In this document: positions 1 to 64,000 of the stretch, piece by piece
Position numbering within the stretch: the first letter of the stretch is position 1
How the letters are laid out: each line of letters starts with the position of its first letter
NCBI GenBank assembly: GCA_040756875.1
Contig: JBFLYH010000002.1
Location: 286,526-350,525 of the forward strand
Source of the DNA: a candidate division FCPU426 bacterium
GTDB lineage: Bacteria; Oederibacteriota; JAAXVQ01; JAUVAV01
Reading direction: 5' to 3'
Length of the DNA stretch: 64,000 nucleotides
Notes under the pieces: generated by a model
What the model saw: the letters and a program-made list of their open reading frames with translations, nothing else
What the model was told of the DNA's origin: nothing
The model's database searches: none
Program-made: the position numbers and the translations under genes

Positions 1-782
1 TCCGCGTCCCAGAGGCGGGTTTCCTGCGTCAGCACCGCGCCTTCGGACACGGCCTGGACCTGCCGCTTGGCCTCGTAGGCCAGCGCGTCGCGCACGTTTT
101 TAAAGGAGTTCATGTTCTTGACTTCGATTTTCGCGCCCAGGGCCTGCTGCCCGCGCGGCCGCACCGAAATGTTGGCGTCGCAGCGCAGGCTGCCTTCCTC
201 CATGTTGCAGTCCGACACTTCGGTGTAGCGGAGGATGGCTTTGAGTTCGGTGAGATAGGCGTAGGCTTCTTCGGGGGAGCGCAGGTCCGGCTCGCTGACG
301 ATTTCGATGAGCGGCACGCCCGCGCGGTTGTAATCCACCAGGGAGCTGGCCGCCCGGCCGATCTGTCCGCCCGCGGTCTGGTGCAGGAGCTTGCCCGCGT
401 CCTCTTCTATATGCACGCGGGTGATGCCGATGGACTTGGAGCCTTCCGGCAGGTCGATCAACAGGCGGCCGTGGCGGGCCAGGGGCAGGTCGTACTGGGA
501 AATCTGGTAGGCTTTGGGCAGGTCGGGATAGAAGTAATTCTTGCGGTCGAACTTGGTGTGCGGCGCGATCTCGCACCCGAGCGCCAGGGCGGCTTTGGCG
601 GCCAGCTCCAGCACCCGGCGGTTGAACACCGGCAGGGAGCCCGGCAGCCCCAGGCAGACCGGGCAGGTCTGGGTGTTGGGCGGCGCGCCAAAAGCCGTGG
701 GGCAACCGCAGAACACCTTGGAGGCGGTCGCCAGTTCGGCGTGCACTTCCAGCCCGATCACAACCTCGTAGTCATGCCCCAT
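1..782 (-). CDS. gatB: Asp-tRNA(Asn)/Glu-tRNA(Gln) amidotransferase subunit B (5' part; runs off the window)
   Basis: Manual translation from ATG 782: [25 protein letters not shown]...CPVCLGLPG...[19 protein letters not shown]...HIEEDAGK...[16 protein letters not shown]; follows gatC-gatA. Confidence 0.97.
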
Positions 783-811
783 GCCGGGTCATCCTCGCGT
801 TGCTCCCGCGT

Positions 812-1096
812 TCAAACCTTGCTGTTCTCCACCGACGCCTTGACCTTCTCTTCCCACTTGTCGCCGGTCAGGCGGTGCAGCGGGCGCTCCACGAACGTCT
901 GGACTTCATACCCTTCGGGGTCGATGTCCTCGTGGTTGCACACCGGGCAGGAGAGCTTGATGTCCAGGTCCCCGGTCTCGGGCTGGTTGTACCGCTCCAG
1001 CTGCCCTTTGTCGTCGAATTCCCACAATTCCACGGGTTCGTAGTAGGTGATGAGCGCCTGAAAGCTTTTCCGATTGCCGCAATGTTTGCAAATCAT
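812..1096 (-). CDS. Small acidic protein with two CxxC motifs (putative Zn-ribbon), unknown function
   Basis: MICKHCGN...LSCPVCNH; GGAGG 6 nt before ATG 1096; lies between gatA and gatB. Confidence 0.8.
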   Translation of the reverse strand: MICKHCGNRKSFQALITYYEPVELWEFDDKGQLERYNQPETGDLDIKLSCPVCNHEDIDPEGYEVQTFVERPLHRLTGDKWEEKVKASVENSKV

Positions 1097-1098
1097 GT

Positions 1099-2583
1099 TC
1101 AACCTCCAACGGGGTTCATCGGAGGGCGCCGTGCATGCCAGTCGGTGCGCGACTGGTAGGCGTGCGCCATCCTGAGTATGGTCTGCTCGTCAAAAGCCCG
1201 TCCGATCAACTGCAGCCCGACCGGCAGGCCTTGAGAGGTGAAACCGCTTGGCACGGACACGGCGGGCAAGCCCGCCAGATTCGCCGAGATGGTGTAGATG
1301 TCGGACAGATACATGCTCAGCGGATCTTCCGTTTTGTCGCCCATCCGGAACGCCGCAGTCGGCGAGGTGGGCGTGAGTATCGCGTCGCATTGCTCCCAGG
1401 CCCGGGCGAAATCTTTCTGGATCAGGGTCCGGACCTTCAGGGCCTTGAGGTAATAGGCGTCGTAGTACCCGGCGGACAACGCATACGTGCCGAGCATGAT
1501 GCGCCGCTTGACTTCCGGGCCAAACCCCCGGGCCCGGGTCTCCCGGTACATGGCCAGGAGCGAGTCCGCTTCGGCCCGCAGGCCGTACTGCACGCCGTCG
1601 TACCGCGCCAGGTTGCTCGACGCTTCGGCCGTGGCCACCAGGTAGTACACAGCCAGGCAGTACTCCGTGTGCGGCAGCGAGACTTCGGTGATGCTCAGCC
1701 CCAGCTCCCGGAAGACCGCCTTGGCCTGCTCCAGGGAGGCCGCCACTTCGGGATTCAAGCCTTCGGCGAAATATTCCCTGGGCAGCCCCAGGCGCAACCC
1801 GGTTGGCAACTGGTCCAGGCCGGCCGTGAAATCCGGTACCGCGACCTGTGCGCTGGTCGCATCGCGCGGGTCCTGGCCGGCGATCACACCGAGCAGGAGC
1901 GCCGCGTCCTCGATCGTGTGGCCGAAAGGCCCGATCTGGTCCAGCGAACTTGCGAACGCCACCAGGCCGTAGCGCGAAACCCGTCCGTAGGTGGGCTTGA
2001 GCCCCACCACGCCGCACAATGCAGCCGGCTGGCGGATCGAGCCGCCGGTGTCCGACCCCAGGGCCAGGAGCGCCAGGTCCGCGGCCACGGCCGCGGCCGC
2101 GCCGCCCGAGGACCCGCCGGGCACGCGTTCCACATCCCACGGATTGCGCGTGGGAAAGAATCCGGAATTTTCGCAGGACGAACCCATGGCGAATTCATCC
2201 AGGTTGACCTTGCCCACCACGACGCCGCCCGCGGCCTTGATCCGCTCCACCACCGTCGCATTATAGGGCGGTTTCCAGCCTTCCAGAATCCGCGAGGCGC
2301 AGGTCGTGGGAAACCCGGCTGTGCACAGGTTGTCTTTAAGCGCCACCGGCACGCCGGCCAAAGGACCCAGCGGACGGCCGGCTGCCACGTCGCGGTCCAC
2401 GGCTTCGGCCGCGCGGCGGGCGCCCGCCTCGTCCACGGCCAGGAAAACCTTGAGTTTCGGATCCAGCTCGCGGATGCGCGCCAGGCCCGCCTCGCAAGCT
2501 TCGCTGGCCTTGGCTTCGCCCCGGGCGATGCGGTCACGCAGTTCCCGGGCCGAGAGTCCGGACCAACCCGCACCCGGCTTCAC
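1099..2583 (-). CDS. gatA: Amidotransferase subunit A
   Basis: Amidase signature GGSSGG, GSDTGGSIRQPA, EVKRRIMLGTYALSAGYYDAYY; probable GTG start overlapping the gatC stop. Confidence 0.97.
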   Translation of the reverse strand: MKPGAGWSGLSARELRDRIARGEAKASEACEAGLARIRELDPKLKVFLAVDEAGARRAAEAVDRDVAAGRPLGPLAGVPVALKDNLCTAGFPTTCASRILEGWKPPYNATVVERIKAAGGVVVGKVNLDEFAMGSSCENSGFFPTRNPWDVERVPGGSSGGAAAAVAADLALLALGSDTGGSIRQPAALCGVVGLKPTYGRVSRYGLVAFASSLDQIGPFGHTIEDAALLLGVIAGQDPRDATSAQVAVPDFTAGLDQLPTGLRLGLPREYFAEGLNPEVAASLEQAKAVFRELGLSITEVSLPHTEYCLAVYYLVATAEASSNLARYDGVQYGLRAEADSLLAMYRETRARGFGPEVKRRIMLGTYALSAGYYDAYYLKALKVRTLIQKDFARAWEQCDAILTPTSPTAAFRMGDKTEDPLSMYLSDIYTISANLAGLPAVSVPSGFTSQGLPVGLQLIGRAFDEQTILRMAHAYQSRTDWHARRPPMNPVGG

Positions 2584-2870
2584 TCGATGATCCTGGGCAC
2601 CCGGAAGCATTGTTCCTGCGCATCCGGCGCCCCGGCCAGGGCCGCCTCGGGGGTCAACCCCGCCTTCGTTTCATCGTCCCGCCACACGTTTTGCATGGGC
2701 AGGGCGTGCGTGGTCGGCGGGACCGCCGCCGTGTCCAGCTGGTTCAGCTTATGGATGTATTCCAGAATCTGCTCCAACTGGCGGGAAAACAACCCGACCT
2801 CATCCGCGGTTAGCTTCAGGTTGGCCAAACGGGCGATTTTCTGGACTGTTTCTGTGGTGATTTCCGGCAC
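2580..2870 (-). CDS. gatC: Amidotransferase subunit C
   Basis: 96 aa, KIARLANL...FRVPRII; precedes gatA. Confidence 0.95.
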   Translation of the reverse strand: MPEITTETVQKIARLANLKLTADEVGLFSRQLEQILEYIHKLNQLDTAAVPPTTHALPMQNVWRDDETKAGLTPEAALAGAPDAQEQCFRVPRIIE

Positions 2871-3043
2871 AAGCCTTTTCCTCCACCCGCAAAACGCGCT
2901 TCACTATAGCATAGAGGCTCGGGGGCTGGCAAGAAATACAGGAAGAAAAAGGGCGCGCAGAGGGGGCGGGATTATTTCCTGCTGTGGAAGTCCGGCAAAA
3001 TAAGGTGTATAATAAGCGGCAACAACCGACCTTGGAGTTGTTC

Positions 3044-3451
3044 ATGGCGTTGATTCAATGGAACGACAGCTTTCGCGTGAATATCGTTGAAATCGACCAC
3101 CAGCACCAGCAGCTGGTGGGCATGATCAACGCCATGCACCAGGCCATGCTTCAAGGCACGGCCCGTGAGACCATGGGCCGGACCATTTCCGAGCTGCTGA
3201 GCTACGCCTCCCGGCACTTCGCCTCCGAGGAGCGGCTGTTCGACCGGTACGGTTATCCGGAGGCCCCGGCCCACAAGCTGGAACACGAAGCGTTCGTGGC
3301 CAAAGTGTCCGAATTCAAATCCACCCTCGAATCCCGCCAGCTTAGCCTGTCCATCTCGGTCATGCAGTACCTCTATGGCTGGGTGGTCAACCACATCAAG
3401 GGCAGCGACCAGAAGTACGCGCCCTTCCTCACCTCCAAAGGCGTGAAATAG
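3044..3451 (+). CDS. Single-domain bacteriohemerythrin
   Basis: IQWNDSF..IDHQH..HFASEE..HKLEH..HIKGSD di-iron ligand pattern; GGAG SD; TATAAT at 3008-3013. Confidence 0.93.
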   Translation: MALIQWNDSFRVNIVEIDHQHQQLVGMINAMHQAMLQGTARETMGRTISELLSYASRHFASEERLFDRYGYPEAPAHKLEHEAFVAKVSEFKSTLESRQLSLSISVMQYLYGWVVNHIKGSDQKYAPFLTSKGVK

Positions 3452-3484
3452 CGCCGTCCCGTCAGGCCGCCATTCGCCCGAACC

Positions 3485-4279
3485 TCAGTCCAGGGCTTGA
3501 AACAGCGCGTCCAGATCTTCTTTGATTTCCTTGTTGATTGAGCGCGGGTCGGCGGAAGCGCCGAGGAACTTGCGCAGGATGGCGTAGCCCGGACGCCCCG
3601 CGTCGGCCAGATACTCCGTTACGTTCTGGCGGAAATTGTCGAACAGTTCGTGCCGGGCGTGCTGCCGCAATCTCCGGATCAGGTCCGGGCGGTCCGGATG
3701 GTGCCTCCAAATAAAGTACAAGTAGAACAGGTCCTTTTCCAGCTTGTACTCGTCGCTGCGCATCACGAAGGAAATCCCCTTGTGGAACATGAAGGACCCC
3801 GGCTCGGCCGCGCGCACGCGCATCCGCTTCCGGGCGTGCGGAATGTCCAGGAGGATCGGGTCAGCGAGCAGGATTTCAAAGGCGTCAATGCGGTTGCAGG
3901 CCAAGGATTTCCCCAGAAAGCGGTTGAGCGTGTCGTCCGATGTCAGGAAAGACGTGATGAACTCGATCTTCAATTCCACCACGCCGCGCTTGCTGACGAA
4001 TTCAATCGGCTCCTCTTCCCCGGCGTACAGGCGCTCCATGGCAAAACCCTGGCGTTTGAGCGAATCGAAGACGGTCGAGGGAAACCGCGCGGGCCCGGTT
4101 TCCATGACGCCCAAATCGATGTCCAGGGTGGTGGGGATGGACGGCAGGGACCGGTGCCACAGGTATTTGGCGTAGAGAAAGGGGCACCACCCGCCCACCA
4201 CCACCAGCTGTTCGCGGGCGTCGCCCAGCGCGGCCAGCGCGGCCAGGAACTGCCGCTCCAGGCGTTCCAATTCAGGCAA
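3485..4279 (-). CDS. Nucleotidyltransferase-fold protein (AbiEii/GSU2403-like), putative type IV toxin
   Basis: LVVVGGW...TTLDIDL NTase motif, HKG...KDLFYL C-terminal motif; overlaps the upstream antitoxin-like gene by 8 bp. Confidence 0.7.
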   Translation of the reverse strand: MPELERLERQFLAALAALGDAREQLVVVGGWCPFLYAKYLWHRSLPSIPTTLDIDLGVMETGPARFPSTVFDSLKRQGFAMERLYAGEEEPIEFVSKRGVVELKIEFITSFLTSDDTLNRFLGKSLACNRIDAFEILLADPILLDIPHARKRMRVRAAEPGSFMFHKGISFVMRSDEYKLEKDLFYLYFIWRHHPDRPDLIRRLRQHARHELFDNFRQNVTEYLADAGRPGYAILRKFLGASADPRSINKEIKEDLDALFQALD

Positions 4280-4961
4280 GGAGCTCTTCCTGCTTTTTCC
4301 AGTGTGACAAAAGGTGTTTGGCTTCTTCGGGTCCGCTGGGCGCGAACCCCATCAGGTCGAGGTACAGCTGAAGGTTGGAAACCACGGGATAGCCTTTGGC
4401 ATGACGGAGGGTTTTGAATACGGAGTGATGATAAAAGGGGATGGCCAGGCAGATATTGCCGCCCCGCACCAGGCGCATGAGGCCCAGGTCGGCTTCCAAT
4501 TCCCGGAATACGGCTTTGGCCTGTTGAGGCGTGATGTCGAGATAGACGAAGTGGCGGTCGTCCTTGACATAGGGCGAGATCAGGCGGCTGGCGCTGAAGA
4601 GGGTCAGCGCATAGCGGAGGTTCCGGCGTTCCAGCACCTCGCGCAACCGGGGGAGAAAATCTTTGCGGGGATAGTAATAATAGGCGTGCCAATTGCGTTC
4701 GAAGGAATAGTGGCGGGTCCAATCCTCAAGCAGGTGCTCCCGGTCGGCCAGCCGGGAATAGCTGCCCGGGCCGGTGCGCACGCGCTCCACGTAGCCGAGG
4801 CTTTCGGCGCGGTTGAGGACGATGCTGGCCATGCCGAACGAGACGCCCAGCCGGGCCAGTTCCGGAATCCGCCAATGCCGCTGCGGCTCGCGGAACAGGG
4901 CCCGCAGGATCAGGGACGAACAATCGCTGAAGATGTTCTGCAACTGCCGGCGCATGAGCAT
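4272..4961 (-). CDS. AbiEi-family (type IV TA) antitoxin / wHTH regulator
   Basis: N-terminal wHTH (WRIPELARLGVSFGMASIVLNRAESLGYV), LLEDW, YALT..A, PVVSNLQLYLDL..GPEEA motifs typical of AbiEi_2-like proteins. Confidence 0.75.
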   Translation of the reverse strand: MLMRRQLQNIFSDCSSLILRALFREPQRHWRIPELARLGVSFGMASIVLNRAESLGYVERVRTGPGSYSRLADREHLLEDWTRHYSFERNWHAYYYYPRKDFLPRLREVLERRNLRYALTLFSASRLISPYVKDDRHFVYLDITPQQAKAVFRELEADLGLMRLVRGGNICLAIPFYHHSVFKTLRHAKGYPVVSNLQLYLDLMGFAPSGPEEAKHLLSHWKKQEELLA

Positions 4962-5012
4962 GGCGCGCACCTCTATCTTTCAACAAATCGTGTATATATA
5001 CCTTATGTTGAA

Positions 5013-5041
5013 ATTATAATATACCGCCGGCGCCAATGCAA
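5013..5041 (-). promoter_or_regulatory. Sigma70-type promoter of the TA operon
   Basis: Minus strand TTGCAT-N17-TATAAT; inverted repeat TTTCAACA/TGTTGAAA at 4978-4985 / 5006-5013 just downstream. Confidence 0.7.
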
Positions 5042-5096
5042 GTTAATTAATATAAGGAGGCCTTCAAGCATAGGTTTACTACAACACTGAAAATGG

Positions 5097-5208
5097 GCCT
5101 TACGGCCTGGATAAGAAAGCTTCAGAGAAAACCCCTATCAACAAAGGGATTTTCGATGCAGAGCGAGCCACTCAGGGGCGAGCGTCTTTCGCATCCAGGC
5201 CGTAAGGC
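5097..5208. repeat. 112-bp element bounded by perfect 16-bp inverted repeats
   Basis: GCCTTACGGCCTGGAT (5097-5112) / ATCCAGGCCGTAAGGC (5193-5208). Confidence 0.75.
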
Positions 5209-5262
5209 TTGAAATATTGGAGTGAGGTTCCTATTGGAAAACCACAACGGATGAGCGTTTTT

Positions 5263-6048
5263 CTAGCTGATTTGATCCGCCTGCTGCCACCAGGCCAGGG
5301 TCCCGGCCAGCCCGGCCAGCGAGGCCAGGGCCACCAAGACATAGCTTCCCCAGCCCACGGCCGCGGCCTGGGCGCCGGCCGCGCCGGACACCAGGCCGGC
5401 CACGGCCCAGGGAAACCACTCGCCCCAGCCGGTCACCGCCGAAATTTGCGCCAGGAACATGGAAAAAAGCACCCACCCCAGGGGCGCCAGAAACCCCCGG
5501 CCCATGCTGGCGAACAAGCCTACGAACGTGAGTAAAATGATGGTCAGGGCCGCAGTCCGGGCCATCTGGCCGGCGCTGGCCAGCAGCAGAGCCCAGGAAA
5601 ACCCGGGAATGCCCACCCATGCCCCCATCCCCGCGCCCAGCAGGAACACCCAGGCCGTCAGTCCGGCGCACCACAGAACCAGCAGGCTGAACTTGGCGGC
5701 TACGATCGCGGAACGCGGCGTGGGCACGGCCAGCAGCTGCCTGACCGTTCGTTCCGAAAATTCGCGCCCGAACATCCAGGCCGTCAAAAAGCCGAACATG
5801 ACCATGCCTCCGGCCGCGACAACCTGGGCCAACAGCCCCAGCAAGGAGGGCCAGTCCGCCGTGCCGACCAGGCTAGCCTTGGTGGAGATAAGCCCCATGT
5901 CTTTAGCTGCCGCCGGATCTTTCAGGATAATCATGAACACGCCGCCTACTAACGGCCCGAGCGAAAGTCCGAGGAAGGAGAGCCCGGGCGCCAGCGAACG
6001 CCGGAATTTGAGCACTTCGACCCTGAACGCGGCGATGAACCCCTTCAT
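5263..6048 (-). CDS. ABC-2 type permease (BcrB / lantibiotic-immunity-like)
   Basis: About 6 TM segments, FGREFSERT..LLAVP motif; overlaps the ATPase gene. Confidence 0.88.
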   Translation of the reverse strand: MKGFIAAFRVEVLKFRRSLAPGLSFLGLSLGPLVGGVFMIILKDPAAAKDMGLISTKASLVGTADWPSLLGLLAQVVAAGGMVMFGFLTAWMFGREFSERTVRQLLAVPTPRSAIVAAKFSLLVLWCAGLTAWVFLLGAGMGAWVGIPGFSWALLLASAGQMARTAALTIILLTFVGLFASMGRGFLAPLGWVLFSMFLAQISAVTGWGEWFPWAVAGLVSGAAGAQAAAVGWGSYVLVALASLAGLAGTLAWWQQADQIS

Positions 6049-6986
6049 GCCGCACCTCCACCCTTCTCGCGGACCAGCCGCAGAAAATGCTGTTCCAAGT
6101 CCTCCTGCTCCACGGCCAGCCGCCGGGGCGGCTGCCCGGCTTGCACCAAAACGCGGGCCGCCTCTTCGGGATGTTCGATGGCCTGCGGATCAGACACTGC
6201 CAGCCAACGGCGCCCGCCGTCCGTCTTCAGCCCCAGTTGGCCGAAACCTGCGCCGCGCAAGGCCCGCTCGGCCGCGTCCAAATCCGCCGACTCGATTTCC
6301 AGGCGCTGTTGCCGCCGCTGCTCCAGTTCATCGGCGTCCAGTTCTTCGATCAACCGCCCCTGGTGAATGACGCCGATGCGCGTGGCCAGACGGTCGACCT
6401 CGGCCAGGATGTGGCTGGACATGAAAATCGTAACACCCTGGTCGCGGGCCAATCCGCGCAGAAGCTCCCGGATCTCGACCACGCCGGCCGGATCCAGGGC
6501 ATTGGCCGGCTCGTCCAGCACCAGCAGCTCGGGCTCCCCCAGCAGGGCGCGGGCCAGGCTGAGCCGCTGGCGGTTGCCCAAGGACAGGGTTTTAACGCGG
6601 CGCCCGGCTTGCGATTCCAATCCCAGCAAGCCCAGCACGCGCTCCAGGGGTCGGCGGTCTTCCAGGCCCTGGAGCCAGAGCGAAGTCCGCAGGTCCTCGC
6701 GCACGGTCAGCTCGCCGTATCCGGTCGGCGTCTCCACCAGGTGCCCCACGCGGCGCCAGAGGGCGGAGGTGCGGGCCGTGACCGGCTCGCCGAACAGTTC
6801 GACGCGGCCGCCTGTCGGCCTGATCATGCCCAGCAGCATGCGGATAGTGGTGGATTTACCCGCGCCGTTCAAGCCCAGAAAGCCGTAGATCTCTCCCGGA
6901 GCCACGCTGATGTTCACCTGCTCAACCGCCCGTACGACCCCAAAGCGTTTGGTCAGGTCAAAAGTCCGGATAACCGGTCGGTCCAT
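6045..6986 (-). CDS. ABC transporter ATP-binding protein (BcrA-like)
   Basis: Walker A GLNGAGKST, signature LSLGNRQR, LVLDEP, SSHIL. Confidence 0.93.
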   Translation of the reverse strand: MDRPVIRTFDLTKRFGVVRAVEQVNISVAPGEIYGFLGLNGAGKSTTIRMLLGMIRPTGGRVELFGEPVTARTSALWRRVGHLVETPTGYGELTVREDLRTSLWLQGLEDRRPLERVLGLLGLESQAGRRVKTLSLGNRQRLSLARALLGEPELLVLDEPANALDPAGVVEIRELLRGLARDQGVTIFMSSHILAEVDRLATRIGVIHQGRLIEELDADELEQRRQQRLEIESADLDAAERALRGAGFGQLGLKTDGGRRWLAVSDPQAIEHPEEAARVLVQAGQPPRRLAVEQEDLEQHFLRLVREKGGGAA

Positions 6987-7003
6987 GGGTATTCCTGCCA
7001 GGT

Positions 7004-7621
7004 TTAATAAGCTACGCCGGCCAACAGGTACAGCAGCGGTCCGAACACGAGGTAATAATCCCCTTCCCGGCCGCCGTAAGGCTGGCTGAGAAATCCGATT
7101 TCCCAATACTGGCTCCAGCCTTCGCCCAGCCGGATATGCAGTTCAGCCGCGCCGTCCAGGGCAAACCCTTGGGAATTGGAAAATTCCGTGTCTCCGCTGA
7201 TGGCGCGGTACCCGCCGTAGAGGGCGAATTTCAAGGTGAGAGACTCGTTGAGCTCCACGCCCACCTTGGGCCCGGCCTCCACCTGAAAGCCGGAAACCTG
7301 CGTGGGGATCTGGTCCTGAAACCACGTAGGCAGGCTGGCAACGAGTTGCTCGCGGTCCTGGACCGCCACGTTCGCATACATCACACGGCCGCTGACCCAC
7401 CACAGCGGAATGACCGGCACGTCCACGCCGGCTTTCAGCATGAGCGCGGCTTGGGTGTCCACCGGAATATTGGGCGGCGAAACGTCCACGTTGACTTCAC
7501 CGGGCATGAGCAGGCCCAGGCCGAGATTCAATCCGACCGGCAAATCCCCGGCCAAGGCGGAAACCGGCAACCCCAAGGTCCACGTCAGCGCAAGCACATA
7601 CCGCCATACCGTCCGCTTCAT
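7004..7621 (-). CDS. Exported protein, probable small outer-membrane beta-barrel
   Basis: Signal peptide MKRTVW...SALA, alternating amphipathic strands, C-terminal aromatic (AGVAY). Confidence 0.6.
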   Translation of the reverse strand: MKRTVWRYVLALTWTLGLPVSALAGDLPVGLNLGLGLLMPGEVNVDVSPPNIPVDTQAALMLKAGVDVPVIPLWWVSGRVMYANVAVQDREQLVASLPTWFQDQIPTQVSGFQVEAGPKVGVELNESLTLKFALYGGYRAISGDTEFSNSQGFALDGAAELHIRLGEGWSQYWEIGFLSQPYGGREGDYYLVFGPLLYLLAGVAY

Positions 7622-7647
7622 CTTTCCGGGTTCATCCTTTCGCCGAT

Positions 7648-8556
7648 TCACAGCCGCACCAGCAAGGAAATCCTGTGCGTGGAAGTCAGCTCCTGCACCA
7701 AACCAAAGGCATAATCCAATTCCAGCACACTCCAGCGCACGCCCAACCCCGCGGTCAATCCTTCTATATCATATCCGGCCTTGTAGCCGAGCCTGGCTGC
7801 AAGCAGGCCGGCATAAGCGTATTCCGCCCCCACGTGCAGGGCGAAATCACGGTCATTGGGCTTCAGCCCGTCCGCCAGCAAGATCAGTTCATGCCCTGCG
7901 GCCAGGCGGGTCGAGTAAGCGGCGCCGGCCCTCAGCGTCAAAGGCAGGGGGTCGCCTTCGCTTTCATAGGTGATTTCGGTTCCGATATTCTGCACGACCG
8001 CGCCCAGGACGAGGCCGGCGGCCGCGGCCACTTGCAGGCCTACGTCGCCCGCAAAAGCCGAGGCGGTGTACTTTTCGACCAGCGTGCTGTTGAGCATCTT
8101 TACGGCTGCGCCCGCCCTGACGCCTGAGCTGACTTGAACCCCGTATCCGATTGATACGGCCCAATCGCTTTGCGATTGGACCGAAACGAAGCTTCCATCA
8201 GCCTGGTCCAGGTCCACGGCCCCGCCCTGCAGCAGGCTCAGGCCCAGGCCGAAAGTCCCCAGGCCAGCCACGGGATACCCAGCCAGGAGTTGCTGATACG
8301 CGCTTTCCTCCATGCCCATCAAATAGGTGGCTTGGGCCTGCAGTCCGTCAACCGAAGCCATGCCAGCCGGATTCCAATACAGGCTGTCCACTGTGCCGGA
8401 AGCGCCGGCGCCGGTTTCAGCCAAAGCCTGGGTACGGGCACCAGCTCCCTGGGTCAGAACCAGGCCGCCCGAAGTGCCGGACGCGGCTGCTGTCAACACC
8501 AGCGCCAGGCCAAGGGACATTGCGAACAAGCCGGATAAAAAGGTTTTCGTAAGCAT
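7648..8556 (-). CDS. PorV/PorQ-family (UPF0164-like) outer-membrane beta-barrel
   Basis: GAGARTQALA, SLYWNPAG, LPLTLRAG, DYAF...THRISL; GAGGAGG SD before ATG 8556. Confidence 0.85.
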   Translation of the reverse strand: MLTKTFLSGLFAMSLGLALVLTAAASGTSGGLVLTQGAGARTQALAETGAGASGTVDSLYWNPAGMASVDGLQAQATYLMGMEESAYQQLLAGYPVAGLGTFGLGLSLLQGGAVDLDQADGSFVSVQSQSDWAVSIGYGVQVSSGVRAGAAVKMLNSTLVEKYTASAFAGDVGLQVAAAAGLVLGAVVQNIGTEITYESEGDPLPLTLRAGAAYSTRLAAGHELILLADGLKPNDRDFALHVGAEYAYAGLLAARLGYKAGYDIEGLTAGLGVRWSVLELDYAFGLVQELTSTHRISLLVRL

Positions 8557-8570
8557 GGTCAGCCTCCTCA

Positions 8571-10571
8571 TCATTTCACCACCACGACTTTTTGCTTCTT
8601 TTCCAAACCGGGTGTCTTAACGTGGATGATGTACACGCCGCTGGCCACGAGCTGCGAGGCGTCATTTTCCCCGCCCCATTCCACGGCATACTGGCCGGCC
8701 GCATAGTATTGATTGACCAGGGTTCTGACCCGCTCGCCGCGCAAAGAATAAACCTGGACGCTCACCCATCCGGGCTGATCCAAATCAAAGGCAATCAAAG
8801 CCTTGCGGTTCTGCAGGGGCTTGAGCTCCCGGCCCGTCACCTCGATGCGTTTCTCGGCTGCGGCGGCCGTGGCGGACAGCGATTGGTAGGAGTAATTGAC
8901 CGTAACCGGGCTGCCCGGACTTTCCACCCGGTACACACAGCCAAAAGCCAGTTTGCTGCCGATATAAGCGCCTTGCACCAGGCCGGCAACCGCGGAGCCG
9001 TGGCGGTTCACGGCCAGCGCTTCTGCCGCGCTGTCGAGCGGGCCAAAATTGGTCGCAGGCCCCCAGCCCGAAGCCGGCAAATACTCCTGGCTGACCGCCT
9101 GACAAACCATGGACGGGTTCAACACGCTGTAGATGCACAGCAACCGGCCGTACTCCGCGTTGCCGAGCCGTGGCATCAACAGCATCGCCGGTATTTCACT
9201 CGAAGCGATTTCCGTAGGCGCAAGCCAGCCAGGGCCGGTGCGGTACTCCCGGGCGTACAGCACGACCGCATTCGGCGAATTGGCCTGGCTAAAGGCGCAG
9301 ACCACATGGCCGGTGTCCTCCACCAGAACATCGCCAAACGCCATTGGAAAAGCAGTGGAAAGGGCGGTGTTTGCTATTAAGTCCACGATTTGCGGTCCCT
9401 GCCAGCCTGACCCCGGCAGATACAGGTTGACGTACTGCCTCATACATTCGCCGGTGGGCTGCTGAAACGCACAGGCGATCATGCCGCTGCTGTTAATGGC
9501 AATGGATGGATAGTCGGCATCCTGGCCCGTGGCTGCGTCCACGGGCACTGCGGCTGACCAGGTGCCGGCCGCGGGTTGAAAGGTGGTCACATACATCCGG
9601 TAATAGGCGCCCGAGCTCTGTGAAAACGCGCAAACGATCTGGCCCGAAGCATTGATGGCCATATCATAATTCGTCTTCAACGGTTGATTGTCGGAGTCTA
9701 TCGTTTCGGCGTCGGCCCACCCGCTCATCGGATCAAGGCGCCTCGTCCACAGGTGGTTCGAGCTGGTGAAAAACAGCGCGCCGGCGCCGTAATCGTTGAG
9801 CGCCAGCCCCCGCGGCGTCGGCCCCGGTCCCACGGCCTGGTCCATCAGCACGGCGCCTTGCCAGCCGGTGCCGACCTGAAACGTGTTGAGAAACAGGCGG
9901 TGGCTGCCGCCGTTCACTTCGCTGAACAGGCACAACCCCAGCCCTGTGTTGTTCAGCGCGACAAAAGTCTTGGATCCTTTGCTGTTGCCTTCGTAATCCA
10001 CCGGCACGGCGCCCTGCCAGCCTGATTGGGGATCGTAAAAATTCACGCATACCTGTTTGTGCCAGGCCGCCCCCTTTTCTACGCGGGCGCACAGCGCCTG
10101 GCCCTGGTCATTGAGCGCTATGCTGAGCGTTCCCGCGTCCATGGCCATGGGATTGAGCCTGGTGGGCGAATTCCAGCCCGCAGCCGCAAACTTGAATCGG
10201 CCGCTGGCCGGATCCACGGCCACCTGGCCGAGAATGGGGTAATTGGCATTGATCCAGTTGGCGCCGGACAAATCAGCGCCCACGGGCTGCAAGCCCGTTT
10301 TTTCCACCCATTCCTCGCCGTTGGAAAATATTTTATACGCCTGGCCATAGGCCGAACCGGCCTCGGCCTGCGACAGCAGCGAGCCGTCGGGCTTGGCCAG
10401 GCGCACGTCGATATTTTGGGATTGAAAGTGAAAGGTGTTCTCCAAGCTGTCGCCGGCGTTTCCGGCCGCGCCGTTGTAAACGGTCTCGGCACGCACCGGC
10501 CCGGCGGCCACGGCCACTGCCAACAACGCCGCCAGGACAGTCATCCAACCCGCGTGGGCAAGGTTGCGCAT
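8571..10571 (-). CDS. Secreted beta-propeller-like repeat protein with C-terminal FlgD-Ig / T9SS-like sorting domain
   Basis: Signal peptide; 7-8 ~48-aa repeats (IAIN..G...C.F......GW...VD); C-terminus VYSLRGERVRTL...WGGEN...SGVYI...KQKVVVVK. Confidence 0.8.
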   Translation of the reverse strand: MRNLAHAGWMTVLAALLAVAVAAGPVRAETVYNGAAGNAGDSLENTFHFQSQNIDVRLAKPDGSLLSQAEAGSAYGQAYKIFSNGEEWVEKTGLQPVGADLSGANWINANYPILGQVAVDPASGRFKFAAAGWNSPTRLNPMAMDAGTLSIALNDQGQALCARVEKGAAWHKQVCVNFYDPQSGWQGAVPVDYEGNSKGSKTFVALNNTGLGLCLFSEVNGGSHRLFLNTFQVGTGWQGAVLMDQAVGPGPTPRGLALNDYGAGALFFTSSNHLWTRRLDPMSGWADAETIDSDNQPLKTNYDMAINASGQIVCAFSQSSGAYYRMYVTTFQPAAGTWSAAVPVDAATGQDADYPSIAINSSGMIACAFQQPTGECMRQYVNLYLPGSGWQGPQIVDLIANTALSTAFPMAFGDVLVEDTGHVVCAFSQANSPNAVVLYAREYRTGPGWLAPTEIASSEIPAMLLMPRLGNAEYGRLLCIYSVLNPSMVCQAVSQEYLPASGWGPATNFGPLDSAAEALAVNRHGSAVAGLVQGAYIGSKLAFGCVYRVESPGSPVTVNYSYQSLSATAAAAEKRIEVTGRELKPLQNRKALIAFDLDQPGWVSVQVYSLRGERVRTLVNQYYAAGQYAVEWGGENDASQLVASGVYIIHVKTPGLEKKQKVVVVK

Positions 10572-10681
10572 ATCCCCTCCAAGATGTTTTTCGGATTTGG
10601 ATTCCAGAGTGCTTAAGTCGCTAATTGTACCACAAGGCAGGGTCCGTTTAAGGCGCTTTGGACATTAATTGCGCCCGGCGG

Positions 10682-10999
10682 CTATTTGCCCCAGCGGCCG
10701 ACCGCAAAACCCAGGCCCGCGCCGAGCAGCAATGTCATCAGGCTGATCGGCAGCAAGGTCGCGGGCGATTTCCAGCCGACGAGAACAGCGCAAGGCGTCA
10801 AAACCAGGAACGGAATGATAATACCTTTGAGCACAGGCGGAAGTTTCAGATTGGAAGCCGCGATCAGGAATCCCGAGACCACCCACAGGGAAAATGCGCT
10901 CAGGTTGGCGTCCCAGGTCAGGTGCTGCGCGACCATGGGGACGACGTCAATGGCGCCGGCCACCGCGCCGGCCAAAAGTCCAAAGATCGGTTTGCGCAT
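10682..10999 (-). CDS. Small 4-TM membrane protein, unknown function
   Basis: 105 aa hydrophobic ORF, GGAGGG SD. Confidence 0.75.
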   Translation of the reverse strand: MRKPIFGLLAGAVAGAIDVVPMVAQHLTWDANLSAFSLWVVSGFLIAASNLKLPPVLKGIIIPFLVLTPCAVLVGWKSPATLLPISLMTLLLGAGLGFAVGRWGK

Positions 11000-11114
11000 G
11001 TCAGCCCTCCGGGTCCGGGATGAGGACTAGTATATCGCTTTTTCTCCCACAGGAGACGCGATATTTCCGGCAATATTCTTCCGCAGATAAAAGCGGTCTG
11101 TTATAATCGCCTCC

Positions 11115-11831
11115 ATGCCAAAACCGCGCCGCATGACCGAAATAGCCGATCATTTCAACCGCGAGGCCGCGAAATTCGACGACCGGGTGGTCAAAATCGT
11201 CCCCGATTACCGGGAAATGCTCGCGGCCCTGGTCGGCAGCCTGGATTTTCCCGCGAAAAAAAACATCCATGTGCTGGATTTGGGTTGCGGAACCGGAACC
11301 ATTGCCCTGGCCGTCAAACAGCGATTCCCCCGCGCGTCCGTCCACTGCGTGGACCTGGTGCCGAACATGCTCCAACTGGCGGCGTATAAATTGCACCGCT
11401 ATTCCGGCGTTACTTTCGAGCAGGCTGATTTCCACCGTTATGCGATCAGCCGCAGGTATCATGCCGTGGTGACGTCCCTGGCCCTGCACCACCTGGAAAC
11501 CGACGCGGACAAAATGAAAATGCACCGTAAAATCTTCCGCGCGCTGCTGCCGGGCGGCGTGTTCGCCAGCGCGGACATCACGGTTTCCCCCCGGAAAAAC
11601 CTGCAGCAGCTGTATCTGGGCAAATGGGCGCAATTCGTCCGCCGGTCTTTCTCCGAGGCGGCGCTCGCCGAAAACTACCGCCGCTACCAGCGCGAAGACC
11701 GGCCTTCAATCCTGCGCCGGGAGCTCGGCTGGCTGGAGCGGATCGGGTTCAGGCACGTGGAGGTCTTGTGGAAGTATTACAATTTCGCCGTTTACGCGGC
11801 GTATAAGTCGCCCGCGCATTCCAATACATGA
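11115..11831 (+). CDS. Class I SAM-dependent methyltransferase (CmoA-like)
   Basis: VLDLGCGTG, SLALHHL, LLPGG motifs. Confidence 0.9.
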   Translation: MPKPRRMTEIADHFNREAAKFDDRVVKIVPDYREMLAALVGSLDFPAKKNIHVLDLGCGTGTIALAVKQRFPRASVHCVDLVPNMLQLAAYKLHRYSGVTFEQADFHRYAISRRYHAVVTSLALHHLETDADKMKMHRKIFRALLPGGVFASADITVSPRKNLQQLYLGKWAQFVRRSFSEAALAENYRRYQREDRPSILRRELGWLERIGFRHVEVLWKYYNFAVYAAYKSPAHSNT

Positions 11832-11848
11832 ACAAAAGGATGCAGCAC

Positions 11849-12658
11849 ATGAAAACCGTTTTCATCACCGGTTCCTCGTCCGGCATCGGCAAGGAAACCG
11901 CCCTGTATTTCCTGGAAAAAGGCTGGCAGGTGGTGGCGACCATGCGCCATCCGGAAAAGCGGCAGACCGATTTGCACGGCCGCCCGGGCCTGGACCTGGT
12001 GCATCTGGACGTGGAGGACCCGGCCTCCATCCGCGCGGCGGTCCAGGCGGCCGCCAACAAATACCCCACCCTGGACGTGCTGGTCAACAACGCAGGGTAT
12101 TCCCTGTCCGGCTTGTTCGAGAACGCCACGGCCGAACAAGTCGAGCAGCAGTACCGGACCAACGTGCTGGGACTCATGGCCGTGACCCGCGAATTCCTGC
12201 CCATTTTCAGGAAGCAGCGGGCGGGCGTCCTGGTCAACGTGGCTTCCATCGGCGGGCGGCTGACGTTTCCGTTCTACAGCCTCTACAACAGCACCAAGTG
12301 GGCGGTGGAAGGGTTCAGCGAGGGATTGCACTACGAGCTGGAGGACTTGAACATTAAAGTGAAAATCATCGAGCCCGGGATCATCCTGACGGATTTTTAC
12401 GACCGTTCCATGGTGATTCCCAAACAGTCCCTGGCTTCCGAGTACGGCCCCCTGGCCGAACGGTTCGAGTCCAACATGCGCAAGCTCATTCGCGGCGGGT
12501 CGCATCCGCGCGTCATCGCCAAGCTGATCCACCGGGCGGCCACGGACAACTCCCGCAGGCTCCGCTACGCGGGCGGACGCTACGCCCGCTTCATGCTGGC
12601 CCTGCGGCGCCTGCTGCCCGACCGGCTGCTGCACGCATTGCTGAAGCGGGCGGCATGA
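11849..12658 (+). CDS. Short-chain dehydrogenase/reductase
   Basis: TGSSSGIG, NNAG, YNSTK. Confidence 0.93.
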   Translation: MKTVFITGSSSGIGKETALYFLEKGWQVVATMRHPEKRQTDLHGRPGLDLVHLDVEDPASIRAAVQAAANKYPTLDVLVNNAGYSLSGLFENATAEQVEQQYRTNVLGLMAVTREFLPIFRKQRAGVLVNVASIGGRLTFPFYSLYNSTKWAVEGFSEGLHYELEDLNIKVKIIEPGIILTDFYDRSMVIPKQSLASEYGPLAERFESNMRKLIRGGSHPRVIAKLIHRAATDNSRRLRYAGGRYARFMLALRRLLPDRLLHALLKRAA

Positions 12659-12667
12659 ATTCCGCGG

Positions 12668-13279
12668 TCAATCGTACCCGCCCCGCGAGGAAATCCATTC
12701 CGTTTTGAAGCGCAGCTTCCCTACCGCGGACCGGTCCAGGTCGATCCGGAGAACCGAAGTGATGTTGGGGTCGGCCAGCACATAAAAGCGGGCGTGCTGC
12801 TTGCCGCCGGCCACCTGGTAGACAGGCGGAGCGATGGCCCGTTCCTGCGGAGTCGCTTCGCCCCCGAGGTCGCCGGGCCGGTTCAAGATTTTTACGCGGC
12901 CGAGCGAGGCAAAGGCCAAGACCACCTGCTTGAGCGCGAACTTGCGCACCACCGGCCGGCTGTTGAGAAACGCCACCACCTCCTGGAAGCTTTCCAAGAA
13001 AACCGGTTCGCCCTTGGGCGGCGCCACCAGCGTGCGTTCCAGGATGGTCCGGCCGGCGAGTCGGGACTGCGGATTGAAGACATCCACCCGGTATACCGCA
13101 TAGCCTTTGAAGGCTTCGGCCAAAACCGGGTCCGCAGAGGGCGCGAATCCCCGGAGATTTTCCCCATAGTGTTGGCGGGCGAGTTTTTCCATGCGAGCCT
13201 CCCTGGCGTCCTGGGCAGCCAGCAGCGGCGCCCATCCGGACAATAACATCAGCAATAGCAGCCACACGACGCATTTCAT
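12668..13279 (-). CDS. Exported hypothetical protein
   Basis: GGAGGAGG SD, signal peptide MKCVVWLLLLMLLSGWAPLLA. Confidence 0.7.
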   Translation of the reverse strand: MKCVVWLLLLMLLSGWAPLLAAQDAREARMEKLARQHYGENLRGFAPSADPVLAEAFKGYAVYRVDVFNPQSRLAGRTILERTLVAPPKGEPVFLESFQEVVAFLNSRPVVRKFALKQVVLAFASLGRVKILNRPGDLGGEATPQERAIAPPVYQVAGGKQHARFYVLADPNITSVLRIDLDRSAVGKLRFKTEWISSRGGYD

Positions 13280-13447
13280 TTTATACCTCCTCCCTCTGAT
13301 CACACTCCTGCTTTTCGGAACTTATGAGTTGCTTTAACGGTTCGGCGCCTATGATCCTCCAAGCTACCCGCTCCGACACCCGGTTCCAATCGTCACGCTT
13401 GCCTCGGGCCATTTTCTTCGCACCGCTCAAAACATATTGCGTCACCG

Positions 13448-14380
13448 CTATAACTCCACATCCATTCGCTTAGAGGGAATTCGTTGTTTCAAACGATTCA
13501 ACCTTTTCTCGATTTCGTCGAATAATTCAGGCTCGTTCATCTTCGTGATCAATCTCAAACACCTGAGATAAGCTTGGCCAGCCTCCTCCTCCTGATAGAG
13601 CTTTTCATAACATTCTCCTGAATGAAAATACGCCCCAGCGTGATTAGGTTCTTGACGCAAAGTCTCTTTAAAATCCCGCAAAGCTTCCTCGCTCCGGTTG
13701 GCCACCATTAAACAAATTCCTCGCCGGAAATAAGCGTCGGTCAGTTTCGGGTCTAATTCCAAGGCGCGGTTGAAATCCTCGATAGCATATCCCCGCTGAT
13801 TGCTCGACAGATTGATATAACTTTGCTCCATACGAATTTCTCCGCGCAATACATAAGTCTTTGCTTTGGTGTTGTCCATCTGGATGGCCCGGTCGCAATT
13901 GGACCATGCTTGGGCAAGGCACCCCTCCATATCTTTCATGGCAGAGGCCCTTTCGCTGCCGGCTGAAAAATCCGTGGGATTTATCCTGACTCTCTCATTC
14001 AACTCCGTCCAGCGCCGCCTTTGATCACGGCCCATCGCCAAATAGACCAAAGCCCGTCCAATATAAGGCTCCATCGAGGCAGGGTCAAGGAGTGCGGCCT
14101 GATTAAAATCATTGAGTGCATCCGGATAACTCTGAATTCCCACATAGGCATTTCCACGCGCCAAATAACCTTTTGCTTCCCTGGGCTGGGCCTGAAGAAA
14201 AGCGCTCAGCGAGACGACTGCTTCGCGTAAATCTCCCCTATGCAATTGGTCAAGACCCATATACCAATTTATTTCAGCCTGGGTCTGCCTGGTTTTCTCA
14301 TTGCCGGCGTCCAACGATATCGTCCCGAAAATCAGCACTATACCCAGCGCACCTGCCAGGGGCATTCTGATGGTGATCAT
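13448..14380 (-). CDS. Tetratricopeptide-repeat protein with N-terminal signal/TM segment
   Basis: Repeated Y..RG......Y..A..DF..A..L.P motifs; lower GC than flanks. Confidence 0.85.
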   Translation of the reverse strand: MITIRMPLAGALGIVLIFGTISLDAGNEKTRQTQAEINWYMGLDQLHRGDLREAVVSLSAFLQAQPREAKGYLARGNAYVGIQSYPDALNDFNQAALLDPASMEPYIGRALVYLAMGRDQRRRWTELNERVRINPTDFSAGSERASAMKDMEGCLAQAWSNCDRAIQMDNTKAKTYVLRGEIRMEQSYINLSSNQRGYAIEDFNRALELDPKLTDAYFRRGICLMVANRSEEALRDFKETLRQEPNHAGAYFHSGECYEKLYQEEEAGQAYLRCLRLITKMNEPELFDEIEKRLNRLKQRIPSKRMDVEL

Positions 14381-14429
14381 GCAATCCCTCCGGCTTTCAT
14401 TTAAGGGTAGGCTTGGAGCATCCCGCGCC

Positions 14430-14843
14430 TCACAAATCAAAATACACTTCCGCCAGCCAGCCGCCGCTTCCCTGTTCGACCTTCAGGCCGTGGTAGGTGG
14501 GGCTTTTGATCTCCGCGGCAAAGGCCTCGGGGCTGATCGGAACGAACGCCGCTTCGATGGTGACGCGGCCGGGCAGCGCCAGTTTGGCCTCTACGCGGAC
14601 CGCGGCTTGCCGGCGCGTGTAAAGCCGATAAACCAACTCTTCCAAAAAAATCACCAGCAAGGACGCCAGGCCGTCACCTGCCAGCTGCAGCGTGGTTTTT
14701 TCCGGCTGCGCACCGGCAGGAGGCGCGGTCAGGGCCAGCGCGTACAACCCCTGAGCCGCGTGCGCGAACAACGCCTCCGGCGTTTCGCCCCGGATCCGCA
14801 GCCCCGCATCCGCCGTGTGCTCGAGAATTTCGAAAGGGTTCAT
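14430..14843 (-). CDS. Archease (RtcB activator)
   Basis: FEILEHTADAG...EIKSPTYHGL...YFDL. Confidence 0.93.
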   Translation of the reverse strand: MNPFEILEHTADAGLRIRGETPEALFAHAAQGLYALALTAPPAGAQPEKTTLQLAGDGLASLLVIFLEELVYRLYTRRQAAVRVEAKLALPGRVTIEAAFVPISPEAFAAEIKSPTYHGLKVEQGSGGWLAEVYFDL

Positions 14844-15063
14844 ATTTCCTTTCTTTTTCCCTTTTTCCTCCACCGGTGGGCGGGTCAGGGTAAGAGGCGT
14901 CATTGAGAAAGCGTTTGTGAAAAGGACTAGTCGTGTTACCTTTTCACAAGCCGAGGCTGCCGACCCCAGGGCAGCCGTCTTTCGAAATGATGCCTCTTAC
15001 CAAACACCTTTCAAATTTGCATTCGGCCGCTGTCCTGCGAAGCGCTTCCCGGGGCCGCGCGAC

Positions 15064-16524
15064 TCACCCCTTCACTACGCCCAACGGCCTCATTCGCGCC
15101 ACCTTCCGCGACAGCCCCGCCTGGTGCACGGTCTCCACCACTTCATCGATGTTCTTGTACGCGGCCGGCGCCTCCTCGGCCAGGGTCTCCCGGCCGCGCG
15201 CCATGACCTGAATGCCCTGGGCCGCCAACTCCGCGCCGATCGAGCGCCCCTGGGCCTGGCGGATGGCCGCGTGGCGCGAAAGCACGCGGCCCGCGCCGTG
15301 CGCCGTGGAACCGAAGCTTTGCTCCATGGCCGCCGCGCCGCCCGCGCACACGTAGGACGCCGTGCCCATGCTGCCGGGAATCAGCACCGGCTGGCCGACG
15401 GAGCGGTAGCGTTCGGCAACCTCCGGATGGCCGGCCGGAAAGGCGCGGGTGGCGCCCTTGCGGTGCACGCACACCTGCCGCGGCTTTCCGTCCACCTGAT
15501 GCGTCTCCAGTTTCGCGATGTTGTGCGCCACGTCGTAAACCAGGTGCAGGCCCAGGCGCTCGGCCGGCTTGCCCAGGGTGTCCTGAAACGCCTCGCGCAC
15601 CCAGTGCGTGATGCACTGGCGGTTGGCCCAGGCGTAATTCGCGGCCGCGGCCATGGCCGCCAGGTATTCCCGGCCTTCGGTGGACTGGATCGGCGCGCAA
15701 GCCAACTGGGGGTCAGGCAGTTCCACACCGTACGTGCGGGTCGCACGCCGCAGGACGCCCAGAAAATCCTCGCACACCTGGTATCCCAGGCCGCGCGAGC
15801 CGCAGTGGATCATGACCGTGACCTGGCCAATGCGCAGGCCGTAGGCCTCGGCCGCGGCCTGGTCGTATACTTCGTCCACCGTCTGCACTTCCAAAAAATG
15901 ATTGCCCGAACCCAGGGTGCCGAGCTGGGAAAGCCCGCGCTCCAGGGCCCGGGCGCTGAGCAGGCCGCTGTCCGCATCCCCCAGCCGCCCCTCGTTCTCC
16001 GTGCGTTCGGCGTCCTCCTGCCAGCCGTAGCCCTGGCCCACGGCCCAGCGGGAACCCTGCTCCAGCACCCGCTTGAGCTCCGGCGCCTTGAGCGTGATCC
16101 GGCCTTCGCTACCCACGCCCGCCGGAACGCGTCGAAAGAGATTGGCCAGCAGGTCGCGCAGTTTCGGGACGACTTCATCTTGTTCCAGCCGCGAAGCGAG
16201 CAGCCGCACGCCGCAATTGATGTCGTATCCCACGCCGCCGGGCGACACCACGCCCCGCTCCACGTCAAAAGCCGCCACGCCGCCGATGGGGAAACCGTAG
16301 CCCCAATGGATGTCCGGCATGGCGAAGGACGCGCCGACGATTCCCGGCAGGTGGGCCACATGGATCACCTGCTCGAGGGCCTGGTCGCGGAACACATCCT
16401 CCAGGAGCCCGGCCGAGGCAAAGATCCGGCCGTCCACACGCATGCCCGGGTGCTGTTCCTTGGGGATCCGCCACAGATTCGGGCCCATGGGTTCGAGTTT
16501 GGGGGGAGCGGCGGGAGTTTTCAT
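15064..16524 (-). CDS. rtcB: RtcB RNA ligase
   Basis: MPDIHWGYGFPIGG, GYDINCG, GSGNHF, HNIAK, HRKGAT, HGAGR; the ORF-track N-terminal extension comes from the MITE. Confidence 0.96.
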   Translation of the reverse strand: MKTPAAPPKLEPMGPNLWRIPKEQHPGMRVDGRIFASAGLLEDVFRDQALEQVIHVAHLPGIVGASFAMPDIHWGYGFPIGGVAAFDVERGVVSPGGVGYDINCGVRLLASRLEQDEVVPKLRDLLANLFRRVPAGVGSEGRITLKAPELKRVLEQGSRWAVGQGYGWQEDAERTENEGRLGDADSGLLSARALERGLSQLGTLGSGNHFLEVQTVDEVYDQAAAEAYGLRIGQVTVMIHCGSRGLGYQVCEDFLGVLRRATRTYGVELPDPQLACAPIQSTEGREYLAAMAAAANYAWANRQCITHWVREAFQDTLGKPAERLGLHLVYDVAHNIAKLETHQVDGKPRQVCVHRKGATRAFPAGHPEVAERYRSVGQPVLIPGSMGTASYVCAGGAAAMEQSFGSTAHGAGRVLSRHAAIRQAQGRSIGAELAAQGIQVMARGRETLAEEAPAAYKNIDEVVETVHQAGLSRKVARMRPLGVVKG

Positions 16525-16556
16525 GGCTGGGCCTCGCGAAGCGGTATTGGGCTTAG

Positions 16557-16685
16557 CAGGCTGATGAAAAAGTCCGCAGAGCGGTCTTTTTCGATTGCGT
16601 TGCGTGGAATACCCCATGAAAAATCAGAGTTTTTCACGGGGTAACAGCGTGCTAGCGGAACACATATGGGTTTTTCAGCACCCTG
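16557..16685. mobile_element. MITE copy 1 (129 bp)
   Basis: TIRs CAGGCTGATGAAAAA / TTTTTCAGCACCCTG; TTAG direct repeats at 16553-16556 and 16686-16689; second copy at 48325-48454. Confidence 0.85.
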
Positions 16686-16762
16686 TTAGTATAAACCCGT
16701 GCTCAGGGCGGCGCAACCGGAGACGCGGTTTTTTGCGTGCAACCCGCAATGAGCTGACTTAT

Positions 16763-16839
16763 GATGGAGCCCTACGGCCTGTAAGGCCGTAGCACCCTGC
16801 CTGCCATGCGCATCAAGCATGGCAGGGGGCGACATCCCC
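16763..16839 (-). ncRNA. Candidate structured RNA/repeat motif, copy D (divergent)
   Basis: Plus-strand ATGGAGCC-hairpin-CACCC-hairpin-GGCGACATCCC; same conserved boxes as copies at 25416, 25546 and 25969. Confidence 0.5.
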
Positions 16840-16897
16840 GCAGCGGAAACGTTGGATTTATCCCCATACGATTTCTTCTGCGAAGGGGATATCTTTC

Positions 16898-18619
16898 ATG
16901 CCTCTGACCAATCAGGAAATCGCCGAGCGCTTCGAACGGACGGCCGTGCTGCTGGAACTGCAGGACGCCAACCCTTTCCGCATCCGCGCCTACCAGTCCG
17001 CGGCGCAAACCATCGCCAACCTGCCGCACAACCTGGCGGAACTGGCCGAAGCCGCGGACGGTTTGCAGGGGCTGCCGGGCATCGGCGCGGACCTGGCTGA
17101 TAAAATACGCGAGCTCCTCCGCTCCGGCACTTTCGGCCTTTTGGCCGAACTGGAAGCCAAAACGCCGGCTGTGCAGCTGGCCATGCTGAAGCTGCCCGGC
17201 CTGGGCCCCAAGCGCGTGCGTCAGTTGGCCCAGAGCCTGAAGCCGGACAGCCTGGAAGATCTTAAGCGAGCCGCCGAAAACCGCCGCATCCGCGCCCTGC
17301 CCGGATTCGGCCCCAAACTGGAAGAGCAAATTCTCGCCGGCATCGCCCAGCGCGAGGCCAATCCCGAGCGCACGCTCTGGGCCATGGCCGAGCCGGCCGT
17401 GGAAGCACTCCTGGTTTATCTGCGCGCCACCCCGGGGGTGGAGGAAGCGACGGCAGCCGGCAGTTTCAGGCGGCGCAAGGAAACCGTCGGGGATGTGGAC
17501 ATTTTGCTGACGAGCCGCGCCGCCGAGAAGCCGCTGGATTTTTTCGGCCCCTACCCGGACATCGCACGCGTCCAAGCCGAGGGGCCGACCCGCGCCACGG
17601 TCATCCTGCGTTCCGGCCTGCAGGTGGACGTGCGCGCCGTGCCTGCGGAAAGCTACGGCGCGGCCCTCCACTATTTCACCGGTTCGCAGGCGCACAACAT
17701 CGCGGTGCGCAAGCTGGCGCAGAAAAAAGGCTACAAGCTCAACGAATACGGGCTGTTCAAAGGTTCGCGCCGGATCGCCGGCAAGAACGAAGAGGAGATT
17801 TTCCGCCGCCTGGGCCTCGTTTACGTCGAACCCGAACTGCGGGAAGCCTCTGGCGAGCTGGAAGCGGCCGTTTCAGGCAGCCTGCCGCGCCTGGTGAGCC
17901 TGCCGGACCTGCGGGGCGACCTGCACTGCCATACCGACGAAACGGACGGCACGGCCGGTTTGCTGGAAATGGCCGAGGCCGCCCAGGCCTTGGGTTATGC
18001 TTACCTCGGGATCACCGACCATTCCCAGCACGTGACCGTGGCCCGCGGCCTGGACGCCAGGCGCCTGCGGAAGCAACTGGAAGCCATTGACGCGGCCAAT
18101 GCCCGGCTGAAACACTTCACCCTGTTCAAAGGCCTGGAAGTGGACATCCTGGAGGACGGCCGGCTGGACCTGCCGGACGAAGTGCTGGACGACCTGGATT
18201 ACACCGTGGGGTCCGTTCACTTCAAATTCAATCTGCCCGCGGAGCGGCAGACCGAGCGCATCCTGCGCGCCATGGACAACCCGCACTTCACGATCCTCGG
18301 CCACCCGACCGGCCGCCTGCTCAACAACCGCCCGCCCTATCCCCTGGATCTGGAGCGCGTCGTGGCCGGCGCGAAGGAGCGGGGCTGCTTTCTCGAACTC
18401 AATTCCCATCCCGAACGCCTGGACCTGAACGACGTCCACTGCCGCCTGGCCAAGGAGGCGGAGGTGCGAGTAGCCGTGTCCTCGGACGCGCACAGCCCGG
18501 TCGGCCTGCGCAGCCTGCGCTTCGGCGTCAACCAGGCGCGCCGCGGCTGGCTGGAGCCGGCGGACGTGCTCAACACCCGCTCCGTGGCCGAGTTGCGGAA
18601 GCTGTTCAGGCGGAAATAA
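16898..18619 (+). CDS. polX: DNA polymerase X with C-terminal PHP domain
   Basis: NPFRIRAY, HhH motifs, GSFRR..ETVGDVD, YFTGS, PHP HCHT..DG / TDHS / SDAH. Confidence 0.95.
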   Translation: MPLTNQEIAERFERTAVLLELQDANPFRIRAYQSAAQTIANLPHNLAELAEAADGLQGLPGIGADLADKIRELLRSGTFGLLAELEAKTPAVQLAMLKLPGLGPKRVRQLAQSLKPDSLEDLKRAAENRRIRALPGFGPKLEEQILAGIAQREANPERTLWAMAEPAVEALLVYLRATPGVEEATAAGSFRRRKETVGDVDILLTSRAAEKPLDFFGPYPDIARVQAEGPTRATVILRSGLQVDVRAVPAESYGAALHYFTGSQAHNIAVRKLAQKKGYKLNEYGLFKGSRRIAGKNEEEIFRRLGLVYVEPELREASGELEAAVSGSLPRLVSLPDLRGDLHCHTDETDGTAGLLEMAEAAQALGYAYLGITDHSQHVTVARGLDARRLRKQLEAIDAANARLKHFTLFKGLEVDILEDGRLDLPDEVLDDLDYTVGSVHFKFNLPAERQTERILRAMDNPHFTILGHPTGRLLNNRPPYPLDLERVVAGAKERGCFLELNSHPERLDLNDVHCRLAKEAEVRVAVSSDAHSPVGLRSLRFGVNQARRGWLEPADVLNTRSVAELRKLFRRK

Positions 18620-18770
18620 TCCCCACCCTCCCCTTTGTCCCCTCCCCTCAAGGGAGGGGTATGTTTTTTGGGAGAGGGTATGGGAGAGGGTGGAATCTTC
18701 ACGGCAAGCAGAGAAATCCGGCGAGGAAATTCCCTCTTTAAAAACAACTGGCAGGTTCAATCTCTCCGCA

Positions 18771-18852
18771 GGAATCCCCGGGCTTCACCCCGGGGAGAGG
18801 ATTTGCAGGATTGTATTGCGGAGGGAGGGAGCCCCGGACTTCAGTCCGGGGG
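18771..18852. repeat. Two IS200/IS605-end-like hairpins
   Basis: GAATCCCCGGG-CTTCAC-CCCGGGGA and GCCCCGGACT-TC-AGTCCGGGG between convergent genes. Confidence 0.5.
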
Positions 18853-18862
18853 GGCACTCCAC

Positions 18863-19374
18863 TTACCTCGGCAGGCGTTTGACCATGAAAGTTTCATTGT
18901 ACTGCTGGGGGAGGGTGGTGTACTGCACGATGTCCATGCACTGGCGCATCAGGTAGCGGCCCATGCCGCGCCGCAGATGGTTGCGCATGACTTTGCGGAT
19001 CGCGGCGAAGGACACGGGTTTGGCGTTGTAGCCTTTCCCGTAATCGCGGACCGACACGGAAAATCGCCGCGGCTCCCGCCAGGCCTTGACCTGCACCAGG
19101 CCGTCTTCCCGGTCCGGATAGGCGTGTTCCACGGCGTTGGCGACCGCCTCGTCCACAGCCAGTTCGATTTTGTCCACGATCAAGGACGGAAGCTTGCAGG
19201 TCTTGGTGAAGCGGCGGATGGCTTGGCGCACCAGGGCCAGTTTGGGCAGGGTGCTGGGCAGGTCGATCTTCAGTTCCCGGCCCGGCTCCAGCTTCACTTT
19301 CAGGGCTTTGACCGACAGCCTGCGCAGGGCGGTGTAATCCGGCCCTTCCGGAGCAGGCGGGGTGGGGCGCGCCT

Positions 19375-19378
<4 letters not shown>
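18863..19378 (-). CDS. RsbW/SpoIIAB-like anti-sigma factor kinase (HATPase)
   Basis: ELAVDEAVANAVEHAY, DYGKG, GMGRYLM. Confidence 0.85.
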
Positions 19379-21620
<2,242 letters not shown>

Positions 21621-21624
<4 letters not shown>

Positions 21625-21911
21625 GCCTTGGGGTCCGCCTTGCGGGTGATTTCCTTCAGTTCGCGCCCCGGCCGGAAGAACACGCGCCGCAGCGCCGGCA
21701 CGGCCACGGGTTTGCCGGTTTTGACCACCCGGCCCACGCTGGGTTTGCGGCGGCGGGTGCCGAAGGTGCCCAGCCCCCGCAGTTCCACGCGCCGTCCGCG
21801 CACCAGTTCCGCGGCCAGGGCGTTGAGAATGTGGTCCACCAGGATCTGCGATTCCCGCAGCGTGAAGCCGAACTCGCGGGACAAATGTTTGGCCAGTTGG
21901 TTTTTATTCAC
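21621..21911 (-). CDS. HU/IHF-family DNA-binding protein
   Basis: VELRGLGTF...GRVVKTG...VFFRPG; GTG start with GGAGG. Confidence 0.9.
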
Positions 21912-22050
21912 GCGTTCCTGCCTCCGGGTGCCCATACGGCGTTCCGAATTTCCCCGCCGCCAACCCTTCTCGAACACCCTTTGATTATGAAAACATCGCC
22001 CTCCCCCGCCCGGGGGAAGGGAATTGCTTTCTTATGGCTGCTTTCAACGG

Positions 22051-22992
22051 TTACATTTTAATGACTTTCGACCATTTTGTCCAGAAGTGCCGCGCCCGCC
22101 GCCTGTCCTTCGCCACCTGGCGGAGCAATGCCGCCGCGTCCGAAAAGCGCCGGTCGCCGCGCAGGCGGTGGTAAAAGTGGATGGCCAGCCTGCGGCCGTA
22201 GAGCGACCGGCTCCACCCGGGGATGTTGATCTCGATGGTCTGCGGGCCCCAGGGGTGGAAGGTGGGGCGCCGTCCGATATAGCACAAGCCCATACGCAGG
22301 CGGCCGGCCAGCCGCAGGCCCGTAAGGTAGATGCCGGGCGGAGGCACCAGTTCGTGCAGGGAACGCAGGTTGGCCGTAGGCAGCCCGAGGGTCCGGCCGC
22401 GGCCCTCGCCGCGCACCACCCGGCCGTGCAGGGTATACGGCCAGCCCAGCCATTGCCAGGCTTCGCGCATGCGCCCCTGCGCCACCTGTTCGCGCAGGCC
22501 GCTGGAACTGACCACGCGCCCCCGGCGCCGCAACGGCGGCACCACAGTGACGCCAAATCCCAGGCTGCGCCCCAGCTGCCGCAGCAAGGCCGTGCCTCCG
22601 CGGCCGCCCCGGCCGAAAACGAAATCCTGCCCCACCACCACGTGCCGCACGCCCAACCGGCGCACGAGCACGCGCCGGACGAAAGCTTCAGCCGGCGTGC
22701 CGGCCAGGCCCTTGTCAAAGCGGATCAGGAACACCTCGTCCATGCCCAGGCATCGGAAGCGCTCCAGGCACTGTTGCGGGGTGGCCAGGCGGGGCGGACG
22801 CTGCGAGGGAGCCAGCGTGCCGTGCGGGTGGTCGTCGAAAGTCACCACCCCTGCCCGCACGCCCAGCACTTGGGCGCGCTGCCGCAGGCGGCGCAGCAGG
22901 CGGACATGGCCGCGGTGCACGCCGTCAAACACGCCCAAGGTCAGCGCGCGCCCGGGCCCGGGTTGTTTCGGCCATCCGCGATGGACCTTCAT
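22051..22992 (-). CDS. ribF: Bifunctional riboflavin kinase / FAD synthetase
   Basis: GVFDGVHRGH, GQDFVFG, GRTLGLPTAN. Confidence 0.93.
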   Translation of the reverse strand: MKVHRGWPKQPGPGRALTLGVFDGVHRGHVRLLRRLRQRAQVLGVRAGVVTFDDHPHGTLAPSQRPPRLATPQQCLERFRCLGMDEVFLIRFDKGLAGTPAEAFVRRVLVRRLGVRHVVVGQDFVFGRGGRGGTALLRQLGRSLGFGVTVVPPLRRRGRVVSSSGLREQVAQGRMREAWQWLGWPYTLHGRVVRGEGRGRTLGLPTANLRSLHELVPPPGIYLTGLRLAGRLRMGLCYIGRRPTFHPWGPQTIEINIPGWSRSLYGRRLAIHFYHRLRGDRRFSDAAALLRQVAKDRRRARHFWTKWSKVIKM

Positions 22993-23044
22993 TCGCCCTC
23001 CCAACCTTTCAACACCTTCATGAGCCACAGATACGCACAGAAAA

Positions 23045-23139
23045 AGCGGATCACGAAGAACACGAAGGAATAATGAAGAACACGAAAAATACGGACCTGG
23101 GTTGAAGCATTTACCCCTAATTCCCCTTCGTGGTCCGCT
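23045..23139. repeat. Palindromic CACGAAG-family repeat (degenerate copy)
   Basis: AGCGGATCACGAAG...GGGTTGAAGCATTTACCCC...CTTCGTGGTCCGCT; related to copies at 39186 and 42584. Confidence 0.6.
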
Positions 23140-23149
23140 TTGTTTCTTT

Positions 23150-24040
23150 TTATCCTGCCGGGCTGGCCAGCACCCGCGCCATGAGCAGTTGCCCGTCCGC
23201 CGGCCGCGCCACGGCCAGCAGCCGGCCGGCCTGGTCCAGCACGCGCACCGGCCCGTTTTCCGCCACGAGGGAATCCGGCGCAGGCAAGGGACGGCCGTGC
23301 GCCACCGCAGCACACCCGGCTTCGTCCACGGTCACGGACGGAAGGTGGGCCAAAGCCTGGGCCGGTTCCACCGCGTACCGCCGCCAGTTCCCGGCCGCGG
23401 CCGCGATCTGGAAAGCGTCCCAATCCGCGGCTTGCTCCCAGGTAAACCCATTGCAGGCCGTTCGGGTCAGGCGCAGAAGATGGGCCCCGCAGCCCCAGAC
23501 CATGCCCAGTTCGGCGGCCAGGGAGCGGATATACGTGCCGGTCGAACAGTGCACTTCCAGGCTGGCATCCGGCGGCTGCCACTCCAGCAGGCGCAGGCGA
23601 TGAATCTGCACGCGGCGCGGAGGCCTGAGCACGGACTCCCCGCGCCTCGCGATTTCGTACAAACGTTCACCCTTGTGGCGGCGGGCGGACACCATGGGCG
23701 GGATTTGCAATTGCGGCCCTTCCCACTGGGCCAGCGTGGCCGTGATTTGTTCCACGTTCAAGGACGGCACCCCGGCCGCAGTCAGCGTTTCGCCGCAAGC
23801 ATCGCCCGTGCTGGTGGTTGCGCCCAAACGGATGACGGCGCGGTAGGTTTTATCCGGAAGGAGGTAGGGAAAGAGGCCGGTGGCCGACCCGTACGCCATA
23901 ACCAGCACGCCGTCCGCGGCCGGATCCAGGGTGCCGCTGTGCCCGACGCGGCGCTGGCCGATGAGCCGCCGCACGCGCTCCGCTACTGCAGCCGAAGTCG
24001 GTCCTCCGGGTTTGCGCAGCGCGAGCAGGCCCGCGGGCAT
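23150..24040 (-). CDS. truB: tRNA pseudouridine(55) synthase
   Basis: KPGGPTS, GHSGTLDP, GTYIRSL. Confidence 0.95.
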   Translation of the reverse strand: MPAGLLALRKPGGPTSAAVAERVRRLIGQRRVGHSGTLDPAADGVLVMAYGSATGLFPYLLPDKTYRAVIRLGATTSTGDACGETLTAAGVPSLNVEQITATLAQWEGPQLQIPPMVSARRHKGERLYEIARRGESVLRPPRRVQIHRLRLLEWQPPDASLEVHCSTGTYIRSLAAELGMVWGCGAHLLRLTRTACNGFTWEQAADWDAFQIAAAAGNWRRYAVEPAQALAHLPSVTVDEAGCAAVAHGRPLPAPDSLVAENGPVRVLDQAGRLLAVARPADGQLLMARVLASPAG

Positions 24041-24044
24041 GGGA

Positions 24045-25052
24045 TCAGGCCTGGGGACGGATCCGCGCTTCCACGGCGGCCAGCACTTTGGCCTGGACCG
24101 CGTCCATCGGGCCGGGCAGCAGTGCGCCTGCGGCGCGCTGATGCCCTCCACCGCCGAACTCGACGGCGATGATGGACACGTCCACGTTGCCGCGGGACCG
24201 GAAGGATACCTTGATCTTGCCGTTCTCGGTCTCCATGAAGAAGACGGCGACTTCCACGCCGTCCACGGCGCGCACGTAGTTGACGAAATTTTCCGTCTGG
24301 TTCGCCCGGGCGTGCGATTCTTTCAGCATGGCCTGGGTGATGCCGAACCAGCCCACGTCGCGGCGGGTGTTGTACCGCACCCCGCACAGGCTCATGGCCA
24401 GCAGCTTCAGGGCTTCGGCCGGCACGCGTTCGTAGAGCTGCTCGTTCATGTAACCCGGCTGCACGCCCAGTTCCAGCAGCTCCGCGATCACACGGTGGGT
24501 CCGGGGTGTGACGCCCGCGTACTTGAAGTGCCCCGTGTCCGTCGCAATCGCGGTGTAAATGCCGATGGCCATGCGTTGGTCGCGGGCGCAGTCCAGGGCG
24601 CGGACCAGATCCCAGATCTGCTCGCCGGCCGCGGCCGCGGTGGGGTCAACCAGGTTGATGGTGCCGTAACGGGTGTTGTAAACGTGGTGGTCGATGTTGA
24701 TCACGTGCGGCGCGCTCTCAGGAAGGCGCAGCACGCCCCCGGCCCGCTGCACGTCCGGGCATTCCAGCAGAATGGCCACTTCGTGCTTGCGGTCGTACTG
24801 GGAGGTGGCGATAAAGTCCTCGCCGGCCGGCAGAAAATGGTACAGGTCCGGCACCGGATCGGCGTTAACCACCGTCACTTCCTTGCCCATGCTGGTGAGG
24901 GCCAGGTAGAGGGCGGACTCGCACCCCAAACCGTCGCCGTCGGGATTCACGTGCGTGGTCAGCACGAAATCCTTGTGTTTGGCAATGACCTCCAGCGCCC
25001 TCTCGAGTTCGACCTCGTAATTGGGGTCGCGTTCCAGTTTCTGTTCAACCAT
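24045..25052 (-). CDS. nrnA: DHH/DHHA1 oligoribonuclease / pAp phosphatase (NrnA-like)
   Basis: HVNPDGD, IDHH, TDTG, GGGHQRAAG. Confidence 0.88.
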   Translation of the reverse strand: MVEQKLERDPNYEVELERALEVIAKHKDFVLTTHVNPDGDGLGCESALYLALTSMGKEVTVVNADPVPDLYHFLPAGEDFIATSQYDRKHEVAILLECPDVQRAGGVLRLPESAPHVINIDHHVYNTRYGTINLVDPTAAAAGEQIWDLVRALDCARDQRMAIGIYTAIATDTGHFKYAGVTPRTHRVIAELLELGVQPGYMNEQLYERVPAEALKLLAMSLCGVRYNTRRDVGWFGITQAMLKESHARANQTENFVNYVRAVDGVEVAVFFMETENGKIKVSFRSRGNVDVSIIAVEFGGGGHQRAAGALLPGPMDAVQAKVLAAVEARIRPQA

Positions 25053-25057
25053 GCGGT

Positions 25058-25417
25058 TCACTCCTTGGGTTCTGCGGGCGGCGGAGGCGGCGTAAGCTTC
25101 CGCAGCAACTGCTCGGTGCGTTCGGCTTCTTCGTCGACTATAAAATGCAGTTCCGGCAGCACGCGCCATTCCACTCGCCGCCCGAGCTCGTGCCGGATGA
25201 AGCCCGCGGCGTGCGCCAGCCCCTCCTGGGTCTGGCTGCGCTGTTCGCCGCTGTCCAGGGTCAGAAAGTAGACTTTCGCCTCCCGCAGATCCGGCGTGAT
25301 CTGGGCGCGCGTGATCGTGACCCACGACAGGCGCGGGTCGGAGAGCTTGCGCAGGAGGATGTCCGAGATTTCCCGCACCAGCTGCGAGGCCAGGCGGTCA
25401 ATACGTTTGGGTTTCAT
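25058..25417 (-). CDS. rbfA: Ribosome-binding factor A
   Basis: DPRL..VTIT....PDLREAKVY, GFIR, PELHF. Confidence 0.95.
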   Translation of the reverse strand: MKPKRIDRLASQLVREISDILLRKLSDPRLSWVTITRAQITPDLREAKVYFLTLDSGEQRSQTQEGLAHAAGFIRHELGRRVEWRVLPELHFIVDEEAERTEQLLRKLTPPPPPAEPKE

Positions 25418-25507
25418 GGAGCCTCCCGGCGGTCTTGGCCGGGATACCCCCCTTTCAATTCAGATAATCGCCAGTGGCAGGGCGACATCCCCTAGGCCGG
25501 GCGATTC
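25416..25507 (-). ncRNA. Candidate structured RNA/repeat motif, copy A; abuts the rbfA start codon
   Basis: Gapless ~92-nt match to 25969-26060 with compensatory stem changes. Confidence 0.6.
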
Positions 25508-25541
25508 CTTTCATCCGGCAGAGGCTGTTGTCCACGGCATA

Positions 25542-25623
25542 GGGGATGGAGCCTCCCGGCGGTCTTGGCCGGGATACCCCCTTTCGTTTTCATGATACTT
25601 CTGGAGCCAGGCGACATCCCCGA
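25542..25623 (-). ncRNA. Candidate structured RNA/repeat motif, copy B
   Basis: First ~35 nt identical to copy A; carries the GGCGACATCCC box. Confidence 0.55.
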
Positions 25624-25688
25624 AGCAGTCCATCCCTGGCTCTAATGCGAACGGACGGTCGGTCCTGCGAAGGGGATGGGGGGTGCGG

Positions 25689-25970
25689 TCAGCGCAACTC
25701 AAAGGTGTGGTCCACGAGTTCGGCTTCATGGAACAGGTCGAGCAGTTTCAGGGCTTCGTTCAACGTGGCGTTGGCCTCGCGGCTGCTGGTGTTCACGCAG
25801 GCCACCGCGATCCGCGACCGCTGCCAAAGGTCCTGGTGTTCGACCTCGGCCACGGACACGTTGAGCTGCTGTTTCAGGCGCTCCGTGATTTTGCGCAGCA
25901 GCATCCGCTTGTCCTTCAGGCTGTGATTCTCGGGAAAAAACAGTTCACCACTCAACAGGCCGATGACCAT
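25689..25970 (-). CDS. DUF503 (YlxP-like) protein
   Basis: SLKDKR...NVSVAEV...DLWQR; conserved position between infB and rbfA. Confidence 0.9.
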   Translation of the reverse strand: MVIGLLSGELFFPENHSLKDKRMLLRKITERLKQQLNVSVAEVEHQDLWQRSRIAVACVNTSSREANATLNEALKLLDLFHEAELVDHTFELR

Positions 25971-26060
25971 GGAGCCCCCCGGCGGTTTACGCCGGGGTAC
26001 CCCCCTTTCGAGTCAAATCATCTCTGGTGGCAAGGCGACATCCCTTGCGCCGGGCAATTC
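25969..26060 (-). ncRNA. Candidate structured RNA/repeat motif, copy C; abuts the DUF503 start codon
   Basis: Gapless match to copy A. Confidence 0.6.
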
Positions 26061-26112
26061 GTCTTTTTAACAAGCGACCGGTGTCTCCGGCGCAAGGGAT
26101 CATCAGGTCCAC

Positions 26113-28275
26113 TCAGAGCTTCTGCGCCACGGCTTCGAGGACGAACGCTTCGATCACGTCCCCGGGTTCGTACGCTTTGAATCCGCTCACAGACAGCCCG
26201 CATTCCATGCCCGCGGGCACTTCCTTGGCGTCGTCCTTGAACCGTTTCAGGGACTCGATCTTGCCGGTGTGCAGGATCTGGCCGCGGCGCACCACCTTGG
26301 CCTGCGCGCCGCGCGTGATTTTGCCGCTGGTGACCTGCGAGCCCGCGGCCGTGACGCCCGAGGACAGTTTGAACACGTTGCGCACCTCGGCCTGGCCGAT
26401 CGGCACTTCGTGGTAATGGGGCTCCAGCAGGCCCTCCATGGCCGCCTTGACGTCCTCCACCACGTCGTAAATCACCGAATAAATGCGCACGTCCACCTGC
26501 TCGCTCTGAGCGACCTTGTCCACGCCGGCTTCGGCCTTGACGTTGAAGCCGAGCACAATGGCGTTGCTGGCCGTGGCCAGCAGGATGTCGCGCTCCGTGA
26601 TGTTGCCGACCGCGCTGTGAATGCTGGTCAGGCGGACCTTCTCGGTGGACAGGCCCTCCAGGGAGTTGGCCAGCACCTCGGCCGACCCCTGCACGTCCGC
26701 CTTGATGATGATTTTCAGCTCCTTGATGGTGCCTTCCTTGATCTGATCCCTGAGGTTGTCCAGGTTGATTTTATGGCTGTTGCTCAGGTCCTGTTCGCGT
26801 TTGATCATCTGCCGCTTCATGGCGATCTGCCGGGCGAGCTTGTCGCTGGCCAGCACCTGGAACAGGTCGCCGGCCGTGGGCACGCCCGAGAGACCCAACA
26901 CCTCGGCCGGCATGCCCGGCCCGACGGACTTGAGCGCCGCGCCGCGTTCGTTCATCAGCGCCCGCACGCGGCCGAACTGCACGCCGGTCACCACCGGGTC
27001 GCCGACGTTGAGCGTGCCGCGCTGCACCAGCACCGTGGCCACCGGGCCGCGGCCGCGGTCCAGCTTGGCCTCGATCACCGTGCCCTTGGCGTGGGCCTTG
27101 CGGTTGGCTTTGAGTTCGAGCATTTCCGCCTCGAGCAGGATCATTTCCAGCATTTTCTCCAGGCCGATCCGCTTCTTCGCGGAAATTTCCACGAAGATCG
27201 TTTTGCCGCCCCATTCCTCGGAAACCAGGTTGTACTTGGTCAGTTCCTGGCGCACCCGGCTGGGGTCCGCGCCGGGCTTGTCGATTTTATTGACCGCCAC
27301 GATGATCGGCACATTGGCCGCCTTGGCGTGGTCGATGGCTTCAATGGTCTGCGGCTGCACGCCGTCGTCGGCGGCCACCACCAGCACCACCACGTCCGTC
27401 ACCTGGGCGCCGCGGGCGCGCAGGGTGGTGAACGCCTCGTGGCCCGGCGTGTCAAGGAACGTCACATACCCTTTGGGCAGCTTGACCTGGTAGGCGCCGA
27501 TGTGCTGGGTGATGCCGCCCGCCTCGCCGTCCATGACGTTGGTTTCGCGGATGGCGTCCAAGAGCGAGGTCTTGCCGTGGTTGACGTGACCCATGATGGT
27601 CACCACCGGCGGGCGGGGCTGCAAATCCTCGGGTCGGTCCGCGACTTCTTCCTGGGCCAACAGGTCTTCCCCGTATATTTCCTCATATTCGGGCTGATAG
27701 CCGTATTCGGACAAAAGAATTTCGATGGTGTCCTGGTCCAGGCGCTGGTTGATGGTGGCGAACACGCCCAGGCCCATCAATTTTTTAATGACTTCAGCCG
27801 GCTTGACGCCCAGGCGTTCGGCCACTTCGCCCACGTTCACCGTGCTGGGCAGGCGCAGGGGCGGCAGGTCTTCCTTGGCTTTGGGCGGCGCAGCCACGGC
27901 GACCGGCGCTGGTGCCTTGACCGGTTCGGGTTCGGGTTCCGGCTCGTACAGCGGCTCGGGTTCGGGAACATACACGGGTTCGGGACGGCTGGGGGCCGGC
28001 GTTTCGATCGGCGCCGGTTCAACAGCCGCCGGAACCGGCGCGGCCACGGCTTCGGCCGGCCGCGGCGCCATCTGGGTCATGCCCGGAACCATTGCGTCCT
28101 CGGGGATCTCGTCCTCGCCCCAATGGCGCTTGATGTAAGCCACGGTCTCGTCCTCGAGCACGCTCATGTGGCTTTTAACCTGGATGCGCATTTTCTCCAA
28201 TTCGCCCATCAGTTCCTTGGAGGTCAGCTTCAATTCCTTGGCCAATTCGAATACGCGTACTTTTTGGTGCGTCAT
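26113..28275 (-). CDS. infB: Translation initiation factor IF-2
   Basis: IF2-N domains, [28 protein letters not shown]. Confidence 0.97.
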
Positions 28276-29771
28276 TCGGCTTCACCCCCCTCCCCGGCAG
28301 GCGCATCGGTACGGCTTTTTCGGGAAGTGCGTTTGGGCGGCGTCTCGGACGCCTCCGGTGTTGCGGGCTCCTCGCCTTTTGCTGCCGCCTGATCCAGATT
28401 GGCGAAAAGGTCGCCGGCGGCCATTTCCTTGGGTTTGGGGGCCGGGCCCTCATGGCCACCCAGGTTGGCGAACAATTCAGCGGCCGTGCGTTCGGCCGGA
28501 CGGCTCTCGGCCGGCTGGGGCAAATACGGCTGCAGACTGGACATGATTTTCTCGGCGGTCTTGGGCCCGATGCCCGGAATCTCGGTCAGTTTTTCGGCGG
28601 TCACGCCCAGAAACTTGGCCACGCTTTCATACCCGGCTTCGCGCAGCCGCTTGGCCAGGTTGTCGCTGATGCCCTCGATCTTCTCCAGGGCCGGCGCGGT
28701 TTTAAGGAACGCTTCCTCGGCGCGGCGGCGCATTTCTTCCTGGTTCTTGGAGAGCGGCGTAATGTCCACTTTCCAGCCAAGCAGTTTGGAAGCCAGGCGC
28801 ACGTTCTGGCCGTTCTTGCCGATGGCCAGGGCCAGCTGGTCGTCCTGCACGATCACCGTGGCCTGCTTGTGCTCCTCGGCCAGGAGCACCTGGGCGATCT
28901 TGGCCGGCTGCAGCGCCGAGGTCAGCAGGGTTTCCACGTTTTCGGAATAAGGGATGACGTCGATCTTTTCACCGTGCAGTTCGCGCACGATGGATTGGAT
29001 GCGGGAGCCTTTGATGCCCACGCAGGCGCCGACCGGATCCACGTTCTTGTCCTTGGAGGCCACGGCCACTTTGGAGCGGGCGCCCGCCTCCCGGGACACG
29101 GCCCGGATTTCCACCACCCCGTCCGCGACTTCCGGCACTTCCATTTCGAACAATTTGCGGATCAGTCCCGGATGCGAGCGGGACACCACCACCTGGGGCG
29201 TGCGGCTGGTGCGGCGGACGTCCAGGATAAAAACCTTGATGCGGTCCCCGGCCTTGTAGAATTCGCGGGGCACCTGCTCCCGCCCGGGCAGCAGGGCCTC
29301 CGTATCCCCGAGATCCACGACCAGATTGCGGTTTTCTTCGCGCAACACCACGCCGTTGAGCAGTTCGCCCTGGCGCTGTTTGAACTCCTCGAAAATGGCG
29401 TTGCGTTCCGATTCCCGCACCCGCTGCAGCATGACCTGCTTGGCGGTCTGGGCGGCAATGCGGCCGAATTCCGAAGGCATCATGCCCATTTCCACCATTT
29501 CGCCCATCTGGGCGTCCGGTTTGATCCGCCGGGCGTCCTCGAGGGTGATTTCATTCCACGGCTCGTGGACTTCTTCCACCACCAGTTTCTTTAAAAACGC
29601 CAGCAATTCGCCGGTATCGGAATTGAAGGCCACCCGGATGTCCTGGGCTGTCCCGTGGTTTTTACGGGATGCGGAGATCAGCGCCGCCTCAATGGCCTGG
29701 ATCACTACCTGTCGGTCCACCTTGCGCGACCGCTCGATTTGCCGCATGATCTCGATAAGCTGCAAATTCAT
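28272..29771 (-). CDS. nusA: Transcription factor NusA
   Basis: [13 protein letters not shown]1 and KH domains, [13 protein letters not shown]-terminal HhH. Confidence 0.97.
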
Positions 29772-29855
29772 GTTTTTCCCCTCTGTGAGGTTGACCCATC
29801 CGTTCGTTCAAGCTTATATTTAAAGGCTTTTCTTACTGCCGCTCTTTGCCTTCAG

Positions 29856-29892
29856 AAAAATAAAAAGAGTGGGCGAAAAGCTCCCACTCTTC
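29856..29892 (-). promoter_or_regulatory. rimP-leader-like hairpin/attenuator upstream of nusA
   Basis: Minus strand AAGAGTGGG-AGCTTTTCG-CCCACTCTT followed by a T-run. Confidence 0.7.
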
Positions 29893-29917
29893 CTTAAAAA
29901 GTGGTGGACTGGGTGCA

Positions 29918-29946
29918 AGCATAGGCCCCTGGGCATGTAAAGTCAA
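29918..29946 (-). promoter_or_regulatory. Sigma70 promoter of the nusA operon
   Basis: TTGACT-N17-TATGCT. Confidence 0.65.
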
Positions 29947-29947
29947 G

Positions 29948-30721
29948 TTAAAAATCAGCCAGACGCCCGGCTTGCGGCAAACGGCCCAGAATACGCAACA
30001 GGCCGTCTAATAGCGTCAGCGGATGGGGCGGACAGCCTGGCACATAGAGATCCACAGGCAGAATCTTGTCCACGCCGGCCAAGACTTGTTCCGATCCGGC
30101 GTATGGCCCTCCGGAGACGGCGCAGGCGCCGGAGGCAATAACGATTTTTGGTTCTGGTATGGCAGCATAGGTCTTTTCCAGGGCCAACCGCATATTCCGC
30201 GTAACCGGACCGGTTACTATCAGGCCGTCCGCATGCCTGGGCGAGGCAACAAATTGAATTCCAAACCGTCCCAAATCAAACCCGACTGTGGTCAGGACGT
30301 TCGCGTCAGTTTCGCAGGCATTGCACCCGCCGGCGCTAACCTGCCGCAGACGCAAAGCGCGTCCCAAAAGCCGGTGCAGCTTGTTGCCGAGGGACGAAGC
30401 AAGCTTCAAATCCGCTCCCGGACGGACCAACAAATCCCGGCGGTTGGACGCAGCCAGCCGGTAATCGCGGCTGAAAACCAGCGGGCCATCCTTGGCAGCC
30501 CAGGGGCAGTCTCCACAAAACAAACAGCGGCCCAGGTCCAGGTTCGGGGCACCGTCCTGCAGCTGCCAGGCTGCGGTCGGGCAGGATGAAAAATCCGCAG
30601 CCGCGGCCCCGGACTTGATCTCCGGACGCCCTCGAAACCGGTCCGAGAAAGCTCCGGCCCCCGGAGGGAACGGCTGGGTGCGATGGCCCGTTTTAAGGCG
30701 GGCTAATAAGGCTTTAAACAT
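29948..30721 (-). CDS. Ehr/Hyf small subunit (ferredoxin-like domain fused to NuoB/HyfI domain)
   Basis: CP...CLFCGDC; GGCNACE, SPRHADG, GACA, PGCPP. Confidence 0.88.
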   Translation of the reverse strand: MFKALLARLKTGHRTQPFPPGAGAFSDRFRGRPEIKSGAAAADFSSCPTAAWQLQDGAPNLDLGRCLFCGDCPWAAKDGPLVFSRDYRLAASNRRDLLVRPGADLKLASSLGNKLHRLLGRALRLRQVSAGGCNACETDANVLTTVGFDLGRFGIQFVASPRHADGLIVTGPVTRNMRLALEKTYAAIPEPKIVIASGACAVSGGPYAGSEQVLAGVDKILPVDLYVPGCPPHPLTLLDGLLRILGRLPQAGRLADF

Positions 30722-30751
30722 TTCCGGACTCCCTGCAAGTTCAGGACTTTT

Positions 30752-32212
30752 TTATAAATCATGCCCGCAATAGGACAGATTGAAGCTTTTATTGCACAGG
30801 GGAAAATCGCTGATTTCCCCGTTGCGCATGACCAAAGCCAAAGCCTGCCAGTTGTGAAAAGAGGGGTCTACGATTTTATAGGCCGCCAGGCCGCCGTGAC
30901 CGTCCGTCAGGGCCACATGGCAGATTTCCCCCCGCCAGCCCTCGACCAGCGCGGCAGCGGCTGAACTCGGCGCGAGCGGACCCACGTTCACCCTGATCCC
31001 ACCCTGGGGCAGGGAATGCAGCTGCTCCAGCACAAACCCGGCAGACCGCTGGATCTCCAGCCAGCGCACCATGGCCCGCGAAAACACGTCCCCGCCGTGG
31101 GCCAGGGCCAAGGGAATGTGCGCCAGGGCATAAAACCCAGAGGCAAAATCCTGCCGCACATCCCGCGCCAGGCCGCAGGCGCGCGCCGCGGGACCCACCA
31201 CTCCCAATTCGATGGCAGCTTTGCGGGAAAGCCGTCCGGCCTGTTCCCAGCGCGCCATCACCGAGGGCGACTTCCAGGCCAAATCCATGGCCAGGTGCAA
31301 TTCCGAGAGGATCGTTTGCAGCCTTTTCCGGATGCGGCCGGCCCGTTCAGGTTCGAGGTCAAAGGCCACGCCTCCGGGCCGGACCAAGCCGCGGCCGAAC
31401 CGGTTGCCGCACACTTCGGCCGTCAGGTTCAGCAAGTCGCCGCGCAGGCGTCCGCAATGCGCGGAGGTGGGAAGATAGCCCACATCCTGGGCCAGGGCGC
31501 CGAGATCTCCGGCGTGGTTGGCCATTCGTTCCAGTTCCAGGGCCACGGCGCGCAAGGCCAGGGCGCGCGGTGGAACCGCAGTCCGGGCCAGCGCCTCCAA
31601 AACGCCGGCGTAAGCCAGGGCGTGCCCGATGGAGGTGTCGCCGGCGGCGGTTTCCGCAATCGCAACGGCCAATTGCGGCGCCGCCGAACGCAGCGCCTGC
31701 TCTACGCCACGGTGTTGATAACCCAGGGCGATCTCGAGATGCAGCACTTTTTCCCCGGCGCATTGAAAACGGAAATGGCCGGGTTCGATCACGCCCGCAT
31801 GCACCGGTCCCACCGCCACTTCGTGGACTTCCTCGCCGAAGACGCGGAAAAACTCCCCGCCGCCCGGCGTCTCGGCACGGAGGGCTCTGAGGGGTTTCAA
31901 CCAGGGGTGCCCGATCGGACGGAAGGCGGAAGACTCCGCCAATTCCCGCTCAAAGGCGTGCGCCTGCGGGCAGACCGGCGTCAGGCTGTCCAAGCCGCCT
32001 TCCGCGGCCAGGCCCAGCCAGGTCAGCGTCCCGGCCTGGTCGTCGGCCAGGACCGCGCAGTACTCCTGGTCCGAAACCGAAAACCAGGCGGCCAAGCGCC
32101 GGCCTTTGGCGAGGGCTGTAATCACCGCGGTGCGGAATGCTTCCGGGCCGAGCGGGGGTATGCGGGTGCGGCTCAGGGCTTCTTCGTTGCGTGTTACGGC
32201 TGCGGCTTTCAC
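30752..32212 (-). CDS. Ehr/HyfG-like large subunit (NuoC/D-like) without NiFe ligands
   Basis: VGPVHAGVIEPGHFRF, LGYQHRG, EGWRGE, DFPLCNKSFNLSYCGHDL. Confidence 0.88.
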   Translation of the reverse strand: MKAAAVTRNEEALSRTRIPPLGPEAFRTAVITALAKGRRLAAWFSVSDQEYCAVLADDQAGTLTWLGLAAEGGLDSLTPVCPQAHAFERELAESSAFRPIGHPWLKPLRALRAETPGGGEFFRVFGEEVHEVAVGPVHAGVIEPGHFRFQCAGEKVLHLEIALGYQHRGVEQALRSAAPQLAVAIAETAAGDTSIGHALAYAGVLEALARTAVPPRALALRAVALELERMANHAGDLGALAQDVGYLPTSAHCGRLRGDLLNLTAEVCGNRFGRGLVRPGGVAFDLEPERAGRIRKRLQTILSELHLAMDLAWKSPSVMARWEQAGRLSRKAAIELGVVGPAARACGLARDVRQDFASGFYALAHIPLALAHGGDVFSRAMVRWLEIQRSAGFVLEQLHSLPQGGIRVNVGPLAPSSAAAALVEGWRGEICHVALTDGHGGLAAYKIVDPSFHNWQALALVMRNGEISDFPLCNKSFNLSYCGHDL

Positions 32213-33654
32213 CGGGCGCCCCCCAGCAGAACGGCGGCTTGTTCCAACGCAATCCGCACAAATGAAGGAAGATACACGCCGAGCAGCAGGATCCCCGCGC
32301 CCAGCAAGGCCGGCGGCAACACGGCCCACAGGCGTTCGCGCAGCGGCTCTTTCCAGCCGGCCGGAAGCGCCCCTTGGACCATGCGCACCACGCTGGAAGC
32401 CATGCCGATCACTACGGCCAGCAAAAACAGAAGATAAAGCGAGGCCGCCAGCCAGGCGCCGTGGTTAAGCGCGGCTTTCAGTACGAGCCATTCGCTCCAA
32501 AAAAGTCCGAACGGCGGAAACCCGGCCAGCGCTAAAAATCCAGCCATCCACATGGGCCCGGAAACCGGCAGCAGGCGCCCGGCTCCCCGCACATCCGCAA
32601 TGGCTTTGGTGCCGTATGCCGCCAGCACATTTCCGGCCAGGAGAAACATCATGGCCTTGGCCAAGGAATGGTTGACCGCATGCAGCAGCGATGCATAAAT
32701 GCCGGCGCCGCCGATGCCCAATCCCAGCGCCAGCACGCCCATGTGTTCGATCGAAGAGTACGCCAGCATGCGCTTGAAGTCGGTTTGTCCCAGGATAAAG
32801 ACCGCGGCCACCAGCATGGAAAACAGGCCCAACGCGACCAGCGTATACTGCGCGAAGGCGCCCTGCCCTGCCGCGGCGCATACTTCCCGCGCGCGCGCAA
32901 TGCCGAGAAAAGCGCACGAAAGCAGGGCGCCGGAGAGCAGGGCCGACACCGGCGAAGGCGCTTCGCTGTGCGCATCCGGCAGCCAGGCATGCATGGGCGC
33001 CAGGCCCATCTTGGTGCCGTAGCCAACCAGCAGGAGAATCCAGGCGCCTTTCAGCCAGGGCGCGTGCAAGGACCGGGCGGACGCGGCCAACTCCTGCACG
33101 GTCAGTCCTGACCCGCTGCCGCCTGCCGCCATGGCCAGAAAATAAGTCCCCAACAGGGCCAGGGCAATGCCAACCGAACACAGCAACAGGTATTTCCAGG
33201 TGGCCTCCAGCGAGCGGTCGCTGCGGTGGAAATAGATCAGCGGCGCGCTGGAAAGCGTCGTGGCTTCGACCGCCGCCCATAACAGGACCAAGTGCTGGCT
33301 CAAAACCACCCAGGTCATGGCGCCGAGAAAAAACAACAGACAGGATGCAAAAGCCGGCAGGGCAAACGATTCATGTTTGGCGTCCGCCTGCCGTTCAGGC
33401 CTCAGGTAACCATATGTATACAAGCTGGCTATAAAAAACAGCAGGCTGATGACGCCGAGCAGGACTTTTCCGGCCGCATCCAGCGCGAGCCAGCCGTTCC
33501 AGACGGGGGCGGGCGCGGCAGCCATTGCCGCGGCGGCCAGCAGCAACTGGCCGAGGCCGGCGGCCACCAGCCAGACACGAATCAAGACCGGCCGGCGCAG
33601 TAGCAGTGCCAGCGCTCCGGCCGCGGGTGCGAACAGCGCCAAGGCCCAGATCAC
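32209..33654 (-). CDS. HyfF-like antiporter membrane subunit
   Basis: WAAVEATT, EATWKY, GTKMGLAPMHAWLPDAHSEAP, KRMLAYSS. Confidence 0.88.
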   Translation of the reverse strand: MIWALALFAPAAGALALLLRRPVLIRVWLVAAGLGQLLLAAAAMAAAPAPVWNGWLALDAAGKVLLGVISLLFFIASLYTYGYLRPERQADAKHESFALPAFASCLLFFLGAMTWVVLSQHLVLLWAAVEATTLSSAPLIYFHRSDRSLEATWKYLLLCSVGIALALLGTYFLAMAAGGSGSGLTVQELAASARSLHAPWLKGAWILLLVGYGTKMGLAPMHAWLPDAHSEAPSPVSALLSGALLSCAFLGIARAREVCAAAGQGAFAQYTLVALGLFSMLVAAVFILGQTDFKRMLAYSSIEHMGVLALGLGIGGAGIYASLLHAVNHSLAKAMMFLLAGNVLAAYGTKAIADVRGAGRLLPVSGPMWMAGFLALAGFPPFGLFWSEWLVLKAALNHGAWLAASLYLLFLLAVVIGMASSVVRMVQGALPAGWKEPLRERLWAVLPPALLGAGILLLGVYLPSFVRIALEQAAVLLGGAR

Positions 33655-34358
33655 GGGCGCGCCTCCGGTGCGATGCGGGCGCCCGGCCGGTTCTCTTCCC
33701 GCCGCCAATCGCGCAGAAAGTTCATGCGGTTGGTGTCGATATGGTCAAATTTCCGGTGGATGTGAAAAATAGCGATGCCCATGATGAAGACCGCAGCCAG
33801 CACATCCAGCAGCACCGCCAGTTCCAGCAGCCGCGGGGCTTCCGGGACCAGCAGGGTGCCAAAAGCAAAAACACCGTTTTCCAGGACCAAATAGCCGATG
33901 GTTTGGGTCAGGGCTTTGAGGCGGGTGGTGATCAGAAAAAAACCGGTCAGGACCAAGAAGAAGGACGCAGGCAGCGGCAGACCGGCGGGTGCGCCCGGCC
34001 AGGCGGCCATGCTGCGGCTGGCGAAAACACAAGCTGCCAGCAGCACGATCCCGATCCAGATCGAAAGACCGAACCCCACGAACGGCTCGACTTCGTGCCT
34101 GACCTCAGCCTGACGCATGGCCCGCAGCAACAGCCAGGGAAAAACCACCGCTTTGAGCAGGATCGCCGCGCCTGACATAATCCAGGCCGAAGGATGCGCG
34201 CCGGCCGCTCCGGCAAAAACCGGCAGCAACCCCAATCCCAGGCCCTGGACCGCGACCACCCGGATGCCAAAAGCCAGGCGGCTGGCGCCGAAGAGCGCCA
34301 AACCGCTGAGAATGAGCAGTACGGACAAAAGATTGGCCACCTCGGGCTGCCAACTCAT
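33651..34358 (-). CDS. HyfE-like membrane subunit
   Basis: LKAVVFP, GYLVLENG, ELAVLLD. Confidence 0.85.
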   Translation of the reverse strand: MSWQPEVANLLSVLLILSGLALFGASRLAFGIRVVAVQGLGLGLLPVFAGAAGAHPSAWIMSGAAILLKAVVFPWLLLRAMRQAEVRHEVEPFVGFGLSIWIGIVLLAACVFASRSMAAWPGAPAGLPLPASFFLVLTGFFLITTRLKALTQTIGYLVLENGVFAFGTLLVPEAPRLLELAVLLDVLAAVFIMGIAIFHIHRKFDHIDTNRMNFLRDWRREENRPGARIAPEARP

Positions 34359-35263
34359 CGCAGCACCCATACCAAGGCGATCACCGTCAACGCGCCTGCG
34401 CCCGCGAGCAGGCGAGGCAGGCTGGGAAGGCGCCAACGGGCCATGGTCGATTCGACCAAACCCACCGCCACGGCCACAGCCGCCATGCCTGCCAACGAGG
34501 CGGCGATCCACAGCCATGCCGGACCCCGGTCAACGGGCACGAACAAACCTACGAGCAGGGCCGAAAAAACTGAAAATTTCACCGCGCTTCCGGCGACGAC
34601 CAGAGCCAGATCCGGCCCGGCCACATCCAGGATCATGGCTTCATGGATCATCGTCAGTTCCAGATGCGTGTTCGGGTCATCCACGGGCAGGCGCGCGTTC
34701 TCCACGGCCAGCACAACGGCCCAGGCCAGGGCCACCAGGCACACCGCGACATCCGGCCAGCCGGCCGCCCCTCCCAGCAGGCCGCTCAATGACCACTGCC
34801 CCTGGCGCAAAGCCAGCACGGCAAGACCTAAAAACAGCACGGGTTCAGCCAGGGCTGAAAGCCAGGCTTCACGGCTGGCACCCAGCCCCGCGAAAGCCGA
34901 GCCGGTATCCAGGGCGCCCAGCACCAACCCGAAACGCGCCAAAGCCAGCAGATACAGCATGAGCACCGCATCTCCAGGAAAAGCGGCCAGCGCCCGCTGG
35001 CCTGCCCAGGGCACGAACGTGCTGGCCAGGAGCACGGCCGCCAGGCTCCAGGCAGTGGCCGCGCGCAGCACCCAGCTGGTGGTGCGGCTGTAGACGGTTC
35101 GTTTGCCCCACAGCTTTGCCAGGTCATAATAGGCTTGCAATAGCGGCATGCCCTGCCTCCCGCCGAAAAACGCCTTGACGCGGTTTATCAGGCCCAGCCA
35201 CAGGGGCGCCAGCAGCAAGGCCGCTCCCCAGGCCAGTCCGGACAGCCCAAGTTTGGCGTCCAT
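34355..35263 (-). CDS. HyfC/NuoH-like membrane subunit
   Basis: GRQGMPLLQAYYDLAKL, GASRE, ENARLPVDDPNTHLELTMIHE. Confidence 0.88.
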   Translation of the reverse strand: MDAKLGLSGLAWGAALLLAPLWLGLINRVKAFFGGRQGMPLLQAYYDLAKLWGKRTVYSRTTSWVLRAATAWSLAAVLLASTFVPWAGQRALAAFPGDAVLMLYLLALARFGLVLGALDTGSAFAGLGASREAWLSALAEPVLFLGLAVLALRQGQWSLSGLLGGAAGWPDVAVCLVALAWAVVLAVENARLPVDDPNTHLELTMIHEAMILDVAGPDLALVVAGSAVKFSVFSALLVGLFVPVDRGPAWLWIAASLAGMAAVAVAVGLVESTMARWRLPSLPRLLAGAGALTVIALVWVLR

Positions 35264-37245
35264 CACAACCACCCCCAGAGAACGAGCAGAATCAGCGCCG
35301 CGGCGATGTACAGCACGTAGAGTTGGATGCGGCCCTGCTGCAGCCAGCGCAACCACGCCAAACCGGCGGCTGCGCCCCGGAACAGCGGTTCCAGCAGCTG
35401 GCGTTGAAACAGATCGGACACCCGCGTCTGCCAGCTGGCCTGCTGGGGAAAATGCCCCGCCGGCAGCTGGGCCTCGACCTGCGGCCTGAGCCACACGCTC
35501 AACGAGCGCGCCAGCGGCTGGCTGAAAGAGGCGGCGGTATACTGCATGCGCGCCGTCGGCGCCTCGTATCCGCAATCCCAGGTTGGACCGTACGCGGCTT
35601 CGCCTCGCAGCCTGCGGTTGCGCAACCCGGCGAGCAGACCGGCCAAGACCAACAGCGCCGCACCGGCGGCGGTCAGATACCGCAGCCAGCCCGCGGTTTG
35701 ACGCAGCGCGGCCAGCGCTTCCGGATGCTGTTGGCCGGCTATCGCGATCGCCACCGGTTGCAGTTTCAGGCACAACCAGGGCCCAAGCAAACCGGCAGCC
35801 AGGCAGGCGGCGGCCAGCGCCGCCATGGGCGCCAGCAGGGGCCAGGTTGTTTCGCGGGCATTGCCCGCTTCCGGCGTCCGGGCTTCGCCCAAAAATAATG
35901 CGCCAAAAGCTTTGGCCATGGCAGCCAGCGCCAAACCGCCCATGGCAGCCAGTCCCGCCAGGGCGGCGATAGCCCACAGGTTCCAATGGATGGGTACTTG
36001 GGTAATGCCCATGAAAGCGGCGGAGTACACCACCCACTCGCCCACAAAACCGCCGAACGGCGGCAACCCGCCGGCCGCAGCCGCGCCTATAAAAAAGAAC
36101 ACACCCGTGGCCGGCATGCGTTTAATCAGCCCGCCGCCCATGTTCAAATTGCGCGAGCCCATACCCCGGGCCGCAGCACCGGCGCTGAAAAAAAGCAAAG
36201 CTTTGAACCCCGCGTGATTGAGCACGTGCAGCACCAGACCCATGGCCCCCACAGCCGTTAGCGCCGGAATCAGCCAGGCACGACCCAGCAAGACCAAGCC
36301 CAGTCCCAGCGCAATGATGCCGACGTTCTCCACGCTGGAATAGGCCAACAGACGCTTCAGGTCATGCTGGGCCAAGGCAAAGGCGGCACCGAACACGCCG
36401 GAAACAATTCCCAAGCCGATCAGCACGCCGCCCCACCACGGCGGCACGACGTCAAAAAACGTCAAAATGCGGAGTAAGCCGTAAATGCCAAGCTTGATCA
36501 TGACGGCCGACATCAGGGCCGAAACATGGCTGGGCGCAGCCGGGTGCGCCTCGGGCAGCCAGACGTGCAGCGGCACCAAGCCGGCTTTAAGCCCGAACCC
36601 GGCCAGGGCCAGCAGAAACAGCCAGCTGTAGGCAACCGGCAGTTTGCCGGCCAGCCGGGCGAATTCATACCCGCCGCCCGTCCGGCCAACCAGGGCGAAG
36701 AATGCCAGCAGACAAAACACGCCGATGTGGGAGGCAATCAGATACAGCCATCCGGCCCGCCGGACGTTTTCATCTTCATGGCTTTGCACCACTAAAAAAT
36801 ACGAAGACAGGGTCATGAGTTCCCAAGCCACGATAAACAGCAAGGCGTTGCGCGCCAAAAGCACGGCGGCCATACTGGCCACGAGCAGATTGAAAAAAAA
36901 CCAATGGCTGCCTATGCGTGCCCCGTGTTTCTCGGGCCGCAGATAACCCCAGCCAAAGAGCGCAGCACAACCTGAAACGCCAAAGAGCACGGACAGGAAA
37001 AAACCGGACAAGGGATCAATCCCCAAGGACAGAGCGGCATCGGGCATGGCCCACGGCAGGTCGCATTGAAAAACCCGTTCCGGCTGCAGAGCGGGCAGCG
37101 AGGCTGCCAGCCCCAGCCCCGCAGACAGGCAAGCGCTGCCGCTGCCCGCGCTTGCCGCCCAGGCCGGGCGGTGGCGCAACAGCCAAGCCAGGCTTCCCCC
37201 GGCCAGCAGCGCTCCCAAGGCCAACGTCCAGGCGACGGCAGTCAT
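35263..37245 (-). CDS. HyfB-like antiporter membrane subunit
   Basis: WELMTLSSY, KAGLVPLHVWLPEAHPAAPSHVSALMS, TWDCGY. Confidence 0.88.
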   Translation of the reverse strand: MTAVAWTLALGALLAGGSLAWLLRHRPAWAASAGSGSACLSAGLGLAASLPALQPERVFQCDLPWAMPDAALSLGIDPLSGFFLSVLFGVSGCAALFGWGYLRPEKHGARIGSHWFFFNLLVASMAAVLLARNALLFIVAWELMTLSSYFLVVQSHEDENVRRAGWLYLIASHIGVFCLLAFFALVGRTGGGYEFARLAGKLPVAYSWLFLLALAGFGLKAGLVPLHVWLPEAHPAAPSHVSALMSAVMIKLGIYGLLRILTFFDVVPPWWGGVLIGLGIVSGVFGAAFALAQHDLKRLLAYSSVENVGIIALGLGLVLLGRAWLIPALTAVGAMGLVLHVLNHAGFKALLFFSAGAAARGMGSRNLNMGGGLIKRMPATGVFFFIGAAAAGGLPPFGGFVGEWVVYSAAFMGITQVPIHWNLWAIAALAGLAAMGGLALAAMAKAFGALFLGEARTPEAGNARETTWPLLAPMAALAAACLAAGLLGPWLCLKLQPVAIAIAGQQHPEALAALRQTAGWLRYLTAAGAALLVLAGLLAGLRNRRLRGEAAYGPTWDCGYEAPTARMQYTAASFSQPLARSLSVWLRPQVEAQLPAGHFPQQASWQTRVSDLFQRQLLEPLFRGAAAGLAWLRWLQQGRIQLYVLYIAAALILLVLWGWL

Positions 37246-37943
37246 GCTTCCGCCTCATTCCCGGCTTCCTGGTCCGACAGCGTCTTCTCGGCGACCGCAA
37301 CCGCGGCGATGATTTTCTCGCGCGTCGCCTGCTCTTTAAGCAGGGCTTTAAGCCCGGGATCGCGGAGCACGAACCCCAAACGGGAAAGCATGTGCAAATG
37401 CGCCCGCACCGTGGGGCTGACCAACGCGAACAGCGCGTGCACGGGCTGGCCGTCCAGCGCGCCAAACGGAACCGGATTTTCCAAAAAGCCCAGGGTAATG
37501 GCCGGTTGCTCAACGTGCAGTACGACCGGATTGCGGACATGCGGAAGCGCGATGCCTTCGCCGATGGCCGTCGATCCCAAATCCTCGCGCGCCTGCATGA
37601 CTTGCAGCAAGAATTTACGGTCCACTGCCTCGGGCAGCCGCATCTGTTCGACCAAGGCGGCCAGGACCTCGTCTTTGGTGTTCCCGCCTAAACGATAGTA
37701 AATGCCGCCGGCTTGCAGTGCTTCCGCCAGGGTCGGCAATTGCGCTTCTGGTATCGGTTCCGTGAATATTTCCGGAGAGACGTTCAAGCGGCGGGCAGTG
37801 GCCCATTCCAGTAATTCAACGCGGTTGAACCGGTATTGATCGTGGACACGAAATGCAGGCAGTTTCCCATCCCCGATCCAACGATAGATCGTTTTTTCCG
37901 AAACCTGTAAAAGCTTGGCCGCATCGCGCACAGAAAGATCCAT
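37242..37943 (-). CDS. Excisionase-type HTH fused to a PTS EIIA (Ntr/Fru-type) domain
   Basis: LSVRDAAKLLQVSEKTIYRW...; RE..GSTAIGEGIALPH; ATGA overlap with the hyfB-like gene. Confidence 0.88.
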   Translation of the reverse strand: MDLSVRDAAKLLQVSEKTIYRWIGDGKLPAFRVHDQYRFNRVELLEWATARRLNVSPEIFTEPIPEAQLPTLAEALQAGGIYYRLGGNTKDEVLAALVEQMRLPEAVDRKFLLQVMQAREDLGSTAIGEGIALPHVRNPVVLHVEQPAITLGFLENPVPFGALDGQPVHALFALVSPTVRAHLHMLSRLGFVLRDPGLKALLKEQATREKIIAAVAVAEKTLSDQEAGNEAEA

Positions 37944-38255
37944 GAAAACCTCGAAAAAGCGTTTTTCTCAAACCCGGACATTCTCTTTCTTTTGTCCATA
38001 AATGTCAATCCCTCCGCTAGAATCCCAGGTCTTCAGTTCCCAAAGGGACCACTGGCCTGGGCGAGGTTTGCGGGATGTATTGGCTGAGTGGTGAAGCCCT
38101 GCCAACCACAGGGAAATAATAACCCAGAGGGCCGCTCCCCTTGCGCTCAGGCTCCTTCCTATATATCCTGTATATCCTGATTCTGAATTCCTCTTGGCAG
38201 TGCGCCAAGAGGTGTGAGATGATGTGCCTCATTAGAGCATGCGCACGGAGTGAAA

Positions 38256-39167
38256 ATGCCAACGGATCAAATTTTTAACACACTCTCCCAGGCCTCCCGA
38301 AACCAGGTCCTGACGAGTCATTCCCTGTCCCTGGAGTGCACTTTCCGGCTGGGCGGGCCTGCCCAATACTTCGCAGCCCCGCCGGATACGCAATCATTGG
38401 CCGCGCTCCTCGCGATTTGCCGGGAAAACAACCTGCCTTGGTTCGTGCTCGGCGGCGGCTCAAATGTCCTGTTTCGCGATGAAGGGGTTCCGGGCTTGGT
38501 CATTTCCACGAAAAATATGCGCCAAATCGCACTGATTCCCGGCAACTTGCTTAGCGTGTCCGCCGGAGCACTCAACCAGGATGTGACGGCGTGGACAGAA
38601 ACCCAGGGATTTTCCGGTTTTGAATGGGCCAATGGATTGCCCGGCAGCGTGGGCGGCGGTGTATATATGAATGCCCGCTGCTACGGCAAGTCTTTTTCCG
38701 ATATCATCGCCGAAGTGGAAGTCCTTACTGACACAGGCGAATTCCGCACCCTCAGCTCCGCGGAGTGCGGATTTGATTATAAGGCCTCTGTCTTCCAGAC
38801 CAAGCCCTGGGTGATTGTCCGCGCTTCCCTCGCTGTGGCGCCCGGTGATCCCGAGCGGATCCGCGCCCTGGGCATGGCCAACCGCCAGGACCGGGAACAA
38901 AAAGGGCAGTTTATGCTGCCGTCGGCTGGCTGCGTGTTCAAGAACGACTATGCCTCGGGCAATCCGGCCGGCCGCCTGATTGAAGCCTGCGGCCTGAAAG
39001 GCCGCCAGGTCGGCGGCGTGAAGATTTACGAACGTCACGCCAATTTCATCGTCAACACGGGCACCGGCACCACGCGCGACGTGCTGGCCCTGATGGACGA
39101 AGTCATCCGTACGGTCTGGAACCAGCGGCAGATCAGGCTCGAGCCCGAAGTCCGGGTCGTCCCCTAA
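38256..39167 (+). CDS. murB: UDP-N-acetylenolpyruvoylglucosamine reductase
   Basis: GGGSNVL, PGSVGGGVYMNA, SAGCVFKN, HANFIVN, LEPEV. Confidence 0.93.
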   Translation: MPTDQIFNTLSQASRNQVLTSHSLSLECTFRLGGPAQYFAAPPDTQSLAALLAICRENNLPWFVLGGGSNVLFRDEGVPGLVISTKNMRQIALIPGNLLSVSAGALNQDVTAWTETQGFSGFEWANGLPGSVGGGVYMNARCYGKSFSDIIAEVEVLTDTGEFRTLSSAECGFDYKASVFQTKPWVIVRASLAVAPGDPERIRALGMANRQDREQKGQFMLPSAGCVFKNDYASGNPAGRLIEACGLKGRQVGGVKIYERHANFIVNTGTGTTRDVLALMDEVIRTVWNQRQIRLEPEVRVVP

Positions 39168-39185
39168 CCCCGGTTGCGTAGAACC

Positions 39186-39293
39186 CACCACGAAGGCACG
39201 AAGCTCGCGAAGAAATCCCAGCCAAAAGTCCGAGGTTAAATCATTTACCCAAAACCCTTCCTTCATGCCCTTCGCGGCTTCGTGGTGAAAGAA
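39186..39293. repeat. ~102-bp palindromic repeat, copy 1
   Basis: CACCACGAAGGCACGAAGCTC...GGTTAAATCATTTACCC...GGCTTCGTGGTGAAAGAA. Confidence 0.8.
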
Positions 39294-39430
39294 CTGTCCT
39301 TCTAACCTTCGCGGCCTCGCAGTGAATATATTTATAGTAGAATAGATTCATCTTCAGGGGACACCTGAAAACGCCGTGGCTTATTCCAGAGTGCCGGCCA
39401 AACGAACAACACCCGGGTTGAGGCGTGGAT

Positions 39431-40636
39431 ATGAAGAAACAAGGTTTCAGGGTATTCTGCGCGGTCCTGCTGTTCAGCGGCCTGGCCGCCCCGGCCCGGC
39501 CCGCGACCTTCGGCGAGCAGGGCACCGGCACCTACACGACGTATGATTTGTATGGCCGTCAGCGCGCCTCGCAATTTGTTTGCGGTGAAACGGGATCCGT
39601 CAACCGGATCTTCATGTACCTCTACTCCGCAGGCTCCCTCGACGACTGCCGGGTGGCGATCTATGCCAGCGGCGGGCTGAATATTCCCGGCGCGCTTCTG
39701 GCTGAAAGCGCTTCGCAGCCGGCGGTGGCGGGGTGGAATGAATTCGTGATTCCCACCGTCGCGGTCACCAGCGGCAGCACCTATTGGCTTGCCATGCAAA
39801 CCAACGACACCAATACGACTTTGGAATTGTGCATGTATCTCGATGCGGATCCGGATAAAGCCAAGGGCCACGATCTGGCTTACGGCCCCTTTTCCAATCC
39901 GTTCGGAACCATTGACATAACCTGGAACCGGCGCTATTGCCTGTATGCGACCGAAATTTTACCCACGCCCACGCCCTCTTCCACCGTTACCCCCACCCCG
40001 TCTTTCACGCGTTCAAGCACGCCGACCTTCACGGCCACACGCTCGCCCACCTTCACGGGCACGCCCACGCCATCCTTTACCCCCACGCCCTCGCCATCCG
40101 CTACGGCCACGGCCACGCCCTCCTCCACCGGATCTCACACACCCACGTTCACGGCCTCAGCCACGTTCTCCCCTTCAACCACTTCCACTCCGTCGGCGAC
40201 CGACACTCCCACCCGGACTGCTACGGCCACGCCGTTCAACGTGTTTACCGCCACAGCGACCCCCACGCCCACGCTGACCGCCGTCTCGCTGGAAACCGCC
40301 ACTTCCAGCCCAAGCTCCACTCCGACTCCGACTTCGACCCCGGCGCCGCTCGCGACTGGAATCGTCATTCGCAATAACGTCATCCGGCCTGGCCTCGGCC
40401 AGGCATTGGGCGTGGAGGTTCCCGTTCCCGCAGCTCAGCGCGTCAGCGTGAAGATTTATGATCAACTGGGCCAGCCTGCTGCCACGCTCTGGGACGGCCA
40501 GGCCGAGGCCGGGCTGCTGGCCCTGCGCTGGCAGGGCCGGGACCAACGCAATCAACCTGCGCCATCGGGCGTCTATATCCTGATCGTCAAAACGCCGCAA
40601 GCCGAAGTCAGACGGAAAGTGGTGGTCATCCGGTGA
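39431..40636 (+). CDS. Secreted protein: beta-sandwich domain, Pro/Thr/Ser linker, FlgD-Ig / T9SS-like C-terminal domain
   Basis: Signal peptide; TPTPS low-complexity stretch about 39961-40345; KIYDQLG...WQGRD...SGVYIL...RRKVVVIR. Confidence 0.8.
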   Translation: MKKQGFRVFCAVLLFSGLAAPARPATFGEQGTGTYTTYDLYGRQRASQFVCGETGSVNRIFMYLYSAGSLDDCRVAIYASGGLNIPGALLAESASQPAVAGWNEFVIPTVAVTSGSTYWLAMQTNDTNTTLELCMYLDADPDKAKGHDLAYGPFSNPFGTIDITWNRRYCLYATEILPTPTPSSTVTPTPSFTRSSTPTFTATRSPTFTGTPTPSFTPTPSPSATATATPSSTGSHTPTFTASATFSPSTTSTPSATDTPTRTATATPFNVFTATATPTPTLTAVSLETATSSPSSTPTPTSTPAPLATGIVIRNNVIRPGLGQALGVEVPVPAAQRVSVKIYDQLGQPAATLWDGQAEAGLLALRWQGRDQRNQPAPSGVYILIVKTPQAEVRRKVVVIR

Positions 40637-42576
40637 GACGCTTCGCGCGCGCGCTGACATTCGGATGGTTGCTGGCCGCCTGCGGTCCGGGGGCCATTCC
40701 CTCCGGCCTGTGGGCTGTCACGGGCGCGGAATTCCTGCGTCTGGAGGTCCCGGCCGCCCGCGGCGCCTTGGCCGCCGGCGCCGCGGACACCGGCGGCAGC
40801 GAGCTTATGCTGCGCAATCCGGCCGGCATTCTCGGCCAGGCGCATCCCGGACTCGCTTTCACGCATTTCTCGGCCTGGGGCGATTTTTCCTATGAACAGC
40901 TGGAGGGGGCGTATCCCGGACTTTGGGGCGGAACAGGGGGCGCGAGGATTTTTTACGCCGGCAGCCACGACCTGGTGGCGCTGGACGACCAGGGCCTGGA
41001 AAGCGGCAGCGTGGCCTACCACGACCTGCTGTTGCACGTGGCCTATGCCCGGCCCCTGGGCGAAAACGTGCATGCCGGCCTGGCGCTCAAGGGGTTCGAA
41101 AGCCAGCTGCAAAACTACCACAGCCTGGGCTGCGCCCTGGACGCGGGCGTGCGCTACCAGACGCCCTGGCCCGGCCTGGCCCTGGGAGCGAGCCTGCTCA
41201 ACCTGGGCGGCCGCAGCGCCTTCCTTTCGGAGGCTGATTCCCTGCCCCTGCAGGCAGCCGCCGGCCTGGCAATGCGGGCGGAGTCCGGCGTCCATGGCTT
41301 CAAGTTCCTGGCTGACTACAGCCAGGTTCTGGTCAGCGCCGAATCCGGCTTGGCCGGGTTGGGAATGGAATACAGCCTGTTGAACTCGGCCTTTCTGCGC
41401 CTGGGCTACCGCCTCAACCAGGATTCCGGACGCCTGTCCGCCGGCGCAGGCTTAAGGGCATACGGCCTGGGCTTGGACTATGCCTACCAGCCGTTCTCCG
41501 AATTGGGTCTCACGCACCGGCTGACCCTGTCCTACGTTTTCCTGCCACCGGCGCGGCCCGCAGACCCGGCCTCACGGCCCATGCCCGCGCCGAACGCCAA
41601 AATCCGCGAATTGACCTCGCTCCCCAGGAGTTTCGAAAGCTCGGTCGTCATCAAAACCCCGAGCGTTGACCCGCGCGTGCGGGAATGGGATTTTGAAATC
41701 CGCGACAGCGAGGGGCAATTGGTGCGCACGATCTCCGGAACCGGCAAGCCGCCTGAATACGTCAAGTGGGACGGCCGCAACCAGGCCGGCGACGCCATCG
41801 TAGCCAAAGACACTTACCATTTCGTTTTCAAAGCCGGGCAGCAGGCCGTGGCCGCCATGGACCTGCCCACTGTCCGCCCATCCTTCAAACTCGACGTCAG
41901 CCAGCACCGGGACCTGGAACCCGAGGTCCGGTTCAGCCTGAACAACCGGCCCGAAGTCACCAAGTGGTCCCTCGCCATTGTGAACGAAAAAACGGAACAA
42001 ACGCTGCATGTCTTGTCGGCTGCGGGCCAATTGCCCGAGCAAATCATTTGGGACGGCCGGGACGAAAAAGGGGCGCTGGTGGACACCGGCCTGCCCCTGC
42101 GCTATCTTCTGAGCGTCGTTTATCCCAACGGTTCACAGCTCGCCGCTTCGGAAAAAATCCGGCCCATCGCCGCCCGCGAGGTCCAAGCGCCGGCCGGGGA
42201 AACCGGTTTGCTGATCCTCAACATCTTGTTCGATTTCAACAGCGCCGTGCTGAAGCCGGAGATGACGGACAAAATGATGGCCGCGATCGGCCTTCTGCAG
42301 AAATACGGCTCCCAGGCCAGGGCGGTCTGCGAAGGCCACGCCGACGACGTGGGCACCGAAACGTACAACCAGTGGCTGTCCCTGGAGCGGGCGAAACTGG
42401 CAAGGCAGTTCTTGATTTCGCAGCCGCAGATCGACCCCGGACAGGTCGCGGCCGAGGGTTTTGGCACCAAGCGCCCCGACAACCAGCAGGACACCGACGC
42501 CGGCCGGGCGCGCAACCGCCGCGTGGAGATCCGGATCTTCTTCCCCAGCACTCCTAAACCCCAACCCCCAAAATAA
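40633..42576 (+). CDS. PorV-family barrel fused to Ig-like repeats and an OmpA-like peptidoglycan-binding domain
   Basis: GAEFL...AR, NPAG, DYAYQP...THRLTL; two W....RD/NE..G...WDGR units; ILFDFNS, EGHADDVG...NQWLSLERA, NRRVEI. Confidence 0.85.
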   Translation: MRRFARALTFGWLLAACGPGAIPSGLWAVTGAEFLRLEVPAARGALAAGAADTGGSELMLRNPAGILGQAHPGLAFTHFSAWGDFSYEQLEGAYPGLWGGTGGARIFYAGSHDLVALDDQGLESGSVAYHDLLLHVAYARPLGENVHAGLALKGFESQLQNYHSLGCALDAGVRYQTPWPGLALGASLLNLGGRSAFLSEADSLPLQAAAGLAMRAESGVHGFKFLADYSQVLVSAESGLAGLGMEYSLLNSAFLRLGYRLNQDSGRLSAGAGLRAYGLGLDYAYQPFSELGLTHRLTLSYVFLPPARPADPASRPMPAPNAKIRELTSLPRSFESSVVIKTPSVDPRVREWDFEIRDSEGQLVRTISGTGKPPEYVKWDGRNQAGDAIVAKDTYHFVFKAGQQAVAAMDLPTVRPSFKLDVSQHRDLEPEVRFSLNNRPEVTKWSLAIVNEKTEQTLHVLSAAGQLPEQIIWDGRDEKGALVDTGLPLRYLLSVVYPNGSQLAASEKIRPIAAREVQAPAGETGLLILNILFDFNSAVLKPEMTDKMMAAIGLLQKYGSQARAVCEGHADDVGTETYNQWLSLERAKLARQFLISQPQIDPGQVAAEGFGTKRPDNQQDTDAGRARNRRVEIRIFFPSTPKPQPPK

Positions 42577-42583
42577 GCCCTCT

Positions 42584-42692
42584 CACCACGAAGGCACGAA
42601 GCTCTCTAAAGAGGCAAGACTTTTCCAGGGTTAAATCATTTAACCCCAACCCATCTTTTCTTCGTGTCCTTCATGGCTTCGTGGTGAAAGAA
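42584..42692. repeat. ~102-bp palindromic repeat, copy 2
   Basis: Same ends and central GGGTTAAATCATTTAACCC as 39186-39293, direct orientation. Confidence 0.8.
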
Positions 42693-42737
42693 GCATCTTT
42701 GTGGTGATTTTTTCCGAGTGTATCTGTGGCGCGGCTT

Positions 42738-45700
42738 TTAAAAGAGGGTGGTTTGGTCGGTCTTGGGCAGGATGCCGAGGCAGCCGTGCTGGGTGAGGAT
42801 TTCCACAACATTTTTGTTGGCGCCCGTGCGTCGCGAGAGCTCCTCGATCGAACGGAAGGAGCTTTTTGCGCGCTCTTCCACGATGCGCTGGGCGCAGGTG
42901 GCGCCCAGGCCGGTAAGCGAGATCAGGGGCGGCAAAAGCTCCCCTTCGGCAATAATGGCAAACTGCGCAGGGTCGGACTGCATGAGCGAGACCGGGGCGA
43001 ACCGCAAGCCGCGGGCAAAGGCTTCGCGCACCACTTCCAGGACCGTGAGCGTATGCCGGTCCTTGGCCGTGGCTTCCTGCAGGGCGCGCAGTTCCTGGAT
43101 CCGGTCCGCCACCTTTTGCGCGCCGCCTTGCACCACCAGCTGCGCGTCGAAAAATTCGGCGTTGAGGGCGAAATAATTGGCGTAAAACGCGGTGGGATGG
43201 TGGACTTTAAAATAGGCGATGCGGAAGGCCATCAGACAATACGCCACTGCATGGGCCTTGGGAAAGATGTACTTGATTTTCTTGCAGGAGTCGATGTACC
43301 AGGCCGGCACCTGGACCTCCCGCATGCTTTGCTCCTGCTCGGGCGAGAGGCCCTTGCCCTTGCGCACGGATTCCATGGTCTTGAAGGCCTGGGCCGGATC
43401 CAGGCCGCGTGAGATCAGGTAGTTCATGATGTCGTCGCGGGCCGAGATGACCGTGGAGAGGGTGGCGGCCTTGTCCCGAATGAGGTCCGCAGCGTTGTTC
43501 AGCCACACGTCCGTGCCGTGCGAGAGCCCGGAGATACGCACCAGCTCGGCGAACTCCTTGGGCCGCGTGGCTTCCAGCATCTGGCGCACGAACTCGGTGC
43601 CGAACTCGGGAATGCCCAGGGTGCCGATGGGCGTGCCGATGTCCTCGGCCTTGAGCGCCAGGGTGGTCAGCCCGGAAAAAATCGCCAGGGTCTCCGGGTC
43701 GTCGAGCGGTATGGAGCGCACGTCCACGCCCGTCAGGTCGCCCAGGCGCCGCAGGGACGTGGGATCGTCGTGGCCGAGCAGGTCCAGCTTGAGCAGGGCG
43801 TCGTGGATGGCGTGGTAATCCAGGTGCGTGGTCACGATTTCAGAACTGCGGTCGTCGGCCGGGCGCTGCACGGGCGTGAAATCAAAGATCTCCATGTCCT
43901 GGGGCACGATCATGATGCCGCCCGGATGCTGGCCCGTGGTTTTCTTGACGCCTGCGCAGCCCCGGGTCAGGCGGTTGACCTCGGCCTCGCGGATCACGAG
44001 CTTGTTGTCCTCGAGGTACTTCTTGACGAACCCGTAGGCAATGCGGTCCGCCACCGTGGAGATGGTGCCCGCGCGGAAAATATGGTCGCGGTCGAAAATC
44101 TCTTCCAGGGCTTTGTGGGCCTTGGCCTGGTATTCCCCCGAGAAATTAAGGTCAATGTCCGGCAGCTTGTCGCCTTCGAAGCCCATGAACACCTCGAAGG
44201 GGATGTTGAAGCCGTCCTTCTCCAGGGCCTGGCCGCAGGCCGGACAGGGCTTGTCCGGCAGGTCCGGGCCGATGCGGCCGTCCTCCGTGAACTCGTGGTG
44301 GCGGCAGGCCGGGCACAAGTAATGCCCGGGCAGGGGGTTGACCTCGGTGATGCCCAGCATGGTGGCCGTGAGCGAGGAACCGACCGAGCCGCGGGAGCCG
44401 ACCAGGTAGCCGTCGGCCAGGGATTTTTGCACCAGGCGCCGCGCGATCATAAAGAGCGAGGCGAAGTGGTTCTTGATGATGGCGGAGATTTCCCGGTCCA
44501 GGCGCTTGGCCACCACCTCCGGCAGGGGCTGGCCGTAGACTTCCTTGGCCCGCGCCAGGGCCGCGGCTTTGAGTTCCTCCTCGGCCCGGGGCAGCTTGGG
44601 CGGATGAAACTTCTTTTTGACAGGCTGGATGTCCTGGATGCGTTCCGCCACCCGGCGCGGGCCGTCCACCACCACGTCCTTGGCCCCGGCTTCGCCCAGG
44701 TAGGCGAATTCCTCCAGCATCTCATCCGTGGTTTTGAAGTACAGGGGCGCCTGCAGGTCCGCGTCCGCGAACCCCATGCCCGCATGCAGGATCGACCGGT
44801 ACACCTCGTCCCCGGGCTCCAGGAAATGCACGTCGCCCGTGGCCGCCACCGGCAAGCCGAGGCGCTTGCCCAGTTCGTAAATCCGGCGGTTGTACGCCAG
44901 GAGCTGCTCCTCGCCCTGCACCGCGCCCTCGCGGATCAGGAACCGGTTGTTTTCGCGCGGCATGATCTCCAGGTAGTCGTAACCGCGGGCAATGCGCTCC
45001 AGTTCCTCCTCGGACGCGCCGTCGTGCAGGCGGCGGAACAATTCGCCCTGCTCGCAGGCCGTTCCCAGGAGCAGGCCGTCGCGGTACTTGGCCAGGAGCG
45101 AGCGCGGAATGCGCGGGTGGTAATGGAAGTGGCTGAGATGGGCCTCGGAGACCAGGCGGTAAAGGTTGCGGATGCCGCGGGGTTCGGCCACCAGCAGACA
45201 GATGTGATAGGGCCTGGGCGGTTTCTTGGGCGGCTTGATGCTGAGCCACTCGTCCTCCACCAGATAGCCTTCCATGCCGTAGATGACCTTGATTTTATGC
45301 TTTTCCGCCGCGGCCATGGCTTCGGGATAGCCCTGCACCACGCCGTGGTCCGTCAGGGCCACGGCCTGATGGCCGAAAGCCGCAGCCCGGGCCACCAGCT
45401 GGGTGACGCCCACCAGCGCGTCCATGGCGCTCATGTGGGAGTGGGCGTGCAGCTCGATGCGCTTCTCGGTCGCGCAGTCGCGGCGCTCGGGCTTGGTGCC
45501 CAGGGAGACGTCCCGCACCAGCAGGCAGAGATCGCGGGAATATTTGTCGAACTGCAGCGTCCCCCGCAGCCGCACGAAAGCGCCGACCTTGATTTCCGGG
45601 GACAGGGTCTTGCCCGCGTCCACGAATAGGCGCGCATTCAGGGTCCCGGTTTTGTCGTACACGTCCATGAGCGCGAGCTGCCGTCCCGTGCGCAGGGTTT

Positions 45701-46478
45701 TGCATTCGAAGGCGATGAGCTCTCCCTCCATCACCACCTGGTCTTCCTCTTCCGTCAGGCCGGCGATGGGGCGCGGCGGGCTGGCGATCTTCCGGCCCAG
45801 CAGCACCTTGAGCGGGGCGGCCGCGGGCGACGGGCACTCGGCCGAGGCGGCCGGCGCTTCCTCGTTTTCGTTCCGGATCCGCTCCAGTTCCTCGCGCAGG
45901 CGCTTCTGGTACAGGGCTTCCCGGCGCTTGAGTTCCTCCTCGAAGCGGCCGATTTCAAAACGCACGTTGACTTCCCGACCCAGGCGCTCGCTGAGCAGCC
46001 GGCCGAGCACCTTGTCCCCGGACTGCCGCTGCAGGGCCGAGAGGGTCATTTCGTTCGGCAGGGCCACGCGCAGGCGGTTCGGGTCGCCGTTGGTGACCTG
46101 GATGAGCGACAGGTAGGCCCGCGCCATCTGCACCTGGCGCGAGAGGACGTCGACCAGGTCGCGCCAGTGCGCTTCCACGTACTGCCCGGGCGTCACCGCT
46201 CCGCCGGGGTAATGGACGTCCCAGACCATCTGCGTCCCGCCGTCGGCCGCGAACATCTCGGCCAGGCGCGCGCGCAGCTGTTCCAGGCCCTCGGCCGGCA
46301 GCAATTGCGACGCCTCGAGGCGGATGACGATCAGGGCCGGCTGGGCGGTGATGCGGATGGATCGGATCTGGGCGCCGAGCAGCAGCTGTTTGTGTTCGGG
46401 GGGCAGTTCGAGGGCTTCGATCAGGGTTTGCAGACGGGGCGTCAGGCCAGCGGGTTCAACGATGATTTCCGGACTCAT
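42738..46478 (-). CDS. polC: PolC-type DNA polymerase III lacking the embedded exonuclease domain
   Basis: OB fold, PHP (ELHAHSHMSAMD, TDHG), GSRGSVGSS, Zn finger CPAC..CPAC, PDIDLNFSGEYQ, FPKAHAVAY, C-terminal QTTLF. Confidence 0.95.
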   Translation of the reverse strand: MSPEIIVEPAGLTPRLQTLIEALELPPEHKQLLLGAQIRSIRITAQPALIVIRLEASQLLPAEGLEQLRARLAEMFAADGGTQMVWDVHYPGGAVTPGQYVEAHWRDLVDVLSRQVQMARAYLSLIQVTNGDPNRLRVALPNEMTLSALQRQSGDKVLGRLLSERLGREVNVRFEIGRFEEELKRREALYQKRLREELERIRNENEEAPAASAECPSPAAAPLKVLLGRKIASPPRPIAGLTEEEDQVVMEGELIAFECKTLRTGRQLALMDVYDKTGTLNARLFVDAGKTLSPEIKVGAFVRLRGTLQFDKYSRDLCLLVRDVSLGTKPERRDCATEKRIELHAHSHMSAMDALVGVTQLVARAAAFGHQAVALTDHGVVQGYPEAMAAAEKHKIKVIYGMEGYLVEDEWLSIKPPKKPPRPYHICLLVAEPRGIRNLYRLVSEAHLSHFHYHPRIPRSLLAKYRDGLLLGTACEQGELFRRLHDGASEEELERIARGYDYLEIMPRENNRFLIREGAVQGEEQLLAYNRRIYELGKRLGLPVAATGDVHFLEPGDEVYRSILHAGMGFADADLQAPLYFKTTDEMLEEFAYLGEAGAKDVVVDGPRRVAERIQDIQPVKKKFHPPKLPRAEEELKAAALARAKEVYGQPLPEVVAKRLDREISAIIKNHFASLFMIARRLVQKSLADGYLVGSRGSVGSSLTATMLGITEVNPLPGHYLCPACRHHEFTEDGRIGPDLPDKPCPACGQALEKDGFNIPFEVFMGFEGDKLPDIDLNFSGEYQAKAHKALEEIFDRDHIFRAGTISTVADRIAYGFVKKYLEDNKLVIREAEVNRLTRGCAGVKKTTGQHPGGIMIVPQDMEIFDFTPVQRPADDRSSEIVTTHLDYHAIHDALLKLDLLGHDDPTSLRRLGDLTGVDVRSIPLDDPETLAIFSGLTTLALKAEDIGTPIGTLGIPEFGTEFVRQMLEATRPKEFAELVRISGLSHGTDVWLNNAADLIRDKAATLSTVISARDDIMNYLISRGLDPAQAFKTMESVRKGKGLSPEQEQSMREVQVPAWYIDSCKKIKYIFPKAHAVAYCLMAFRIAYFKVHHPTAFYANYFALNAEFFDAQLVVQGGAQKVADRIQELRALQEATAKDRHTLTVLEVVREAFARGLRFAPVSLMQSDPAQFAIIAEGELLPPLISLTGLGATCAQRIVEERAKSSFRSIEELSRRTGANKNVVEILTQHGCLGILPKTDQTTLF

Positions 46479-46681
46479 CCGCAACTCCGACCAGGGGGTC
46501 TTGGCGGCGCTGACCTATCCATCGCGCGGTCTTCGATGTCGGACATCGTGGGATGGGCGTAGAGTTGGGGGTGAGAGGCAACGAATGACCGCGAGTTCAC
46601 GCACCGATTCTAAAATATTGTAGCAAAAAAAACCGAAATGAACAGAAAATCTTTTCGCCCGAAAAAGGGGCTGCCGGCCGT

Positions 46682-47107
46682 TTAACGCCTGCCGGCCAGT
46701 TCCTGCACCCGTTTCAAGGTGGCGCGCTGCAGCCCCCGCAAAATGTACATCAGAGGGATCATGCCCAGGAGCATGAGGAAAAAAACGGCGAAATTCTGCG
46801 CCACGGTCCGCCAGAACAGGCTCTGCGGCGGCAAAACGAAACGCCACAGTAGCCAGACCGCGGCCAGGCCCAGCAGGGCCTGCCACGGCAGCCACGGCAG
46901 CATGCGGCTGAAGCGGCGCTCACGGTCCGCCAGAATGACGGCGATTTCTTCCAGGGATTTTCCGGGGTAGGAGCGGGAAAGCTGCTGCAGCGCGCTCGCG
47001 CGCGACCAGGCCGGCAGCGTGCGTTTCCCCAGGGCCTTCAGCCACCAGGCCAGCAGGGTAAGCCCCGCCACCAAGCCGGCTGCCACGGCGAGGCTGAGCC
47101 AGCTCAT
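46682..47107 (-). CDS. Membrane protein, unknown function
   Basis: Three hydrophobic segments; start overlaps the upstream glycosyltransferase stop. Confidence 0.65.
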   Translation of the reverse strand: MSWLSLAVAAGLVAGLTLLAWWLKALGKRTLPAWSRASALQQLSRSYPGKSLEEIAVILADRERRFSRMLPWLPWQALLGLAAVWLLWRFVLPPQSLFWRTVAQNFAVFFLMLLGMIPLMYILRGLQRATLKRVQELAGRR

Positions 47108-48270
47108 GCGGCTTTCCTCTTGGCGGCGATCAGTTGCGCGTAATTGTCCAGCATTTCCTGCGCCTTGGTTTCCGCGGACCAGGCATGGGCCTGCCGGCTG
47201 CATTCCTCGACCTTGGCCGCGTACAGCTGCTTGTCTTCCAGCAGGCGCAGGACCGCGGCGGTGAACTCCTCGAGGTTCAGGGACACGGCCAGTCCGCCGC
47301 CGCCCTGCATGACGTCCCGCACGCCCATGGCCGCCACGGCCACGCAGGGCGTGCCTGCGGCCATGGATTCGGTCAGGACCAGCCCCTGGGTCTCGGTGAC
47401 CGAGGCCAGCAGGTGCAGGTCCGCGGCCGCGTAGAGGTCGGCCCAGTCCCGCCGGTTGAGCAGGCCCAGGAACACCACGCGTTCGCCCAGGCGGCGTTTC
47501 TCGCTTTCAGCCTTTACGGATTCCAGCGCCGGCCCCTGCCCCGCCACCACCAGCCTGGCCCGCGGCTGCTTGGCTTGCAGGCGTTCCAACACGTCGAACA
47601 GAAAGGGGATGTTTTTTTCGTGCGCCACGCGCCCCATGGAAAGCAGCATTTTGTCCTCGGGGCCGAAACCCAGTTTCTCCCGCATGCGCTTGCCGTCCAG
47701 GTTCTGGAAGGGCGAGAGGTCCGTGCCCGTGGGCAGGATCTTGATGGGCGCGCGCAAACGGTAGCCCGCGAGCATTTCCGCGATCGCGCTGGAAGGCACG
47801 ATCACCTGGTCGTGCTGGTCGCAGAACCAGCGCGAGAACGAGGCGACGATCGGCTTGTCGAGCGAGCGCGGAAGCAGTTTGAAATAATGGGGCATGTAGG
47901 CCTCGAACAGGGTGTGGTAGGTGTGCAGGCTGGCCAGGCCCAGGCGCCGCGCCTGGCGCGCCATGGCAATGCCCAGGGCGAACGGCGTCTGAGTGTGGAT
48001 GATGTCGAGCTTGAGTTCGGGCAGTTTCTTGAACAGCCGCCGCGCGGTCGGGCTCAGGGTATTGCCCAGCCGGTCCTCGGGGCTGAAGAACAGATAATAG
48101 GAAGGAAAGCGCAGCACCTCGGGGTTCTCCTCCTGGGCGCCGGGATAACGGGGCGCGAAAATGGTCACCCGGTGGCCCAGCCGCCGGAAATGTTCGGCAA
48201 AGGTGAGCGTGGATTTGGTGACGCCGTTGATGCGCGGCAGAAAAGTGTCCGTGACCATTCCAATATGCAT
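47104..48270 (-). CDS. GT4 glycosyltransferase (diacylglycerol glucosyltransferase-like), paralog 2
   Basis: TDTFLPRINGV, HTQTPF, HTYHT, GRVAHEKN, ETQGLVLTESMAAG. Confidence 0.9.
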   Translation of the reverse strand: MHIGMVTDTFLPRINGVTKSTLTFAEHFRRLGHRVTIFAPRYPGAQEENPEVLRFPSYYLFFSPEDRLGNTLSPTARRLFKKLPELKLDIIHTQTPFALGIAMARQARRLGLASLHTYHTLFEAYMPHYFKLLPRSLDKPIVASFSRWFCDQHDQVIVPSSAIAEMLAGYRLRAPIKILPTGTDLSPFQNLDGKRMREKLGFGPEDKMLLSMGRVAHEKNIPFLFDVLERLQAKQPRARLVVAGQGPALESVKAESEKRRLGERVVFLGLLNRRDWADLYAAADLHLLASVTETQGLVLTESMAAGTPCVAVAAMGVRDVMQGGGGLAVSLNLEEFTAAVLRLLEDKQLYAAKVEECSRQAHAWSAETKAQEMLDNYAQLIAAKRKAA

Positions 48271-48324
48271 GGCAGTTGCTTGCTCCTTTGGGGTTGTCGG
48301 TTCGTGCGTATTGCCCGTTACTAA

Positions 48325-48454
48325 CAGGGTGCTGAAAAATCCATATATGCTCCGCTGGCACCCTGTTACCCCATGAAAAATCTCTGGTTTTTCATGGGGT
48401 ATTCCACGCAACGCGATCGAAAAAGTCCGCTCTGCGGGCTTTTTCATCAGCCTG
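48325..48454. mobile_element. MITE copy 2 (130 bp), inverted relative to copy 1
   Basis: CTAA direct repeats at 48321-48324 and 48455-48458; same TIRs. Confidence 0.85.
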
Positions 48455-49642
48455 CTAAGTATCGGCAGTCCCCGGCTGGGCCGAGGGCCTTTTTTTCTCC
48501 GTTAGTTGGCGGTAAATTTCCAGCAATTCCCCGGCCTTGGCCGCGGCGGAATACTGTATGACCTGGGCCTTGGCCTCGGCCTGTTTGGCCGCGTACCAGG
48601 CGGGATCGGACAGCAACCGCTCCACGGCCGCGGCAAAAGCCGCCGGCTGGTTCGGCACCAGTTCTCCGCCGCCGTGTTTCAGCGCTTCGCGCGCGCCCAT
48701 GGCGCCCACGGCCACGCACGGCTTGCCCGCGGCCATGGCTTCGTTCAGCACCAGGCCCTGCGTTTCGGTTTTCGAGGAGAGCACGAACACATCCGCGGCG
48801 GCGTAAAGATCCAGCCTGCCCTGGCCCCGCACGTATCCCGCGAAAACCACGCGGTCAGCCAAACGACGGCGCCGGACTTCGTCCTGCATGGCCTCGAGGC
48901 CCGGCCCGGAACCGGCCAGCACCAGCCGCAGGCGGGGATGGGCCGGAGCCAGGCGCTCCACCACTTCCAGCAGCAGCTCGAGGTTCTTCTCGCCGGAGAT
49001 CCGCCCCAGGGAGAGCAACACCTGGTCCTGGTCCGAGAGGTTCCAGGCCGCGCGCCCGCGGGCCTGCTGGCCTTTTTGAAACTCCTCCAGATCCACGCCC
49101 GTGGGGATGACCCGGATCGGCGCCGTAACCCGGTAGCGCCGCAGGATCCGCGCCATGGCCCGCGACGGCGTCACCACCAGGTCGTGCCGGTTGCAGAAAG
49201 AACGGGACACGCGCCGCACCAGCCACTGCCCGGTCCGCTGCGGCAGCGGGCGCATGTAATGCTCGACGTAACGGGCGAAATACGTGTGATAGGTATGCAC
49301 CGTGGGCACGCCGTGGCGCCGCGCCCAGCGCAGGAGCATGAGCCCCAGCGAAAAGGGCGTGTGCGTGTGCACCACATCCAGCTTCAGTTCCGGCAGGCGG
49401 CGCAGCAGGAGCAGGGATTTGGGGTGCAGGGGTTTGGCCAGGCGGTCTTCGGGATTGTTGCGCGGCCGGCGGCTGGGAAAGCGCCAGACGTCGGTTTCCT
49501 CGGGTTCCGGGCCGGGAAAAGCGGGCGCGAACACGACCACGCGATGCCCCAGGCGCCGGAATTCGCGGGCAAAGGTGTCCACGGATTGGACCACGCCGTT
49601 GATGCGGGGGGCGAAGGTGTCCGTGGCCAGGCCGATGTTCAT
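48455..49642 (-). CDS. GT4 glycosyltransferase, paralog 1
   Basis: TDTFAPRINGV, HTHTPF, ETQGLVLNEAMAAG. Confidence 0.9.
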   Translation of the reverse strand: MNIGLATDTFAPRINGVVQSVDTFAREFRRLGHRVVVFAPAFPGPEPEETDVWRFPSRRPRNNPEDRLAKPLHPKSLLLLRRLPELKLDVVHTHTPFSLGLMLLRWARRHGVPTVHTYHTYFARYVEHYMRPLPQRTGQWLVRRVSRSFCNRHDLVVTPSRAMARILRRYRVTAPIRVIPTGVDLEEFQKGQQARGRAAWNLSDQDQVLLSLGRISGEKNLELLLEVVERLAPAHPRLRLVLAGSGPGLEAMQDEVRRRRLADRVVFAGYVRGQGRLDLYAAADVFVLSSKTETQGLVLNEAMAAGKPCVAVGAMGAREALKHGGGELVPNQPAAFAAAVERLLSDPAWYAAKQAEAKAQVIQYSAAAKAGELLEIYRQLTEKKRPSAQPGTADT

Positions 49643-51366
49643 ACGGCGGCCGGAGTTTTAAGCGCGTCCGCGATCATGGCCTGGACCCGGCCGCGGATCT
49701 CGGCCCTGGGCACGAGCGAGACTTCGCCGTTGTCGCGCCGCTTGAGTTCGATCAACCCCTCGGCCGCGTGTTTGCCGAAGGTGAGGCGCAGCGGGATACC
49801 GAGCAGGTCCGCGTCCTTGAACTTGACGCCGGCCCGTTCGTCACGGTCGTCGAGCAGCACTTCCACGCCCGCGGCCTTGAGCTCGGCGTACACCTCCTCG
49901 GCCATGGCGCCGGCCTTCGGGTCCTTGGGCGCGATGGGCAGGAGCACGGCCTGCACCGGTGCCAGGGGCATGGGCCAGATAATGCCCTGGTCGTCGTGGT
50001 TCTGCTCAATGGCCGCGGCCGCGATGCGGGACACGCCGATGCCGTAGCAGCCCATTATGCACAAGCGCTCCTGCCCGGCTTCATCCAGGAAGGAAGCCCG
50101 CATGGCCTGCGAATACTTGAGCCCCAGTTTGAACACATGGCCGACTTCGATGCCCCGCTCGATCGACAGTTCGCCGCCGCAGCGGGGGCAGCGGTCGCCG
50201 GCGCGCGCCGTGCGCACGTCCAGCACCCGCGTGGGCTGGTAATCGCGCCCCGGCACGACCCCGGTCGCGTGCATGTCCGCGGCATTGCCGCCGGTCACCA
50301 GGTTGGAGGCTTGGTCCAGGGAATCGTCCTGGATGATTTCAGAGACGCCGGACAGGCCGAACGGCCCGGCAAAGCCCACGGGCGCGCCCGTGGCCTTGCG
50401 GATCTGTTCGGGCGTGGCTAAGGCCAGATCCTGGCAGCCCAGGGCGTTGCGCAGCTTGATTTCGTTCACTTCGCGGTCGCCGCGGATCACCACGGCCACC
50501 AGTTTGTCGTCCGCCGCATACAGGAGGGTCTTGGCCAGGCGCGTCACCGGCACCTTGAGAAAGGCCGCCACCTCCTCCACCGTATGCTGGCCAGGAGTCT
50601 CGACCAGCCGGCGCTCCTCCGGCTTTTCAGGCGCCGAGGGGTCCGGAATTTTGCCCTGCGCTTTTTCCACGTTGGCCGCGTAGGCGCACTGGCCGCAGCT
50701 CGCGATCGCCTCCTCGCCCGTGTCGGCCAGGACCATGAACTCCGAGGAGAAGGAGCCGCCGATGGCGCCCGGGTCCGCCTCCACGGCCTTGAAGCGCAGG
50801 CCGCAGCGCTTGAAAATCCGGTGGTACGTCTCGTACATCCGGGCGTAGGCCGCCTCGGCGCCGGTTTCGTCGCGGTCGAAGGAATAAGCGTCCTTCATCA
50901 GGAACTCCCGGGCCCGCATCACCCCGAAGCGCGGCCGGATTTCGTCCCTGAACTTGGTGTGGATCTGGTAGCAGTTGAGCGGCAGCTGGCGGTAGGATTT
51001 TACGCTGCGGCGGATGAGGTCCGTGATCACCTCTTCGTGCGTGGGGCCGAGCGCGAACAGGCGCTCGTGCCGGTCCTGCACGCGGAACAGCTCCGCGCCG
51101 TATTTGGCCCAGCGGCCGGTTTCCTGCCACAGCTCGGCGGGCGAGAGGATGGGCAGCATGACTTCCACCGCGCCCGCGGCGTCCATTTCCTCGCGCACGA
51201 TCTGCGCGATCTTGCGGACGGTCCGCCAGCCGAGCGGCAGATAGGAGTACAGGCCGGCGGCCAGTTTCTTGATGAGGCCGGCCCGCAGCATCAGCTGGTG
51301 GCTCACCACCTCGGCCTCGGCCGGCACTTCCTTCAGGGTGTCGATCAGGGTTTGGCTCCAACGCAT
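49639..51366 (-). CDS. proS: Prolyl-tRNA synthetase (bacterial type with editing domain)
   Basis: SHQLMLRAG, GPTHEE, FRDEIRPRFG, MGCYGIGVSR. Confidence 0.97.
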   Translation of the reverse strand: MRWSQTLIDTLKEVPAEAEVVSHQLMLRAGLIKKLAAGLYSYLPLGWRTVRKIAQIVREEMDAAGAVEVMLPILSPAELWQETGRWAKYGAELFRVQDRHERLFALGPTHEEVITDLIRRSVKSYRQLPLNCYQIHTKFRDEIRPRFGVMRAREFLMKDAYSFDRDETGAEAAYARMYETYHRIFKRCGLRFKAVEADPGAIGGSFSSEFMVLADTGEEAIASCGQCAYAANVEKAQGKIPDPSAPEKPEERRLVETPGQHTVEEVAAFLKVPVTRLAKTLLYAADDKLVAVVIRGDREVNEIKLRNALGCQDLALATPEQIRKATGAPVGFAGPFGLSGVSEIIQDDSLDQASNLVTGGNAADMHATGVVPGRDYQPTRVLDVRTARAGDRCPRCGGELSIERGIEVGHVFKLGLKYSQAMRASFLDEAGQERLCIMGCYGIGVSRIAAAAIEQNHDDQGIIWPMPLAPVQAVLLPIAPKDPKAGAMAEEVYAELKAAGVEVLLDDRDERAGVKFKDADLLGIPLRLTFGKHAAEGLIELKRRDNGEVSLVPRAEIRGRVQAMIADALKTPAAV

Positions 51367-51491
51367 GGGTCGCAGTTCCTTGGATTGAAAGATGACGCGT
51401 CATCCGCGTTTAAAAAGCGTGGCAATTTTCTCATAAACTCGCGGCCGGGGCAAGCGGCAGAACCTCGCGGCCGGGCGCCGGCTGAGCCGGC

Positions 51492-52673
51492 TTAGTCTTT
51501 CCGGACCGGCGCGGCAAACAGGCGCTTGAGCAGCATGGTGGCGTAGCAGCCGCGCGGCAGGGTGAAGGCAAGGCGCAGGGCCTTGTGCCGGGGATACAGT
51601 TCGTCCGCGAGGGTTTCCGAGGAAACCGCCTCCGGCTTGACGGCCGCCAGGCGCGGTGCGGACTTGAAATACGCCTGGCGCAGGGGAAAACGGCCGAAGT
51701 CCGGCGGCGCGAGCCTGCGCTCGGCCAGCACGTCGGCGTAGATCCGGCCGAGTTCCGCGTCCGGCATGGCTGCCCTGGCGTCGGCCAGCGGCACGTCCAG
51801 GCCCAGCAGGAAGCTGCAGTCTTCCGGCGCGAGCGCGCCGTAAAAGACGTACTCCCCTGCCTTGCCGGTATAGTGCCGCTCGCCCCAGCCCCGCCTTGAC
51901 AGCCAGCGTCGCATGGTTTCGTTCCACACCAGGGACTGGAAGGCGCTCACGGCCAGGGACGCGGTTTCGCGCGAGAGGCGCTGCAAGGCAACGTCCACGT
52001 CCTGGGGCTGTCGCGCGAGCAGCCCGAAGATTTCCCGTTCCCAGCGCGTCTGGGCCAGGGCCAGGCAGGCCGGCCAGTCGCCCCAGGCTTCCCGCAGCTT
52101 GAGCTTCCGTTCCTTGGCGGCCTTGGTGTCTTCCGTGTGGATGCCGGCTGTGAAGATCTTCAGCGCCTCGGAGCGTTCGCCCCGCAGCAGGCGCTCGGCC
52201 GGAGACCCCAGCTCCCGGTCGAACCCGCCGAAACGCTGGTCGTCGAAGTAATTGACGAAGCCCGCGTCAGCCGTGGTTTCCAGCTCGGCCAAGGCGCGCC
52301 GGACGTCGCCGCTGGTCAGGTGGCGGACCGTGACCGCAAAGCGGTTGCCCTGGATCCATTGCGGTCCCATGGGCTGGTCGCTGTAGCCGCGCAATTCAAA
52401 AGTATAATGGGGTTCGGACACGCTGCAGGACCGGCGGTCCTCCACGGTCACCCACTGGCCGGTCAGGCCGTGGCGGTCTTTTTTGCCGCCGTAGGCAAAG
52501 CGGTCATACGGCACCCCGCTGGCCTTGGCGATGCGCTGCAGCGCGTCGGCCGTATTCCAGCCGCGCTTGCTCAGCCAATAGACTGCGAACCGGCCGCGCT
52601 CGGCCAGTGGCAGCGATGCCAGTTCTTCGACCGTAAAATCCTCGGGGCGGCACTTGATTTTGAGTTTTTTCAC
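51492..52673 (-). CDS. truD: tRNA pseudouridine(13) synthase
   Basis: PEDFTVEE, GGKKDRHG, GNRF, NYFDDQRFG, FTLPRGCYAT. Confidence 0.9.
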   Translation of the reverse strand: MKKLKIKCRPEDFTVEELASLPLAERGRFAVYWLSKRGWNTADALQRIAKASGVPYDRFAYGGKKDRHGLTGQWVTVEDRRSCSVSEPHYTFELRGYSDQPMGPQWIQGNRFAVTVRHLTSGDVRRALAELETTADAGFVNYFDDQRFGGFDRELGSPAERLLRGERSEALKIFTAGIHTEDTKAAKERKLKLREAWGDWPACLALAQTRWEREIFGLLARQPQDVDVALQRLSRETASLAVSAFQSLVWNETMRRWLSRRGWGERHYTGKAGEYVFYGALAPEDCSFLLGLDVPLADARAAMPDAELGRIYADVLAERRLAPPDFGRFPLRQAYFKSAPRLAAVKPEAVSSETLADELYPRHKALRLAFTLPRGCYATMLLKRLFAAPVRKD

Positions 52674-52859
52674 GGAGCGTCACCCCGGTTAGAATATCCA
52701 GGAACTTCTTTTCGGCCTAAACGCAGCTTTGGCGGCGGCACGGCGAACGTCCCGCCCCGACGGGTTGGACATTGGGACTCCCTTCGGTCGCAACGTTTTA
52801 CTTTCACTCTTACGAACCACAGGTTCGTGTGAAAGTAGTTGCGGGATGAAAACGGAAAA

Positions 52860-53825
52860 TCAGGGAAGCCACTTGCTGGGCGTGAGTTTGATCAGCAGCA
52901 CTTCCTGGTCTTCGCGGCAGGAAACGCAAGCCAGGGATTCGTCCGGCGCAATGGCCAGGGCCCGGGGGTCCCTGCCCACCTTGAGTTCAGCCAGCAGGGC
53001 GCCGGTGTCCGCGGCCTGTACTAGCAGCCGGTCGGCGGTCAGCACGTACAGCCGCCGGCCGTCGGGACCCAGCGCGAAATCGCGTGCGTCCTTGCCCGCG
53101 GGCCAGCTCAGCCCCGCGGATTGGTACAGCGTGTCCACCACCTGCACCCGGCTCTGGGCCGGGACCGCGTCGCGGCCTTCGCACAGGACCAGCAGGCGGT
53201 TGCCGTCGGCCGGCAGCAGCAGGCGCAGCGGGTTGGGCCATACCGCCACGCGCTTCACCACCTGGCCTTCGCTGAGCTTGACCACGGCCACGTCGTTGCT
53301 CTGCCGGTCAGCCACCCACAGAAAATCCTTGCCCGCCTCGCGCGCCAGGTCCCTGGGCTCCTGGCCGGTCTCGATCGCCGGCAGGGGGTTCAAGCCCGCG
53401 AACGGCAGCAGCCGGTTCGTTTCCGCGCACGCCACCCACAGGGAGCGGGTGTCTGTTTCGTCCCACAGCGCGGAAGGCGCGTCCGGCAGGCGCAAGCGGC
53501 CCACGGCCTTCAAGGCTGGCCGTTGCAGAACCAGCAGACTGCGGCTGCCGGAGTCGAGCACGTACAGCTTGTCCTGCCCCTGGCCGAGCACCAGGCGCAA
53601 GGGGCCGCGGCCGGCTGAAGCTTCCGCGGTCTTGCTGCGACGGCCCAGGTCCCAGGCTTCTACGGTCTGTGCGCCTTCGCAGGCTACGTATAATGTGCGG
53701 CTCGTGTCATCCAGGACCAGGCTGGTGGGATCGGCGTTGGTTTCCAGGCGGCCGTGGCCGCCGCACCCGGTGAGGAGAAACAGAACCGCCGGCCAGGCGG
53801 CGGACCAGGGAGATAGCTTCCGCAT
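52860..53825 (-). CDS. YncE/YVTN beta-propeller lipoprotein
   Basis: Lipobox LLTGC; repeated G..P..L.....LYV blades. Confidence 0.8.
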   Translation of the reverse strand: MRKLSPWSAAWPAVLFLLTGCGGHGRLETNADPTSLVLDDTSRTLYVACEGAQTVEAWDLGRRSKTAEASAGRGPLRLVLGQGQDKLYVLDSGSRSLLVLQRPALKAVGRLRLPDAPSALWDETDTRSLWVACAETNRLLPFAGLNPLPAIETGQEPRDLAREAGKDFLWVADRQSNDVAVVKLSEGQVVKRVAVWPNPLRLLLPADGNRLLVLCEGRDAVPAQSRVQVVDTLYQSAGLSWPAGKDARDFALGPDGRRLYVLTADRLLVQAADTGALLAELKVGRDPRALAIAPDESLACVSCREDQEVLLIKLTPSKWLP

Positions 53826-54919
53826 CAGTGCGTGCCCCTGCCCGGACCCGACGTGCGGATTTTTTTCAATTCCGCCAGCAAAGCCGGTACGGCCTGGGCC
53901 GCGCTGACGCGCCGCAGGGGCTTGCCCTGGGCAAACAGTATAAAGCTGCCGTCCTGCGCACCGGCCAGTCCCGCGTCCGCGTGCCGGGCCTCGCCCGGAC
54001 CGTTGACCACGCAGCCCATGACCGCCACGGTCAGGGGCCGGGGCTCGTCGAGCAGGGCCTGCTCCACTTTTTTCAGGATCCCGAAGAGGTCGCCGGCCGT
54101 GCGGCCGCAGGTCGGGCACGCGATGATGTCCGGCCCGCGCTGGCGCACGCCTGTCGCCGCCAGTATCAGGTTGGCCGCGCGGATTTCGCGCACCGGATCC
54201 GCGGTCAGGGACACACGCAATGTGTCGCCGATGCCCTCCACCAGGAGCGGCGCTAGGCCGGCTGCGGTTTTGATGCTCCCGGCCAGTTCGCCGCCGGCTT
54301 CGGTGATGCCCAGGTGCAGGGGCCAGCGGGTGGTCGCGGCCAGCTGGCGGTAGGCGGCCAGAGAGGCCAGGATATCCGACGCCTTGACCGACAGCACAAT
54401 CTGGCGCAAGCCGGCTTTTTCCAGGGCCAGGGCGTAACGCACCGCGGTTTTGGCCATGAGCCGGCCCAGGGCCGCGGGCGTGGCGGCGCCCTGCCGCCAG
54501 CGTTCGGGCAGCGAACCCGCGTTCACGCCGATGCGCACGGCTACCTTGGCTTTGGCCGCAGCCCGGGCGACGAGGAGCGAACGCTCCAGCCCCAGGTTGC
54601 CGGGATTGATCCGCACCTTGGCCGCGCTCGCGGCAATGGCCGCCAGGGCGAGTTCATGGTCAAAGTGAATGTCCGCGATAACGGGCAGGGGCGAACGGGT
54701 AACGATCCGCGACAGGGCCGCGGCCGCGGCCTTCGTCGGCACGGCCACGCGCACCAGTTCGCAGCCCGCGGCTGCCAGGCGCCTGATCTGCGCCAGGGTG
54801 CGGCCCGCGTCCTCGGTGGGCGTATTGGTCATGGACTGCACCAGCACGGGGGAGCCGTGGCCGAGCACCTGGTTCCCCACCTTCACCAGGCGGGTGACAA
54901 GGCGGGGGGCACGGTTCAA
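53825..54919 (-). CDS. ispG: HMBPP synthase
   Basis: VQSMTNT, ADIHF, RINPGN, HLGITEAG, CPTCGR, MGCVVNGPGE. Confidence 0.96.
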   Translation of the reverse strand: MNRAPRLVTRLVKVGNQVLGHGSPVLVQSMTNTPTEDAGRTLAQIRRLAAAGCELVRVAVPTKAAAAALSRIVTRSPLPVIADIHFDHELALAAIAASAAKVRINPGNLGLERSLLVARAAAKAKVAVRIGVNAGSLPERWRQGAATPAALGRLMAKTAVRYALALEKAGLRQIVLSVKASDILASLAAYRQLAATTRWPLHLGITEAGGELAGSIKTAAGLAPLLVEGIGDTLRVSLTADPVREIRAANLILAATGVRQRGPDIIACPTCGRTAGDLFGILKKVEQALLDEPRPLTVAVMGCVVNGPGEARHADAGLAGAQDGSFILFAQGKPLRRVSAAQAVPALLAELKKIRTSGPGRGTH

Positions 54920-56271
54920 GGAGTGCCTCCCAGGGCGGGCGCCACCAGCTTGTAAATGTCGTTATACGTGGCGAACACCATCAGGGCCACGAGCAGCGCC
55001 AGCCCGATCTGCTGGGACACTTCCTGCACGCGCAGGGACAGCGGCTTGCGCCGGATGCCTTCCAGCAGGAAAAACACCGAGTTGCCGCCGTCCATCACCG
55101 GGATGGGCAGCAGGTTGATGATGCCCAGCATGATGGAGATGCCCGCCAGGAAGAATAAGAAATCCTTGGCGCCGGTGCGCGCCTCCTGGCCGGCCATGCG
55201 CATGATGCTGATCGGCCCGCCCAGGGAATCGCGCGCCGAAATCTGGCCGGTCACCATCTGCCACAGGGAGGACAAAATCATGCGGGTGATGCCCAGGGTC
55301 TGGGTCGCGCCCAGCCCGAACGCCTGGAAAAAGGGATAGCGCACGAGCTGGGTCCGGTCCGAAAACACGAAATTCACGCCGATGACCCCGACTTTGCCCT
55401 CGCCGGGCAGCTGCTGCGCGATGGGCGTGCAGGTCAGTTCAAGCCGGGTCTGGCCCCGCTCGACCGTAAAGCGCGTCGGCTGGCCGGGCCGCGGCCAGAC
55501 CGCCTGCTGAAAATCGTATTTGCTCCACACGGGCTGCCCTTCCACGGCCAGCACGCGGTCTTTTTCCTTGAAGCCCGCCATTTCCGCGGGCGTGCCCACG
55601 TACACGCGGTCAATGAGATTGGAGCCCGCGGCGCCGATGGTGACGCCCAGGCGCAAGCGGCCGGTCTTTTCGTCCCGCTGGGGTGTGAGTTCCAGCGACG
55701 CTTCCTGCCCATGGCGCAGGTAGGTCAAACGCACCGGCTGATTTTCCTGGTCCAGGGCGTTGAGCCGGTCGGAAAACGTCTCCCAGTTGTCCACGGCCTC
55801 GCCGTTTAATGCCGTCAGGATGTCGCCGGCCGCGAGACCTGCGGCCTGGGCCGGCGAACCGGCCTCCACCTGCATGACCTGGGGTTTGGCCAGGGGCGCC
55901 TGAAACCCGATAAAGTACAGCAGGCCCAGCACCAGGACCGCGGTCACCAGGTTGGCCGCCGGCCCGGCGAACAGCACCAGGATGCGGACCCACCACGGCC
56001 GCGAGAAATAATCGCCCTCTTGCGCCTCGCCCACCTGCTTGTCCAGGGCGTCGGTCCCGGCCATGCGCACGTACCCGCCCAGGGGCAGGACCGAGATCAC
56101 GTATTCGGTTTCGCCCCACTTGAAGCCCACCAGCTTGCGGCCGAACCCCAGGGAAAACTTCAGCACGCGGATGCCGGCGGCCTTGGCCACCAGGAAATGT
56201 CCGAGCTCGTGGGCAAAGACCACGATGCCCAGGGCCACCAGGCCGGCAGCCATCATCATCAGGGTTTGCAT
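54916..56271 (-). CDS. rseP: RIP metalloprotease with two PDZ domains
   Basis: HELGH, GGYVRM, NLLPIPVMDGG. Confidence 0.95.
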   Translation of the reverse strand: MQTLMMMAAGLVALGIVVFAHELGHFLVAKAAGIRVLKFSLGFGRKLVGFKWGETEYVISVLPLGGYVRMAGTDALDKQVGEAQEGDYFSRPWWVRILVLFAGPAANLVTAVLVLGLLYFIGFQAPLAKPQVMQVEAGSPAQAAGLAAGDILTALNGEAVDNWETFSDRLNALDQENQPVRLTYLRHGQEASLELTPQRDEKTGRLRLGVTIGAAGSNLIDRVYVGTPAEMAGFKEKDRVLAVEGQPVWSKYDFQQAVWPRPGQPTRFTVERGQTRLELTCTPIAQQLPGEGKVGVIGVNFVFSDRTQLVRYPFFQAFGLGATQTLGITRMILSSLWQMVTGQISARDSLGGPISIMRMAGQEARTGAKDFLFFLAGISIMLGIINLLPIPVMDGGNSVFFLLEGIRRKPLSLRVQEVSQQIGLALLVALMVFATYNDIYKLVAPALGGTP

Positions 56272-57428
56272 GCGATTGCCTCCTCTGCAGCTTGCCGGGC
56301 CCAGGCGTCGGCGGCCAGCGCCGCTTCCAGGGTCAGGGCCCGCGGCGCGGGCCTGCGGGCCAGCACCTGTTTAATGATACGGGGAATGCCGGGAAAGTCA
56401 AGGCGGTGGTCCAGGAAGGCCTGCACCGCCGCTTCGTTGGCCGCGTTCAGCACGGCCGGCGCCGTGCCCCCGGCCCGGCCGGCCTGATAGGCCAGGGCCA
56501 GGCAGGGAAAGCGCCGGGTATCCGGCGGCAGAAACGTCAGCTCGAAACCGCTCTTGAAGTCGAGCGGCGCCACGATCCGCTCCAACCGTTCGGGTTCGGC
56601 CAGCGCGGTCTGGATGGGCAAACGCATGTCCGGGTGCGAAAGCTGGGCCAGCGTGGAGCCGTCGATGAATTCCACCAGAGAGTGGACGATGCTCTGCGGA
56701 TGCACGGCCACCTCGATGCGGTCAAAGGGCACGCCGAACAAATGATGGGCTTCGATGATTTCCAGGCCCTTGTTCATCATGGTGGCCGAATCGATCGTGA
56801 TCTTGGCGCCCATGGACCAGGTGGGATGCCGCAGGGCCTGGGCCACGGTGACGCGCCGCAACCGGGCCTGGGTGTAGCTGCGGAACGGCCCGCCCGAGGC
56901 GGTGAGGATCAAGCGGCGCACCGGCACGCCGGCGTGCCCGCGCAGGCACTGGGCCAGGGCCGCGTGTTCGGAGTCCACGGGCAGGAGCTTCACGCGATGC
57001 TTGCGGACCTCGGCCATGATGGCCGTGCCCGCGGTGACCAGGGTCTCCTTGTTCGCCAGGGCGATGTCCTTGCCCGCGCGGATGGCGTCCAGGGTCGGCA
57101 GCAAGCCGGCCGTGCCCATGAGCGCGGACAGGACCATGTCCGCCGCAGGCCAGGCCGCGGCCTGCCGCAAGCCCTCGGGACCGGCCAACAGCCGGGGCGG
57201 CCGGGCCAGACGGCGCAGGGCCGGCGCGATGCCGCGGGCAGCCGCCGGGTCAGCCAGGGCCACGGCCGCGGGCCGGAAGCGGCGGCACTGTTCGAGCAGC
57301 AGTTTGGCGTTGCGGTTGGCGGCCAGGACCTCGACGCGGAAGCGGCCGGGATGGCGCGCCACCACGTCCAGGGCGGACCGGCCGATGGAACCCGTGGAGC
57401 CGAGCAGGCTCAGGCGTTTGCGTTTCAT
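56259..57428 (-). CDS. dxr: 1-deoxy-D-xylulose-5-phosphate reductoisomerase
   Basis: LGSTGSIG, LANKE, PVDSEH, WSMGAKITIDSATMMNKGLE. Confidence 0.97.
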   Translation of the reverse strand: MKRKRLSLLGSTGSIGRSALDVVARHPGRFRVEVLAANRNAKLLLEQCRRFRPAAVALADPAAARGIAPALRRLARPPRLLAGPEGLRQAAAWPAADMVLSALMGTAGLLPTLDAIRAGKDIALANKETLVTAGTAIMAEVRKHRVKLLPVDSEHAALAQCLRGHAGVPVRRLILTASGGPFRSYTQARLRRVTVAQALRHPTWSMGAKITIDSATMMNKGLEIIEAHHLFGVPFDRIEVAVHPQSIVHSLVEFIDGSTLAQLSHPDMRLPIQTALAEPERLERIVAPLDFKSGFELTFLPPDTRRFPCLALAYQAGRAGGTAPAVLNAANEAAVQAFLDHRLDFPGIPRIIKQVLARRPAPRALTLEAALAADAWARQAAEEAIACKP

Positions 57429-58261
57429 GGAAGCTGCATCAGGCAGGCGATGACGTACAGCACCGGCGCGGTGAACAGCAGGTTGTCGATCTTGTCCAGC
57501 AGGCCGCCGTGGCCGGGAATGAGCTGCGAGGCGTCCTTGGTCCCGGCCCAGCGTTTGACCATGGACTCGACCAAATCCCCGGCCTGGGCCAGCAGGCCCA
57601 GCAGCACGCCCAGGCCGATGATGCCGGCCAGCGAGAATCCCAGGTTGCGGCTCACCCACCAAAAATGAACCGCGACCGCGGCCGCCACGTTGACCAGGAG
57701 GCCGGTCACCAGCCCTTCCACGGTTTTGGCCGGCGAAATGGACGGCGCCAGTTTCGTCCGGCCGAAGAGCATGCCGCCGATCATGGCTCCGCTGTCATAA
57801 AGCCAGTTGAAGCCAAACAGCAGGACGATCCAATGGGGCCCCAGGGGCAGGCGGTGGATGAGGAGCACGAAACTGCCGATGCCCGCGATGATCACCAGGG
57901 TCATGATCGCCACGCTGACGCCGGACACGGTGGAGTCCTGGAAACCGGCGAACACCGCTTTCAGGCTCAGGGTCAGCAGGGCGCCCAGGACCAGCAGCCA
58001 CACCATGGCCGCGGCTTCCCAATTCAGCCCTGCCGCCGGTCCGCCGAACCAGCCGGCGGCCAGGCAGACCAGCGTGGTAAAGGCCACCAGCCAGGCGAAA
58101 TCCACGGACAGCCCCCGCCGCCGGGCCAGGGACCCCAGTTCGACGGCCGCGAGGTTGAATCCCAGCAGGGCCAGCAGGAAAAACGGCAGGCGCCCGGGTA
58201 TATAAATGACCCAGACAAACATGGGCAGGAAAATGGCGGCCACCAGCAGTCGTTTAAGCAT
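57425..58261 (-). CDS. cdsA: Phosphatidate cytidylyltransferase
   Basis: ISPAKTVEG, GDLVESMVKR, IPGHGGLLDKID. Confidence 0.95.
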   Translation of the reverse strand: MLKRLLVAAIFLPMFVWVIYIPGRLPFFLLALLGFNLAAVELGSLARRRGLSVDFAWLVAFTTLVCLAAGWFGGPAAGLNWEAAAMVWLLVLGALLTLSLKAVFAGFQDSTVSGVSVAIMTLVIIAGIGSFVLLIHRLPLGPHWIVLLFGFNWLYDSGAMIGGMLFGRTKLAPSISPAKTVEGLVTGLLVNVAAAVAVHFWWVSRNLGFSLAGIIGLGVLLGLLAQAGDLVESMVKRWAGTKDASQLIPGHGGLLDKIDNLLFTAPVLYVIACLMQLP

Positions 58262-59015
58262 GGCGTTTCACCGTTTGGGGAAGCCTGACCGCCTCCACGC
58301 CGCCGAAGCGGCGCTCCCGGCGCTGGTACTCGGCCAGGGCGGCGACCAGTTCGCGCTCCCCGAAATCAGGCCACAGCACCGGGCTGACCACGATCTCCGC
58401 GTAGGCCAGTTGCCACAGGAGGAAGTTGGAAATGCGGTATTCGCCGGACGTGCGGATCAGCAGGTCCGGGTCCGGAAGGCCGGCGGTGTACAAATGCCGG
58501 CCGAAGGATTCTTCGGTCAGGGGCGTCCGCGCCTTCGCGGCTTTTTTAACCGCGTCCAAAATTTCGCGGCGTCCCCCGTAATTGAAGGCCAGATTGACCT
58601 GCAGACCCTGGTTGTGCGCGGTCGATTTGACGGCCCGGTCGATTTGCGCCAGTACGCGCGGCGGAACGCGGTCCCGCCGGCCCAGGCGCCGCAGCCGCAC
58701 GCCCTGGCGGTTCATCTCCTTCAGTTCGCGGCGCAGGAATTCCAGCAGCAGGTTCATCAGGAAGCTGACCTCGGCAGCCGGCCGTTTCCAGTTTTCCGTG
58801 GAAAAAGCGTAGAGCGTAAGGAAGGGGATGCCCAGTTCCCCGCAGGCGCGGATGACGCGGCGGACCGTGTTCATGCCCGCGCGGTGCCCTTGCACCCGCG
58901 GCAACCCGCGCTGTTTGGCCCAGCGGCCGTTGCCATCCATGATGACGGCGACGTGCTGCGGAAGCCCGGCGGGATCGAGGCCCGCGGCCTGGGGAGTGAG
59001 CTGGGGGGGGTTCAA
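58254..59015 (-). CDS. uppS: Undecaprenyl diphosphate synthase
   Basis: HVAVIMDGNGRW, YAFSTENWKR, IRTSGEYRISNFLLWQ; start position uncertain. Confidence 0.95.
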   Translation of the reverse strand: MNPPQLTPQAAGLDPAGLPQHVAVIMDGNGRWAKQRGLPRVQGHRAGMNTVRRVIRACGELGIPFLTLYAFSTENWKRPAAEVSFLMNLLLEFLRRELKEMNRQGVRLRRLGRRDRVPPRVLAQIDRAVKSTAHNQGLQVNLAFNYGGRREILDAVKKAAKARTPLTEESFGRHLYTAGLPDPDLLIRTSGEYRISNFLLWQLAYAEIVVSPVLWPDFGERELVAALAEYQRRERRFGGVEAVRLPQTVKRHA

Positions 59016-59581
59016 ACCTCCATCAATTCCTTTTCCTTGTGCTGGGTGAGCGCGTCCACCTGCTTGATGAAATCGTCGGTCAGCTTCTGGATGCGCCCCT
59101 CGGCCGATTTCTCGTCGTCCTCGCCGAGCTGTTTGTCCTTCTTGAGGGTTTTCAGGGATTCCATGCTCTTGCGGCGGTGGTTGCGCAGCTCCACTTTGAT
59201 GTCCTCGGCGAGCTTCTGGACATGCTTGACCAGTTCCTTGCGCCGCTCCTCGGTGAGCGCGGGGAAGGAAAGGCGGATCACCTTGCCGTCGTTGATCGGC
59301 GTGAGGCCGAGGTTGGCCTTCAGCAGCGTGCGTTCGATTTCCCCCAGCACGCTTACGTCCCACGGCTTGATTTCGAGGGTTTTGGCGTCCGGCGTTACGA
59401 TGGTGGCCACCTGGTTGATGGGCATCTGGCTGTTGTAGTACTCCACCCGGATGCCTTCGAGGATGGCGGCCGAGGCGCGCCCGGTGCGCACGGCGAGAAA
59501 TTCCCGTTTAAGCGCTTCCAGCGCCTTGGTCATGCGTTCCTGGGTGTCATGTTGAATGTCTTGCAGGGGATTTGCCGTCAT
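59012..59581 (-). CDS. frr: Ribosome recycling factor
   Basis: RTGRAS, LTEERRKELVK, KEKELMEV. Confidence 0.97.
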   Translation of the reverse strand: MTANPLQDIQHDTQERMTKALEALKREFLAVRTGRASAAILEGIRVEYYNSQMPINQVATIVTPDAKTLEIKPWDVSVLGEIERTLLKANLGLTPINDGKVIRLSFPALTEERRKELVKHVQKLAEDIKVELRNHRRKSMESLKTLKKDKQLGEDDEKSAEGRIQKLTDDFIKQVDALTQHKEKELMEV

Positions 59582-59606
59582 GCGAACACCTCCGGTTCGA
59601 AGCAGC

Positions 59607-60341
59607 CTATTGAACCAGCGTGCCGATCGGTTTGCCGGACACCGCCAGACGGATGTTTTCCCGCCGGTTCAAATTGAAAACGATGATCGGCAGCTGGTTG
59701 TCCATGCACAGCGAGATCGCCGTGGAATCCATCACTTGCAGGCGCCGCTGGAGTACGTCCATGTATTTTAATTCCCGGTGAAACTCCGCTTTGGGGTTCC
59801 GGCGCGGATCGTCCGAATAAACGCCGTCCACGTTGGTGGCTTTCAGGATCACATCCGCCTTGATTTCCACCGCGCGCAGGGCGGCCGCGGTGTCCGTGGA
59901 AAAATAGGGGTTGCCGGTGCCGGCCGCGAAAATGACCACCCGGCCCTTTTCCAAATGCCGGATGGCGCGGCGCCGGATGAACGGCTCGGCCAGTTTCTGC
60001 ATTTCGATGGCGGTTTGGACGCGGGTGGGCACGCCCGCCCGTTCCAGGCTGTCCTGCATGGCCAGCGAGTTGATCACTGTGGCCAGCATGCCCATATAAT
60101 CCGCAGCCACCCGGTCCATGCCGCGCGATTCGGCGAGCGACCCCCGCAGAATGTTGCCGCCGCCCAGCACCAGGGCGACCTGCACGCCGCTCTTGACCAC
60201 GGCGCGGACCTGCGCGGCGATATCCTGCAGCGTCTGCTGGTTCAGGCCAAAACGCTCCGGCCCGGATAGGGCCTCGCCCGACAGCTTGAGCAGGACCCGC
60301 CGGTATTTGCCTGGACGACGCCGAGCGCTCGGCCCGGGCAT
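59607..60341 (-). CDS. pyrH: UMP kinase
   Basis: [26 protein letters not shown]. Confidence 0.97.
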
Positions 60342-60937
60342 TATTCCTCCCCGACCTTGAAGCGGACGAACCGCCGGACCTGGATGTTCTCGCCGGTTTT
60401 GGACACGGTTTCAGCCACCAGGGCGTTGACTTTGCGCGCCGGTTCCTTGATGTAGGGCTGCTCCAGCAGGCAGGTCTCCTCGAAATACTTCTCGAGTTTG
60501 CCGTTGATGATCTTCTCGAGGATCTCCGGCGGCTTCTTGGTTTCGCCCATCTGGGCCTTGTAAATGTCGCGCTCGCGCTGGATCACCTCGTCCGGGACCT
60601 CTTCACGCCGCACGTACTGGGGGTTGGAAGCCGCCACCTGCATGGCCAGCTCCCTCGACAGGCTCAGGAACGCGTCGGTTTTGGCCACGAAATCGGTTTC
60701 GCAGTTGACCTCCAGCAGCACGCCGAGCTTTCCGCCCGCGTGAATGTAGGAAGCCACGATCCCATCCGCGGCCACGCGGCCGGCTTTTTTGGTGGCGCTG
60801 GCCAAACCCCGTTCGCGCAGATAGATGATCGCCTTCTCCATGTCACCACCCGACTCCTGCAGGGCGGCCTTGCACTCCATCATACCCACTCCGGTTTTAT
60901 CGCGCAGTTCCTTGACCGCGCCGGCTGAAATCGTCAT
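60341..60937 (-). CDS. tsf: Elongation factor Ts (short form)
   Basis: [34 protein letters not shown]. Confidence 0.97.
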
Positions 60938-60985
60938 GGCCTTCCTCCTTGATGAATACCTGCTGCGTTCTCGACCGCTCCCGAA

Positions 60986-61795
60986 CTATACTTCCGAGCC
61001 AACCGCGCTTTCCTCGGTTTCGCTTTCTTCCGTTTCGCCTTTATCAACCGCCGTTCCCTCGGCTGCGACCGCGAATTCGTCGGCTTTGCTTTCGCGCTCC
61101 AGGGCCTGGCGCCGGGCTTCCAGCCCTTCCAGGGCGGATTCAGCCACCAGGCTGGAAATCAAGCGGACCGCCCGGATGGCGTCGTCGTTCCCCGGAATGA
61201 TGTAATCCACTTCGTCCGGATCGCAATTGGTGTCCACGACGGCCACGATCGGAATGCCCAAACGGCGGCATTCGGCGATGGCGTTGTGTTCCTTCTTGGT
61301 GTCGACCACGAAGATCGCGCCCGGCAGCTCCTCCATATCCTTGATGCCGCTCAGGGTCTTCTGCATCTTCGCCAGTTCCTTGACCGCCAGCAACTTTTCC
61401 TTTTTAGGCAGGTTGTCCAGCGTGCCGTCGGCCAGCTGGGCTTCCAGGGCTTTCATGCGCGTGATGGTCTTGCGGATGGTTTGGAAATTCGTGAGGGTTC
61501 CGCCCAGCCAACGCTGGTTCACAAAGAACATGCTGCAGCGGCTGGCTTCTTCCTGGATGGAATCCTTGGCCTGTTTCTTGGTGCCGACGAAAATGATTTT
61601 TTGTCCGCTGGCAGCCACATCCTTGACAAAACGCGTGGCTTCTTTGAGTTTTTTGACGGTTTTCTGCAGGTCGATGATGTAGATGCCGTTGCGCTCGCCG
61701 TAGATGTAGCGTTCCATCTTGGGGTTCCAGCGCCGGGTTTGGTGCCCGAAATGAACCCCAGCTTCCAGCAATTGCTTCATAGAAATATTGACCAT
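60986..61795 (-). CDS. rpsB: 30S ribosomal protein S2
   Basis: [31 protein letters not shown]. Confidence 0.98.
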
Positions 61796-61807
61796 ACTGC
61801 CTCCTGA

Positions 61808-61886
61808 CGGTTTTGCCTCCGCCGCGTTCAACCCGTCCGGAATCCCCAGCGGGGACACTGCCGGATCGGTCCAGCGGCGTGCGTAG
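61808..61886 (-). promoter_or_regulatory. rpsB 5' leader (S2 autoregulatory structure)
   Basis: Minus strand ACGCACGCCGC...GCGGCGGAGGCAAAACC upstream of the SD. Confidence 0.65.
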
Positions 61887-62120
61887 TGGGTCTCAGGGCG
61901 AGACCAATGGAACGGCGGATATTAGCACAATCGGAGGGGAGATGGCAAGGGGATTTTAACCTTAAATGCAGGCTAAAATAATGAAACCCTCTCCCCGGCG
62001 AAGCTGTGGGAGAGGGTGGGGGTGAGGGGTCCCGCAATTCTCATTTTGGAATGCTCATCAGAGTCTTGTATCCCCTGCCCCTCCAGGGAGGGGAATTTTA
62101 ATAATGAATTTGGTGGGATT

Positions 62121-63167
62121 TTACGGTAGCAACCCGGGCCCGGTCAGGCCCAGGGATTCCGGCAAGCCGGCGAGCAGGTTGAGATTCTGAATCGCCTGCC
62201 CCGAGGCGCCTTTGATCAAATTGTCCAGGCTGGCCACCGCGATTGCGGTCTGTGTGCGTTCGTCCGCCAGCACGCTCACCAGGCAGCGGTTGGTGCCCAC
62301 GGCCGAGGCCAATTCCGGCAGGCCCGAAGGCGCGGTGCGCACCTCCACGAAAGGCTCGTTCCGGTAAAAATCCTGATAAAGCCTGGTTAATTCGGCTGTG
62401 GTGGAATGGTTAAGCAACCGGGCGTAAGCCACGGATAGAATCCCCCGCCGTGCCGGCACCAGATGGGGCGAAAAGGTGATAACCACTTCCCTGCCGCCGG
62501 CCATTTTCAGCGACTGTTCCATTTCCGGTGTATGCTGGTGCACGCCCACTTTGTAGGGAATGATATTCTCCGAAACCCGCGCGAACTGGGTCTCATATTG
62601 GACCTTCCGGCCGGCGCCGCTGACGCCGGACTTGGCGTCCACCAGAATATGCTGGCAGTCCACGAGGCCGGTTTTGACCAGGGGAAATAGCGACAGCACC
62701 ACGGAGGTGACATAACACCCCGGATTGGCAATCAACTTGGCGCCCCGGATTTTGTCCCGGAAGAGTTCCGGCAGGCCGTAAACCGCCTGGCCGGCCAGTT
62801 CCTTGGCGGTGTGGGGGTGCTTGTACCAGGCTTCATATACGGACGTGTCATGGAACCTGAAATCGCCGGACAGGTCAATCACCTTCGCGCCCGAGGCCAC
62901 CAGACCCGGCGTAAGTTTAAGCGACTCGCCGTGTGGTACGGCCAGAAAAACCACATCTGCGCTTTTGGGGGAAAGGTCGGCGTCCGACAGTTTGCGCAGC
63001 ACCATGTCCCCGGCCGCTCCCAGCGCCGGATACAGGTCTCCCAGCTTCTGGCCGGCAAAGGAATCCGAGGTGGCCGCCACCACCTTGGCTTCGGGATGCA
63101 GGGACAGTAGGCGCACCAATTCCGCGCCCGTGTAACCGCTGGCGCCCACTATCGCGATTCTGATCAT
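62121..63167 (-). CDS. argC: N-acetyl-gamma-glutamyl-phosphate reductase
   Basis: GASGYTG, DLSGDFR, ANPGCY, SGVSGAG, DNLIKGASGQA. Confidence 0.97.
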   Translation of the reverse strand: MIRIAIVGASGYTGAELVRLLSLHPEAKVVAATSDSFAGQKLGDLYPALGAAGDMVLRKLSDADLSPKSADVVFLAVPHGESLKLTPGLVASGAKVIDLSGDFRFHDTSVYEAWYKHPHTAKELAGQAVYGLPELFRDKIRGAKLIANPGCYVTSVVLSLFPLVKTGLVDCQHILVDAKSGVSGAGRKVQYETQFARVSENIIPYKVGVHQHTPEMEQSLKMAGGREVVITFSPHLVPARRGILSVAYARLLNHSTTAELTRLYQDFYRNEPFVEVRTAPSGLPELASAVGTNRCLVSVLADERTQTAIAVASLDNLIKGASGQAIQNLNLLAGLPESLGLTGPGLLP

Positions 63168-63304
63168 GGCTGATTCCTCAGAGAATGAATATCAGGATTA
63201 TATAATGTATAAACAGGGGAAACCAGGAATATTTATCTCTTCGTCAAATACCCTTTCGCGTGCCCCAAAACAATTCAACGGCCCGGGGTTTTGAGCACCA
63301 CAAC

Positions 63305-63475
63305 TCAGATGGATTTGCTGACCTTCTTGAAAATTTCCAGGAGTTCGGCCCGGGTGATTTTATATTCCGACTTGCCGCCTTTGGTTGGCTTGATATATTT
63401 TTTATACTCCTTGGTAACCTTGGAAAATATTTCCAGCAGTTCTTCCGGGCTGATCGTGCGATCGTCGTCTTTCAT
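63305..63475 (-). CDS. Small protein with an internal duplication, unknown function
   Basis: ISPEELLEIFSKV / ITRAELLEIFKKV. Confidence 0.55.
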   Translation of the reverse strand: MKDDDRTISPEELLEIFSKVTKEYKKYIKPTKGGKSEYKITRAELLEIFKKVSKSI

Positions 63476-63564
63476 GAAAAGAGGCACGCTCCTTTGGCCA
63501 GAAATGAAATAACCTCATTTTCTCCGAAGGCTATAAACCATTTTAACCTATTAGCGGCCAAATA

Positions 63565-63606
63565 AAAAGGCGCTTGCCCTGGTTCGCAAACCAAGGCAAG
63601 CGCCTT
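63565..63606 (-). terminator. Intrinsic terminator
   Basis: AGGCGCTTGCC.TGGTT / AACCA.GGCAAGCGCCT hairpin followed by TTTTATTT on the minus strand, right after the stop at 63612. Confidence 0.8.
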
Positions 63607-63611
63607 GAGGC

Positions 63612-64000
63612 TTATTCAGTAAAGCGGTCGGAGAAGTCGGTTTTGGGGTAGTTCCAGATTTTAATATTATCTATATAATTTCGTAACACCCAGGTATGTG
63701 AAACTCTTTCGCCGATTTCAACATATTGTGGAAATGCATAGGTTGGTAGTGGATTGACTTCATTGTAATAAGCAGGAGCACCAATATCCTGGCCATCAAC
63801 GTACAATTTAACTTTTTGGCCGCTCGCAGCCGATAAATCTACAACATAAGCAATGTGTTCGATTAAACCATCTACTAAATATTCATGTGGATACCACAAA
63901 TAGATGATTGAGCTCTCCGGTGTATAATTCCATAATAATTGCAATCCCAGTTGAGGTGCGGCTCCTGCTGTTTGATTCGCATTTATAAAAAACACTTTAT
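63612..64000 (-). CDS. 3' end of an AT-rich gene with a LamG/concanavalin-like domain
   Basis: HIAYV.D......KLYVDG...IG...YIDNIKIWN; open to the window edge. Confidence 0.6.
   Translation of the reverse strand, partial: KVFFINANQTAGAAPQLGLQLLWNYTPESSIIYLWYPHEYLVDGLIEHIAYVVDLSAASGQKVKLYVDGQDIGAPAYYNEVNPLPTYAFPQYVEIGERVSHTWVLRNYIDNIKIWNYPKTDFSDRFTE

Follow-up and report, generated by a model that had tools for sequence, protein, structure and literature searches.

The infB-DUF503-rbfA operon is encoded on the minus strand of the window, by which we mean the whole 64,000-nt stretch of DNA that was analysed. Four copies of one repeat (A-D) are found in the window, three of them (A, B and C) within this operon, and the identity of the operon genes was checked with Pfam (Table 1). 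The first-pass annotation had described the copies as a structured, RNA-like element with two hairpins, and had proposed either a cis-regulatory RNA controlling ribosome-maturation genes or a domesticated mobile repeat of single-stranded DNA or RNA. We re-read the sequences given there for the four copies and found them at their places on the minus strand. The statement that two copies run into start codons also stands: copy C ends in an AT (25970-25969) that supplies the first two bases of the DUF503 start codon, and the terminal AT of copy A (25417-25416) does so for rbfA. Copies A and B are arranged head to tail, because the terminal CCAT of copy B (25549-25546) doubles as the left target of copy A. 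Copy D is separated from the next same-strand ORF downstream by 147 nt; it had been called divergent and proves to be a full, ordinary member of the family.

Table 1. Repeat copies, their parts and the operon genes, in the numbering of the 64,000-nt window; the top strand of the element is the minus strand here, and the element proper starts at the CCC that follows the left tetranucleotide and runs through the terminal CCAT.
Feature	Position	Strand	Remark
Copy C, element proper	25969-26098	minus	84.8 bits (covariance model)
Copy B, element proper	25546-25675	minus	75.2 bits (covariance model)
Copy A, element proper	25416-25545	minus	81.5 bits (covariance model)
Copy D, full family member	16764-16888	minus	87.6 bits (covariance model)
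Right-end hairpin IP_R (hairpin 2 of the first-pass annotation)	C 25977-25997; A 25424-25444; B 25554-25574	minus	covarying helix 4
Right guide tetranucleotide GGTA	C 25998-26001; A 25445-25448; B 25575-25578	minus	directly 5' of hairpin foot
Right cleavage-site tetranucleotide CCAT (predicted)	C 25969-25972; A 25416-25419; B 25546-25549	minus	ends 8 nt 3' of hairpin foot
Left flanking (target) tetranucleotide	C 26099-26102 (TGAT); B 25676-25679 (CCAT); D 16889-16892 (ATAT)	minus	
Invariant GGGATGTCGCC motif, copy C	26034-26044	minus	GGGAT within it is the 3' strand of helix P1
Long helix P1, copy C	26041-26054 paired with 26087-26100	minus	
rbfA	25058-25417	minus	PF02033, 103.9 bits
DUF503 gene	25689-25970	minus	PF04456, 99.6 bits
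infB	26113-28275	minus	IF-2 domains (Pfam)
Empty site, TTCCAT followed by TGG, junction after CCAT	61911-61914	not assigned	G001 has copy L061 there

Individual units of the family are 114-185 nt long, mostly 125-140 nt, which is too short for a transposase gene. On the top strand, a flanking tetranucleotide ending in AT is followed by about 15 nt that close with a 4-nt left guide, and then by a GC hairpin (IP_L). The core comprises a conserved GTGAATGCG-like stretch, an invariant GGGATGTCGCC and a variable middle, and the right part is made up of the right guide (GGTA, 4 nt), another GC hairpin (IP_R) and an 8-nt tail with CCAT at its end. The two hairpins are near-identical and lie close to the two ends (for example CCCCGGGC..GCCCGGGG); the left one is degenerate or absent in some copies, A-D of the window included. 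In the aligned units one end reads CCCC.. and the other ..CTCCAT; neither is the other in inverted form, so terminal inverted repeats are absent. The first-pass annotation had thus marked real copies but captured only the 3'-terminal ~90 nt of a unit of about 125-140 nt, with ~40 nt more at the 5' side.

The same holds in part for the fold. Both end hairpins covary (helix 3, 91% paired; helix 4, 94.6% of cells paired), and in helix 4, which had been described as hairpin 2, eight of the 11 pairs vary on both sides among 76 copies. Within the stems, G-U or U-G cells are more frequent than A-C or C-A cells (107 versus 43), an excess that favours folding of the minus strand, as had been proposed. 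The proposed hairpin 1 with its GAUGUCG loop was not reproduced: a stem of at least 3 bp can be drawn in 16 of 70 copies, and shifting the partner by a single base yields 17 of 70. The GGGGAU that had been assigned to it pairs instead with the unit's 5' end (AUCCCC...), and together they form a long covarying helix, P1.

We searched genomes with a covariance model of the unit. The model places about 39-42 copies in this genome; its 42 genome-wide matches undo the tie to the infB-DUF503-rbfA operon that had been drawn earlier. Copies are also present in ten other genomes of the same taxonomic family (81, 21, 10, 8, 7, 5, 3, 1, 1 and 1), the highest number being that of the congeneric genome G001, and the model gave no match in any of four genomes of the sister family. 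Many of the G001 copies occupy sites that are empty in this genome. A pattern scan of genome contigs returned at least 80 loci, nearly all of which are chance matches in GC-rich genomes; among the loci listed, the model keeps eight at E<=0.001, namely six from the G001 record, one from an Omnitrophota MAG and one from Mycolicibacterium, the last being a weak match (25.3 bits) that we take for chance. The three operon copies are shared with G001, where those before and after DUF503 are without the last hairpin. The operon of G004, G005 and G006, which belong to three other genera, carries no copies and has short ordinary spacers instead. In two activated-sludge runs from a single study, contigs of relatives likewise have infB-DUF503 and DUF503-rbfA joined without elements, but their likeness is only 80-90% and they contribute little beyond the comparison with the three genera.

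These results bear on the reading of the repeats as primarily a cis-acting regulatory or leader RNA, whose hairpins would mask a Shine-Dalgarno-like G-run and control rbfA, DUF503 and other downstream genes. The genomic context can be cited on both sides: most copies are sense-oriented before a gene and nine of 39 end on the ATG of an ORF of at least 70 aa, yet six of 39 run against the replichore, five of these being antisense to both neighbouring genes (by crude gene calls), and several copies lie between convergent genes, one between two tRNA genes and one inside an unrelated MITE. The structure is similarly divided. Covarying stems, the preponderance of G-U cells and a G-run within the 3' arm of the last hairpin are what such an RNA could present, but the proposed hairpin 1 is not conserved and, as noted, two of the G001 operon copies have dispensed with the last hairpin. 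An Rfam search of the window, suggested in the first-pass annotation as a check, gave no match at gathering score and, with the limit set at E<=10, just two chance-level matches (E 3.4 and 7.1), which agrees with an RNA outside known families. The distribution argues the other way, as the operon copies are specific to the genus and the family's members are scattered, numbering from 1 to 81 in a genome. We regard the leader-RNA reading as very improbable, and an operon-specific regulatory RNA is not supported. For annotation, this disposes of an attractive but false trail, that of a novel riboswitch-like RNA within the infB operon, and leaves a repeat family to be masked in genomes of a poorly known lineage.

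The differences between this genome and G001 allow filled and empty sites to be compared. Of 25 pairs examined, three are clean, and the remaining junctions are too diverged to read. When the G001 element is removed in silico, the sequence becomes collinear with this genome at all three, with the junction after CCAT at L041, after CAAT at L071 and after CAAT or CGAT at L080. The copy within the MITE sits precisely behind TTCCAT, and its insertion neither added nor removed a base. No target-site duplication is present in the three clean pairs or at the MITE-internal insertion. A classical MITE was rejected on account of both features, terminal inverted repeats and target duplication being absent. 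Because the 5' and 3' dinucleotides correlate, a two-base target duplication or crossover (AY..AY) was also considered; it fails on two points, as variants of the first 5' base (G for A) recur in one subfamily without being mirrored at the 3' end, and the two bases preceding AT follow the left guide. Helitron/IS91-like, IS607-like and IS110-like mechanisms were considered and dropped on the AY..AY grounds. Interpretations of the conserved motifs as a CsrA site, a tRNA-like structure, a ribozyme or a promoter, assessed by eye, found no support.

The dependence of the flank on the left guide recalls the rule described for IS608, in which each cleavage site is paired by the 4 nt located 5' of a hairpin foot, as in AAAG/TTAC (PMC3201880). 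We compared the left guide, that is the 4 nt before the hairpin foot, with the left tetranucleotide in 34 copies that have a canonical left hairpin and distinct flanks, using 20000 permutations. The two are complementary at position 1 in 28 of 34 copies (0 of 20000 permutations, p <5e-5), at position 2 in 23 (p=0.0004) and at position 4 in 29 (p=0.003), with position 3 not significant (5 of 34, p 0.68); about 20 of the 34 rows are from a single subfamily expanded in G001, and the association leans on those. Guides beginning GG.. occur with CC.. targets in 13 cases and AA.. guides with TT.. targets in eight, and the left guide AAAG goes with the target TTAC, the very pair of IS608. On the right side, where GGTA is complementary to the terminal CCAT position by position, 44 copies include 23 with GGTA/CCAT, three with GGTG/CCAC and two with GGTG/CCAT. 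That covariation reaches flanking bases outside the repeat is a further point against a leader RNA. The subfamilies represent a natural retargeting series (guides GGCA, AAxA and AAAG with targets CCAT, TTAT and TTAC), and this series lends support from wild genomes to the principle, worked out for IS608, that guides direct the choice of target.

As far as the cited descriptions of IS608 and of IS200/IS605 "peel and paste" transposition go (PMC3201880, PMC5027513), the likeness extends to subterminal hairpins at both ends, to a left cleavage site in the flank and a right one within the element (both predicted here), to 4-nt guides that are canonical at positions 1, 2 and 4 but not at position 3, and to insertion 3' of the target without duplication. 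Unlike IS608, the element has no tnpA between its ends, its usual targets are CCAT or TTAT, and its mover is putative; its predicted cleavage sites lie about 15 nt 5' of the left hairpin foot and 8 nt 3' of the right one, versus 19 and 10 in IS608 (PMC3201880).

We conclude that the repeats are very probably copies of a non-autonomous IS200/IS605-type transposon, i.e. a palindrome-associated transposable element (PATE). In proposing a mobile repeat of single-stranded DNA the first-pass annotation was essentially right, while no sign of the domestication it had added was found. By analogy with IS608, a Y1 HUH transposase supplied in trans would bind both hairpins where the lagging-strand template is single-stranded, and the guides would locate the cleavage sites via base pairing; the top strand would then leave as a circle and be pasted 3' of a tetranucleotide matching the left guide, with no duplication. 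A bias to the lagging-strand template is reported for IS608 and ISDra2 in the source cited (PMC5027513). In this genome that template carries the top strand for 33 of 39 copies; 1797 of 2270 crudely called genes (79%) are likewise co-oriented with replication, so replication and transcription are not separable in the orientation of the copies. Many copies in random orientation and context had been named earlier as the mark of a plain repeat: the copies are indeed many and genome-wide, but their orientation is non-random.

The transposon reading also accounts for the fusions to start codons. Target and element both end in AT, so that an insertion between the AT and the G of a start codon rebuilds the ATG. 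Such an insertion would swap the gene's own leader for the G-rich 3' end of the element, and it was probably in this way that copies A and C reached the rbfA and DUF503 start codons, in a forebear of the present genus. Start codons can be hit without being destroyed by an element that has an end mimicking its target. It could be added that some copies have been adopted by the host as portable, hairpin-masked translation-initiation regions (G-run, CUCC, AUG), an addition that we think unlikely, although the three operon copies have persisted from before the genus divided into its two species and, with nine of 39 copies fused to start codons, the native leaders there are gone, the relatives' own Shine-Dalgarno sequences being visible in their element-free operons. 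Start-codon fusion follows from the target rule alone, and deletion of the hairpin in two of the three G001 operon copies argues against selection for masking. The extension by which about ten genes, or rbfA, DUF503, an HPr-like gene and some five more in this genome, would share control that depends on opening of the hairpin is in our judgement similarly unlikely. If true, a selfish single-stranded DNA transposon would have rewired translation initiation of a small regulon, with the hairpin opened by, for example, temperature or a helicase.

Autonomous relatives were found among related genomes. IS200-type elements encoding a 142-aa Y1 TnpA (PF01797, 100 bits) are present in G004, G012 and G057. 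In alignments with G012 and G057 the ends of these autonomous elements are collinear with those of the repeat; the G004 copy has the same left end, and its right end is lost at a contig edge. Repeat copies of G003 and G026 agree with the IS in all 18 of 18 positions of their right hairpin, and the autonomous elements display the same change, a last guide base A going with a terminal T and G with a terminal C. The overall likeness is modest, consisting of hairpins and short motifs, and the model of the repeat scores the IS ends at only 5.5 and 11.8 bits, which weighs against the transposon reading. Profile searches with PF01797 found no IS200-type tnpA in this genome or in G001, the two richest in copies, and a protein search gave no match in either at E<=1e-20; this too weighs against the transposon reading. 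An autonomous copy was also sought in this genome as a 5' half and a 3' half separated by 0.5-5 kb, and none was found. For TnpB, PF07282 had no match in this genome, and PF01385 had none in this genome, G001, G003, G004 or G006.

In this genome and in G001 alike, the Y1 genes are limited to a pair of RAYT-like genes encoding proteins of 336-350 aa, and the element could be a REP/REPIN-like repeat of the same class that is handled by these proteins rather than by an IS200-type TnpA. They score 75.6 and 79.8 bits against NF047646 (cut-off 80) and have close homologues in 11 of 11 genomes of the family, but more distant homologues are found also in genomes without the element. Three element copies of G001 lie within ~16 kb of its two RAYT-like genes, whereas in this genome no element-like hairpins, inverted repeats or model matches are found beside the two genes. 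Copy numbers are unlinked, as G007 has 11 RAYT-like matches and one copy and G001 has two matches and 81 copies, and the ends of the element resemble IS200-type ends instead. A RAYT-like mover therefore seems improbable to us. REP/REPIN sequences, as far as they are described together with RAYT (TnpA-REP) proteins in the cited work, are likewise repeats with a hairpin, akin to the ends of IS200/IS605 elements, and a Y1 HUH protein is their presumed mover (PMC3333891, PMC8266576), and RAYT-like genes are present here; the element differs in its larger units with two hairpins in direct order plus a core, in not flanking RAYT-like genes and in the lack of a link to their number.

The closest known counterparts are the PATEs of Haloquadratum walsbyi and the PATE-like elements of Geobacillus stearothermophilus (PMC3119063, PMC10055086). 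In the account cited, PATEs, like the element, have neither terminal inverted repeats nor target duplications, and carry near-end palindromes that are alike and also similar to the ones found in IS200/IS605 transposons; copies are many and differ between close relatives, parts are lost via deletion between repeats, and small unrelated repeats are nested in the palindromes (PMC3119063). The element is a further instance of this already known kind, in a poorly known host lineage; a literature search, which did not extend to the sequence supplements of the PATE papers, did not find the element itself in print. Relative to PATEs as described there, it belongs to an uncultivated bacterial lineage, has no TnpB or omega-RNA partner that we could find, possesses an additional long-range helix and the invariant GGGATGTCGCC, and uses a target tetranucleotide resembling its own end. 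P1 and GGGATGTCGCC are without a known role in IS200/IS605 ends, which counts against the transposon reading. These two features may reflect a constraint at the RNA level, and we infer that GGGATGTCGCC may be what is left of an ancestral tnpA, namely of its ribosome-binding site and ATG.

Classical MITEs, ERIC and Correia elements are similar to the element in form, being short, structured, intergenic, often co-transcribed and able to alter the expression of neighbours, but terminal inverted repeats are characteristic of them, and target duplications usually so. This genome does contain a true MITE of that sort, which looks quite unlike the element.

The four stretches described in the first-pass annotation were found on the minus strand where it had placed them, but they represent only part of a longer unit: with all copies anchored on the invariant GGATGTCGCC, similarity continues for about 60 nt further 5' and reaches a conserved AUCCCC. 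The complete unit measures ~125-140 nt, and copies A and B lie head to tail with two bases in common. The gene identities proposed for the surrounding infB-DUF503-rbfA operon were correct (RBFA, DUF503 and IF-2 domains were detected). The Rfam search gave zero matches at the gathering score in the window and two chance-level matches at E<=10 around the copies.

Coordinates of repeat copies and related features (C1, C2 and C3 are contigs of the source genome G000; G001 is a congeneric genome; L-numbers are loci of compared genomes)
Feature	Location	Strand	Remark
Copy A unit	window 25416-25547	minus	
Copy B unit	window 25546-25677	minus	
Copy C unit	window 25969-26100	minus	
Copy D unit	window 16764-16890	minus	
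Copies C' and B' (G001), without right hairpin	L035 2640-2720 and 3060-3110		deletion exactly between two G-runs
Filled/empty site	L041		empty ..GGCCAT/GAG..; unit directly after CCAT in filled site
Insertion junctions	L071 and L080		after CAAT or CGAT
Supported helix, long-range	5' end with GGGGAU		covariation, 76 copies
Supported helix, GC hairpin	inside long-range helix		covariation, 76 copies
Supported helix, 3' GC hairpin			covariation, 76 copies
TnpA gene	G004		same taxonomic family as G000
TnpA gene	G012		sister taxonomic family; 95% protein identity
TnpA gene, two copies	G057		75% identity
RAYT-like genes, 336 aa	C1:1033652-1034659 (L002) and 1039807-1040787 (L001)		5 kb apart
Classical MITE	window 16553-16690 and 48317-48463; C2:876953-877096; C1:224963-225100; others		
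Shorter sister repeat family	C1:74712-74809, 246362-246459	+	
Shorter sister repeat family	C1:941609-941707, 1299018-1299115, 1586453-1586550; C2:214657-214747	-	
Nested repeat, examples	C2:877113-877297, C1:1466290-1466471, C1:1099586-1099719, C2:10172-10321		
Giant ORFs	C1 upstream of 412959; C3 upstream of 94594		crude gene calls

The exact motif GGATGTCGCC occurs 53 times in the 3.22-Mb source genome, where a sequence profile found 41 matches and a covariance model made from 19 copies (alignment A1, structure R1) found 42 at E<=0.01. Our working set comprises 39 loci; three weak matches were left out (a member of a shorter sister repeat family, an isolated 3' half, and a split copy's second piece). 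In a search of 41 genomes, including the source genome, the model matched all ten other genomes of the taxonomic family, with 81, 21, 10, 8, 7, 5, 3, 1, 1 and 1 copies, none of the four genomes of the sister taxonomic family, and gave two weak single matches elsewhere in the phylum. The lone copy in one family member (G007) precedes glmM and that in another (G010) lies between two tRNA genes. Copy counts and contexts vary across genomes; therefore the family is dispersed and has no tie to ribosome-maturation genes.

This dispersal bears on the proposal that the element is a cis-regulatory RNA of the operon, as does the operon itself in relatives. G001, which is 84-85% identical to the source genome over matched operon pieces, carries copies at all three operon sites, two of them lacking the last hairpin through a deletion between G-runs and the third carrying a nested insert. 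In the two deleted copies an unpaired G-run is left before the ATG. The operon of three other genera (G004, G005 and G006) contains no repeat copies. In G004 and G006, infB is followed by DUF503 after ~30-60 nt without a repeat, and DUF503 by rbfA after ~50 nt; the ribosome-binding sites there are ordinary and purine-rich. The matched coordinates in G005 have room for DUF503 and short spacers only. On this comparison of sequences we reject the view that the repeats are an old regulator of the operon. In one relative's contig (run X2, compared with window 25422-25723) only ~14 nt separate the DUF503 stop from the rbfA start, with CCCCC GCTCC before the ATG; this spacer may represent either a target that was never hit or a footprint-like trace left by both ends of the element.

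Many of the 40 G001 copies that we fetched with flanks sit where the flanks are contiguous in the source genome. We aligned 25 filled/empty pairs, of which those other than the clean ones were too diverged at the junction for reading; the cleanest pairs show no target duplication, and the repeat has no inverted ends. One copy splits an unrelated MITE precisely after TTCCAT, and the MITE resumes at the next base beyond. The clean junctions therefore delimit an element proper that starts at CCCC and ends in CCAT, the preceding tetranucleotide belonging to the target; AT was considered as the element start and rejected, since these junctions place the start two bases later.

Targets and element alike terminate in AT, which explains why copies A and C end on start codons, as had been noticed at the outset. 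After insertion at ..AT/G, the original AT would remain on the left of the element and a new one would precede the G; the gene's own leader would be displaced, and the element's G-run and then CUCC would precede the AUG. The terminal AT and the next G open an ORF of at least 70 aa in 9 of the 39 copies, two of which are doubtful (one in a MITE, one of 72 aa). Copy A probably targeted the CCAT of copy B, which would account for the two bases that they share.

In IS608, according to PMC3201880, each cleavage site is recognised because it pairs with a tetranucleotide guide immediately 5' of a hairpin foot, and non-canonical interactions contribute to this recognition. On the left, the site TTAC is part of the flank, 19 nt away from the hairpin, and its guide is AAAG; on the right, the site is internal, 10 nt 3' of the hairpin. 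The element inserts on the top strand, 3' of TTAC, and duplicates nothing. The corresponding distances in the repeat are ~15 and 8 nt. Among 34 copies selected for a canonical left hairpin and for flanks that differ, about 20 of them rows of a subfamily expanded in G001, the left guide complements the left tetranucleotide at position 1 in 28/34 (0 of 20000 permutations as high), at position 2 in 23/34 (permutation p=0.0004), at position 3 in 5/34 (not significant by permutation) and at position 4 in 29/34 (permutation p=0.003). The weak third position recalls IS608, where TTAC/AAAG is also uncomplemented there (A with A; PMC3201880). A GG.. guide accompanies a CC.. target in 13 of these copies and AA.. 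accompanies TT.. in eight; AAAG-guide copies are preceded by TTAC or TAGC, and the two AAGG-guide copies by TTAC and by TTAT. Positions 1 and 2 are flanking bases, beyond which the sequence differs at every locus. Short of target choice, it is difficult to account for their agreement with an internal guide. At the right end, GGTA pairs with CCAT in 23/44 copies, GGTG with CCAC in 3/44 and GGTG with CCAT in 2/44. Judged from sequence, the repeat follows the IS608 guide rule. Dispersed copies, empty sites, absence of duplication and IS608-like guides essentially bear out the other reading that the first-pass annotation had offered, a domesticated ssDNA/RNA mobile repeat, in its ssDNA form; signs of domestication were not found.

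On two contigs of the source genome the GC skew switches clearly, and the genes of this genome are strongly co-oriented. The top strand (minus in the window) is the lagging-strand template in 33/39 copies; PMC5027513 reports the same bias for IS608, ISDra2 and further members of the family. Since 1797/2270 genes (79%, crude calls) are co-oriented in the same sense, this bias cannot separate replication from transcription. Five of the six exceptional copies are antisense to both neighbour genes in the crude gene calls.

Pairing statistics were obtained from 76 copies aligned to the model (A2), and since this alignment was fitted to the model and is biased in its favour, the 89.8% of paired cells observed, against 83.0% when shuffled, should be read accordingly. 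Both-sided changes occur in 24 of 29 pairs, the observed values were reached by 0/500 shuffles, and slid partners pair at 41-61%. Three helices are supported, among them the 3' GC hairpin already recognised as the second hairpin. The proposed first hairpin is not family-wide: its GAUGUCG loop is closed by at least 3 bp in 16/70 copies, and a one-base slide of the partner gives 17/70. In stems, G-U/U-G cells are more numerous than A-C/C-A cells (107 vs 43), and therefore the minus strand folds, as had been argued. This strand preference fits single-stranded DNA as well as RNA. The two strands have similar folding energies. Even distant copies, from two Omnitrophota MAGs, retain the motif GGGAUGUCGCC.

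A 142-aa Y1 transposase gene (TnpA; PF01797 at 100 bits) was identified in three genomes, G004, G012 and G057. The two copies in G057 delimit the IS ends, and the repeat aligns collinearly with both of them (A3, A4): on the left a tetranucleotide, 15-16 nt, a hairpin and then GTGAAGGC or GTGAATGG, and on the right ..TAGTA, the same hairpin and an 8-nt tail. In G003 and G026, the repeat copies have a right hairpin that agrees with the IS hairpin at 18/18 positions. The IS also shows the paired change seen in the repeat, with last guide base A and terminal T in G057, and G and C in G012. This similarity covers short stretches, and the IS ends score only 5.5 and 11.8 bits with the model of the repeat. 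The spacing between the left hairpin and the invariant GGGGAUG of the repeat resembles that between the left hairpin and the tnpA ribosome-binding site and start codon in the IS; GGGGAUG may be a relic of these signals of a lost tnpA.

Neither an IS200-type tnpA nor TnpB was found in G000 or G001. The sole Y1 genes of the source genome are the two RAYT-like genes, which score 75.6 and 79.8 bits where the cut-off is 80. Their homologues are present in 11/11 genomes of the family, in numbers that do not track repeat copy number, and also in some genomes without the repeat; no repeat-like hairpins were found flanking RAYT-like genes. A conserved stretch of ~70 nt, common to the two genes, comes after each of them together with a large ORF that looks secreted, and tandem ~70-nt repeats lie upstream of the gene at L001. 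The mover of the repeat could be a lost transposase, an unassembled one, or one encoded by a transient IS. The last is suggested by the TnpA proteins at L197 in G004 and L202 in G012: they come from different taxonomic families and are 95% identical, which also suggests recent horizontal transfer of the IS200-type element.

PATEs are described in PMC3119063 and PMC10055086 as lacking inverted ends and duplication, having similar near-terminal palindromes, being too short for a transposase, losing core parts by deletion between repeats, and harbouring small repeats within their palindromes. The repeat shows every trait listed there. We conclude that it is a PATE-type element in a little-studied lineage and not a new class of regulatory RNA; a noteworthy side effect would be the replacement of gene leaders at start codons by the element.

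Other repeats are present as well. A separate classical MITE of ~140 bp is bounded by terminal inverted repeats (TTAACAGG.TGCTGA .. TCAGCCTGTTAA); it contains internal hairpins, its 3' part resembles a terminator, and at least 10 of its copies show 80-87% identity to one G001 copy. The shorter sister repeat family (~100 nt, six copies in G000) has the same two-GC-hairpin plan, a ..CTCCAC end and the right guide GGAG, and lacks GGGATGTCGCC and the middle part. Several element copies contain a nested repeat of ~45-50 nt (..CCGACCGGA .. GGGACTTCC .. CGGTCGCC), located after GTCGCC or in loops of the element's hairpins; its GGGACTTCY motif occurs 62 times in G000, and the nested repeat is reminiscent of Haloquadratum, where PATE palindromes are targeted by small mobile repeats. 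Finally, giant ORFs of ~12,500 and ~4,500 codons, as called by a crude gene caller, adjoin element copies in G000.
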